64,000 bases of DNA, taken from positions 46,872,001 through 46,936,000 of the forward strand of contig NC_091999.1 of assembly GCF_044704955.1 (NCBI RefSeq). The letters run 5' to 3'. The first letter of the stretch is position 1, and the number at the start of each line of letters is the position of its first letter. Shown piece by piece: positions 1-64,000 of this stretch. Source of the stretch: Pristiophorus japonicus (Eukaryota). Under the pieces are notes generated by a model. The model saw only the letters and a list, made by a program, of their open reading frames with translations. It ran no database searches and was not told the DNA's origin. The translations under genes were made by a program, and so were the position numbers.

Positions 1-1690
1 TGCCTCCCTGGTGCAAGGGTCAAGGTTTGTCACTGAAAGTGTGCAGGACATTGTGAGGGAACCGGGGGGAGGGGGGTTAATAGCCAGAAGTCGTGGTCTA
101 TATTGTCAAAAATGACAAAGGTCGAAAGAGAGATGACGTCCTGCAGGCAGTTTTGAGGGAGCTGGGAAGGAGACTAAAAAACAGGACATCAAAAGTAGTA
201 ATCTCCAGATTACTCCCAGTACCACGTGCTAGTGAGTACAGGAATAGGAGGATCGAGCGGGTGAATATGTGGCTTGAGACGATGCAGGAGGGAAGACTTT
301 AAATTCTTGTGGTATTGCGACTGTTTCTGGGGGCTGTATGACCTGGACAAGCCAGTCGGGTTGCACCTGAACAAAGCTGGGACCTAGATCCTCTCCAAGC
401 TGGTGAGAGCCTCAGCTCGTTTGTGGGAAAAATTTTCGACGAAATGCTGATGGATAGGATAAATCTTCATTTGGGAAGACACGGATTAATCAAGGACAGT
501 CAGCATGGATTTGTTAAGGGAAAGTCGGGTCTGTCTACCGATTGACTCTCCTGTATAGCCACTCAAAAAATTTAATGAGGGCAGTGCATTTGATGTAGTG
601 TATATGAATTCTACCAACGATGTTGATAAAGTCCCACAAGGCAGACTGGTCACAAAAGTATAAGCAATTGGGATACAAGGCAAAGTGGCAAGTTGGATTC
701 AAAATTGGCTCAGAGTCAGGAAGCAAAGGTTAATGGTTGATGGGTGTTTTTGAGACTGGAAGGCTGTCTCCAGTAGCGAATCCATAGGGCTCACTACTAG
801 GTCCCTTTTTTATCAATAATTTGGACTTGAATCTACAGGGTATGATTAGGAAGTATGCAGATGACACACAAATTGGTCTTGTGGTTGATAATGAAGAAGA
901 AAGCTATAGACTGCAGGGAGATGTCAATGGACTGATCAGGTGGGCAGAATAGTAGCAAGTGGACTTCAATCCGCGGAAGTGTGTGGTCTTGCATTTGGGG
1001 AGGGCTAACAAGGCAAGGGAATACACAATGAATCGTAGGATACTGAGAAGTGTCGATGAATAAAGAGATCTAGGAGTGCATATCCACAGACCCATGAAGG
1101 TTTCAGGACAGGTAGACATTCTAAATATATTAAGTGGATAACTAGAGAAAGAATGGGGCCTATTAGCGACCACAAAGGAAATGTGTGTGTGGAAGCAGAA
1201 GAAGTGAATATAATTGTTAATAAATACCCTGCATTTGTTTTCACAAAAGAGAGGGGCGATGCAGATTTTGCAATGAGGGAGGAGTGTGAAATATTGGACG
1301 AGGTAAACATAGTTAGAGAAGAAGTATTAAGGGACTTAGCTGCTTTGAAAGTGGATAAATCCCCAGGCCCAGATGAAATGTATTTCAGGCTGTTAAGAGA
1401 AGCAAACGAGGAAATAGCAGAGGCTCTGACCATCATTTTCCAATCCACACTGGCTACAGGTGTGGTGCCAGTGGACTGGAGGACCTCTAATGTTTAACCT
1501 TTGTTTAAAAAGGGAGACAAGGATAGATCGATTTATTAAAGGCCTGTCAGCCTAACCTCAGTGGTGGGAATTTTTTTTGGAAAAATCCTGAATGACAGGA
1601 TAAATCTTCATTTGGAAAGACATGGATTAATCAGGAACAGTCCGCACGGATTTGTTAAGGGAAGGTCATGTCTGACTAACTTGATTGAAT
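1..1690 (+). mobile_element. Degraded CR1-clade LINE fragments (ORF1 esterase remnant followed by two overlapping RT pieces)
   Basis: 93-302 translates to an SGNH-esterase-like CR1 ORF1 C-terminus (LGRRLKNRTSKVVISRLLPVPRASEYRNRRI). 1153-1497 gives [57 protein letters not shown] occurs at ~1645-1690, and the same RT region is also seen at ~480-720. Multiple stops and frameshifts. Confidence 0.9.
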
Positions 1691-2955
1691 CTGTCCCTTC
1701 TTCCAGTTCATCCATGCATATTGTAAACAGTTCTGGTCCCAGCACCGATCCCTGTGGCACACCACTAACCACCGGTTTCCTACCCGACAAGGACCCATTT
1801 ATCCCGACTCTCTGCTTTCTGTTAGCCAGCCAATTCTCTATCCTTGCAAATACATTTCCTCTGAATCCACGTACCTTTATCTTCTGCCGTAACCTTTTGT
1901 GTGGCACCTTATCGAATGCCTTTTGGAAATCTAAATACACCACATTCATCGGTATATCTCTATCCACTATGCTCATTATATCCTCAAACAATTCAGTAAG
2001 TTAGTTAAACATGATTTCCCCTTCATGAATCCATGATGCGTCTGCTTTATTGCACTATTCCTATCGAGATGTCCCGCTATTTCTTCCTTAATGATAGCTT
2101 CAAGCATTTTCCCCACTACAGATGTTAAACTAACCGGCCTATAGTTACTTGCCTTTTGTCTGACCCCTTTGTTAAACAGAGGCGTTACATTTGCTGCTTT
2201 CCAATCCGCTGGTACCTCCCCAGAGTCCAGAGAATTTTGGTAGATTTTAACGAATGCATCTGCTATAACTTCCGCCATCTCTTTTAATACCCTGGGATGC
2301 ATTTCATCAGGACCAGGGGACTTGTCTACCTTGAGTCCCATTAGCCAATCCAGCACTACCCCCGTTGTGATAATGATTATCTCAAGGTCCTCCCTTCTCA
2401 CATTCCCGTGACCAGCAATTTCTGCAATGGTTTTTGTGTCTTCCACTGTGAAGACCGAAGCAAAATAATTGTTTAGGGACTCAGCCATTTCCACATTTCC
2501 CATTATTAAATCCGCCTTCTCATCTTCTGAGGGACCAACATTTACTTTAGTCACTCTTTTCCGTTTTATATATCGGTAAAAGCTTATACTATCTGTTTTT
2601 ATGTGTTGCGCAAATTGACTTTCGTCATCTATCTTTCCTTTCTCTTTTGCTCTCTTAATCATTCTTTGCTGTCGATTAAAATTTTCGCAATCTTCTAGTT
2701 TCCCGCTAACATTGGCCACCTTATACGCATTGGTTTTTAATTTGATACTCTCCTTTATTTCCTTGGTTATCCACGGCTGGTTATCCCTTCTCTTGCCGCC
2801 CTTCTTTTTCACTGGAAAATATTTTTGTTGAGCACTATGAAATAGCTCCTTAAAAGTCCTCCACTGTTCCTCAATTGTGCCACCGTTTAGTCAGCGTTTC
2901 CAGTCTACTTTAGACAACTCTGCCATCATCCCACTGTAGTCCCCTTTGTTTAAGC
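1691..2955 (-). mobile_element. CR1 LINE ORF2 (RT) fragment, inverted against the upstream copy
   Basis: Minus-strand ORFs 1976-2812 and 1608-1991: [62 protein letters not shown]. Nucleotide sequence closely matches 25950-26920. Confidence 0.93.
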
Positions 2956-2957
2956 GA

Positions 2958-3100
2958 CTGTAATATAAATAGAGACAGGGTCTCGTGTAATGAAAATAGG
3001 GACAGGGTCTCGTGTAATATAAACAGAGACAGGGTCTAGTGCAATGTAAGCAGGGACATGGTCTAATGTAATCTCAGCAGAGACAGGGTCTAGTGCAGTA
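2958..3100 (+). repeat. Short array of the 27-bp minisatellite
   Basis: About 5 copies of TGTAATATAAACAGAGACAGGGTCTAG. Confidence 0.85.
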
Positions 3101-3469
3101 ATCCATTTTAAATCTCCGGCTTGTGGTTACTGTCCGTCCTACCAGTGGCAAAGGTTTCTAACTATTTAATTGATTAAAACTCCTCATAATTTCGATCGCC
3201 ACTATTAAATCTGCCTTAACATTCTCGGATATAAGGAGCACCGTCCCAGTTTCCAGCCGTTCTACTGATGCACCTCATGAACATCCAGATGAGGAGTCGC
3301 TAAGATTTGATCCCATTTTACAACAGTGCCAGAATATCATCCCAGGCAAGATAAGAGTATTATCCGAGGGAATTAAACCGACTGTGTAAGACTCGTCTCA
3401 GGCTTTGAACTTTGGACACTCTGAACTAAATGACAACATCTAAAAAATTAAGCTGTGACGTGCTAAATC

Positions 3470-3902
3470 CCTGGTACAATGGGATCACTCTCACCTCTGA
3501 GTGAGAAGGCTGTGGGTTCACAACCCCTCTCCAGAGACTGAGCACATAATTTTGGCTGGCACTCCCGGTACCAGTACCGAAGGAGAAGGGGAGGGGGGCT
3601 ATATTGACGGTGGAGCAGTCTTTCGGATGAGACGTTACATCTGCTGAGTCTTCGCTTACAGTTGGATGTAAGAGATTGAATGGCACTATTTTAAATAGCA
3701 GGGGAGTTCACCCCGAAGTCCATTACACATATTTATCCATTAACCAGCATCGCTAAAGAACAGATTCTATGGTTATTATCACATTATGTTTGTGGGAGTT
3801 TGCTGTGTGCAATTTGACTCCACGTTTCCTACATTACAAAAGTGACTACACTTCAAACGTACTTCAATATAAAGCACTTTTGGACATTCTGAGGACATGA
3901 AA
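3470..3902 (+). mobile_element. Deu-core SINE (SacSINE1/AmnSINE1-like)
   Basis: Deu-domain-like core: GGCACTATTT..AGCAGGGGAGTT..CCCCG..ATATTTATCC..ATCACATT..TTTGTGGGAG..TGCTGTG..GTTTCCTACATTACAA..GTGACTACACTTCAAA. A tRNA-like B-box head (GTGGGTTCA) precedes it. Confidence 0.75.
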
Positions 3903-4739
3903 ATCGTGAAAGTTATTTCTAAAAGTCAACATTTAAAATACACGTTGCAATGGGTGAATCCTCTGGTCGCTGTGTTAACTTGTTTAGTTTAAGTGGCTGG
4001 AATCTTACGCTAAATGGACATTCAGTGAATTACTGATCTGTTCAGCGAGGTTCCATTGACTTTGGTAGCAGAATTTTCAGAATTGAATTATTAATTTTAA
4101 TATGTTCCCTTTGATATAAATCATATCTCTTCTAATTGAACAAACCAAAAACCGATGTCACAGCTGGAGATATTTCCATTTCTTTGTACCAACTACCAAT
4201 ATTCATAAAATAAACCTGTGCTGTGAGTTAAAACTAATCAGTAAATTACTTTGTGCATCTGCTTTTGCTGCCATGAACACTTCATGGAAACCTGTGAGGT
4301 GTTTCTGTAAATAAACGCAGAAATAGAAGTCCCAGATTAGAATAGTGAACGACAGAATAGAAATAAACAGAGAAAGAAACGCTAATGTCTCAACGGATTC
4401 CAGCAACAATTGATGTTTGGGATATTTTTTTTCAGTTATTGGTGAACAAATCAACGATGTTATCCGCGGCCAGAATGGGGAAAGATTCTAGTCACCATAC
4501 ATAGTCACAGCTCAAATGTATTCGTGGCAATTCTCTGCATCCCCTCCCTCTCTGCCTCTCTCTAATATCCCCACCTTTTGCCTTGCCTCTAAAGAATGCG
4601 TCATTATTTTACCTCACAATAAGAAGTCAATGTCTAACAAAAATGTTCTCTAAGGTCTATTTCCAGGCCTCACACCAAATTGGTATGTGTGCGGAATGGC
4701 AGCTTTATAATAAAATATGTCGTGTGAACTCAATGATCT

Positions 4740-5230
4740 TGGGTGTTTGATGTGACTCTGTAGCGGGAACTTTACTCTGCATCTAACTACGTGCTGTACC
4801 TGCCCTGCGAGTGTTTAATGGGACGGTTTCGAGAGAGCTTTGCTCTGCATAGATCAGTGATGTACCTGCTCTGGAAGAGTTTGATGGGACGGTATAGAGG
4901 GGGCTTTACTCTATAGCTTACCCGTGCTGTACCTGCCCTGGCAGTCTTTGCTGGGACAGTGTTTTGGGAGCTTTACTCTGCATAGACCAGAGCTGTACCT
5001 GCCCTGGGAGAGTTTGATGGGACGGTGTTGAGCAAGATTTACTCTCTATCTAAACCGTGCTGTACCTGCACTTGGAGAGTTTGATGTTACGGTGTAGAGG
5101 GAGCTTTATTGTTTTTCGAATCGTGCTGTACCTGAGCTGGGAGTGTTTGACGGGACAGCATCGAGGGAGCTTTTCTTTGCATAGACCCGCGCTGTCCCTG
5201 CCCTGGGAATGTTTGAATGGACAGTGTGAC
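4740..5230 (+). repeat. ~67-bp tandem repeat (about 7 copies)
   Basis: Unit approx. GGGAGCTTTACTCTGCATCTAACCCGTGCTGTACCTGCCCTGGGAGTGTTTGATGGGACAGTGTAGA. Degenerate relatives at ~17400-17920. Confidence 0.85.
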
Positions 5231-5449
5231 ATCACTATCGCAGAAAATTGTTTTTGTCAGTGCAACTTCCTGTATATTGCATTTCGTGTTTACCTGTTTG
5301 ACATCATCACGTCAGCAACACGTAAACAATGGGTGACGTCATTGTTTACAACAAAGCAGCGTCATCAACGTGATTTGGTCGCCATTGCTACATCAGTGCG
5401 ACGTCTGACCCTCAGCCAAATGGATTGCTCGATTTGACCTATATATACA

Positions 5450-6350
5450 CCAGGGTCTAGTGCAGTAATAACCGAGACACGTCCAAGTGTAACATAGACA
5501 GAGAGAGGATATAGTGTAATATCTACAATGACAGGGACCAGTGTAAAAAAAAAAGACACAGCGTCTAGTGTAATATAAACAGAGACAGGGTTTGTGTAAT
5601 ATAAACAGAGACAGTGTCTAGTGTAATATAGAAAATAAAGGGTATCGTGCAATATAAACAGAGACAATGTCGAGTGTAATATAAAAAATACATTTTCTAG
5701 TGTAATATAAACAGAGACAGTGTCTAGTGTAATATAAACAGAGACAGTGTCTAGTGTAATATAAACAGAGACAGTGTCTAGTGTAATGTAAAAAATACAG
5801 TGTCTAGTATAATATAAACAGAGACAGGGTCTAGTGTAATATAAATAGAGACAGGGTCGAGTGTAATATAAATAGAGACAGGGTCTAGTGTAATATAACC
5901 AGAGACAGGACCAATCTATTATAAAGAGACAGGGGATAGTATAATATAAATAGTGACAGAGTCCAACATAATATAACAACGGATAAAGTGCTCTAATACT
6001 AACTAATACATGAACTATTGTAGTAGAAACATTGACATTTTCTAGTGCAATATAAACTGAGACATGTCGAGTGTAATATAAAGCGAGACAGGAACTAGTG
6101 AAATATTGACAGAAACGTGGTGTACGGTCATATAAACAGTGACAGCGTCTAGTTCAGTAGTAACTGAGAATGGGTCTAATGTATTATAACGGAGGGTCCA
6201 GTACTGTGATAACTGATACAGAGCCGAGCATAATATAAACAGAGACAGGGTCTAGTGCAGTAATAACTGAGACAGGGCCTTGTGCAATCCGAAAAGAGAG
6301 ATGTAGTTATAATTAAACAGGGTCCAGAGTAATTTAAACATATAGAATGT
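5450..6350 (+). repeat. 27-bp minisatellite, array A
   Basis: Tandem AGTGTAATATAAACAGAGACAG(G/T)GTCT units, most homogeneous at 5570-5900. Confidence 0.92.
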
Positions 6351-6498
6351 CTGGAATAATTTGATAATAACATTCCAGCCATGCGAATCTTCATGTGGTC
6401 TGACTGTCTATCTGTCTGTCGTTCGGTCGGTCGGTCCATTCGTCTGTCCGTCCGTCCGTCGATTCGTACTTCTATCCATCTATCTGTACTTCTATCTA

Positions 6499-8505
6499 AT
6501 ATTACACTAGAACCTGTCTCTCTTAAGATCCTGTTCCTGTTAATATTACCCGAGACCCTGTCTCTGTTTATATTACCCGTGTCCCTGTCTCTGTTTATAT
6601 TGTACTAGACCCTGTCTCTGTTTATATTACACTAGACTCTGTCCCAGTTTTTATTATACTGGACACTGTCTCTGTTTATATTAGTCAAGACTCTGTCCCT
6701 GTTTATATTATAATGGATCCTGTCGGTTTTTATATTATACTGGACCCTGTCCCAGTTTATATCGCACTAGACCCTGTTTCTGTTTATATTAAGTAGACTC
6801 TGTTTCTGTTTTTATTACACTGGACCCTGTCTCTGTTTATATTACACTAGACCCTGTACCAGTTTATATTACACTAGACCCTGTCTCTGTTTATATTACA
6901 CTAGACCCTGCCTCTGTTTACATTACATTAGACCCACTCCCAGTTCATATTATACCAGAGACTGTCTCTGTTTATATTAGTCTAGACCCTGTCTCTGTTT
7001 ATATTCTACTAGACCCTGTCTCTGTTTATATTACACTGGACCCTGTTTCTGTTTATATTAAACTAGACCCTGTCTCTGCTTATTTTACATTAGACCCTGT
7101 CTCTGTTTATATTCTTCCAGACACTATCGCTGTTTATATTACACTAGACTCTGTCTCTGTTTATATTACACTAGAACCTGTCTCTGTTTATATTGTACTA
7201 GACGCTGTCTCTGTTTATATTAAACTAGACCCTGCCTCTGTTTACATTACACTAGACCCTCTTCCAGTTCATATTATACTGGACCCTGTCCCTGTTTATA
7301 TTAAACTAGATCCTGTCTCTGTTTATTTTACACTGGACCCTGTCTCTCTTCATATTACATTAGACCCTGTGTCCTTTTATATTAAACACGACCCTGTCTC
7401 TGTTTATATTACACTAGACCCTGTCTCTGTCTATATTCTTCTTAACACTATCCCTGTTTATATTGGACTCGACCCTGTCTCTGTTTATATTGAACTAGAC
7501 CCTGTCTCTGTTTTTATTGCACTAGACCCTGTCTCTGTTTATATTACACCAGACACTGCCTCTGTTTATATTCGTTCTGACACTATCCCTGTTTATATTA
7601 CACTAGACCCTGTCTCTGTTTGTATTACACTAGACCCTGTCCCTGTTTATATTACACTAGACCCTGTCTTTGTTTATATTCTTCCAGACACTATCCCTGT
7701 TTATTTTGGACTCGACCCTGTCTCTGTTTATATTAAACTAGACCCTGTCTCTGTTTATATTACACTAGACCATGTTTCTGTTTATATTCTTTCTGACACT
7801 ATCCCTGTTTATATTACACTATACCCTGTCTCTGTTTGTATTACACTAGACCCTGTCTCTGTTTATATTACACTAGACCATGTCTCTGTTTATAATACAC
7901 CAGACACTGCCTCTGTTTATATTCTTTCTGACACTATCCCTGTTTATATTACACTGGGCCCTGTCTCTGTTTGTATTACACTAGACCCTGTCACTGTTTA
8001 TATTACACTAGACCCTGTCTCTGTTTTTATTCGTCCAGACACTATCCCTGTTTATATTACACTAGACCCTGTCTCTGTTTATAATACACTAGACCCTGTC
8101 TCTGTTTATATTAAAATAGACCCTGTCTCTGTTTATATTACACTAGACCATGTCTCTGTTTATATTCTTTCTGACACTATCCCTGTTTTTATTACACTAG
8201 ACCCTGTCTCTGTTTGTATTACACTAGACCCTGTCTCTGTTTATATTACACTAGACCATGTCTCTGTTTATATTACACCAGACACTATCTTTGTTTATAT
8301 TCTTTCTGACACTATCTCTGTTTATATTACACTAGACCCTGTCTTCCCTGTCTTTTTTTGTATTACACTAGACCCTGTCTCTGTTTATATGCCAGTAGAC
8401 ACTGTCTCAGTTTATATCACACGAGACCCTGTCTCTTTTTATAATACGCCAGGCATTGTCACTGTTTATATTATCCTCGACACTGTCTCTCTTTGTATTA
8501 CCCAG
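6499..8505 (-). repeat. 27-bp minisatellite, array B (reverse complement of array A)
   Basis: About 74 tandem TATTACACTAGACCCTGTCTCTGTTTA units; translate as 9-aa repeats DPVSVYITL. Confidence 0.95.
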
Positions 8506-8519
8506 ATCATCTTTCCTTT

Positions 8520-10750
8520 TCAAATAGATATTGATTTCCCTATTTGAAAGTTATAATTACATTTGCTGCCATCACCCTTTCAGACACTGCATTCCAGGTT
8601 ATTACTACTCGCTGCATAAAAAATCTCCTTATCTCCCGTCTGGATTTATTTTTTCATTCATCTTAATCTTTGTGTTCTGGTTACCGATAGACCTACCGAT
8701 AGAATCCCCACCTTACTATTAACTCAATGAAACCCCTTCACAATTTTGAAAACATCTGTTAATTCTCCCCTAAGCATACCCTGCTATAATAAGAATAAAC
8801 CCATCCTCTCTCGTCTCCACAAAACTGAACTCCCTCATGCCTTCCACCAATCTCCTCTGCATCCTCGACAAGAGCCCGACAATCTTTTTAAAATGTGGAT
8901 TGAAAAAAATGCAATCTTTATTTGTCCTTCAGATTATTTCTAAGGATACATGCTCCCTTCAAATTTGACTGACTGAGAAGCATTAATTATATTGTTTTAC
9001 TTGTTTTGACAAAACGGACGGTGACTGAAATGCTCAGCAACATCTGTCTCCACATGACTCATGTATCAATATGATCTCTGTCGCCACCTGCTGATAAACG
9101 ACATCTACTGCAAGCTCCAGAGCTTACTTTAAACATGATTCATAACACCCACTACAATAACTTGCTTGAACGTTTACCCAGAGGATTTTTTTAGAACAAA
9201 CCACAAGAGGTGCAGATGATCAGGAAGTATCAAGGGCGGAATTAGCAAAATTATTATTGCAAATTCACCTTCAGCTCATCATACAGAGCCGTCAGATTAG
9301 ATAAACATCCATAATGAATAAAAACCTCACAGGAAAAATGGTCCAACCGTGGCTAACAAAGGAAGTTAAAGATAGTAATAGATGAAATTAACAGCCATGG
9401 AATGTTGACAAAAAGAGTAATAAGCCCAAAAATTGGGAAGATTTTGGAATTCTGCAAAAGATGCACATGCAACTGATAATATGGGAGAAAATATAAAATG
9501 AAATAAGCTATCAATAATCTACAAACAGATTGTTCGAGCTTCTACACGTGTATAGAAAGATGACTTAAATTAGCGTACTTTACAATACAAAGGTAGGTGG
9601 GACAGTAAACAGTGAGGAAGTAGTAAGGAGGCTGCAAAGGGATATTGACAGGTTAAGTGAGTGGGCATGAACATGGCAGATTGAGTATAATGTGGAGAAG
9701 TGTGAAGTTACGCACTTTGGTAGGACAAATAGAGACGCATAATAATTTTTGAATGCAGAGAAACTGGGTAATATTGTTATTCAGAAAGACCTGGATGGCC
9801 TTGTACACGAATCACAGAAAGCTAACATGGAGCCAAAGTGAGCAATTAGGAAAGCAAATGGTAAGCAACATTTTATTGCAAAGGGATTGGAGTATTAGAA
9901 AAAAGAAACCTTCATGCACTTATATGGGGCTCTGCTGAGACTACACCTGGTGTATCGTGCACAGTTTTCTTCTCCTTATCTAAGGAAGGATACACTTGCC
10001 TTGGAGGGAGTGCATCTAAGGTTCATCAGACTGATCTGATTCCTGGGACGGCGGCGGGGGTGGGGGGATGTTCTATCAGGAGAGATTGAGTATCTAATGT
10101 CCATATTTCCTCGGAAATCACAACATAAGAACATAGGAATTGGGAGCAGGAGTAGGCCATATGGTTCAGCGAGCCTGTTCCGTCATTCAACGGGATCATG
10201 GCTGCTCTTCTACCTCAACTCCCCTTCCCTGCACTATCCATATATCTGAATGGAAACATATGCAGGGCTTCAGGGAAATGGCGGGGGATTGGTCAATTAT
10301 ACAAAGTACGACAAGTGTGGTCTAACCAAGTTTAGCATAACTATTGCACTTTTCAATTCTATCCCTCTAGAAATAAACCCGAGTGTAAGTGTTCTTCTTT
10401 TTATAGCTTATTAACCTGCGTCGCTACCTTTAGTGATGTGCGTAATTGCATTCTCAGAGACCTGTGTTCCTCCATCCCGCATAGGTTCTTATTTTAAACG
10501 TGATGAGTGACCTCCTTATTTGTCTTACCAAACTGTAATAACTCATACTTGTCTGTGCTGAAATGAATTAGTCAATTCATGTATTCTTTTAATTAGTTGC
10601 AGTGTTCCACAGTATTTACACGCCGACCCGCCCGCCCCAAGTGCATTGGTAAAATTTAGAAATTGTGTGTTTGACTCCAAAATCTAAATTGTTAATATAA
10701 GTTGTGAACAATAGTGGACCCATCACTGATCTTTGTGGGATCCCTCTTTC
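8520..10750. mobile_element. Patchwork of old CR1 fragments in both orientations
   Basis: RT C-terminal remnants (RLQRDIDRLSEWA..WQIEYNVEKCEV.HFGR at ~9630-9725; LRLHLVYRAQFSSPYLRKD at ~9935-9990). A minus-strand 3' tail ATAAGAACATAGGAA lies at ~10125. Confidence 0.75.
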
Positions 10751-11123
10751 NNNNNNNNNNNNNNNNNNNNNNNNNNNNNNNNNNNNNNNNNNNNNNNNNN
10801 NNNNNNNNNNNNNNNNNNNNNNNNNNNNNNNNNNNNNNNNNNNNNNNNNNNNNNNNNNNNNNNNNNNNNNNNNNNNNNNNNNNNNNNNNNNNNNNNNNNN
10901 NNNNNNNNNNNNNNNNNNNNNNNNNNNNNNNNNNNNNNNNNNNNNNNNNNNNNNNNNNNNNNNNNNNNNNNNNNNNNNNNNNNNNNNNNNNNNNNNNNNN
11001 NNNNNNNNNNNNNNNNNNNNNNNNNNNNNNNNNNNNNNNNNNNNNNNNNNNNNNNNNNNNNNNNNNNNNNNNNNNNNNNNNNNNNNNNNNNNNNNNNNNN
11101 NNNNNNNNNNNNNNNNNNNNNNN
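10751..11123. other. Assembly gap (N run)
   Basis: Run of N. Confidence 1.
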
Positions 11124-12654
11124 ACTGAGACTCCAGCTGACTGCTGCTACTGACATGGTGTCTGAGACTTTGGATATATTTCCTTTCCTGCAATATGTGA
11201 ACAGTTACACACATTTACACAACGAAAACATTTAACTTAACACCAGTTCTGTTATTGGGTAGATGTGTATATAAATAGGTCTTTTGACAATGTGAATGTT
11301 TTGAAGTTGGCTTCCAGGCATGCGGTCAGTAGTGAGAAAACTGACCTTTGATGGAGTGCACAGAACCCCAGATGCTTTCTGAAAATGACACTGGTGTTCG
11401 ATGCTCGCTGACGGCAGTCGGTTGGGTTACTGCCAAATATTGTGCGGGTCAGATTAGCGTGAACAAGAATGAGAGAAAGATGGTATTTAACTATTTAAAT
11501 ATTACATTATTCAGTCGAACTTTTAAAATAAGAAACATTTTACATAGTATAACATCTCAAGAATGATTTTACGTAAATTGCATGCTCACAATATTACAAA
11601 ACAGGATCGGAAAATAATGAATTGATCCACACGGTACCTAATGAAAACTATTTCCAAATAAAGACCATTCTAAATCTTTCAGTCGATTTATTCAGTACAG
11701 CATGAAATGCTGGAGAGAGGTTTAATGTCCTCACCCCACACTGTAATGAGATGAGTGGGATTCGGAAATTAACTAAAACAGGTTGAATTGCCTTGAATTA
11801 TTCTCACAGAGAAGTGCCAGCTGCACTTCTTTAATATTCTCACAGAATTTTGCGCCTGGTCTAAACTAATGTCTCCATTATTCGTGATTAGTAGCCGCGC
11901 AGTGTGTGGTGTAATTTGAAATGATTTGGATCCCTGAACAAGCCCTGTCATAGCCCGGCTACCAGTGGGTGGTGAAAGGCCCCAGATTGTGATCTGTTTC
12001 TGCTGGAGATGAAGCATTTATTCCTGTGATATTCTGCAACATATCACTATGTCCTGATACACCGTGTTCCTGTTACCCGTGTCTGTTACACATTCGGTCG
12101 CTATTAAAGTTAGCTGCAAGGCTTTGGATGTCGAGGTTTGCTGATCACATTATCGATTCTGATTCACCAGCTTCTCTCATAAAACGCTGGTCTGAAGCGG
12201 GCGGGCCCCACTTTCTTATGTGTCTTCGTCAACTCACTCCTTAATCATCAGACAAGCGGACTTATTTTACAGCTAAATTTACAAACGGCTGTCTTAGAGT
12301 CACAGACTCAGGGGCAGTTAGTGAAATGCAGTGAGAGACAATTTTATAATGTGAGGAATATGATCTCATCTCCAGAACAAAAGTGTAGCTTCAGCCAAGT
12401 ACACTGTAAATAGAATCACATTACCCATCTACCGCACTCGGTTACATAGAGTGATATCAATTCAGATTATAGGGGATACTTTATTGGTACAGTTGCATGG
12501 ATAGATAGCGGGAGATGTAAAAGCACAAACTGGCAGTGTCTTTAGATCCTGATTAGGTAATTCATTCTCAAAGATTTACATCCCCTGTGAAAGAGTGAGG
12601 AATAAACGGATTTAATTTACAGTCCAGATGTGAGTCCATTCTGTTGGTGATGTG

Positions 12655-12745
12655 GAAGGAGTGACGTGGATCCAGAAAACGCTTCTATCAGGGAATCAAT
12701 GGGTGGCGCCTTTCAACTCGCCCCCATCACCCGGGTATTTAGCTG
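12655..12745 (+). promoter_or_regulatory. Putative VH promoter (CRE/decamer-like AGTGACGTGG and TATA-like TATTTA; no octamer seen)
   Basis: AGTGACGTGG at 12660-12669 and TATTTA at 12736-12741, ~90 bp upstream of the leader ATG. Shark VH promoters are known to lack the invariant mammalian octamer and to carry a TCR-like CRE decamer. Confidence 0.5.
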
Positions 12746-12828
12746 CCGGCCACTGGGAGCGCAATACAACAGTCTGGGAGTGGGTTTGCTCAGTGAGTTC
12801 TTGCCGGAACCAGTCACCACACATTGCC

Positions 12829-12880
12829 ATGAGGATGAGGTCGGCGATTGCTTTCGTTCTGTTGCTGGCTTTACTTTCCC
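12829..12880 (+). pseudogene. IGHV: IgH V leader exon (MRMRSAIAFVLLLALLS, phase-1 donor)
   Basis: Hydrophobic signal peptide; 52 nt ending TCC C|GTGTGT. Splices to TTTTACAG|GT GTC CAG TCG at 13009 to give ..LSRVQS-DVVLTQ. Confidence 0.9.
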
Positions 12881-13008
12881 GTGTGTAGATTTTATTGTCC
12901 AATTCTCTCATTGTTACTGTCTCAGTGAAAGTCTCTCTCTGGAATTTTACAGAGTCAGGAATCATTTCTCGAGGATTGATCCTCAGGGTATTTTGATTAT
13001 TTTTACAG

Positions 13009-13328
13009 GTGTCCAGTCGGATGTGGTGTTGACTCAGCCCGAGGCAAAGACCAGGATTTCCTGAGGCTTCCTGAGACTGACCTGTAAACCAGCGGGTTCG
13101 ATCTTAGCGGATATGGCATGAACTGGGTCCGCCAGGTTCCCGCACAGGAGCTGGAGTGGCTGGTTTACTATTACACTCCATCGAACAAGAATAACGTCCC
13201 AGGGATTGATAGCCGATTTACTGTATCCAAAGACACTTCAAACAACATCTTCACGTTGGACATGAAGAACATGAGGAGCGAAGACACCGCCATCTATTAC
13301 TGTGCAAGGAAGGACTACGGGAGTGGGT
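13009..13328 (+). pseudogene. IGHV: IgM VH pseudogene exon with germline-fused D-like segment
   Basis: [83 protein letters not shown]. In-frame TGA at 13062-13064 and a 1-nt deletion after TGT AAA (~13089). 19 extra nt (13310-13328) follow CAR and end in GTGGGT like shark D1 segments. Confidence 0.93.
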
Positions 13329-13366
13329 CACGGTGAAATACAGAGCGAGCTCTCCATACAAAAACC
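13329..13366 (+). promoter_or_regulatory. Recombination signal sequence, 22-bp spacer
   Basis: Heptamer CACGGTG 13329-13335, 22-nt spacer 13336-13357, perfect nonamer ACAAAAACC 13358-13366. Confidence 0.93.
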
Positions 13367-13685
13367 CCAGACAGGGAGTTTGCTCAAACCTGCGACCATT
13401 ACCACGCCAGGAGCGTCGAAGGAACTGAGGCTTAAATAAAAATAATTAGAAATAAGTTATATATATATATATATATTTAAATGTGTAACAGTTTTCTTCT
13501 TTATTACTATTGATTGCCATGTTGAAAATGCACAGATGCTTCAGAAGTATTCCAATCATTTTTGTAAATATAATGAACGGTAAAAAATGAAATATCTCGC
13601 TGATTCACTCTTACGAGAGTCGGAATCGGGTTTTTAGAGCTGTGTGGAATTTAATCTCTGTATTTTACAGTTAACAGTCCGCCGG

Positions 13686-13713
13686 AGTATTTGACACAAC
13701 GTGTCTCACTGTG
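13686..13713 (-). promoter_or_regulatory. RSS 5' of JH, apparent 12-bp spacer
   Basis: Perfect heptamer CACTGTG 13707-13713, 12-nt spacer CACAACGTGTCT, and nonamer AGTATTTGA 13686-13694 (6/9 match to GGTTTTTGT). No nonamer-like sequence at a 22/23 spacing. Confidence 0.7.
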
Positions 13714-13763
13714 TTACGCAATGGGCTACTGGGGACAAGGGACCATGGTGAAGGTGACTGCAG
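13714..13763 (+). CDS. IGHJ: IgH J segment (YAMGYWGQGTMVKVTA), intact, phase-1 donor
   Basis: WGQGT motif followed by G|GTAAGG at 13764. Confidence 0.95.
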
Positions 13764-13849
13764 GTAAGGAGCATTCACTGATTCAGTAACACTTGTATTT
13801 GTGTCTTTATTTTATATTTTTGTTTATTTTAATAATTACTTTGTTCACT

Positions 13850-15050
13850 GAAACTTGGGTTCGGTGGATTTTGTTTTGAGATTTTTTGCAATGTTCAATG
13901 TGATTCTGCTGCAAAGTGATTATAGAATTCAACTGTTTCTCCACAGAAAATGTTGTTGATGTGATTTGGTATTTATTTGCTGCCGAGACTGTGTGTCTAG
14001 GTTACTTTAAATACTTAATGATTATTACACTGTTTGACGTTTCTGCAATGTTTAATCTTGGTGACCCATGATTGCTGCAGTTTTTCTGATCGAATGCAAA
14101 CATTGTGTTTGAATGTGTTTAAAAGAACATTGTAGGCACAAAGCAGAAAGCTTAGTGATCAGTAAATACCCTTAAGGAATTTTAAGTTTTATCATGAAAA
14201 TTACATTGTCATCTCCTGACCGAATGTTCCCGAATGATCAGATTCAATACGTGAGCTGTAATTAAGAACTGAAAAATTAACATATTTCCAGCTGGAACAC
14301 ATTTAAATTAACATTATTATAACGTAGTAATATCACCAATTATTATTTAAATATGCTATACTATCAAAATTAATGTATTTAACATGATCCATCTAATCAC
14401 AATTCTCTGTCAGTATTTTATATTTCTGTTGAATTCAATCATTAGTTATTTCAGTGTGAGGCGGGTTCGGTGATTGTGTAATGAGATTTTTTTGCAATGA
14501 TATATTTGATTCTGCTGAAAGGGTTTATAGAATTACGGATCTGCTCCATGAAAGGTTCTGTCGAGGGATTCCGCCCCTCAGCGATGTGATTTAGTGTTGA
14601 TCTTCTGAGGAGAGTTCGTGCCTGTGTTACTCAGAATACTTAGAATTTGTGAAGCTGTTTGGCGTTTCTACAATGTTTAATATCGGTGACAGCGGGTAGC
14701 AGCAGGTTTCTGATCGAATCCAAACACGATATGTATTTTGAAACTGTTTGAAAACAGTAGGTAGGCAAAGAACAGGACGGGTTTAGACATCAGAAATCAT
14801 TGAAAGGTATTTTAAAATCACAATTATTGAAGTGATAATTATATATTCAACTATTAATCTATGTTGACGATGCTGGTATTTTAATATGTGAAATGTAACT
14901 AGTTGCCATCTACATAATTAACTTATTCAGGTTGTAGTTGAATTAAATTACTATTAACCAACCGATTATAATGCAATAATATCTCCGAATGTTATTAAAA
15001 TATGCTATAAGTCCAATGTTCATTTACTTAATATTATTCACCTTCAAAAA
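13850..15050 (+). repeat. Diverged ~605-bp tandem duplication in the J-C intron
   Basis: GGGTTCGGTG..GAGATTTTTTGCAATG..GATTCTGCTG..TTATAGAATT at ~13857 and again at ~14463. Shared downstream blocks: CAATGTTTAAT..GGTGAC, TTTCTGATCGAAT, GTAGGCA, AAATATGCTATA. Confidence 0.8.
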
Positions 15051-17399
15051 TCCTGCTCTACACTGGGCACCATTAAGGGAAGCAGAAACTTTTAGAGGCT
15101 GGATACAGTTGTTAATTATGCCTGCAATTATTTCATTAACAACATACTGATTCCACCGCTGTGTTCAGTTTGAGTCGGGAGTTCAATTACTTGCTACCTC
15201 CTGTTTACACAGATGAATGACTGAGTGCAATTAATTATAACTTGAAGCCGTGTTGCAAATTGCATTTTGTCAATTTAATATATCTGCCGGGGTGTGACAT
15301 TCTCACTGTGTAGCCGAAATTTGTTATTGAATCAATATTGTGTGTTGTTTGATAAAATTATCACTAAGTTAATCTCGAACACTTTGCAAGAACAAAAGCT
15401 GAGAGAGAGGCATCGCTGGCAGTCAAAGAATTGTTCATGTAATTATATTGAAATTCAAGGCAGGTTCCGACTGCGTATGGCTGGAGAAAGCAAATAATCC
15501 ATTGAAATTCAAGCAGATTAATTTACTTACAAAAGGTTCATCTGATTTCGAATTTGATACAAAATCCTATCTCCCAAAACGCTGCTGTATGCGGAATAGA
15601 ACGGTAGACAAAGCACAAATCATATCTGAGTGCTATGTTTAATTCTTATTAATATTAAATTGATGAACAAAGTCTCTCCTCCATTTGCTCATTCAGTTTC
15701 AGTGCCCCAGATGGTCTGAATGAATTGTTATCCTCTAGTTTTACACTGACCATTCTTGAAACTATTTTCAAGAAGTAGCAGAATATATTTAATCATTAAC
15801 TTACGGGCATTTTGTGAATAACTGGAGTGTTCACCCATGAACTCATTGAATGGCGGTGCAGGCGCGAAGGGCCGAATGGCCTACTCCTGCAGCTATTTTC
15901 TATGTTTCTATGAACTTTAAAAGATTGTCTGTGTTATTAAGTAGCGGAGGCTCTGCTACTGACTGCAAACTGCAAGGATATATTTTAATTAATAAAAACA
16001 TTTTTGGGGATTAAGGTTGAGGAGAATATTTCAGCTCGAGATTCCAGCATTAGTAAACAAGCGGTTTACAGCCCATCGGAGTTGTGACCCCGGCTGGACA
16101 GAGAACTATTTAAATTAGTCCACACCCAAATCCATCATGTGAAATATTCTCTGCGAATAGACGCAGATTATGCGATATTAGAAATATGCAGAGTTTAAAA
16201 AGGTGTCGGTCGAGAGCGGGACAATAGTAGAAATGCGTGATTATTGTCAATTATTCAAATTTGATTCCATTTAAGTAAAAATAAAGTATATTTATGAGTA
16301 GTTATGTATTAATATGCTGCTTAATATTGTAATATTGATTAATTGTTATGGTAAGTTAAGTAAACCATAATATATCACAAGTTATCAGGCAGAAAAGGTT
16401 TTAAAATTATTAATAATTACTTGTATTTGTATGGCTGAAATTCAAGCACATTAATTTAATTTCAAAAGTTCCAGGTAGGTATGCTTCTGAGGAGGAAGGG
16501 CCAGACTGGCACTCAGATTATTTTCAATATTCAGCTAACATGAACATTAAATTAGAATGTAACATAAGTGCTAATTCATTAAAACGTAAGCGAGCCCTTA
16601 CAATTGTTTTGCATACTGGTCAGTATTACAATTATTGCAACATTTCAAGGGTTGGAGATAATGTTTAATTCATTCATAAATTAATTTAGAAAACAATGCA
16701 TTGATAACTCGGCTGTGCTGAGTTCGACAAGGTGTCGCTGCAGATTTTAGTGAATTAATTTCCTGTTTTGCCGCGATGATATTACAGGTTATATTTACTG
16801 ATGAAAACATATAAAATCAGTGGGTGATTAGGTATCACTGTATATGTCTCCTGGATTGCGACATTCTTACTCTGTCACCGAGTCCCGTGTGACGGGCAGA
16901 AAATTCCCGTGGAATGTGAATTATTTCCAGATACTTGCTTTCAGGGAAGTTAATCTTTGCACGGTTTACAAGATAGTTGACAGAGATGGGGAAATGGCTG
17001 GATGTTGAAGAGTCTCTCAAATTAATATCACATTAATTTCAAAGAATCTGCAGCGTTGAGGTGGTTGGAAATTGACAAGAAATAAACTAGAAATCAAACA
17101 ACTTCATTGAAATTAACAGATTGAACTGGTCTCTCTCTGCCTGGAGCACCCTTGTTGCACCGTTTGTGTCTGTTCTGTTTCTGTGCGCATGCTCACTGTG
17201 TGAGAATCAGGAGTCCTCCTGACGGGTTGTAAACCTTCGGGGTTGTGATCCTGTATTGCGGGGAGTGTCACTTAATTCAGTTATTTAAGAAACTGGTATA
17301 TGTGAGAAACGTGAAAGATTGACTTTAAGGTTGAGGAGTCGCCGTAGAAATGAGATCAGTAACCCAGATTGTGACAGTCAGAAGGAGCAGTTCCGAAAC

Positions 17400-17920
17400 A
17401 CTACGGTGAGACAGTCGAAGGAGCTTTAATCAGTTTCTAACCCGGTTGTACCTGCCCTGACAGTGTTTGATAGGAAGCTTTACTCTGCAACTAACCCGTG
17501 CGTTATCTTATCTGGCAGTGCTTGATGGGACATTGCAGAGATAGCTTTAATCAGTATTTAACCTTTTCTTTACAAGGACGTGGAACTTAATTGCGTCCTT
17601 CAATATAGAATGATCTTCTATTTAATCAGAGCTTTGGAGGGGTGGTGCGCTTTAATGGGAGAGTGTATTGGAAGCTTTTCTTTGTACTCGTCATAATTGT
17701 GCTTAATTAATCGGTCAATTTGATAACACATTTTATGGGGAGACATTTCGTAGCACATCTCTGCAGTACTTGAGCTGGGAATGTTTGACGGGATAGTATA
17801 GATAACATATTACTCTGTGTGCAACACTTGCTATACCTGTCCTGACCACACGGCAGCATAGCGGGAGCTTTGCTCTCTTATCCGTGCTGTATCTGACCTG
17901 AGAGTGCTTGGTCAGGCAGT
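17400..17920 (+). repeat. Degenerate copies of the ~67-bp repeat
   Basis: GGAGCTTTA..CTAACCCG..GTACCTGCCCTG..GTGTTTGAT motifs, as at 4740-5230. Confidence 0.65.
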
Positions 17921-18639
17921 GTTCTAGTCACCGTTATCTGCGACTAACAGATAGCAGATAAACTGCTCGTGCCAGATATATACAATAATTCGTCCCATTG
18001 CCCAGATTAAAAAGCGCACATTCTTTGATGTTTATATTCTTTCTGAAAAAATGCCCAATTTTTAATGAGTTATTAATGTTTGAACATTTTGAGCATCAGA
18101 TTACTAATGAACATGATTGTCCTGATCCTCAGCTCACTTTCAGAACAAACAGTTTGAGGAAGTGAATAACGCTCCAGAAAGCAGCGCCTGTTCTGATCTG
18201 ATGGGAGGTTACAAGTTATTTCCACAATTAAAATAGAGAATATCGAGACTCCCACTTCAAATAACCGTCATGGGGACCTCATGTTTAGAAACATTATGTT
18301 GTCCAATTCTTCCTGAGAAGGTTAAAGGCAGTGACAAACTGTGACGAGATGCAGCTAATAGCCTGGGTCACAACACAAGGCACACAGTCACTGGGCTGCA
18401 ATTCTGTGAAACATTTAAAGAGAGAGAGTCAACCTGCAATACGTCATCATTCGCAATGAATTTAAGCCTTTCTAACAGCATGCGATTGACTAATTTGCGT
18501 CAGATTCATAAGATCCCTTTATTTTAAATATCCTCTTTCATTATAACGAACAATAAAAAAAGATCTGGTAGAGGTATCGAAAATATGAAGTGTTTCCTTC
18601 CATGAAATCTAGAAGAACTATTCCCACTGACTCGTGTAG

Positions 18640-19570
18640 ACTGATAGCATCTCACAGCATTGAAAGAGGCCATTCAGGCATTGTGCCTGTGCCGGCTCTG
18701 AAAGAGCTGTCCAATTTAGTCCAACTCCCCAGAGTTAACATTATAAACGTGCAAATGAGTCCTCCTGACGTACAGGAGATACTGCCTGGAGCATTCCTGA
18801 AATTACCAACCCTCTGTGTGAAAAAAATCACCTGAATTTTACCTTCTGATCTTTTCACAATTATTTTAAAACTGCGACATTTGGTTACCCACCTATTTTC
18901 CAGCGGAACAATTTCTCCCGAGTTAGTATATCAAAACCTGACATAATGTTGAATATCTCTCTTAGGTCTCCTCTTAACCTCTGCACTAAGGAGAATATCC
19001 CAGCTTCTCCAATCTTTCGACATAACTGAAGACCCCATCCCTGGCATCATCCAGCTAAAAGCCTTCCCTTTACACTCCCCAAGGGCTTGACATCCTTCCT
19101 ACATTGTGGTTACAAAATTGTACGCAATAGTCCAGCTGAAGCCTAACACGTGATCTGTAAGTTTAGCATAACCACCTTGATTTTGTAGTGAATGCCCCAT
19201 TTACAAAGTCAAGTATCCCATACGCTTTCCTAACAGCCTTACCAGTTTGCCCTGCCATCTTCAAAGATTTGTGAATATGTACATCCAGATCTCTCTATTC
19301 GTGCATCCCCTCAAAATAATACTATTTAGATTATACTGCCTCTCCAACTTCCACCCAATCTGCATCGCTTCTCAATGATTCGCATTTAATTGTAATTGCC
19401 CTGTCCCAGCCTATTTCACTGGTCCATCTGTCTCCTCATGGAGTCTGCTGCTATCATGCTCACTATTCTCTACGTTGCAAGGTTTTGAATTATTTTTGAA
19501 CTTCGAAATTGTATTCCCTGTAACCAAGTCCATGTCATTGTTATACAACAAGAACAACAATGGAAATTGA
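18640..19570 (-). mobile_element. Old CR1 3' fragment in the J-C intron
   Basis: Reverse complement encodes RT C-terminal motifs (FQLDYCVQF, IFFTQRVGNFRNAP); 3'-UTR-like GGCCATTCAGGC at ~18670. Confidence 0.7.
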
Positions 19571-20318
19571 AACGGGCCATTTAAGGAGTAACTTCAAATT
19601 AATCGGATTTTGGAATGGTATTTTATTCGGATTATTAATTGAGTGGCAGGAAGCAGGCTACTCAAGAGACATGCATATAATAGGATGGAATAGAGCTCAG
19701 ATCACAGTGCGCTGAAAGACATCGCTCTCCCTCAAATGCTGTGAAAATAAGGAATAAATTCGACTCAATCGCGGTTCATTTACAACTTGCATCTTAGAAA
19801 CTAGACTATGGAAATGCTACCTGTTGAATTATGTGGTAGGCAAGTTTGGAGGGTTTTTTGCTAACGTCCGAAGCAGGAATTCCGATGTTACTTTGAAGTG
19901 CAGTCACTGTTGTTTTGTACTGATAAACCGCAGGCAACGTGCACAGAGCAAATTTCCCCAAACTGCAATTAAATAAAGGACAAGAAATGGTGCTGATTGA
20001 GAAATAAATGCAGGCCGAAATAACAGGAACATTTCTCTGTTTTGCTATTGTATGATCCAATGAAGGCGTCTTTATTGACGAGTTGTGCAAAGGTTCTTGT
20101 TGTGTAATGTGATAGAGCTCGGTGATAGAGAGGTGCGTTCCTGACCAGCGCATTGACAAGTGCTTACGATAGAACTGACAGAAGCTCAAATGCCTGTGTA
20201 GTCTTTGATGGAGAAATGGTGGAATTAGTTTATTCTGCAGTCAAATTTCGATTTGTTTATTTCTTTTATAAGCACGGATTACAGAGTCTAACTTGTTCAA
20301 TGGGCCATTCCTTCCCAG

Positions 20319-20618
20319 TAACACGGTCTCCCCCCACCCTCTGCCCCCTGTTCGCCTCCTGTGAACAACCCAGCACCGATGGCTCCATCACGTAGGGCTG
20401 TTTGGTGATGGACTACTCCCCTGACATCATCAGACTTTTCTGGAAGGAAGATAAAGAGCCGATCACCACTGGATTGAAGATCTACCCGTCATTGATCAAA
20501 AAGAATTGAGCCTACACACTGAGCAGCCAGTTAACCATCACCGAGTCCGAGTTGGGGAGCAGCACAATTTGCTGCGAGGTTCGACGTGGTGGATCGGTGT
20601 GGAACATCACAATGTCAG
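20319..20618 (+). pseudogene. IGHM: IgM constant exon Cmu1 (two nonsense codons)
   Basis: CCCAG|TA ACA..: [97 protein letters not shown]|GT, matching shark Cmu1. TAG at 20393 and TGA at 20507. Confidence 0.93.
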
Positions 20619-20629
20619 GTTAATGATGT

Positions 20630-20990
20630 GAGATACAGGGCAAACTGTGATAAGGTGAGAAGTTATGTTCAACTTGTATAGAAACTTGGTTAGACAACAG
20701 TTAGAGTACTGTGCATAGTTCTGGTCTCCATATAATACTTAGAATACTGTGCACAGTTCTAGTTTCCTTATCACATTTAGAATATTGTTTACAATTCTGC
20801 TTTCCTTCTCATACTTAGAATACTGTGTGAAGTTCTGGTCTCCATATCATACTTAGAATAGTATGCACAGCTCTGGTCTCCCTATCACACTTAGAATACT
20901 GTGCATGGTTCTGGTCCCCATATCGCACTTAGAATATTATGCACAGTTCTGGTCTGCATATTACACTGAGTATACTGTGCACAATCTTGC
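20630..20990 (+). repeat. 38-bp minisatellite derived from a CR1 RT fragment
   Basis: AGAAT core at 20741, 20779, 20817, 20855, 20893 and 20931 (period 38). Unit ACTTAGAATACTGTGCACAGTTCTGGTCTCCATATCAC encodes the CR1 motif HLEYCAQFWSPY, preceded by VMFNLYRNLVRQQLEYC. Confidence 0.88.
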
Positions 20991-21112
20991 TCTCTTCAAA
21001 TGCCAGGTTAGTGTGAATCTGACAGCAAAGAACTTGTTAAAATATAAGGACACTTTGCATTTCTTAATCATTTATTTTACAAGCAATGTCAATAAAATGC
21101 CTTCTCGTAAAC

Positions 21113-21430
21113 GTCCTGAACGGATCATCGTTCCTCCAATTGTTCTCCTCTTGCTAAGCTCCACTGAACAAATCATCAGCAGCAGATATGCAAGCGCCAT
21201 GTGTTTAATCATCGAATTAAGGCCAAAGTCACTGACCGTGAATTGGCTGAAGAGTGAACAACTCCTGGATTCGGGCTTCACCACCTCTCCCGCCTTTGAG
21301 ATGAACAGAAACGTTTTGACGGCCAGTCGGCTGACACTCCCCGACAGGGAATGGTTCACCGGCTCGGTCTACACCTGCCAGGTCACTCATGAATGGGGCA
21401 CACAAAGCCGTAACTTCAGCAGATCTCAGG
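21113..21430 (+). pseudogene. IGHM: IgM constant exon Cmu2 (open frame, canonical acceptor not seen)
   Basis: VPPIVLLLLSSTEQIISSRYASAMCLIIELRPKSLTVNWLK..LDSGFTTSP..TASRLTLPDREWFTGSVYTCQVTH..TQSRNFSRSQG|GTAAGA. No phase-1 AG near 21105-21115, so the start is approximate. Confidence 0.88.
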
Positions 21431-21559
21431 GTAAGAGGCACAATCCAGGGAGGTTCCAGACCATTCTGAGCGTTGATCTCAGTCAGGACTTTGATTGAAA
21501 TTAGTAGAAAGCAGAGGAATATTCCTAATTTCCAATCATGCAGTTTGTGTATTCTTGCG

Positions 21560-21985
21560 ATACAATGTTGCCTTTATACAGCGCCTTCAGCGACCACAGA
21601 CTGAACCAAAGCGCTTGCCAGGCAATGAATTAAGTTGTGAAATGTGGTCACAGTTGTAATGTATAAAGTGCGGCAGTCATTTAGTGCACAGCAAGCTCCC
21701 ACAAACAGCAGTGTGATAACGACTATTTTTTTTGTTTAGTGTTATTTCTTGAGGTATTAATATTCCCAGGACACCAGGGAGAACTCCTCTGCTTTTCATT
21801 GAAATAATTCCAGGGGAACTTTTACCTCCACCTGAGAGGCTAGACGGATTCTTGGTTTAACACATGATCCGAAATACGGCACCTCCGACAATGCACCACG
21901 CCCCCAGTACTGCACTGAGAGACTCAGCTTACATACTGTGATCAAATAACTGGAGTGAGACTTCAACCCACGATCTTCTGGTTCA
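21560..21985 (-). mobile_element. Deu-core SINE
   Basis: Reverse complement of the 3470-3902 element (GCACAGCAAGCTCCCACAAACAGCA; CCAGGACACCAGGGAGAACTCC). Confidence 0.75.
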
Positions 21986-22184
21986 GGATTCCTCATTGCT
22001 CAGGATTTATTATCCTCGCCAAAGAAGCTTTCCCCTTGCTCTGGTGTCAGGCAGTGAGTGAAGTGTCCTTAGTCTCAGGTATATCCTGAGTTGGCTGATC
22101 ATATACGGAATGGCAATAGGAGTCTGGAATCCTTTAATGCTAACTGTCCAGGAACCCACTGCAAGAATGGGCATCTACCCTATT

Positions 22185-22697
22185 CAGAGTACTGAGCCCA
22201 ATTCTGGGCTCCGCACCTGAGGAAGGATATACGTGGAGGTGCTAAACTGCAGGTTTACCCGAATTATACCGGGGCTAACAATGTAAAATGATCAGGTGGT
22301 GAGTATAGAACGTCAAGAGATGATACAATTGACGTGTTTAAGTTGATAAATGGAATTGTATCGATTAGTTATAGAAACATTTATTTAGTTTGATGTGAGA
22401 GTCCACAACAAGTAGCAGAACCTTAACATTAGAGTTAGGCCGTGCAGAGGTGATGTCAGAAAGGATTTTCTCACAGGAAGAATAGTGCAAGTCGGGATTT
22501 CCCTCCCCAAAAGCTGCTGACACTTGCTTTCAATTGAAAAGTTGAAAACTGAAATTGATAGATTTTTGTTCGGCAAGGTTATCATGGGTTACATAACCAA
22601 GGCGTGAAGATGGTGTTGAGTGTTGATCAGCCATGATCTAACTAGATGGCGGGACAGAATGGATGGGCTGAATGGCCTTCTCCTATTCCTATGTTAC
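22185..22697 (+). mobile_element. CR1 3' fragment
   Basis: EY..QFWAPHLRKD remnant; 3' UTR GATCAGCCATGATC..GGGCTGAATGGCCT..TCCTATTCCTATGTT. Confidence 0.75.
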
Positions 22698-23401
22698 TAT
22701 TAATGCCCTGAGGTCATAGTGCTTTCTGAATCTCTCTCACCAGACATGATAAATGTTCAGTAATTACAGATATTAACAAACTACCTTACATCATTACAAA
22801 TGATGCCCCACCACAAAAGATTCCTTGCAACTCCATTCTCCGGAACTTGCACTTCTTCTCTGACGGGGGATGTGACTGGTTCGTGCACATTTTCATCGCA
22901 ACAAAAATAGCAGCAAAAGACTAGAAACTTAACTTTGTTTCCTGTTGTCCCATAAATCCTGAAATTAATTTGACACTGGTTTTGAACAAGTATAATGCTA
23001 GTGTAGACCTCTTGAACTTGGGCTATTCGGGCTTCAGCCATTATAACCAGTGGAGATGCACTTGGGTGCAATAATCTATAGACGGGCGTAAAGGAGCAAA
23101 GGATTTCAGAAAGAGCGCTATTCAGTGCCTATCACAATTGCGTCCCAATGTATTCCCATTTTACGCCAGGTATTTGTTTCATAGCCCATTACAGGTGGCT
23201 CTGGCTCAAATACACAGGAAATATTACAGACCTCCCGGAATTGTTGCCAATTCATTGTCCTTCCATAACGACGGTGTTCAAGCAATAGCGAGAGGTTGAT
23301 ATCTCAAAAGTGAGAATTTCCCCTTGAAAGAGTTAAGGCTAATTATTGGTGTCCTGATTCTGAAGATGCGGCTTTTCCTGACTTTCATTCCTGTTTCGCA
23401 G

Positions 23402-23709
23402 TGGATGTCCCATGCAGCGATTAAAAATCACTCTTCGCCCACCGTAATTGGAACAGGTTTTACTGGAGGCGACGGTGACCTTAACGTGTGTCGTGTCTGA
23501 CGCTCCTTATGGGCTCACCGTGACCTGGACCCGAAAAAACGAGACTTTGAAATCAGAGATTGCCGTCCAACCCAGAGAGGATCCCAACAGTGTGATCAGC
23601 AACTTAAACATCTCGACAAAAGACTGGCTGAGTGGGGATAAGTTCTACTGCGTGGTGAGCCATCAGGATATGCCGATTCCTCTCAGAGATTCCAGCCACA
23701 AGGAAAAGG
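23402..23709 (+). pseudogene. IGHM: IgM constant exon Cmu3 (frameshift and stop near the 5' end)
   Basis: TTTCGCAG|TG GAT GTC CCA TGC, then a frameshift at ~23422 and TAA at 23445. The rest reads [77 protein letters not shown]|GTGAGC. Confidence 0.92.
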
Positions 23710-24626
23710 GTGAGCGGGGAGATTGTTGCAATAAGTGAGAAACTGCGACAATTTCGATGCGTGTGCAAGGGCCAATTGATTATATAAAGTGTTTAATGGC
23801 TACTCTGATCATTCAGGTTGGTAATTCCACCAACTCAGCACTCTGGGACCTGAGATTATGTATTTTAGGGGAAACTGGATAAGTCCATGAGCGAGAAAGA
23901 AATAGAAGGGTATATTATTAGGTTTAGATGAAGTGGGCTCGGAGGAGGCTTGTGTGGATCACAACCACCGGCATAGAGCAGTTGGCCAAATCTCCTCGTT
24001 CTGTGCATTAAATTCTATGTCATTTTCCAGTCCAACGCTTCAAGATTTCAGAGAGAAAGATCACGTTCCCTCTGATAAGGGATGGAAAACCAGAGAGGCA
24101 ACAGAGGGGAAAAGGTAAAATGTTAAAATGCAATGCAGTGTCCATTTCTCTCACATCTAACCATCGGAAAATGGCTGAATTTAAATGAGGAAGGCGAGTT
24201 GTGGGCGTTGGTCTCACAGGCCACCAGTGAAAGCGGGAGGATTGGAAGCCGAGTGAGGAGGTCGCGGATCGCGGGCGATGGGTTAGGCAGGGACCCTGGA
24301 TCCAGGAGGTCGGTGTAAGGGCAATTACCAGCTGGGCGCAGCAATCCCCGCCTTGCTGTAACTGCTGAGATTTACACAGTTTGTCAAGCCGGACCAGCGA
24401 CAGTTAAACACCAAATGGTGGTTAAAATAGAGGATTCCAATCTCATTTAAATATATTACTCAAATGTAATATTACAACTGGAAGTAGGCGAGTTGAGGTC
24501 GGGATTCTGATTTTTACCAATTTAACAACCTCCACGCCCACAACCCGCCCGCTGTATTGGGTTGAAATTCCCCCATTGTCTCTGGAACTATCCAGTTCAT
24601 TGGCCTTTGTTGTAACTGTCCTACAG

Positions 24627-24991
24627 CGAAAGATCCGCGGGAACCGGCCATGTCTGTCCTCCTGCCCTCAGCAGAAGAAGTCTCTGCTCAGAGGTTGGTC
24701 AGCCTCACCTGCTTAGTGAGAGGTTTCTCCCCCCGAGAGATCTTCGTCAAAAGGACCGTCAATGATAAACTGGTGGATTACGGCAACTACAAGAACACCG
24801 AGGTGATGGCGGAGAACGGCAGCAGCTCCTTCTTCATGTACAGCCTGCTATCCATTGCAGCCAAGGAATGGGCCAGCGGCGACTCTCACTCCTGTGTGGT
24901 GGGACATGAAGTGATCCCATTGATAATCACCAACAGAACCGTCAATAAATCCAATGGTAAAGCATTTCCCTTGTTCTGATGGACAACGTCA
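24627..24991 (+). pseudogene. IGHM: IgM constant exon Cmu4 plus 5' part of the secretory tailpiece
   Basis: CTACAG|CG AAA GAT CCG: [42 protein letters not shown](W lost)[51 protein letters not shown]. Internal TM donor G|GTAAAG at 24957. After a deletion/frameshift the tailpiece reads ISLVLMDNV, then the LINE begins. Confidence 0.93.
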
Positions 24992-26921
24992 TAAGAACAT
25001 AAGAACATAAGAATTAGGAACAGGAGAAGGCCATCTAGCCTCTCGAGCCTGCTCCGCCATTCAACAAGATCAGGGCTGATCTGGGCTTGGACTCAGCTCC
25101 ACTTACCCGCCCGCTCCCCATAACCCTTAATTCCCTTATTGGTTAAAAATCTATCTATCTGTGAATTGAATACATTCAATGAGCTATCCTCAATTCCTCC
25201 CCTTTGCAGAGAATTCCACAGATTCACAACTTTGTTGGAGAAGAAATTCCTTCTCAACTCAGTTTTAAATTGGCTCACTCGTATTTTGAGTCTCTGCCCC
25301 CTAGTTCTAGTCTCCCCGACCAGTGGAAACAACCCCACTGCCTCTATCTTGTGTATGCCTGTCATTGTTTGAAATGTTTCTATCGATCACCCCTCATCCT
25401 TCTGAACTCCAACGAGTAAAGACCCACTCTACTCAATCTATCATCATAAGGTAACCCCCTCATCTCCTGAATCAGCCTCGTGAATCAACTCTGTACCCCC
25501 TCCAAAGCTAGTATATCCTTCCTTAAGTAAGGTGGCCAAAACTGCACGCAGTACTCCAGGTGCGGCCTCACCAACACCCTATACAGTTGCAGAAGGACCT
25601 CCCTGCTTTTGTACTCCATCCCTCTGGCAATCAAGGCCAACATTCCATTCGCCTTCCTGATTACCTGCTGCAGCTGCAAACTAACATCTTGGGATTCATG
25701 GACAAGGACCCCCAGATCCCTCTGCATCGCAGCATGTTATAATTTCTCCCCATTCAAATAATATTCCCTTTGCGTGTTTTTTTTCTTCAAGGTGGATGAC
25801 CTCACACTTTCCGACATTGTATTCCATCTGGCAAGCCTTAGCCCATTCGCTTAACCTATCTAAATCTCTTTGCATCCTTTCTGTGTCCTCTGCACAACCC
25901 GCTTTCCCACTAATCTTTGTGCCATCTGCAAATTTTGTTACACTACACTCTGTCCCCTCTTCCAGGTCATCTATGTATATTGTAAACAGTTGTAGTCCCA
26001 GCATCGATCCCTGTGGCACACCACTAACCACCGATTTCCAACCCGAAAAGGACCCATTCATCACGACTCTCTGTTTTCTGTTAGCCAGCCAATTCTCTAT
26101 CCATGCTAATACATTTCCTCTGACTCCGTGTCCCTTTATCTTCTGCAGTAACTTTTTGTGTGGGACCTTATCGAATGCCTTTTGAAAATCTAAATACACC
26201 ACATCCATCGGTTCACCTCTATCCACCATGCTCGTTAACTCCTCAAAGAATTCCAGTAAATTAGTTAAACATGATTACCCCTTCATGAATCCATGCTGCG
26301 TCTGCTTGATTGCACTATTCCAATCTAGATGTCCCGCTATTTCTTCCTTAATGATAGTTTCAAGCATTTTCCCCACTACAGATGTTAAACTAACCGGCCT
26401 ATAGTTACCTGCCTTTTGTCTGCCCTCTTTTTTTACACAGAAGTGTTACATTAGCTTCTTTCCAATCCGCCGGTACCTCCCCAGAGTCCAGAGAGTTTTG
26501 GTGGATTATAACGAATGCATCTGCTATAACTTCCGCCATCGATTTTAATACCCTGGGATGCATTTCATCAGGACCTGGGGACTTGTCTACCTTGAGTCCC
26601 ATTAGCCTGTCCAGCACTACCCCCCTAGTGATAGTGATTGTCTCAAGGTCCTCCCTTCCCACATTCCTTTGACCAGCAATTTCTGGCATGGTTTTTGTGT
26701 CTTCCACTGTGGAGACCGAAGCAAAATAATTGTTTAAGCTCTCAGCCATTTCCACATTTCCCATTATTAAAACTCCCTTCTCATCTTCTAAGGGACCAAC
26801 ATTTACTTTAGTCACTCTTTTCCGTTTTACATATCTGTAAAAGCTTTTACTATCCGTTTTCATGTTTTGCGCAAGTTTATCTTTGTAATCGATCTTGCCT
26901 TTCTTTATTGCTTTCTTCGAC
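24992..26921 (-). mobile_element. 5'-truncated CR1 LINE (~1.9 kb) with intact 3' tail, inserted in the secretory tailpiece
   Basis: (ATAAGAAC)n tail at ~24991-25013. RT ORFs 26405-26932, 25696-26229 (VPQGSMLG, KFADGTK), 25485-25727 and 25093-25365. Confidence 0.95.
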
Positions 26922-26979
26922 ATTCTTGTCAATGAGAATGTCTCGATTGCATTTCAGTACTTGAATAAAAAACAATAAA
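26922..26979 (+). pseudogene. IGHM: 3' remnant of the IgM secretory tailpiece (..SCQ*) with poly(A) signals
   Basis: AT TCT TGT CAA TGA at 26922-26935; AATAAA at 26964-26969 and 26974-26979. Confidence 0.85.
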
Positions 26980-27699
26980 GGGCTTTTCTTCCAACCGTGA
27001 GTTAAACACACAGCCTTTACAATTAATTATGTTTCCTATTTTGGCCAATGTGAGGGCTGTTTATCTGAAATAGGGTGTTTGCGGATCTCGTTCCCAAGGC
27101 TTGTACAGCCAGCGCTCCCAGCTCAGATACAGCATGAGTTAGAAACTGGGTGGAGTTCTCTCATTACAGGATTCCTGAAGGTAACCTCAGCTGAGAGGGA
27201 GTAAAGGGTAATTTTTACTCACTGTACCTCTCACACGCACCAGCGAGAGGAGAAAGGGAAACGTGTAATTCATGTAACCTCCACTGCCCCTCCCGCAGGG
27301 TGATGGGAAGTGAACCACTCTCTTTGAAATGCAGTAAGTTGCCATCGTACGTTCTAACCCATGATCTAAAGATTTTAAACTTTCCATATGAGTATTATAT
27401 TCTGAAATAGCTATTTATTCCACGTAATATTTTTAAATAGGGTTGGGGGTGCAACAGTCCCTGTTAATTGTAAACTAACATGTTGAATTCTAATGGGCCA
27501 TGTCTAAACTGGTGAATGAATCCTCTGCGGGTTTCTCACAGTTGTGTCCCTGATGTTGCTGAAGCCCATCGGTTGAATTGTTGCATTCGTTCGGCTGATG
27601 TCACATTGCGCCTCACACAGAACACATTTACACAGAGCGGAGGAGAATACATGTGAAAGTGAGTTTGTGTGTGTTCACATGTGAGTGTTTTGATGATTT

Positions 27700-28615
27700 T
27701 GTATAAGTTTGTGTTTTTGTGTAAGTGCACAATTACACATAAACACACATAGACTTACATATAAAGACATACTAACAACCTGACACGTAATATTATACAT
27801 AACTAGAATATAATGAAAACCATCATTGTCAAATCCAGTTATTGGTACTCTCTGAAACTTTGAACAATAGCAATAATAAACGTCAATCGAAACGTACACT
27901 TGCACAACTGAAACTTATACACACTTACAAAAACATAGACACACATATCAATCCAGACACACACTAACACAAAACACACTTACATACATTTACACACATA
28001 TCAACACATACATCAATCCACACACACATTAATACAAAACACACTTATACATACTTACACACATATAAACACACACATCTATCCACGCACACACTTGCAC
28101 AAAGCAAACTTACACACACATAAACACACACATCAATCCACACACACACTTACACAAAACACACAAACAGACTTACACACAGATAAATATACACGTCAAT
28201 CCACACACAGACTTGCACAAAACACATACACACTCGTAAACAAACGCATCAATCCAAATACAGATATACACAAAACACACACACGCTTACATGCAAACAC
28301 ACTATTGCACTTATACACACGCATCAATCAAAACACACACTTACACGAAACATACACACACATACACACACAGACTTACATCTAAACATGAACAACATTG
28401 AGACATAACCATACACTTGCAGGAAAACACACACCTCAACACACTTACACAAACATGAACATGCATATAAATCCAAACGCAAACTAACACAAAACATACA
28501 CACACACTTACATGTAAACACAATGTTACACGAAAACTCAAACACACTTACACCTCAACATAAACAAACATTTCGACATAACCATACTTATACATGTCCA
28601 CACATGAACAAAGCA
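27700..28615 (+). repeat. CA-rich degenerate minisatellite / low-complexity tract
   Basis: Recurrent CATCAATCCACACAC..ACAAAACACAC..TTACACA units. Confidence 0.8.
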
Positions 28616-28652
28616 TCACGTTAAATTGAGTCATTATTATTTTATCCATTTT

Positions 28653-30039
28653 TGTAACTGCTGATAAAGCTTCATTTAGAAATAGAAAGATCAAGGCCAA
28701 AATTATTAATCAATAACATAAAGGTATACATTGCGTACCAGTTCTTGTCATATCTTTGTAAAGCCAAGCTCAGTAATGAATTCTGTGTGACCATGGTCTG
28801 TATAATTGTTCTCAGAGAAGTGATTCGTGCCACAGAGAGGGAGGGAGATAGAGATAACATAGAAAGTCAAAGGCAATAGATAATATGATCTATTGTAAGG
28901 CTACAACAGCTGTAAATTTTCACAGCTTTTGAATGGGAGAAAAATGGTATAAGGTAACAGCTCTTCTACTCAGAAGGCAGTGCAAATCAAGCGAACAGGA
29001 GATAAGGAGTCGGCACCACGGTCAGCTCGAGAGGACGTTATCGAGAATTAGGCTGCGACTATAATTTGTTTAGTGTTACTTTTTGTAACAGAATGTAATT
29101 TACTTGATAAAACACTGTTTCTACTCACTATACCTCTATTAAAAGCATTTGGTATGATCTGAACAAGAGTCTCCCAGTTTGAATTAAATATATACCCTGA
29201 AAATAGTTGAATTGCTATAGTTAGCAAAGCGGCAAAAAGCTGCTCATTGGATAAAAACTACATCTGGCGACCACGAAGGAACAAAACAAAGAGATATTGA
29301 ACAAAATGCAATATACTCAATAATCAAGTTAATTGGGAACTCTTGTAATTTTTTCTGTCTATTTGAAAACAAGTTGTTGTGTATCACCAGCAGATGCAAG
29401 GCAGATCGTTTGATCACCGATCAAATCTTGTGTAAGGTTGATTTACGTCAACTGCTAGTGACTGTTATCTTCATTAAGGAAGCTTGCTTAAAAATAATTA
29501 ATTTTCAGATGCCGGAGGAGTGTCTCTTGGAAGAGTATCAGAAAAAGATAGAAAAAAGATGGGACGAAACGCAAGTGCAGACACAGTTGCTAGATTGCCT
29601 CGGGAAGAATCCGAATGCATCCCTTAAGGATGTGGTCACTTTTATTTATGAACACATTAAAGCTAAGAAATGGAAGCTCGGTAAGACGATGCGTCTAGTC
29701 ACCTGTGCAGCTTCGTACTTCCGAGGACGTCAATCAAAGGTCAAGAAAGAATTAGAGGATAAAATATCAGAACTGAAAAAAAAAATCGGCTAAGAATGAA
29801 GAATTGCAGAAAATAGATTCAGACATTAAACAGAAAATTGTGAATTTGCAGAGTCAATTTGCCTCAGCTACTGCAGTAATCCAACAGCAGAGTATCAATG
29901 CAATTCACGTCGGGGCTGCAGTGCAAACAATTCGGAAATCTTGAGGTGTAAAACGAAGATCTAAGCAGAGAGAATAAACGTCTCACCAAACAATGAGAGG
30001 ACTCATGGGGAGCAATGATGGAGGATTTGCATCGACCCC
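28653..30039 (+). mobile_element. LTR element stub: LTR (~28653-29262), PBS-Arg and gag-like N-terminus
   Basis: TGTA..TACA termini and an ATTAAA at ~29138. TGGCGACCACGAAGGAAC at 29265-29282 matches the complement of a vertebrate tRNA-Arg 3' end (TGGCGACCACGAAGGGAC) at 17/18. ORF MPEECLLEEYQKKIEKRW..KKELEDKISELKKK (coiled coil) starts ~29509. LTR 5' boundary is tentative. Confidence 0.65.
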
Positions 30040-30638
30040 TTCAATGGATAAATTGTAAGGTTGCAAATAGGAGCTCAGAATTATGATGAAGGTCTTGAAC
30101 TTATAATTGCTATGTAGGTAACACTTGCTTATGTAGGTACAGCGCAAATGTATAACACATTGAACTGAATCCGTAACCTCTGTAATACTTAAACAGCCGG
30201 TCAGCAGTTTTTTTAAGTCCCTGAGGAAGAGATAAATAAGCAAGTACAGCCACTCTAACCGTCGGATAGACTGGGGTAGAGGGCAAAATGGAACAAAACA
30301 ATGATGAGAGATGGACTGTTGCATTTACCACTCAGAGCCCGTCGGATAAGTGTCGACAAATCAATGTAACTTTGCTGATATCAATAGACCTATCGATGAT
30401 ATTGCAGGAGGATAGCTCCTCTCCAAAACCTGTATAAGTTATGCTTGAAAACTTTTCTTTTTCGGAGGTGCCACGACTGAACCTTCCCGTGCAATTGCTC
30501 GTAATAAAAGCCAGTTCATCGTGGGATTTCGTGTGTTAACTTCCGTGGTCGTTATATAGTGGGAGAAAGGTGACGTGTCGATGAACTTTATCAGTTAGTC
30601 CACGTCAAAGAAGATACGCCTCCATTTTAACCCCAACA
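30040..30638 (+). mobile_element. 5' LTR of ERV-A
   Basis: Direct repeat of 38094-38692; AATAAA at ~30503; ends CCAACA and is followed by the PBS. Confidence 0.9.
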
Positions 30639-30640
30639 TT

Positions 30641-30658
30641 TGGCGTCATGAACCGAAT
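30641..30658 (+). promoter_or_regulatory. Primer binding site, tRNA-Ser(CGA)-type
   Basis: TGGCGTCATGAACCGAAT vs TGGCGTCACGAACAGGAT (15/18). Confidence 0.7.
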
Positions 30659-33600
30659 GCAGACCTTCCGACCTGGATCACGTGACAGCTAAATGGTAGT
30701 GAGCATGTTTTTTACCACATGCAGCTGTAGCATTGACGGGGAAGGAGTTAATTTGTATAAATGATTAGAAGGGTTCAGCTGTCGGACAACTTATAACGAA
30801 CCACAGATGGCTGAAAACCAAGGGTGGGATAGGTGTATGCCTGAAAAAGAAGGAATGCAACCGCGGGGGGAGTGGACCCCAGCGATCGTTATGGGAAATA
30901 TAAGGCGTATGTCCTGAAGCGTGACGTGGTAATAACACTGTGAGGCTGGTATTGATCGTGTGCGGTGCAAACAAGAAGAAATACAACCTAAACCGTGGGC
31001 TTGGACCCCAGGATCCAAAGTAAACTGGCCAGTGGGTTAAAATGCTCGCTGAGATACATGGAAAATTAATAAAAGAAAAGAAAAATGTTGGAAATCAAAT
31101 TGAATTTACAAAGGACAGTTTGTTTTTATCAAAAGATAGAAATATGACCTTGAAAGCTGCAGAGAAACAAAGATGTTGAGGAAAATGGACTGGAGGAAGA
31201 TCATCAAAATACAAAACCAAATTTGAAGAAACGAGATTTAAATTGGCTGTGAAAAAGATATTGGTTGAAATATAAAAATTTATGAGTTAAACCCGACAAC
31301 GCTTTGTGCCGAGAAAGAGAAACCAAGATGTTTAACTATGGACTGGAGTAAGGTCATCAAAAAATGATTAAGTTCAGATTCAAAAGGGGGAAAAGGTCTA
31401 AGCTATGTGAACTCAGCACAGAAAGAAAAAACTAGGAATTACAGGATTCTTAAAAAGATGGACCGGCACTGAAGTTTAGATTTTGTGCTGAGAGAAATAA
31501 AACACAAGATTTGCTCAGTGAACGGGACCATAAAAAAACAAAATGCTGGAATGTATATAGCTTGCGTGGAAACTGGATTTCTGTAAACAAAATAGCTATT
31601 AAAATGTGTGGTCTCGCTTTAAATCAATGAAAAACTCGTTGGCAAGTATTTGAATTGGATGTGTAGAGAAATTGGAGTTTAATCTAAAATGCTGCCTTTC
31701 CCGCTGAGAAGGTTTTATTTTGACAACTTTACGAATAATTTATACTATTTTAACGGATTCCTAATTTCTTAGCAAGTTTTGAAAGCACAAAGACTTGGGA
31801 AAAATTTGCAGATGAATACCCGAAGTCACGTAATGACGCCAGGCCTTCTTACAAACCTGTAAAAGAGTTAACCCTTTCCATTGAAAGCGGTTTTATACTG
31901 GACATTATTAATTTGGATTTCTTAATAAAAGAAAAAAGACTCACCTGACAGACAGAAGAAATGTGGGGATATTCAGAATGAAAACAAAACGAAGAAAGCC
32001 TATGTAACAATATTCACCTGCTGCAGAGGACAGATAGATACTTAAACGCATCAAATTCAAGAGTTAGAAGCTAAGATAAATAAGCTGGCAGAGAAAAAGA
32101 CAGGACCAGATGGATAGTGCAGAGCACAGACATAGCACCATCACCTACGGTAATAGAGATAATGTACACCAAGTGCAGTCCACAACCCCAACCTAACAGT
32201 CAATCAGAGAGGGATAATGAGTTTGGAGTGGAGGTGGCCCCGGCACATGATGATGGCTATTTATCAGTGGCACTGATACGTACGACCACCATTCGCTCCA
32301 GTGGGAGTAGAGCAGCCCAAATTACCATAAAGGAGGTGCCCCTCAGCCCACAGGAGACAAATTCTATTGAATAAGTTACCACCCGCTAAAGCAAAATAGT
32401 AGAGATACAGAACTCTGACAAAAGATTGGAGTAGAATACTGTGACTCAAGAGGCAGGGAAAAGGGTTGGGGAGTACGGGGAACGAAAGTGGATTGAATAC
32501 AAAAACCACTCTGGGGCTGATGACCGCAACATAAATGATGCAGCATTCTTGAAAATGTTTAAGGATGGACGAGGAAAGGCACATCAAAAGATAATTAAAT
32601 GATTATTTAAGATTGGAGATGATTATGATGAAACTTTGGAATGGGCAGAACATGTAGAGGGGTTAAAGATAGAACAAGGGATAAAAGAGCAAAAATAGCA
32701 ACAACAGCGTTAGCAACAGAGACGAAGGAGGAAGAGACACACTCCTGCGCAGCTCCACTGATATGTTTAAACTGCAATCAGGAAGGCAAGTTCAATAGGG
32801 ATTGCCTGCAGAAAAGCAGAGGTTTCGGCAATTCTAAAGGGAGATGTCAAAATTGTGGTAAACTTGGACATCTGGCCAAAGATAGCTGGAGTTATGAGGA
32901 AGGCGCTGGATGGCGAGACCACAAACAGGCACAGAAGGGAATACCATTAATCAGGGAAGATCTGATGGACACGCTCAGACAGGTACCAGCACCACTGGTA
33001 CCACTGCCACCACCGCCCCAACCAGAGAACACCCAATAACCAACTTAGATTTGCACCTGACCCATAGGACCATCAACATACAAGGAGAGAGTGGGGCATA
33101 TCAGAAAGCAACCCTAAGTGAGATGGTGTTGTCTAAATACAGGGGTAATGCTACCTGCTCAGTTTTGGTGCTGTCAGAATACAGAAGGCAACATAAAGAA
33201 GGTATACAGAAGGCAGCGATACATTAAGAGAGATAGGGGTACTAATAGCTCTTCAGCGTAATCGGATAATTTTGGGGGATCAGCACGAAAACCGAATTAA
33301 GTTCGAAAACTCGGGACACCAGCAGCAACGAATGGCAGGAACAACCATAATCCAACCCGAGTGGGATTCAATGGCTGTATTGGGTAGCGTGTGCCAATTA
33401 TACCCGACTCTGTGGGCACAATGCAAACAAGATTGTGGATTAGCAGAGATATCACCCATCAAATTTCCTGGACCCGAACACAAAGCTCACCGACCGTACC
33501 AATTAACACCCGAAGCTTAGATAGCGGTCTGTCAGATAGTGCATGAATTAGAGGAGCAAAGTATATTGAAATATGTAATAGCTTCCATTAATTCACCTGT

Positions 33601-36600
33601 GTGGCTGATGAAGAAACCCGACCGGTGTTACCGACTGACTATCGATTATACCACCCTGAATAAGGTGACTTCCAGACAACACCCAATAGTGGCAAGTCCG
33701 GCCACAATTTTTAATGGCCTGGATCCAGATCATAAGATATTCACCATGCTGGATATAGTGAATGGAACTTGGACGATTCCCTCAGCCAAAGAGTCTCAAG
33801 GAAAATTTATCTTCATGCTAAATGGATAACAATACACATGGGCCAAGGTACCACTGTGATTCAATAACAGCTGGAGCATATTTCATCGAATATTGTCAGG
33901 GATTTTGGAACCAGTAGACTTAGGAGAAAGAAGGAGCGAAGTAACATATCTGGGATACATAATATCGTAAGGGAAGAGACAGATGCCCGAGGACAGTAAG
34001 GAAGCAATTCACTCAATCCCCAGACCAGGAACCGTGAAAGGGGTCAGGCAGATACTAGGGCTATTAAACTACTGCAGAAATGTTATTCCCGAATATGCCA
34101 AGGTGGCCGAACCTATACAGAAACAGGTCAAAGGATGGGAACCCTCCTAAGAGCCACTAAACTGGGATCTAGATCAAGAAACTGCATGTGTGCGGTTAAA
34201 ACAAACTCTCACAAGTGCTCCAGCCCTGGGACTACCAGACCAGAATAGGCCCTTTTACGTCTCTTCCTACCATATTAACCATCATTATAACGCGGTAGTG
34301 ATTCAATTACATGGCGAAAGGCATAGCCCAGTGCCATATTACTCAGATAAACCGCAACCTGTAGCTGCAGGACTGTCCAGTTGCGTTGATGCCCTCGACT
34401 GTGCTGCTTGGGCCATCAGAGTTAACGAACCAATAATAATGCCAGGATGCATTATTCTACAAACCCAGCGTACCTTAGTAGAATTACTTAACACTGGAAG
34501 GCTAAAAAGGTATTCGATGCACAAATGGCGAGGTGGTAAATAATGCTCTCCTCCCTCCTCTCCCGCCACCCCCCCCCCCCCACCCACCCAACGGGACGGT
34601 AACAATAATAAAATACAGAGGGAGAGGAGCATCAGTGTAGCACAACAGAAGAAGATGAGAGAAGTAGTCAGGCAAATAAAACCCCGCTTGAGGAGGCAGA
34701 CATGGATCTATATGTAGATAGGTTTTGGCGCTATATCAATGGGACACCACAGACAGGATGGGCCGTGGTAGATCGCAGCGGTCAGGCCAAAGGGGAAGGA
34801 CGGTTAGAAGAGAATCTATCAGCTCAAGTGGTTGAATTAGTGGTTCTCACTGAGGCTCTGAGGCTGGCTAGGGGAAAATGAGTAAACGTCTATACAGACA
34901 GTCGAAACGCTTTCGGATTAGTGCATGATTATATGATAGCCTGGAGCAGACGGGGATACACGCCCTCAGGAGGAGGACCGATTAAACATGAGGACATTGA
35001 TAAACATCTAATGGAAGCCTCCCACCTACCCCAGGAGTGTGCGATAATAAAGATTAAAGCACATGTAAAAAAGAATTATCAGTATGAACAGGGGAATGCA
35101 TGGACAGATGAAGCAACCAAGCGAGTGGCAGGTACACTGACCGGGGAAGCCCAAGGCAGAGCATGTAAAATCAGGCCTGAGGAAGTAAATACGCTTGAGG
35201 TACAGGGAGAGGCCAATCCGCAGGAACAGGAGGGATGGAAGCAAAGATGGGCCAAACAAGGGACCGACGGGATATGGAGAAAAGATGCGAATGTGGTGGC
35301 CCCGGAATGCATCCAGGGGAGCCTATTAAATTTATACCATGGGTATGTGCATACAGGTAGAACCAACATGATAAGCTCGATGTCCAGATGCTGGTGGTGG
35401 AAGGGAATATTTAGAGATATAGAGGACCTCTGCAGAAGGTGCGTGATATGCACAAAATAAAACCCAGTGGGGAAAGTAAAGGTCAGAATGGGACATTAGC
35501 CCCGACCGAAGGGACTCTGGGAAAATTTGCTGGTAGATTTTATTGGACCATTATCCAGCAACAGGGGGAAAACATACTGTTTAGTTATAATATAGAGTAA
35601 AAGTTTAGAGACCAGCAAATCAAGGATTTAGAGAACGACACTAAGAAACAGAAGTTCCAAACACCCCAAATATGCAGTCAAGAGATTACCCCAGAGAGGT
35701 TCGAGATCGCATCCAAATGGATCGGTCTCTATCAGGTAATCATACTACGTTATGGTACTTATAAGGAGTATCGGCAAGTGGAAACACTGGACCAAGTTAA
35801 AAAAGCATGGTCACTAACTAACCAGTGACGACCGGAAAATATTGCTTTTTGCAGGACTCGAGAGCTCATGGAAATAACGTGGAGTAACGCAGCCTCATAT
35901 CAGGGACAACAGACTGAGGGATGGCAAGGCCTGTATTACAGGGACTCGGACGACATTAGTTTAATAAAACATCAAAAACACTGATGGTGTCGGACGGAGC
36001 AACAGTAGAGTTAAATAACGGACATAAAACAATGTTACAAGGAAACGAAACAACATTGGGGATGAGCCAATAATATAGAACCATAATTAGTGGGAATAAG
36101 ACCGCGGTGTGTTTTTAATCAGGAGGGACAAACATATTGCAACAGGGGAATGGGGTGCAGATTTCATGAACATCTATGAATGGGGGTGGAGGGATATCTC
36201 CAGAGATAGACCCACCAACACGGCCCCATCCACTACTTTAGCAACAGTGAGCGCTACCAGGCCCTCGACCATCACACCCTCAGCGCCACAAACGCGTCCA
36301 ACTGTGAACACTGGGGCAAAAGAGAAATTGATAAGGCAGACCAAGGATAAGATACACTTCAGGGTACGTCAGCGAATAATTACTGTATTCCTAAAATTAA
36401 ACAATAAAGCTACCCAATCATCTGCGGGTTAAACAGTATAAGCCTGTATAGAAACCTGATCCTTCGAGCACTTAAAGGCGCTGAATCCAAAACCATGAAG
36501 TTTAATGTGGAAAGAGGGTCAGGTAAAAAAAGACGGGATAGGGGAAAAAGAGGGATACTAGAAATGGCACGAGGCAGGATACACGGCAGGATACGTGGCA

Positions 36601-38093
36601 GGATACACTGCAGAATACACGGCGGGATACGTGTATGTGGCGGGAGTTGCGAAACGATAGACCTGCACACGCTAGATGATTGAGTTAACGCCTTAACATT
36701 AACCTGACAGGGATTGCTGGAAAGGGATAAGGATAATGAAAAGATACAGGTACAGCTGGGTAATGGCGCAGAAAGCGAATTATTACAGTGGCCCACACAT
36801 TGCGAGACCACACCAGAACTATAAATGAATAGAGCATAACGCAACTTAAGTAAACCCATACAGACAGAACTAGTACGTGCAGGATATGGAGCATGGTTGC
36901 TCAATGGAATACAACATAACATAGAGTAGCTTCAGAATAGAAATGTGCCGGATTGGATAACATTCGATATATTTACCAACTGGACCTTAGACAAAAACAT
37001 GACTCATGCCTGCGAGGTGCAGAGAAACAGTCATGCTTGGGTTTCAAAGGCCAGCTGTGTTACCAGACATTTAAATAGATTTTGTATTATCTATACGACA
37101 GTATGATATGACAACAGGAGATCCTCTATACCAAACAATGTAGGAGAAATAAGGAATCAAACTCGCGTGCGGTACGATGAAAAACCAGAAATTTAATTGA
37201 AGAGAACAACAGTACTAAGAGTCTCAGCATATGTAGATTGTTATAAAAATAACCAAGTTGCTTTATGTCGAGATCCACTACGAATGAGAAAAGATGACTG
37301 TGGATATAACCAAGTGGACGGGTGCACCTTGAGTATCACCCCCACTAACACAGGATTACTAAATTATCGCTGTAGTACGAGGATATGGAGATTGATGTGT
37401 GAGCACCACGGCAACTGAAATGAATGAAGGAAAACCTCATGCACCATTATGGATATTGACTTCTGCTTTACTCCACTTGATGAGACAGATATAAATGGGT
37501 TTATTATAACCCCTGAGCTAAAGGAGGAATGATCGATGGGACAATGATGGACATTGCCTGAGGAGGTTATGCGAAGACCATCGGGCCACAAGGAAAACCG
37601 ATACTCGAATTGAAAGAGAAACAAACACCATTCGACAACATAAAGGATACTCCAGGCGGGGCAGAATTTCGGCAGAACAGTGAAGACCCCAAGTGGAGGG
37701 AAGATAGATGAAACAGCAGAAAACGCAGGCGTGGCATAATTCGAACACCGAGAAAATGTTGGCTACAAAGGACTTATACACGAACGAAGCTGGACTCAAT
37801 GTATTGGTTGTCGTGCAAGGGGGCTCACCTTGATATCCTTTAAAAAGCTGTAACCGACGTAAGAGGTAGGCCCTAGCCCGTACTATAGTTAAAACATTGA
37901 AGAAAGGGAAAACAGACAGTCCTGCAAAAAGGACTTACATAGTATAACCTTGATGGGAAAGCCAACAGGTAGATCCATGAACTCGGGAAGTAGCCATACC
38001 CAAGTGAAAGGACACCCCTGGAAGCTCACCCATGTGGAATTAATTGCGAAATTGCCTATCTGGGGCAAATAGCCTGGGCCATTAGGGGGGAAT
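30659..38093 (+). mobile_element. ERV-A internal region: degraded gag-pol-env
   Basis: Gag has two zinc knuckles (CLNCNQEGKFNRDC, CQNCGKLGHLAKDS, ~32760-32890). RT: INSPVWLMKKPDRCYRLTIDYTTLNK..LDIVNGTWTIP (33539-33829), EVTYLG, LKQTLTSAPALGLPD. RNase H: LYVD..SAQVVELVVLTEAL..VYTDSRNAFGLVHDY..KIKAH..GNAWTD. IN: HGYVHTG..CRRCVIC..WENLLVDFIGP. Env (~35870-37860) has an RGKR furin site. PPT AGGGGGGAA at 38084-38092. Confidence 0.9.
36573..36632 (+). repeat. 12-bp tandem repeat x5 just after the env furin site
   Basis: GGCAGGATACAC / GGCAGGATACGT / GGCAGGATACAC / TGCAGAATACAC / GGCGGGATACGT. Confidence 0.9.
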
Positions 38094-38692
38094 TGTAAAG
38101 GATAAATAGTAAGGTTATAGAAAGGGGGTCAGAATTATGCCGAACGTAGTGAACTTATCAATTGTCGATGTATGTAACACTTGCTTATATCGGTATAACA
38201 CACTTATACGCATTATATTGTAGCTTAACCTTAGTAACACTGAAACAGCCAAAGTCAGCAGTTTTGTTTCAAAGTCGCTGATGAAGAGATAAATAAGCCA
38301 GAACAACCACACTAAGCGTCGGATAGACTGGGGTAGAGGGCAAAATACAATAAAACAATGATGAGAGATGGGCAGTTTCATGTACCACTCAGAGCCCGTC
38401 TGATAAGAGTCGACAAATCACTGTAACTTCGCTGATAGCAATAGACCTTTCGATGATTTTGGAGGAGGATAGCTCCTCTCCAACACCTGTATACATTATG
38501 CTTAAAAATTCTTCTACTTCGGAGGTTCCAAGACTGAACCTTCCCGTTCATTGCTCGTAATAAAACTGGTAAACCTGAGGTTTCGTTTGTTTACTTCCGT
38601 GTTCGTCATACAGTGGGAAGCTGGGCGAGGTGTCGGTTAACTATATCAGTTGGTCCATCCCGAGCGAGAGAAGCCTCTTTTTTACCACAACA
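38094..38692 (+). mobile_element. 3' LTR of ERV-A
   Basis: Begins TGTAAAGG right after the PPT, ends CAACA; aligns with 30040-30638. Confidence 0.9.
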
Positions 38693-40800
38693 GCTCCCCT
38701 CCTCACCCTCCATCTCCTCTCCTCTCTCCTCACGTCTCTCCTCTGCGCACCTCTCTCCTCTCCTCTACCATCTACCCTCCTCTACTCTATTCTCCTCTCC
38801 CACCCTCGCCTCTACCCTCTCCTCTCCCCAGTCCTCCCCTCTAATTCCCTACCCTCTTCACTCCGCTTTCCTCTCCTCTCCTCTCATAACATCCACTATC
38901 CGTTCCACAACTCTCCCCTGCTCAGCTTTCTTCTCCCCTCTCCTCCCCTCGTCTCTCTTTTCCTCCCCTCTCCACTACTCTCCTCCTCTCGCCTCTCCTC
39001 TCCTTCACACTCTTCTCCTCTCCCCTTTGCTCACCTCCTTATCCTTTCATCATCTCTCCTCTCCCCTCTCCTCCCCCATCCTCTCCACTCGGCTCATCCC
39101 TTCTCCCATCTCCTCCTCTCTCCTCTCCACTTCTCTTCTCACCTGTCTTCCCGTTCTCTCCTGTCTCCTCTCCTCTCTCCTCTCCACTCTCCGCAACTCT
39201 CCTTCCCTTTCAGCTGTTCTCCTCAACTCTCTTGTGCCTCATTTTCTCCCCTCTTGCCTACCTATTCCACGCCTCTACTCCATTCTCCCCTCTCCCCTAC
39301 ACAATTCTCCTCCCCTTCCCTCTCCTCCATTCTCCTCTCATCTCCTCTGCTCTCTCATCTCCTGTCTTCCCCGATCCACCCCTATCCTCACCTATCCTCT
39401 CCTCTCTCCTGTTTTCAGGTCGCTTCTCTGTCCACTCTCCTCTCTCCTCTCCACTCGTCTCCACTCCAATCATCGCGACTCCTCTCCCCTAAATTCTCCC
39501 CTCCGCTCCTCACCCCTCTCCTCTCCTCCTCACCTATTCTCCCCTTTCATTTTAACTCCTCTCCTCACTTGTTTCCTCTGATGTTCTCTCCTCTCCTCTC
39601 CTTCCCGCTCCTCTCCTTCCCTCTGCTCTCCTGTACCCTGTCTAGTCCTCTCTTCTCCACTTCTCTCCTCCCCCTCCTACACTCTCCTCCCCTCTGCCCT
39701 CCTTTCCTCTACCCTCTTTTCACCTCCTCCTCTCATGCACTGTCTTCTCTCTTCTCTTCTCTCCCCTAACTCCCTCCCCTCTTCTCCACTCACCTCTACT
39801 CCCCTCTCCGTTACCCACTCTTCTATCCTCTCCTGCCCTCGCTTCTAAACTCCTCCCTTGTCCCCTCTCTTCTCCTCTCCTCTCCTCTAATCTACTACCT
39901 CCTCTCTCCACTCTGCTTTCATCTTTTCTCTCCTATCCTCTCATCTCCTCTATTCTCCTCTCCATTGCTCGAATCTCCACAGCTCTTCTCTCCTTCACTC
40001 TCCTCTCCGCTTCCCCTCTCTTCTCCCCTCTCCTCCCCTCCCTTCTCATCTCTTCTCGCCCATGCTCTCCCCACTCTCTTCCTCTCCTCTCCTCTGTTGG
40101 TCTCTCCTCTGCTCTCCCACTGCCCTTCCCCTCTCCTCTGCTCTACTCTCCTTCTCTCTCATCATCTCTCACCTCTCCACTTCTCTCCATTCCTCCCTTC
40201 TCTCCTACGCTCCTCTCCTCCTCTCCCCGCTACTCTCATCTCTCTTCTGTCGCCTACCTTCTCCCCACCTCTACTCCACTCTCCTCTCCACCCCTCTACC
40301 CTACAATCTCATCTCCACTCACCTCGCCTCTCCTTTCCTCGCATCCCTCTCCTCTCCCCTACCTTCTCCTCACCTCTATTCCACTCTCCTCTCCATCCAT
40401 CTCCCCTACACTATCATCTCCTTTCCCCTCCTCTCCTCTCTTCCGCTCTCCTATCTTCTCTTCAACTCTCCTCTGCTTTCCTCTACTCATCTCTGCTCTG
40501 CTCTCCTCTGCTCGCCTCTCTACTTCCCCTTTCATCTATCCTATCCTCCACTAACCTCTCCTCCCCTTCCTGCTCATCTTCATTCTTTCCTTCTCCCACC
40601 TCTCCTCTCACCTCCTATCATCTACTCTGCTCTGCTGTCTTCTCCACTCCACGCATCTCCTCTCCTCACCTCTGCTCTCCTATTCCCCTCCTCTCCTCTC
40701 CTCCACACTCATCTCCTCTCGTCTACTTCCCTCCCACCTCATGTCATCTCTCTTCTCCTCTCCTCACCTCTCTGCTCCTTTCATCTCTATTCCTCACCTC
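38693..40800 (+). repeat. ~2.1-kb polypyrimidine tract, degenerate (CTCTC/CTCCT)n
   Basis: Almost entirely C/T on the plus strand. Confidence 0.95.
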
Positions 40801-40909
40801 CAGTCTCTACATTCCCTGCTCTGAGGAAAATAAACGATTTGATGGCGTGTGACTGTCAGTATGGCATCGGTCGCCATGAATCCTTAATGACCATTGTAAT
40901 AATAGCACA

Positions 40910-41310
40910 CGCGTATCCTTACTGACCAATATGTTATCTGTCCCCATGTGCCCTGACTGACCACTGTATTATCTGTCCCCATGAACCGTTACTGACCAAT
41001 ATATTATCTGCACCATGTCCCCTTACTGACCACTGTATTACCTGTCCCCATGTATCCTTACTCACAATTATATTAACAGTCACCATGTACGCTTACTGAC
41101 GATTGTATTATCAGTCCCCATGTACCCTTACTAACCACTGTATTATCAGTCCCCATGTACCCTTACTGACAATTGTATTATCAGTCCTCATGTACCATTA
41201 TTGACCAATATATTATCTGCCCCATGTACCCTTACTAACCACTGTATTATCAGTCCCCATGTATCCTTAATTTGAACTGTACTGTCAGTCCCCGTGTATG
41301 TTACTGACAT
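40910..41310 (+). repeat. 35-bp minisatellite (about 11 copies)
   Basis: TGTACCCTTACTGACCACTGTATTATCAGTCCCCA; period 35 (41121 to 41156). Confidence 0.9.
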
Positions 41311-41668
41311 TTACTTAGCCTGCCTCTATCCTTCCATTTGTTTTATTTCACTTGTGTTACCCCGAGAAGTGAATTGAAAATCTGAAATTACAGAGCTATT
41401 TTACATCTCAGTAATAATAGAAACTCCTTAAATTAAGCTGCTCCCTTCACATGCATGCTGTGATTCTGTGGAGTTAACTATTTCTGCTTTTACCAATAGT
41501 GCTTGGTTTTGGATAAAGTTTTTTGATCTGAAAGCCACGTTGCTTTTAAGATATTTTGCAATTGAAAGTGATGCAAAGAAAAGGTTCGGACAACTTGTTT
41601 ATTCAGTGACTGTGATTAATATCCTTCAGTATGCAGTTTAATTGTCTCACTGGAGAGTTCCCTCAGGC

Positions 41669-41676
41669 TATAAATA
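41669..41676 (+). promoter_or_regulatory. TATA box upstream of the GPCR gene
   Basis: TATAAATA ~90 bp upstream of ATG 41767. Confidence 0.55.
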
Positions 41677-41766
41677 GGTATTTGTTTTCAGTCTATACAG
41701 CAATGTTTGACTGAAGTTGTTGTTTAAAACGAACAGCGCTCATTGGAGCTCACAGAAAGTCAAGTC

Positions 41767-44516
41767 ATGTTCTGGGAGATTCCAACTCAGCTTTGGATCC
41801 TGTGGGCACTTTTGGATGTAGAACGTATTTATTACCCGCTCCTCGCTGCTGTTGGTGTTCCTGGTGAGTCCTTCATCTGCAATAATTTATGTAACCCATG
41901 TTTCTCTGTATTTGCTGTCCTTGTCCTTTAGTTCTAGTTATTAATTGTATTCAATTTAACCCTCTTGTTCTTTGTCTGGCAATGCAAAGAAGTTTCTGTC
42001 ATGTAATGTTTGATCGTTTGTTAATTCGCTGCTCCCAGTTCAATGAACAGTATGTTGTTTCCACAACTTGCTTCCAGTGATAGTGGTTTACAGGATTTGA
42101 GAGAAATTTGATTTTATTGACACAGATATGTTAGTGAACGATTATATTATTGAACAGCTTGCAATCAGCTTTCTGCACTGATGCCCAGTGTTGGATAATA
42201 AATATGTGTTCAGCGGCAACAAGTGTTTTAAGGTCCACTGGTTATTGTTAATGACACTGATCTGTGGAAATCAGCGTTGAGAGATCCTTCACAAATACAC
42301 TGAGATATGAGACATTATTCACTAATGATTCAGCTTTAGACAGTTGTCGTAATTTCCACCGCCTCCCGCTCTGCCTCACAATCACTAATTCCAGATGATC
42401 AGGACAGGGTTAAAACTGCAATACGTCTTCCAGTAAAATGTTTATTCAGTTGTGTTTGAATTGATTTATTTCCCTTATTCAGCCACAGTTCAGGAGAGCT
42501 CGGGGTGGGCCGCACGGTAGCAACTATTCAAAATGGAGCATTATATTGTGAAATATTTTGATATTTCAAGTCTCAAACTCTCTCTGTCTACTGGAAGTCT
42601 GTAATTTACTCACACCAGGTGAAAGGCAGTTGGTTGACACAGTTCCAGCTGTAAACAGACACGTTCGTAAAGCGACAGTCCCTTCTTTAAAGATTATTTG
42701 CAATATTCGTGGAAAGTCAGCTTAAGCCAGTTACAAAGTGTACTTTCAAAACAATGGTTGGAAAGGTTCTGATTTCGACACATAATACATTTCAAGTCAT
42801 CTTCTTCAGCTTACGACACAACCGCAGTAACCTCGCCAAAGACTGCATTCCCCTCTCAGCCACAGATTTCATTCCCCAACTTGGCCACAGACTCCATTCC
42901 CCTCACTGTACACAGATTCGATTCCCCTTCGTGGACAAAGAATCGATTCCTCTCCTTGGCCACATACTCCATTCCCCTCCCTGTCACAGACTCCATTCCT
43001 TTCCTTGGCCACAGACTGCATTCCCTCCCTTGGCCCCCAATTACATTCTCCTCCCTGGACACAGATTTCATCCCCCTCGCTGTCCCCATACTACATTCCC
43101 ATCCCTGGAAAATGACTCTATTCCCCTCAATGGTCGCAGGCTGTTCACAAATTCGCGGCTTATTGTGCTGAATTATTGCTCCCTCTGACTTGGATATGGC
43201 GTGATATCAGAGTCTCATTCGGAGCTTTATACACCTGGCAAAAGTCCAATACATTAATTCTTTCAGTCATGACCCAGCACCCACACATCACATCCACCGC
43301 TTCATTCACTCCCTGTCACAACACCCAAACATCCCATACATGGCACATTCAGTCCAGAGCCAACACCCACACGTCCCATATAGTGGTTCTTTCAATAACT
43401 GTGCCAAACACCACACATCCCATCCGCTGGTGTAATCAGTCCTGTCCCAAACAGCACACGTCTCATCCGATTATTTCATCAGTCCTGACCCAAATACCAC
43501 AAGTCCCAATGGCTGGTTCATATAATCCTGACTCATTTCACACATAATACTTTGAGACAGCTGTTGTTGCTCTCAATCTGAAATATAAATTCCCTCTTTT
43601 TCTCTTTCTTACAGTGAACTTAGTGACGATAATGATCCTGTCTCAAGGAAGGTGCGGTCTCTCCAAGTGTGTCACCCGTTACCTGGTGGCAATGGCAGCG
43701 GCGGATCTACTGGTCGTTATCCTCGACCTGATATTCAGGCAGATTGCTATTCGTTATTCAACCGTGTTTGTGTTCATGTGGAAGGTTAATGTTTGTAATA
43801 TCCATGCCATCCTGCTTTACGCAGTCACGGACTGTTCCGTCTGGTTCACAGTTGCTTTTACCTTTGATCGATGTATAGCCATTTGTTGTCAGAAGCTCAA
43901 AACCAAATACTGCACCGAGAAAACGGCGATTGTGGCTGTGGGAACAGTGAGTGCGCTGTTCTGTGTAAAGAACACTTTCTGGTACTTTATGTATGGAGGT
44001 ATGTATAATATTTCCAATAGTCCCTGGTTTTGTTTTGTTCGATTGGAAGTCTATGAGTCAGTATCATGGGCAGTAATTGAATTCCTTCATTATATTATAA
44101 CACCGTTTATTCCATTTGTTCTGATCCTTCTGCTCAATACTTTAACTGTCAGACACGTTTTAGTGTCGAGCAGAGCCCGCAGGAGACTCAGGGCCCACAG
44201 CAGTGGGGAGAGTCCCAGTGACCCAGAGATGGAGAAGCGAAGGAAATCCATCATATTACTGTTTGTTATATCCGGCAATTTTATCATCTTATGGGCAGTG
44301 TTTCTGTTGTATTCTGTGGTTGAACGATTGTATTCGTTAAACGTTATTCCTGTATCTCTACCTAGATATGTACAGGAAATGGGATTAAAGCTTCAGCTCC
44401 TGAGTTGCTGCACCAACACATGTACTTATGCCGTGACCCAGACGAAATTCAGAGAGGAGTTGAAGAATGTGGTGAAATATCCCTTTACTGTAATTGTTAA
44501 ATGCATTAAATTATAA
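41767..44516 (+). CDS. GPR139-like: Rhodopsin-family GPCR of the GPR139/GPR142-like group; two exons (41767-41863, 43615-44516), 332 aa
   Basis: Exon 1: MFWEIPTQLWILWALLDVERIYYPLLAAVGVP G|GTGAGT. Exon 2: TTACAG|TG AAC: NLVTIMILSQGRCGLSKCVTRYLVAMAAADLLV..TDCSVWFTVAFTFDRCIAICC..KYCTEK..PFIPF..LNTL..ISGNFIILW..LLSCCTNTCTYAVTQTKFREEL. Seven hydrophobic segments, phase-consistent splice and no stops. Confidence 0.9.
42835..43135 (+). repeat. ~25-bp intronic minisatellite
   Basis: CACAGACTCCATTCCCCTCCTTGGC-like units. Confidence 0.8.
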
Positions 44517-45689
44517 GAATCACACAATGTTTTGGGCGGGTGTTCTGCCCAATCCGCTCATCTCTGTGATATACACAGAGTGAGGCATGTTTTGATCTTT
44601 CACTGCGCGGATTCAGCGACTCACAAAAATGGTAGAGGTGGGGAAGTCCACGGAGATCAGTCCCGTTGGACTCCTGCAGGTTTTATCCCCGCTAAGACGT
44701 CTGCTGCGGTCTCGGACGGGTTTATAAAGCTCCCGACCGCCAGGCTCGTGTCAGATGTGTTTACCCAAAGGGAGCGGCACGGAGAAGGTGGCTCTGTTAC
44801 TTTTCAGTCCACGGGCGGAAGGGCCGCTCAGTCCCCAGCACTCCCAGGGAAAGCTGGGGGGAAATGGCCTGGGACCAAACAACAGCCAGGGAGGCAAGGT
44901 TTCAAAGGCTCAAAGGTCAGTGCTTTCATCCTTTTGCAGGCTCCTTGTGTTTTTCTCCCAGTGGGGTTTAACCTGAGCAGCCCCAGCGCCCGGTGATAGC
45001 GACGTATCCTTGTTTCAGATAATCTACCTTTGGGATTAACGGGCCTCCTGCAGACGAAGTATATTCCAGTGAAATTCACAACTATAACATTCCTTTGTAA
45101 GTTTGCCTGAACAATGCGGTGAGCTGCAGGATGAAGTGTTCCCCGCACACACTCAACACACATTAAACTCAGCTCCTCCTCACTCTCTGTAAAATCTCCT
45201 TGCTAAACATAGCCCATAATATGCAGTGTTCAGGGAGGGTGGTAACGAGCTTTGTTGCTCGGTATTGCAGTATGTGTGATGTAATAAAGCAGGGAAACTC
45301 ACATGACACTGTGCCTGAGTATTGTGACATCACAGACCTGCCCTTCTGACCATGCCCTGGTCTGTGGTTGACCCAAAATTGCATTTCAGACATCCCTTCT
45401 CCTTCACACATTACTTTACATACAGTTACTTAATGTCTGCAGCAGAGAAATAGGCCAGTCGGTGCTCGCGGCTGCAAACTGGTCTGAGGCTGTTCCCCTG
45501 AGGTTTCCCTGGGGGTGCTGGGAGTTAGCAGCCCATCTGCCTGTGGACTGCAAATTTACAGAGCGACCTTCCCCACCCCGACCCTTTCGGCCCAGCAAAG
45601 CATGTCAGAGCTTACTCTATCACCACATCATGATCTTAAACGGAGTGCACAAAGAGAGTTTAAAACTTGGGAACGTAGAGAAAGTGAGA

Positions 45690-47200
45690 TTCAGTGGTAA
45701 GTCCGTGGTGAGTCTGGCTGAGTATTAGCTGTAAAAAGGGACATTTCGATTAACGTTTTGAATTGAACTTAGAACTTTAAATACAGAAGTTAGCAGAAAC
45801 TGCCTGTTAGTGGTAGTTAACTATCAGTCAGCTGTAAGTGTTAGTCTTAAATATGTGCTAATTACTGCGAGCAATGGGCATGGAGCTGAGACAGCACTTG
45901 TAACTTGTGTGTGGCTCCAAAGATATAAAACTAAACACTAACTGCTGATGCACAGTGTGTTCTGCACAGTGATATTAAACGGAATTTGGTGAGAGTTTGA
46001 ATGGGAACAGTGGTTGAAGGAGGTGCTGCTTTGGCCTCCAAAATACAGCAGGTTGATGAACGTTTGGAGAGTATTACCTTTTTTCTCGAAGCTTGGTCCA
46101 CACTAAGACCTGGGAGCAATAACAATACTTTATTAAATTAATAATTTAACTATAATTACTAATTAATTAATATAATTATAAATAACCATTGAATAAAAAC
46201 TAAGTAATTAAATTAATTCAGTGTGTAATAAGCAAATAAATTTATAAAAAATAACTAAAGATGGCAGGGTAGGCAATGAGACGAGACTGTAGTGTGTGTG
46301 AGTTTGTGGACATCAAATCTGTCCCACATTCCCACATCTGCAATAAATGTGTATTCTTTATTCGCTCTGGCTCAGGGTAATTGGGCTGGAGTGCGAGTTC
46401 GACACACTCTGAAACACACAGGAGGAGTGATTTAATCCAGAAAACAGTCACATCCCACAGAAAAGCGCAGGTTCAGGAAAGTCCGTGGCTGATTGGGTGT
46501 CGTGTGGCGAGAACTGAGGAGAGGCTGAGAATGAGACAATGCTCCTGCCCAACGATAGGGATAAAGATTGCGTGGAGGACATCCACAATACATACCAAGG
46601 TACGTGGCTCACAATGTTGTCCACAGACAGAGATAGGAAGAAATATTAAACAACTACTTTGCATCAGTATTTATCAGGGAGTCAACACATGTGGACATGA
46701 TATTGGATGATATTAGAAATGAAATAACTGCATTTAAAATAACAAGAGTAAAATATTATATAAACTAATCAAACCGAAAATGGATAAAATGCCGGCTTCG
46801 GACAAATTACATCGAGGGAAGAGATAGCAGAGGCATTAATAAACATATTCATTATTTCGCTAGAATAAAGTGCAGTGCCAGAGGATTGGCAGATACCTAA
46901 TGTAATACCAATTTTTAAGAAGTGAGGTAGAACGTGTCTGAGGAACTATAGTCCAGTTAACTTAACGTCGTTGGGAGGATAAATAATGGATTCCCTACTA
47001 AAGGAGAAAGTGGAAGAACAACTAGAATCCAAAAATGAATAGTCAGCATGGATTATAAAAGGGAAAGTCTTGAATTGACCAAATTATTTGAATTTTTCGA
47101 AGAAGTAACAGATAGCGTAAACTAACGTAATGTAGTAGATGTAATTTATCTAGATTTCCAAAGGCCTTCGATAAGATATCCCATAATAGACTGAAAGGGC
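45690..47200 (+). mobile_element. Internally deleted CR1 (5' region, ORF1 Zn-finger start, RT pieces)
   Basis: 46261 ATG..CSVCEFVDIKSVPHSHICNKC (CR1 ORF1 N-terminal Zn finger). RT remnants include LKQLLCISIY/YFASVF-like, VPEDWQIPNVIPIFKK and VDVIYLDFQ. Confidence 0.75.
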
Positions 47201-47236
47201 AGATGACAAATCGTAATTCCAATTAATAATAATAAT

Positions 47237-50200
47237 TGTGATGTTTTAAAATGGAGTTAACAGATTTTTAAAATGGATCCCACAGCCTGTTTTTCAGATT
47301 GTGAGAAGCATGTGTGGGATGCCTTCCACAGAGGAGCAGATGTTCCAATTCATAGAGCAAAGGCCTTGGGAGCTGGGCACAGACACAGATAACATAGAAT
47401 TTGAATTCTGTCATAAGATACAAGTTAAGTAAAAAGAATCATAACAACATGTATCCTGAATTACTAATTAAACATATAGAGGCCTGATTGGAGGAAGCAA
47501 CCTACCAGATAATCATGTATTAATCAATCAGCACATATTAATTGTAACTTGCATAATTAAGTAAGACTATAATCTGAAACTGTATAAAATAAGATGTCTC
47601 TGGCAGTTTCTCTGAGCATTCATTCAAGGATAGCTCAACTGGCAGCTTGTATCTTTTATTAATAAAAACTGCATTTACTTTAAGGCAAATGGACTCCGAG
47701 TATGGTTTGAAGTTAACTCTAACAACGTGGCGCAGTCAGCAGGATCTACTGGACGGGCAGATTAGACTCAAAAAGCCAAACCAACCGAATAACAAGTGAG
47801 TAGAGAATTACCTTGAGAAATTCTCCTCGCAAAGTAACGAGAGATCCAACGAATCTGAGGTAGAGTCCATGCAGCCAGTAAATCCAGTTGAGGGGCGCGT
47901 CAGGACACTGTAAATAAAGACTGTAAGTTTTGGTACAAAAAGTACGTATACAGGAAAAGAGCTTCAGTGTAAATAGTCCCACATAAGTAAAAGCGGAAAA
48001 ACAGCACTAGGTAAAAAGCCTTGGTTTAAAAAGTTCTGCTTAAGTAAAGATGGTAAAAGAGGAACTGGGGAAAAAGCCCCAATGTATGAAATGGCAAAGG
48101 AATCTGCCAAGGCCCTTGGACGGCTGAGGTATAAACTACCAGAATAGTTTCTGAGAGATAAATCTGAAAAGCTCATGAAGATGGTTAAGGCAGGATATGA
48201 TGAAGGGAAAAAGATCATTTTAAAAGCCGAAAAGATGAATAGAAAGATACCCGAAGGTGAGATGGAAAGAGAAAGTGACAAAAGACCACAGGATGTAAGT
48301 ATAAAAATAGATATAGATGACAGAAGGGAATGGACAGAGGAATTTGGCCCAAATTTGTATCCCCCACTAATAGGGTTATGATTAGGACCTGAGGAAAATA
48401 AAGTAATGATTGGGGGCCAGAAGGCTCGCTTAGTAGATATTTTCCCGAAGTCCACAACAAAAACTATTATGACTTTCTTAAGTGAAGTATGGATACAAAA
48501 ATAGAGCCGGCCAAACAATAAGCTTTGTTGAATGAAGAGAGATTTTTGGGATTGTCTGTCTTTGAATGAAAGTGCTTGTGTGATTTTGGACTTCGGAATA
48601 TTTGAGTTGGGAGTTAATGAATTTTTCATGTGTCTGAAAGCCTGCTTCAGAAAGTGGTAGAGCTATCTGTTGTTATGGCCCCAACCACTTTTTCAGACAG
48701 AGTTAATTTGTTTTAACCCTTTGCAGTGTTGTCCTGTATGAAGGAAGTTTTAAGAAAGTGTGAACCTAGAATTGAATTACATTTTAATTTAGAAACCCAG
48801 GTGTGGATTTATTCAGATGATATGTTATGGAGCTAGGAAATGCACAAAGGATAGGTTTGTTGAGCAAAAGATAAAAAATGTGTGGTCCCGATGGTTTAAA
48901 AAAAAAATTTCGACACGCTCATTTGTCAAAAGAAAACATGTAATCATTGATTACATTTGTTTGAAAGACAATACATTTAGTCTAGGAACGAGATAAAGAA
49001 TGGAGAAGGTAAATTGTAATGCCTTAGAAAAGAATCCTGCATGGGTGTCTCAAGGCTGCGTGCTTGGGAAGTACGCCCCCATATTTCTTTTTGTAAAATC
49101 ATGATACGAAAGCTTCGAGCTCAGTAAAAAGATTTTTAAATAAAAGATTGGCATATTTGAGTTGGGATTTTGAGATATTTCTGGTGATTCTCCTTGATAA
49201 ACATTTTGGTTGTATTGGAAAATCTTGGGTTTGGAAAGACTTTTAATAAAAGTAAACATACTGCGTCAGACGCTGAAGCTCAAAAAGATTAAATTTATGA
49301 GATACTGTATCACAAAATTGAAGTTACAACGCAAAAGATTAGAGTTTTTGATGTTCATCTTCTAAAACAGAAGTTTGGCACGTAATTATAAAACAAGTAC
49401 TTTGCATTCTGTGATCTATGAATCACTACAAAGCATAAATGATAAGTCCGATTAAAAAACAGTATTACCATATTTGACATTTCATAATCCAACAAAAAAT
49501 ACAAATACTACAAAAGGGGAGCAGAAATCAGGATGGGAGCAGTGAGTAGTTAATTTTGTTGTGAATATTTCAAGTACCACTGTTTAAGAAAATACACAAC
49601 AAAATGAAATACATTTAACATAAAAAGTTAAATCTGATCTCATTAAAAAAAAATAAAACTATAATGTTTGAAAACAATATAGAAATACCTTCAGGGATCA
49701 GGTCAAACTCCTGGGCAAGTGGGGAGCTATCTGCGAAAGTTAAAAGGAATTTTGAAAAAAATTAAATGTTAAAACGGCAGGCTTTAGCAGTTTAGAACAA
49801 AGGAAAATATAAGTTGAACTTGTGACTTAAGATACAGTGATTGAAGAACCACAGAAAGTGAGACATAAAGGCTTTGAAACTGGAACATTTGAGATAACGG
49901 AAAGCAACAATCAAAGCCTCCGTGCTAGACTCTGTTCCAGTTATGGAAAAATCATTTAAGATAACGGAAAGCAGGATTTAAAGTAAATCCCAAAAAGGCA
50001 AAAATCGGACAAGCTGTGGTACAGTACCTGGGACATGAAATATCCCAAGGAACTCGGACCATGTCCAATGACAGGAAGGAGAACATTAGGATTATGCCCC
50101 GATCAAAACCAGCCTGAGGGGTTTGTAAGGTACTGGGGTTCTTTAGCTATTGCAGGAATTTTGTGCCTTACCACAGCAATTGCAGAACCAATACAGTGGC

Positions 50201-51165
50201 TAGTGAAAGGAAAATCCGGTTGAAATGGAAATGGTAAGACTCTAACTAAAACCTGGAATATCCAGGATGTGTTTTATCAACGGAATATAAACGTGATCAT
50301 CACCATCCTTCAGATTGTACAAGGACAAGCTACAAGGCTGCCCCGAGGTTGCCCAGAAGCATTTAACCACAGCGGAGGGTACAACAACTACGTAAATCAG
50401 CCTCTAGAGGGCGACATCTAAGTATCAGGAGCGTTTGTCTTGAAGCCATAAGATAAGTGTGTAAACAATGTTACCTGAATATTGTAAACCAGGGGAATTA
50501 AACTTGGGAAATTGCCTGGTAGTTAAACCTGGAACAGAAGTAATGTTGTTATTTGACAATGTGCAGCATGAAATGTTACCTGTGAGTATAAATGAATCAG
50601 CCCTATACCTGCCAGAAAAAATTAGCCACAAGACTAAAGCGTTGTAAATACGATTGCTAGACACAATCCTGAGAATAGCTAGTGACACATCAGGAGGAAG
50701 AGAGTAACACAAGAAGCTGAGACACAAAGAAGGAAGACAGAGGAGATTTACAGCGAATGACGTATTAACTTTACAGGGACATTTCTAGTAAATGCACCAG
50801 ATATACAGGCGATCCAGACACGTGTAGATAGTTTGAGGGGAACAACGGAGGTACTAATCAGGAAACAGGCCAGGATTGGGATAGAATCTTCAGAGTTAGG
50901 ATCTAAAAGATCAAAAAAAAATGCTAGAGGGTGTATCCGTATTGGAAGGCCATGCACGAACAATTAAAGAGCAAAATAAGCAGGAATTGAGAGGACGATG
51001 CCGAGGACAGGAAAATAGACACATGTCATGCCTATGGTAGATGGATGATTGGTCAGGTGAGACACAATATGGATCAGATACAAAGCGGGCGAGTTAAAGT
51101 TTCAATAAATAGCACCCAGTTGAAAGAAATGGCACAGCACACTGGGCCATTAGATGCATGCACCA
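47237..51165 (+). mobile_element. ERV-B: 5' LTR (~47237-47724), PBS-Ser, and heavily deleted gag/pol/env remnants
   Basis: TG start, AATAAA at 47661, CA end. PBS TGGCGCAGTCAGCAGGAT at 47728-47745 (16/18 vs the tRNA-Ser(AGA) complement). Gag-like GPNLYPPL at ~48350, RT-thumb KVNPKKA..VQYLGHEISQG..VLGFFSYCRNF at ~49980-50165, env-like remnant 50460-51160 (TCHAYGRWMIGQVRHNMDQIQSG). Confidence 0.75.
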
Positions 51166-54100
51166 TGAAACATAGAAACATAGAAAAAAGGTTGCAGGAA
51201 TAGGCCATTCGCCCCTTCGAGCCTGCACCAACATTCAATAAGATAATGGCTGATCATTCACCTCAGTACCCCTTTGCTGCTTTCGCTCCATACTCCTTGA
51301 TCCCTTTACCTCAAGGGCCATATCCAACTCCCGCTTGAATATATCTGATGAACTGGCATCAACAACGTTCTGTGGAAGAGAATTCCACAGGTAACAACTC
51401 TCTGAGTGAAGAAGTTTCTCCTCATCTCGGTCCTAAATGGCTTATCCCTTGTCCTTAGACTGTGACCACTTGTTCTGGACTTCCCCAACATCGGGAACGT
51501 TCTTCCTGCATTCAACTTGCCCAGTCCATGCAGAATTTTAAGTTTCTGAGGTCCCCTCTCATTCTACTAAACTCCAGTAAATACAGACGCAGTCGATCCA
51601 ATCTCTCCTCATATGTCAGTCCTGCCATCCCGGAAATCAGTCTGGTGAACCTTCGCTGCACTCCCTCAATAGCAAGAACGTCCTTCCTCAGATTAGAACT
51701 AAACTGAATACAGTTTTCCAGGTGAGGCCTCACCAAGGCCCTGTACAGCTGCGGCAAGACCGCCCTGCTGCTATATTCAAATCCCCAAGGATATTGGGCC
51801 AACATGCTATTTGCCTTCTTTCTGTCTGCTGCACCTGCATGCCAATCTTCAATGACTGATGTACCATGACACCCGGATCTCGTTGCACTTCCTCTTTTCC
51901 GAATCTGTCGCCATTCAGATAATATTCTGCCTTCGTGTTTTTGCCACCAAAGTGCATAACCTCACATTTATCGTTATTACAGAAATCTGCCACGCAATTG
52001 CCCACTCACCGAACCTGTCCAAGTCACTCTGAACCCTCTTAGCATACTCCGCACATATCACACCGCCATCCAGCAGAATGTCATCTGCAAAATTGGAAAT
52101 ATTATGCACAATTCTTTCATCTAATTCATAGATGTATATTGTAAATTACTGGGGTCCCAGCACTGAGCCCTGCGGCACCCAACTAGTCACTGCCTGCCAT
52201 TGTGAAAAGGAACCGTTTATCCCGACTCTGCCAACCAGTTCTCTATCCACATCAATACATTACCTCCAATGCCATGTGCTTTAATTTTGCATATCAACCT
52301 CTTGTGTGGGACCTTGTCAAAAGTCTTTTGTAAGTCCCACTGCACCACATCCACTGGTTCTCCCCTGTCCGCTCGACTCGTTACATCCTCACAAAATTCT
52401 AAAAGATTTGTCAAGCATGATTTCCCTTTCATAAATCCATGCTGATTTGGACCGATCCTGATAGTGCTTTCCAAATGTGCTGCTGTTTCATCTTTAATAA
52501 TTGATTCCAACATTTTCCCCACCACTGATATTCAGGCTAACTGGTCTATAATTACGTGTTTTCTCTCTCCCTCCTTTTTCAAAATGTGGTGTTACATTCG
52601 CTACCCTCCAGTCCATACGAACTGATCTAGACTTGATGGACTGTTAGAAAATGATCACCAATGCATCCACTATTTTTAGGGCCACTTCCTTAAGTATTCT
52701 GGGATGCAGACCATCAGGCCCAGGGCATTTATCGACCTTTAGTCCCACCAATTTTCCGAACATAATTTCCCACAAATAAGGATTTCCTTCAGTTCCTGCT
52801 TCTCACTAGCCCCTCGGTCACGTACTATTTCCAGAAGGTTATGCGTGTCTTCCTTCGTGAATGCAGAGCCAAAATATTTGTTCAACTGGTCGACCGTTTC
52901 ATTTTTCCCCATTATAAATTCACCTGAATCTGACTGCAAGGGACCTACGTTTGCCTTCACTAATCTTTTTCTCTTCACATATCTATAGAAGTTTTTATGT
53001 TCCCAGCAAGCTTCCTCTCATACTCTATTTTCCCCCTCCGAATTAAACGCTTTGTCCTCCTCTGCTGAATTCTCAATTTCTCCCCGTCCTCAGGTTGATG
53101 CTTTTTATGACCAATTTATATGCCTCTTCCTTGGATTTAACACTATTCTTTATTTCCCTTGTTAGCCACGGTTGAGCCACCTTGCCCGTTTTATTTTTTT
53201 ACTCCAGACAGGGATTTCCAATTGTTGAAGTTCATCCATGTGATTTTAAATGTTTTCCATTGCCTATCGGCCTCAACCCTTTTAAGCATCATTTCCCAGT
53301 CTATTCTAGCCAATTCATGTCTCATACCATCGAAGTTACCTTTCCTTAAGTTCAGGACCGCAGTCTCAGAATTAATTGTTTCACTCTCCACCTTAACAAA
53401 GAATTCTACCTTATTATGGTTACTCTTCCCCAAGGGGCCTCGCACAACAAGATTGCTAATTAATGCTTTCTCATTACACATCAACCAGTCTAGGATGGCC
53501 AGCCCTCCAGATGGTTCCTCAACATATTGGTCAAGTAAAACATCCCGTATACACTCCAGCAAATCCTCCTCCACAGTATTGCTACCAGTGTGGTTAGTCC
53601 AAACTATATGTAGATAAAAGTCGCCCAATAAACTTCTGTACCTATATTGCACACATCCCTGCTTTCTTGTTTGATGCTGTCCCCAAACTCACTACTATTG
53701 TTTGGTGATACACAACTCCCACTAGCGTTTTCTTCCCTTTGATATTCCGCAGAATCCACGCGAATGTCCTTCCTTACTATTGCGTTAATTTACTCTTCAA
53801 CCAGCAATGCCACCCCACCTGCTTTTCCTTTCTGTCTATCCTTCCTGATTGGTGAATATCCCTGGATGTTGCGTTCCCAGCCTTCGTCACCCTGGAGCCA
53901 TTTCTCCGTGATGCAAATTACATCATATTCATTAATTGCTGCCTGTGCAGTTAATTTGTCCACCTTATTACGAATACTCCTCGCATTGAGGCACAGTGCC
54001 TTCAGGCTTGTTATCTTACCAAACCTTGTCTCTTTATAATTTGGCTTCAATTTGGCCCTTTTTGATTTTTGCCTTGGGTTTCTCTGCCCTCCACCTTTAC

Positions 54101-54415
54101 TTTTCAGCATCCATTATACTTCCCTCTGTCTCCCTGCATAGGTTCCCATCCCACTGCCATATTCGTTTAACCCCTCCCCAACAACACAAGCAAACTCTCC
54201 CCTGTGGACATTGGTTCTGCCCAGGTGCAGAGCGTCTGGTTTGCACTGGTCCCAGCTCCCCCTGAACCGTTTCCAATGTCCCAGGAAATTGAATCACTCC
54301 ATTCTGCACCACACATTCATCTGAGCTATCCTGCGATTCCTACTCTGACGAGCAGGTGTCAGTGGCAGCTATCCTGCAATTGCTACCTTTGAGGTCCTAT
54401 TTGTTAATTTAGCTC
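51166..54415 (-). mobile_element. Near-complete degraded CR1 ORF2 (APE endonuclease + RT) with ORF1 tail
   Basis: (ATAGAAAC)n tail at ~51166-51185. EN: KALCLNARSIRNKVDKL..YDVICITEKWL, LLGDF, ILDWLMCN..PLGKSNH. RT: [34 protein letters not shown]. Confidence 0.93.
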
Positions 54416-54645
54416 CAGGCTCCCTAAATTCAGCTCGTAATTCCTCAGACAGAGTGAGTCAGACTCAAACACAAACACATGAAGAGCTCTCTTAAAACAG
54501 AGAGTGAGAGGCACAGAAACATTGCATAATCCCATTTCTTTGTCAGTTGAGAATGTTATAAAGTCATCGACATGTACAGATTCAACAGAATACATTTGCG
54601 TATTACTGAGCAGAATGGGAGGAAATCGGTTTCAATTTAAAGATT

Positions 54646-54729
54646 TACCAAGAGTGGGGTATCGAACCCACACAGCTACACACCCATTGGATTTTACGTC
54701 CAACGCCTAAACCACTCGGCCATCCTGGT
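54646..54729 (-). tRNA. tRNA-Leu(TAA)-derived pseudogene
   Basis: Reverse complement ACCAGGATGGCCGAGTGGTTTAGGCGTTGGACGTAAAATCCAATGGG..GTGGGTTCGATACCCCACTCTTGGTA; anticodon loop and T arm altered. Confidence 0.85.
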
Positions 54730-55156
54730 TTTGTCAGTATTCGGATTTTGTCTCTGTGAGAATATGGGCTGCAGCTCCACTCTCACAGACAGAGGTTTTC
54801 AATGAGCATTTTCAAATATTTACAGCAATATTGACACAGGGGCAACTCTCCTATTCTTTTTCGAGTAATGCTCTGGGAACTTTCACATCCACCCAAGGGT
54901 GCAGACGGAGCTTCAATTTAACATTTCATCCGAAAGTCAACAGCTTCAACAATGCAAAATTGCCCAAGTACTGTATTTGAGTGTCAGCCAAGATTAAATG
55001 CTCAAGTCTCAGGGGAAGGACTGACACACACAACCTCCTGATTCAGCCGAGAATGCTGCCACTGAACCAAATCTCACATCCGTATTACTTTCCCCAAGTC
55101 TTTTCATAAAGTTCCAGGACATTTGAAGCAATATTCAACATTTTGAAAAAGCTCCA

Positions 55157-55227
55157 CCTTCATCAGGGCATTGAACCCCGAACTCACGAGTGACAGGAAG
55201 GGATACTTACTACGACACTAACGAGGA
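55157..55227 (-). tRNA. tRNA-Asp(GTC)-derived pseudogene
   Basis: Reverse complement TCCTCGTTAGTGTCGTAGTAAGTATCCCTTCCTGTCACTCG..CGGGGTTCAAT..; a T-run terminator follows (AAAAA at 55146-55150 on plus). Confidence 0.8.
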
Positions 55228-55906
55228 ACTGACGGTCATTTGTTTTGTCAGAGCAGGAATCGAGCTGTGAACAGAACTGGACAACATGAGAAGTCGACAG
55301 GCACATTGAGAGACAGAGACAAACCGACAAACAGGGAGAGACAGACAGCGAGATAGAGACAAAGTGAGACAGAAAGTATGAGACTGAGAAGGAGAGGCAG
55401 ACTGAGTGAGAAAAAGACTCAAACACACACATATACAGAGATGCGTGTGTATGTGCTCTTTAAAGAGAGAGAGGGAAAGAGTGAGAGAAAGACAGTGACA
55501 AAGACAGTGACAAAGAGAGAGACAGAGAAAGAGTGAGTGACAGATCGAGAGATAGGCAGAGATATAAACAGAAAATGATGAAAATACTCAGCAGGTTAGA
55601 GACAGGAACTAACAGAGACAGGCAAAGAGAGAGACAGGTAGAGACATGGACAGACAGAGAGGTTGGGAATGAGAGCGACAGTCAGACAGAAAGACTGAGA
55701 GAATCCCATTGGAACAGAACTGGACATCGTGAGAAAGAGGCAGATAAGTTGAGAAACAGGGAAACGGGGAGAGACAGACTGTGAGATAGAGACAAAGAGA
55801 AACAGAGACTTTGAGACTGAGATGGAAGGTCAGACTGAATAACAGAATGACTCATACACGTACATATACAGAGATGTGTTTGTGTGCTCCATAAAGAGAG
55901 AGAGGC

Positions 55907-55989
55907 AAATAGTTGTGGGGTTCGAACCCGCGCAGTTATAATTCCATTGGATTTTAAGTCCAACACATTAACCACTCAGCCATCCTGGG
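55907..55989 (-). tRNA. tRNA-Leu(TAA)-derived pseudogene
   Basis: GTGGGGTTCGAACCC..CCATTGGATTTTAAGTCCAAC..AACCACTCAGCCATCCTGG on plus; 3' acceptor strand degraded. Confidence 0.8.
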
Positions 55990-57744
55990 CCTGGCAGAAA
56001 CGGGCTTTGTCTCTGTCAGAATTTGGGCTTCAGCGCCACCCCCACAGACACACACACACACAGAGGGTTTCATCGAGGATATTCGAACATTTTTAGTGAT
56101 ATTGACACGAGGGCAACTCTCCTATTCTTTTTCTAGTAATGCTCTGGGACCTTTCACATACATCCGAGGGTGCAGGCGGAGCTTCAATTTTACATTTCAT
56201 CCGATGGTCAACAGCCTCAACAATGCAAAATTCCCGAAGTACTGCATTTGAGTGTCAGCCAAGATGATGCGCTCAAGTCTCAGGAGAGGGACTTACACAC
56301 ACGACCTTTTGAATGGAGCAACTGAAACAAAGCCGATACCAAAGATCACAAGCGTATTATTTTCCCCAAGTTTTTTAAAAAGTTCCAGGACATACCAAAT
56401 TCTTGGTGATGATTTCCATAGACAGTTGCACAGACACAGAGACATACATACAGATAGACATAGACAGACACACACACACATAAAATAACCAAAAATATAC
56501 ACGCATCAACATAGAAACATAGAAATTAGTTGCAGGAGTAGGCCGTTGGCCCTTCGAGCCTGCACCACCATTCAATAAGATCATGGCAGATCATTCAACC
56601 TCAGTACCTATATCCTCCTTTCCCTCCATATCCCTTGAGCTGTAAGGGCCATATCTGACTCCCTCTTCAATATATCTAATGAACTGGCTTCAACAACTTT
56701 CTGCGGTAGATAATTCCACAGGTTAACCACTCTCTGAATTAAGCTCTTTCTCCTCATCTTGGTCCTCAATGGCTTACCCCTTATTCTTAGACTGTGACCC
56801 CTGGTTCTCGAACTCCCCAGCAACAGAAACATTCTTCCTGCCTCTCACTTGTCCAATCTCGTCAGAATTTTATATGTTTCTATCAGATCACCTCTCATTC
56901 TTCTAAACTCCAATGGATACGAGCAGAGCTGATCCAGTCTATCCTCATATGTCAGTCCTGCTATCCCTGGAATCAAGCTGGTGAACCTTCGCTGTTCTCC
57001 ATCAATAGCAAGGACGTCCTTCCTCAGATTTGGAGACCAAAACTAACAAAATATTTAACGTGTGGCTTCACCAAGGCCCTGTACAACTGCAGGAAGACTT
57101 TCCTGCTCCTAAATTCAAAGCACCTAGCTATGAAGGCGAACGTGCCATTTGCCTTCTTCACCGCCTGTTGCGCTTGCATGCCCACTTTCAATGAAAGATG
57201 TAGCATGACACCCAGATCAAGATGTACACAGAGTGCCTTAGACAAATAGACGGATAGACAGGCAGGGTCACTGTCGCTGCTTTGGCTGGCCTTTGCATTT
57301 GTCCGTCGAGAATGCTGCCACTGAACCACAGCCAATGCAAAAGTTCGCAAACGTATTATTTTCTCCAAGTCTTTTGAAAAAGTTCCAGGACATACCAAAT
57401 TCATGGTGATGATTTCCACAGACAGTTGCACATACACAGAGACATATATACTGATAGACAGACACAGACACACACACACACACTCACACACACACACACA
57501 TAACCAAAAATATACAGGCACCAACGGACATGCACAGATGACTTAGACATATCGAGGGATAGACAGGCTGAGTCACTACTTTGGCTGATTTTTGCATTTT
57601 TCTATCCGTATGTATCGTGAATATTGCAGACTAATAGAAATGTGAAAAAAATGTCAGTGTTGAAAGGTGTGGGACGTTATTCCATCTATCTCAAGATCAG
57701 TTTTGCCAAAACCTGGTTAAATTGTAAAGAAAAGTGCTGAGAAT

Positions 57745-57826
57745 TGTAGTCGGCAGGATTCGAACCTCAGCGCAGAAAACCCAAAATATTTCTAGTCCAT
57801 CGCTTTAACCACTCGACCACAATTAC
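57745..57826 (-). tRNA. tRNA-Ser(AGA)-derived pseudogene
   Basis: Plus strand GTAGTCGGCAGGATTCGAACC..ATTTCTAGTCCATCGCTTTAACCACTCGACCACAATTAC is the reverse complement of vertebrate tRNA-Ser(AGA) with substitutions. Confidence 0.85.
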
Positions 57827-58045
57827 TGCGTCTCTGGCACTTTAAATGTTACTCAGAAAAAACTCAGTCGTCCATCTCTGTGCAGCACACGGCAACAGAA
57901 TCCTGAAAAAGTCTCCGTTTGCATAAAAACCTGGAAGAGGCAATCTCCTCTTGCTGTATTTTTACTGTCCTATATTGCTCTGGAACTTTTTAATAAAATC
58001 GAAACCAAGAAACAGAAGGAAAATTCGACATTTTGAAAAAACTGC

Positions 58046-58117
58046 TGCGACGTCGGGAAATGGAACCCGCTTCTCCCACATAACAAGCGGGGATAATCAT
58101 CACTGTACGGACGAGGG
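58046..58117 (-). tRNA. tRNA-Asp-derived pseudogene (anticodon changed to GTT)
   Basis: CGTCGGGAAATGGAACCCG..CTCCCACATAACAAGCGGGGATA..ACGAGG; T-run terminator retained. Confidence 0.75.
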
Positions 58118-59238
58118 TACGGGTTTCGTTAGAGCAGTAATCGAGCTATGAACAGAAGTCGACAGACACATTGATCGACAGAGACAAACCGACAAACAGG
58201 GATAGACAGACAGCGAGAGAGAGAGACAACGCGAGACAGAAAGGGTGAGACTGAAAAGTGAGGCAGACACAGTGAGAAAAAGACTCAAACACCTACATAT
58301 ACAGAGATGTGTGTGTGTGATCTATAAAGAGAGAGAGGGAAAGAGTGAGAGAAAGAAAGGGACAAGGAGAGAGACAGATAGAGAGAGAGACAGATATAAA
58401 CAGAAAATGATGGAAATGCTCAGCAAGTTAGAGGTAGCAACGACCAGCGACAGGCAAAGAGAAAGAGATCGGCAGAAACATAGACAGACAGAGATGATGA
58501 GAAAGAGTGAGACAGTCAGACAGAGAGACTGAATGAATCCCTTTCGAACAGAACTGGACACCGTGAGAAAGAGACAGACAGATTCAGAACCAGAGACAAA
58601 CAGGGAAACAGGGAGAGACAGACAGTGAGATAGAGACAAAGAGAGACAGAAAGTTTGAGACTGAAAGGGAGGATCAGACTGAATGAGAAAAAGACTCAAA
58701 CACATACATACACAGAGATGTATTTGCGTGCTCCAAAATGAGAGGGGGGGCAAATAGTGATGGAATGACAGAGAAAAGGACAGGGACAAAGAGAGAGAGA
58801 AAGAGGGCGACAGATAGAGAGAAAGACAGATAGAGAGAGAGAGACATAGAGACAACACAGAAAATAATGGAAATACTTATCAGGTTAGAGACAGGGACTA
58901 ACAGAGACAGGCAAAGACATGGACAGACAGAGATAATGGGAAAGAGAGAGACAGTCAGACAGAGAGTCTGAGAGAATCCCATTGCAACAGTACCAGACAC
59001 CGTGAGAAAGAGACAGATTGAGAGACAGCGACAGACAGAGTGGGTCAGAGAGAGACAAAGACTCAAACACACAAACACATGCACAGCTCTCGAAAGAGAG
59101 AGAGCGGCAGAGACATGTCACAATTTCATTTCATTATCTGCTCAGAGTGTCACATTGTTACAGAAAACTAGAGATTCAGCAGATGAAAATCGGGTATCAC
59201 TGAGCAGGATGGGAAAAATATCTCTTTAATTAAGGAAT

Positions 59239-59321
59239 TACCAGGAGTGGGGTTCGAACCCACGCGGGTATAAACCCATTAGATTTTAAGTCTAACGCTT
59301 TTCCCACTCGGCCATCCTGGC
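59239..59321 (-). tRNA. tRNA-Leu(TAA), best-preserved copy (possibly functional)
   Basis: Reverse complement GCCAGGATGGCCGAGTGGGAAAAGCGTTAGACTTAAAATCTAATGGGTTTATACCCGCGTGGGTTCGAACCCCACTCCTGGTA. Acceptor stem (with a G-U pair), anticodon stem, variable arm and T arm all pair. Confidence 0.85.
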
Positions 59322-61067
59322 CCTGATCCTGTCAGAGGTTGGACTCTGCCTCTGCGAAAATCTGGGCTTCAGCTCCAGACATATCGGATTTCAGGGAGCA
59401 TTTACAAACATTTTTCGTTATATTGACACGGGCGCAACTCTCCTATTATTTTTCGACTAAGGCGCGGGGAACTTGCACATCCACCCGAGGGTGCAGATGG
59501 AGCTTCAATTTAAAATTTCAGCTGATGGTCAACAGCTTCAAGAACGCAACATTCCCCAAGTACTGCATTTGAGTGTCAGCCAAGATTATGGGTTCAAGTC
59601 TCAGGAGTGGGACTTCCACACACAACCTCCTGATTCAGTCGAGAATGGAGCCACTGAACCAAAACCGATACCAACGTTCACAACTGTATTATTTTCCCCA
59701 AGTTTTTTAAAAAGTTCCAGGACGTACCAAATTCATGGTGATGATTTCCACAGACAGTTGGACATACACAGAGACAGACATACAGAGAGATACACAGACA
59801 CACGCACACACAATAACCAAAAATATACACGCATCACCATAGAAACATAGAAATTAGGTGCAGGAATATGCCATTCGGTCCTTCGAGCCTGCACTACCAT
59901 TCAATAACATCATGGCTGATCGTTCAACCTCAGTACCCCTTTCCTGCTTCCTCTTTATACCCCTTCATCCCTTTAGCCGTAAGGGCAATATCTAACTCCC
60001 TTTTGAATATATCTAATGAACTGGCCACAACGACTTTCTGCAGTGGAAAATTTCAGAGGTTATCCACTCTCTGAGTGAAGACGTTTCTCTTCATCTCGGT
60101 TTCTAAATGGCTTACCCCTTACTCTTAGACTGTGATCCTTGGTCTCGAACTCCCCAGCAGCGAGAACATTCTTCCAGCTTCTAAGCTGTCCAATTTCGTC
60201 GTAATTTTTCATGTCTCTTCTGGTCTCCTCTCATTCTGCTAAACTCCAGTGGATACCAGCACAGTTCATCCAGTCTGTCCTCATATGTCAGTCCTGCCAT
60301 CCCGGGAATCATGCTGGTGAACTTGCGCTGTACTCCCTCAATATCAAGGACGTCCTTCCTCAGATTCGGAGACCAAAACTGAACACAGTATTCCAGGTGT
60401 GGCCTCACGGAGGCCCTGTTCAAATGCAGTAAGATCTCCCTGCTCCTATACTCAAATCCCCTAGCTATGAAGGGGAATATCCCATTTGCCTTCTTCACCA
60501 TCTGCTGCACCTGCATACCAACAATCAATGACTGATGTACCATGGCACCCAGATCAAGATATACAATGATTTCCTTAGACAAATAGATGGATAGACAGGC
60601 AGGGTCACTGTTGCAACTTTGGCTGTCTTTTGCGTTTTTCGGTCGAGGATACTGCCACTGAACCAAATCCGATACCAAAGTTCACAACCGTATTATTTTC
60701 CCCAAGACTTTTTAAAAAGTTTCAGCACATACCAAATTCATGGTGATGATTTGCACAGACAGTTGCACATACACAGAGACATATATACAGAACGACAGAC
60801 GCAGAGACACACACACACATAACCAAAAATATACTCGCACCAACAGACATGCCTTAGACATACAGAGGGATAGACAGGCTGAATCACTGTCGCTAATTTG
60901 GCAGATTTTTGTGTTTTTCTATCCGTATGTATCATGAATATTGCAGTTTAATAAAAATGAGAAATAGATGTCAGTGTTGAAATGTGTGGGACATTATTCC
61001 GCCTATCTCAGGATCCATTTTGCAAAAACCTGGTTAAATTTTAAATGGAATGAAAAATGCGGTGAAT

Positions 61068-61148
61068 TGTAGTCGGCAGGATTCGAACCAATGCGCAGAA
61101 AACCCAAAGGATTTCCAGACCATCGCTGTAACCACTCAGCAAAACTAC
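61068..61148 (-). tRNA. tRNA-Ser-derived pseudogene (anticodon GGA)
   Basis: GTAGTCGGCAGGATTCGAACC..ATTTCCAGACCATCGC..ACCACTCAGCAAAACTAC. Confidence 0.8.
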
Positions 61149-61366
61149 TGCGTCTCTGGCACTTTAAATGTTGCTCAGAAAAAACTCAGTCATCCATCTC
61201 TGTGCAGCAGACGGCCACAAAATCCTGAAAAAGTCTCCGTTGCAAAAAATCTGGAAGAGGCAATCTCCTCTTGCTGTATTTTTATTGTTCTATATTGCTC
61301 TGGAACTTTTTAATATGAATCTATACCAAGAAACAGAAGAACAATTCGACATTTTGAAAAAACTGC

Positions 61367-61439
61367 TTTTCCGTCAGGAAATTGAACCCGGTTCTCCCGT
61401 GTAACAGGGAAAGCATAATTACCACTATACGAACGAGGG
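61367..61439 (-). tRNA. tRNA-Asp-derived pseudogene (anticodon GTT)
   Basis: CCGTCAGGAAATTGAACCCGGTTCTCCCGTGTAACAGG..ACCACTATACGAACGAGG. Confidence 0.75.
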
Positions 61440-62544
61440 AATGGGTGGCGCCAGTGCAGTAATCAAGCTGTGAATAGAAGTCGACAGACACATTGATCGA
61501 CAGGCACAAACCGACAAACAGGGATAGACAGACAGCGAGAGAGAGACAACGAGAGACAGAAAGGGTGAGACTGAAAAGTCAGTCAGAGACAGCGAGAAAA
61601 AGACTCAAACACCTACATATACAGAGATGTGTAAGTGTGATCTATTAAAAGAGAGGGAAAGAGTGAGAGAAAGACAGTGATAAAGACAGTGACAAGGTGA
61701 GAGACAGATAGAGAGAGAGCGACAGATAGAGAAAGAGGCAAAGATATAAACAGAAAATGATGGAAATACTCAGCAGGTTAGAGACAGGAACTACCAGCGA
61801 CAGGCAAAGAGAGACAGACAGGCAGAAACATAGAGAGACAGAGATTATGGGAAAGAGTGAGACAGTCAGACAGAGAGACTGAGAGAATCCCATTCGAACA
61901 GAACTGGACACGGTGAGAAAGAGACAGACACATTGAGAACCAAAGACAAACAGGGAAACAGGGAGAGACAGACAGTGAGATAGAGACAAAGAGAGACATA
62001 AAGTTTGAGTCTGAAAGAGAGGATCAGACTGAATGTGAAAAAGACTCAAACACATACATACACAGAGATGTATTTGCGTGCTCCATAAAGAGAGGGAGGC
62101 AATTAGCGATGCAGTGACAGAGAAAAGGACAGGGACAAAGAGAGAGACAAAGAGGGAGACAGATAGAGAGAAAGACAGATAGAGAGAGAGAGACATAGAG
62201 ACAAAAACCGAAAATAATGGAAATACTTATCAGGTTAGAGTCAGGGACTAACAGAGACAGGCAAAGACATGGACAGACAGAGATAATGGGACAGAGAGAG
62301 AAAGTCAGAAAGAGAGTGTCAGAGAGAGGCAGACTGAGAGAGACAAAGAATCAAACACACAGACACAAACACAGCTCTCGAAAGAGAGAGAGAGCGGCAG
62401 AGACCGAGCGACACAGATATATTTCACAATTTCATTTCATTATCGGCTCAGAGTGTCATATCGTTACAGAAAATTGCAGATTCAGCAGATGAGAATCGTG
62501 TATCACTGAGCAGGATGGGAAAAATCTACGTTTAATTAAGGAAT

Positions 62545-62627
62545 TACCAGGACTGTGGTTCAAACCCACGCGGGTATAAACCCATTACATCTTAAATCCA
62601 ACGCCTTTACCGCTCGGCCTTCCTGAT
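62545..62627 (-). tRNA. tRNA-Leu(TAA)-derived pseudogene
   Basis: TACCAGGACTGTGGTTCAAACCCACGCGGGTATAAACCCATTACATCTTAAATCCAACGCC..CTCGGCCTTCCTG. Confidence 0.8.
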
Positions 62628-64000
62628 CCTGATCCTGTCAGAGGTTGGAATCTGCCTGTGAGAATCTGGGCTTCAGCTCCACACCCACAGCGACACACAG
62701 ACACATCGGATTTCAGGGAGCATTTACGAACATATTTCTTAATATTGACACGGGCGTAACTCTCCTATTCTTTTTAGACTAAGGCACTGGGAACTTTCAC
62801 ATCCACCCGAGTGTGCAAATGGAGCTTCAATGTAAAATTTCAGCCGATGGTCAACAGCGTCAACAATGCAACATTCCCCAAGTACTACATTTGAGTGTCA
62901 GGCAAGATGATGTGTTCTAGTCTCAGGAGTGGGACTTACACACACAACCTCCTGATTCAGTCGAGAAAGGAGCCACTGAACCAAAACCGATATCAAAGGT
63001 CACAACCGTATTATTTTCCCCAAGTTTGTTAAAAAGTTCCAGGACGTTTCAAACTCATGGTGATGATTTCCATAGAGAGTTGCACATACACAGAAATATA
63101 CATACATGTCGACAACACAGACACACGCACATACAATAACCAAAGATATACACGCATCAACATAGAAACATAGAAACATAGACATTTTGTGCAGGAATAT
63201 GCCATTCGGTCCTTCGAGCCTGCACCACCATTCAATAAGATCATGGCTCATCATTCAATCTCAGTACCCCTTTCCTGCTTTCTCTCCATATCCCTTGATC
63301 CCTTTAGCCGTAAGTGCCCCTTTGAATATATCTAACGAACTGGCCTCAACGACGTTCTGCGGTAGAAAATTTCACACGTTAACCACTCTCTGAGTGAAGA
63401 AGTTTCTCCTCATCTCGGTCCTAAATGGCTTACACCTTATTCTTAGACTATGATCCTTGGTCTCGAACACCAGAGCAACGGGAACATTCTTCCAGCCTCG
63501 AAGCTGTCCAATCTCGTCAGAATTTTATATGTTTCTATGAGATCCCCTCTCATTCTTCTAAACTCCAGTGGATACCAGCCCAGTTGATCCAGTCTCTCCT
63601 CGTATGTCAGTCCTGCCATTCCGGGAATCATGCTGGTGACCCTTCGCTGTGTTCCCTCAATAGCAAGGACGTCTTTCCTCAGATTTGGAGACCAAAACTG
63701 AACACAATATTTAAGATGTGGCCTCACCAAGGCCCTGTACAATTGCAGTAAGACCTCCCTGCTCCTATACTCAAATCCCCTCGCTATGAAGGCGAACATG
63801 CCATTTGCCTTCTTTACCGCCTTCTGCACCTGCATACCAACAATCAATGACTGATGTACCATGACACCCAGATCAAGATATACATAGGTTGCCTTAGACA
63901 AATAGATGGATAGACAGGCAGGGTCACTGTCGCTACTTTGGCTGGCTTTTGCGTTTTTCAGTCAAGGATGCTGCCACTGAACCAAAGCCGATACCAAAGT

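Follow-up and report, generated by a model that had tools for sequence, protein, structure and literature searches.

It is very probable that the cluster found in the window (the whole stretch of 64,000 nucleotides of Pristiophorus japonicus DNA that was analysed, located on contig C23 of a 5.9 Gb genome) is an inherited, half-assembled IgM cluster of the form VD1-22RSS...12RSS-J, which likely arose through two RAG-type cuts in germ cells, was then copied, and is now a pseudogene. The window gene itself is a dead member of an already known kind. The new part is the scale: most of the recovered IgM loci lack D2, and this variant is worth follow-up.

All segments of the window cluster lie on the forward strand, with the RSS of J read in reverse. 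The leader exon (12835-12880, MRSAIAFVLLLALLS) has the donor GTGTGT, compared with GTGAGT in most paralogs. The VH exon, a pseudogene (13009-13309), ends in TGT GCA AGG at 13309 and, relative to unjoined paralogs of its own family (family A, see below), is missing its final 3-4 nt and its 23-RSS. It is followed by a germline V-D1 coding joint (13310-13328) made up of two extra nucleotides (AA) and a full-length D1 of 17 nt; together, these 19 nt translate as KDYGSG in the V frame. The 3' RSS of D1 (13329-13366) consists of CACGGTG (13329-13335), a 22-nt spacer, and ACAAAAACC (13358-13366). One match to the 22-RSS pattern occurs in the window, where 0.01 would be expected, and 1 of 100 shuffles gave one match. 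RSSs were evaluated by comparison with those of two-D clusters, in which the D1 RSS spacer has the same length. Next comes, as its interval homology to two-D clusters shows, the former D1-D2 intersegment (13367-13685), within which the RSS scan gave no other RSS. The 12-spacer RSS on J (13686-13713, reverse strand), originally the 5' RSS of D2, comprises AGTATTTGA (13686-13694), a 12-nt spacer, and CACTGTG (13707-13713). The stretch 13714-13763 consists of two extra nucleotides (TT) and a full-length JH (YAMGYWGQGTMVKVTA), with the GT donor at 13764; 16 nt precede TGGGG in the window J vs. 14 in the J of two-D clusters. An earlier sequence-only reading of the window had described the 19 nt after V, the 22-RSS, the 12-RSS J, and the lack of any RSS-flanked D between them, and all four were found at the positions it gave. 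The element at J that it called nonamer-like is one base off the native D2 nonamer and is therefore not decayed. The J heptamer has this nonamer at 12 nt, no nonamer-like sequence at 23 nt, and none at 21-24 nt in the RSS scan; a J RSS of the 22/23 type, which would have spoken against that reading, was thus not found.

The constant region, delimited by comparison with intact paralogs, lies within 20321-27107 on the same strand: Cmu1 at 20321-20614 (with a stop), Cmu2 at 21115-21429, Cmu3 at 23409-23708 (with a stop), and Cmu4 at 24629-24991, where homology resumes at 26922. The identity of the genes was confirmed on intact paralogs, one of which (L028) gave a Pfam V-set match, and Cmu4 of an intact paralog matches human IgM Cmu4 through the tailpiece (E 3e-49). 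The loci checked show the plan of a cartilaginous-fish IgM cluster, i.e., one V, D segment(s), one J, their own Cmu1-4, a secretory tail, and TM. The window copy, as the sequence-only reading had judged, is dead: V is disabled by a TGA at 13062 and a 1-nt deletion near 13086, and the C region by stops in Cmu1 and Cmu3 and by an insert of about 1.9 kb (24992-26921) that splits Cmu4 before the tailpiece. No TM exon was found within the window. Homology of the window to the intact paralog ends at 28594, and between about 28595 and 34540 lie remnants of ORFs in which a zinc knuckle and an RNase H-like domain can be recognized, resembling an LTR retroelement.

IgM loci were collected with three DNA searches, in which 40 candidates each were scored out of 93, 71, and 74, respectively, and with a J pattern that matched 70 times; together, these yielded at least 81 non-redundant loci, all of them classified. 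Trees separate family A (at least 66 loci) from family B (at least 15 loci), with V about 33% apart. Both are IgM, with four C exons, a tailpiece, and TM in the loci checked, except that no TM was found for L101; an assignment of family B to IgW was considered and ruled out, as its Cmu1-4, tail, and TM are present as in family A. Fifty-six of the at least 66 family-A loci are located on C23, between 15.3 and 66.3 Mb; the ten recovered copies on other contigs may in part be duplicate haplotypes. Family A comprises 9 single-D V-D-J, 35 VD-J, 20 V-DJ, and 2 VDJ loci. The VD-J loci have two different joints, VD-a (at least 26 copies, including the window) and VD-b (at least 9 copies), whereas the V-DJ loci (at least 20 copies) have four junction types. 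Neither a free D2 nor a J 23-RSS was found in the 66 recovered family-A loci, none of which has the canonical V-D1-D2-J arrangement with two 12-RSSs around D2 and a 23-RSS on J. In family B, 12 loci are canonical (V-23/12-D1-22/12-D2-12/23-J), and germline joins are present in L082, L104, and L103, namely two likely D1-D2 fusions and one of the V-DJ type.

The germline V-D1 fusion proposed in the sequence-only reading is supported by the nine unjoined family-A copies (L041-L049), in which V, with 3-4 more nucleotides, is followed by a 23-RSS, about 470 nt, a 12-RSS, and a 17-nt D1 that carries the same 22-RSS as the window. From this comparison, it follows that the window V was trimmed by 3-4 nt, that 2 nt were added, and that D1 was left complete; both the V 23-RSS and the 5' RSS of D1 have been removed. 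The stretch 13310-13366, suggested to be D1 plus its 3' RSS, is matched in these copies, and no unrearranged paralog combines the 19-nt V extension with the lack of a D. Joined and unjoined paralogs are 87-100% alike. The window's junction is present in 26 loci (four with 1-nt variants), whereas the VD-b joint differs (CARDYSNG) and can be read as a short-homology overlap. In the V tree, each junction class forms its own clade (VD-a 100/100, VD-b 100/99); therefore, V-D1 joining occurred twice. Judged from genomic sequence, the V-D1 joint is inherited: 26 diverged copies have it in common, and DNA contigs bridge the junction. In all six partial joints of family A, D1 is held in the DYSSG frame; the two alternative frames are likewise open. 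If the joints were independent, an equal frame would arise by chance with a probability of (1/3)^5, about 0.004, but short homologies could bias this figure; the shared frame hints at selection on the protein.

The 12-RSS on J can be traced to D2. Positions 13329-13713 align to the D1 3' RSS, the D1-D2 spacer, and the D2 5' RSS of a two-D cluster and then jump to J, with 221 of 282 paired columns identical (78%); in the final 70 nt before J, 61 are identical to the pre-D2 sequence of L071. The stretch 13367-13685 reaches local scores of 110-119 against the D1-D2 interval in all four two-D clusters tested vs. 18-20 against their V-D1 and D2-J intervals, with shuffle maxima of 24-31. The D1-D2 interval is thus the sole two-D interval that scores above shuffles; it is the first of the two intersegments (D1-D2 or D-J) that the sequence-only reading had named as possible matches of 13367-13713. 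The window has kept this intersegment with both RSSs and has lost the D2-J interval, which was found in family B only. D elements with a 3' 12-RSS occur in at least 14 places genome-wide, and the same number was obtained for J-type 23-RSS spacers; in both cases, 14 of 14 belong to family B and none lies on C23. A consensus J 23-RSS pattern gave no matches, the actual nonamer being GGTTATTGT. In another species (DNA run X8), the homologous 12-RSS is followed by a D2 of 14 nt and a 3' heptamer CACAGCA, and J contigs from another species bear the spacer end of the family-B 23-RSS. Judged from these alignments, D2, the D2-J spacer, and the J 23-RSS are shown to have been deleted, with D2's 5' 12-RSS left on J. 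No two-D cluster of family A's V family is present among the at least 81 recovered loci. The D2-less state was then duplicated into a single-D cluster type, as represented by the nine unjoined V-D-J copies. The sequence-only reading had offered two origins for the J RSS, a germline D2-J join that kept D2's 5' RSS or a native J of a single-D cluster type. At the sequence level, both hold: D2's RSS was left on J through the loss of D2, and a single-D cluster type came later. Of D2 itself, 0 or 2 nt could remain. J is full length; in 12 of 44 copies, the heptamer is flush with the 14-nt J, and in the other 32 it stands 2 nt away. The two forms are interleaved across clades on three trees, and D2 may have been lost in one event followed by conversion or in several events.

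Regarding the mechanism, we give about even chances to a RAG hybrid joint between D2's 5' 12-RSS and J's 23-RSS, in which the signal end of the former would be joined to the coding end of J; at the sequence level, the rival routes give identical products. A hybrid joint is favoured because these two RSSs are compatible and have the same orientation. The geometry of a signal end joined to a coding end fits, and 12 of 44 copies have the flush form; other routes yield the same product. Shark germline hybrid joints that swap RSSs have been described and can gain or lose bases (PMC2193153).

The strongest competitor, somewhat less probable, is an ordinary coding joint between D2 (through its 3' 12-RSS) and J (through its 23-RSS), with D2 trimmed to 0-2 nt, which would give a textbook VD-DJ cluster. 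Its geometry is that of standard deletional joining, somatic D2-J joins are known in the nurse shark from the available part of PMC2435157, and the locus L069, a germline joint in which D1 is cut to 6 nt, shows that a heavily trimmed joint can become fixed in the germline. The 2 nt found between heptamer and J in 32 of 44 copies would likewise suit it, as would a 12RSS-J DNA contig of another species (X7, organism C) with 8 inserted letters starting with GTAT, which represents an ordinary D2-J join. However, such a joint would require 11-13 of about 13 nt to be cut from D2 and none from J, while in five of the six other partial joints 16-17 nt of D1 are retained, and the extra TT or TA is unlike the first bases of D2 (GT) in the two-D clusters of this genome (family B). 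Less readily, a non-RAG deletion of about 450 nt might have occurred between the identical direct CACTGTG heptamers that precede D2 and J. Two-D clusters do have CACTGTG at both sites in the same orientation, and the product would be the flush form (12 of 44 copies); this leaves the +2 form (32 of 44) unexplained, and since no fewer than seven further joints in family A lie at RSS ends, RSS-directed cutting is needed anyway.

It is improbable that family A represents an old native single-D cluster type in which J always had a 12-RSS. The nine unjoined V-D-J copies would fit, and a monotypic shark IgM family is reportedly a single-D cluster. The pre-J sequence, however, corresponds to the D1-D2 spacer plus D2's RSS, and a different RSS, with a longer spacer, is found at the J of the two-D clusters here and in J contigs of another species; these comparisons would contradict a native type unless D2 was a later insertion. 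The words 'single D' occur twice in PMC2191167, which is counted in favour of a native type. Two further origins, rearrangement in a somatic lymphocyte and an artefact of assembly, both named in advance as grounds for rejecting the germline reading, can practically be dismissed. VD-DJ intermediates do exist in shark lymphocytes (PMC2435157, in the part available), and the 10 of 66 copies placed on other contigs may in part be duplicate haplotypes. A single junction is nevertheless shared by 26 loci with V-exon differences of up to 9%, a divergence that excludes such an origin of the joint, and short-read DNA contigs (X2) show the junction.

The history of family A can be reconstructed as follows. 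First, D2, the D2-J spacer, and the J 23-RSS were deleted, by an enzyme that we infer to be RAG, giving a single-D cluster (V-23/12-D1-22/12-J) that still complies with the 12/23 rule and survives unjoined in nine recovered copies. V then joined D1 in the germline twice independently; the joint is seen directly, and RAG is its presumed agent. Finally, the products were duplicated along 51 Mb of one contig, C23. RAG activity in germ cells is presumed here; it has been argued for shark light chains in the accessible text of PMC2193156. The V-DJ joints may derive from either D2-less or two-D ancestors. In L050-L056, L058, and L067, which form two separate clades, a full D1 is followed by ACA and a full J; the ACA (V-DJ1, V-DJ3) fits either P and N addition or a D2 start overlapping the D1 end.

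Germline-joined clusters as such are not new, and the novelty implied by the sequence-only reading was overrated, since germline VD-J, VD-DJ, and VDJ clusters are listed for sharks in PMC2193153 and, in its available part, PMC5192425; VD-J clusters are also listed in the sections available of PMC4279169 and PMC6795676, and somatic VD-DJ in those of PMC2435157. The closest relatives are the VD-DJ clusters of the horned shark and of the little skate (PMC2193153; PMC5192425 in part), which share with the window the V-D1 fusion, the D2-side RSS on J, and the single 22/12 joint, and which likewise belong to a multi-cluster IgM system with unjoined and fully joined clusters alongside. As far as the junctions can be compared by the descriptions in the accessible text, the present genes differ in that they have essentially no D2 coding sequence left (0-2 nt) and in that the D2-less state spans a whole V family, including members in which V and D1 are still unjoined. 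A horned shark germline hybrid joint (PMC2193153, Fig. 2B iii) also moved an RSS onto the coding end of another segment, but it inverts the D1-D2 interval, whereas here D2 would be deleted and J changed from 23 to 12. The somatic VD-DJ and V-D-DJ intermediates of the nurse shark (PMC2435157, partial text) match in configuration and likewise use three RSS pairs in no fixed order; those are unique to each cell, while the present ones are inherited and amplified to 9-26 copies. Nurse shark NS4 light chains and IgM1gj (partial texts of PMC2193156 and PMC4279169) similarly show, between closely related paralogs, repeated independent germline joints with little trimming, yet they are fully joined and expressed in pups, in contrast to the genes described here, which are mostly half-joined and keep four Cmu domains. 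No description of a D2-less IgM family with a 12-RSS J was found in the papers cited here, a set that leaves out the original reports on horn shark, skate, and nurse shark clusters, and the available part of PMC12227049 yielded nothing on the number of D segments.

Heavy-chain germline joins are hard to dissect, and their undetected expression in the horn shark cast doubt on their significance, according to the available text of PMC2193156. Here, the paralogs are so alike that every joint is readable at single-base level and can be assigned to a position in a tree; the intact half-joined genes, moreover, have CDR3 tags of their own, which are countable in repertoire reads. Family A would exemplify how germline RSS swapping leads to a new segment plan (single D, 12-RSS J), as proposed in PMC2193153; the window copy is only a pseudogene marker of that family.

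Intact paralogs of the same layout, anticipated by the sequence-only reading, do exist in nine copies; they carry CARDYSNG in place of the window's joint. All 26 recovered VD-a copies are frameshifted, and a search for CARKDYGSG should therefore yield no productive transcript; the CDR3 predicted from the window is unlikely to be made. In contrast, all nine recovered VD-b copies, seven of them on C23, are open in leader, V, Cmu1-4, and TM. They have the same 22-RSS and, in seven of nine, a standard 12-RSS (the other two have one-base nonamer changes), and an untrimmed joint would be in frame and read CARDYSNGYATGYW. Leader and V are also open in 9 of 9 recovered V-D-J and 15 of 20 V-DJ copies; C exons, examined in three of the former and two of the latter, were open. 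In intact VD-b genes, one deletional 22/12 joint in a B cell, as in the assembly of a light chain, is predicted to complete a heavy chain with a fixed CDR3 start (CARDYSNG), and the sister V-DJ genes would be the mirror image, with a fixed CDR3 end. A single joint is all that about 24 genes of family A, open in leader and V, still require. It is tempting to propose that, in this shark lineage, one germline hybrid joint re-wired the family to a single D by giving J a 12-RSS and that at least six more germline joints, all with D1 in its DY-G frame, gave about two dozen intact single-joint genes with a half-fixed CDR3; these would outnumber the 12 canonical clusters recovered and hold a real share of the expressed repertoire. 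We regard this as possible, though less likely than not.

Evidence from reads comes from contigs only. Contigs that span the D2-less RSS-J junction are present in DNA run X2 (two records), possibly made from the very sample used for the assembly, and also in X5 (one record), for which another study sampled the same organism a second time. X5 also contains one spliced contig (leader intron removed at GT..AG, depth 6.4) whose V-to-J junction is absent from the 81 loci; its V has 6 differences from VD-b vs. 23-25 from V-DJ1, while its junction is of the V-DJ1 type. It was rejected as proof of productive single-joint assembly, being out of frame and a mosaic between paralogs; it could reflect a single somatic joint to a V-DJ1 end, and at best it shows spliced transcription. 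No productive single-joint transcript was seen among the contigs examined. In X6 (organism B, presumed RNA), the V-to-J junctions are 19-32 letters long, and a single 12RSS-J contig, with two gaps, is present; together with X7, this indicates that D2-J joins are not unique to Pristiophorus japonicus.

Several individual loci deserve mention. L079 (C27:19.72 Mb), a canonical two-D cluster, has frameshifts in Cmu3 and TM, and the number of functional canonical clusters is therefore below 12. L069 (C19:63.8 Mb) and L104 (C3:330.7 Mb) are lone IgM clusters dispersed onto other large contigs, and L027 is identical to L028 across the V region. Complete in-frame germline VDJ genes with the CDR3 CASGTNALHHW are found in L101 (C23:66.13 Mb), which has open Cmu1-4 and no TM within 20 kb, and in L102 (C31:1.52 Mb), in which the V cysteines are lost. 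Ten dead VD-a copies (L010-L018 and L020) have in common a change in the J heptamer (CACTCTG) and a base change in J; the ten copies are not grouped as a single clade in the V tree, which is a sign of conversion between clusters.
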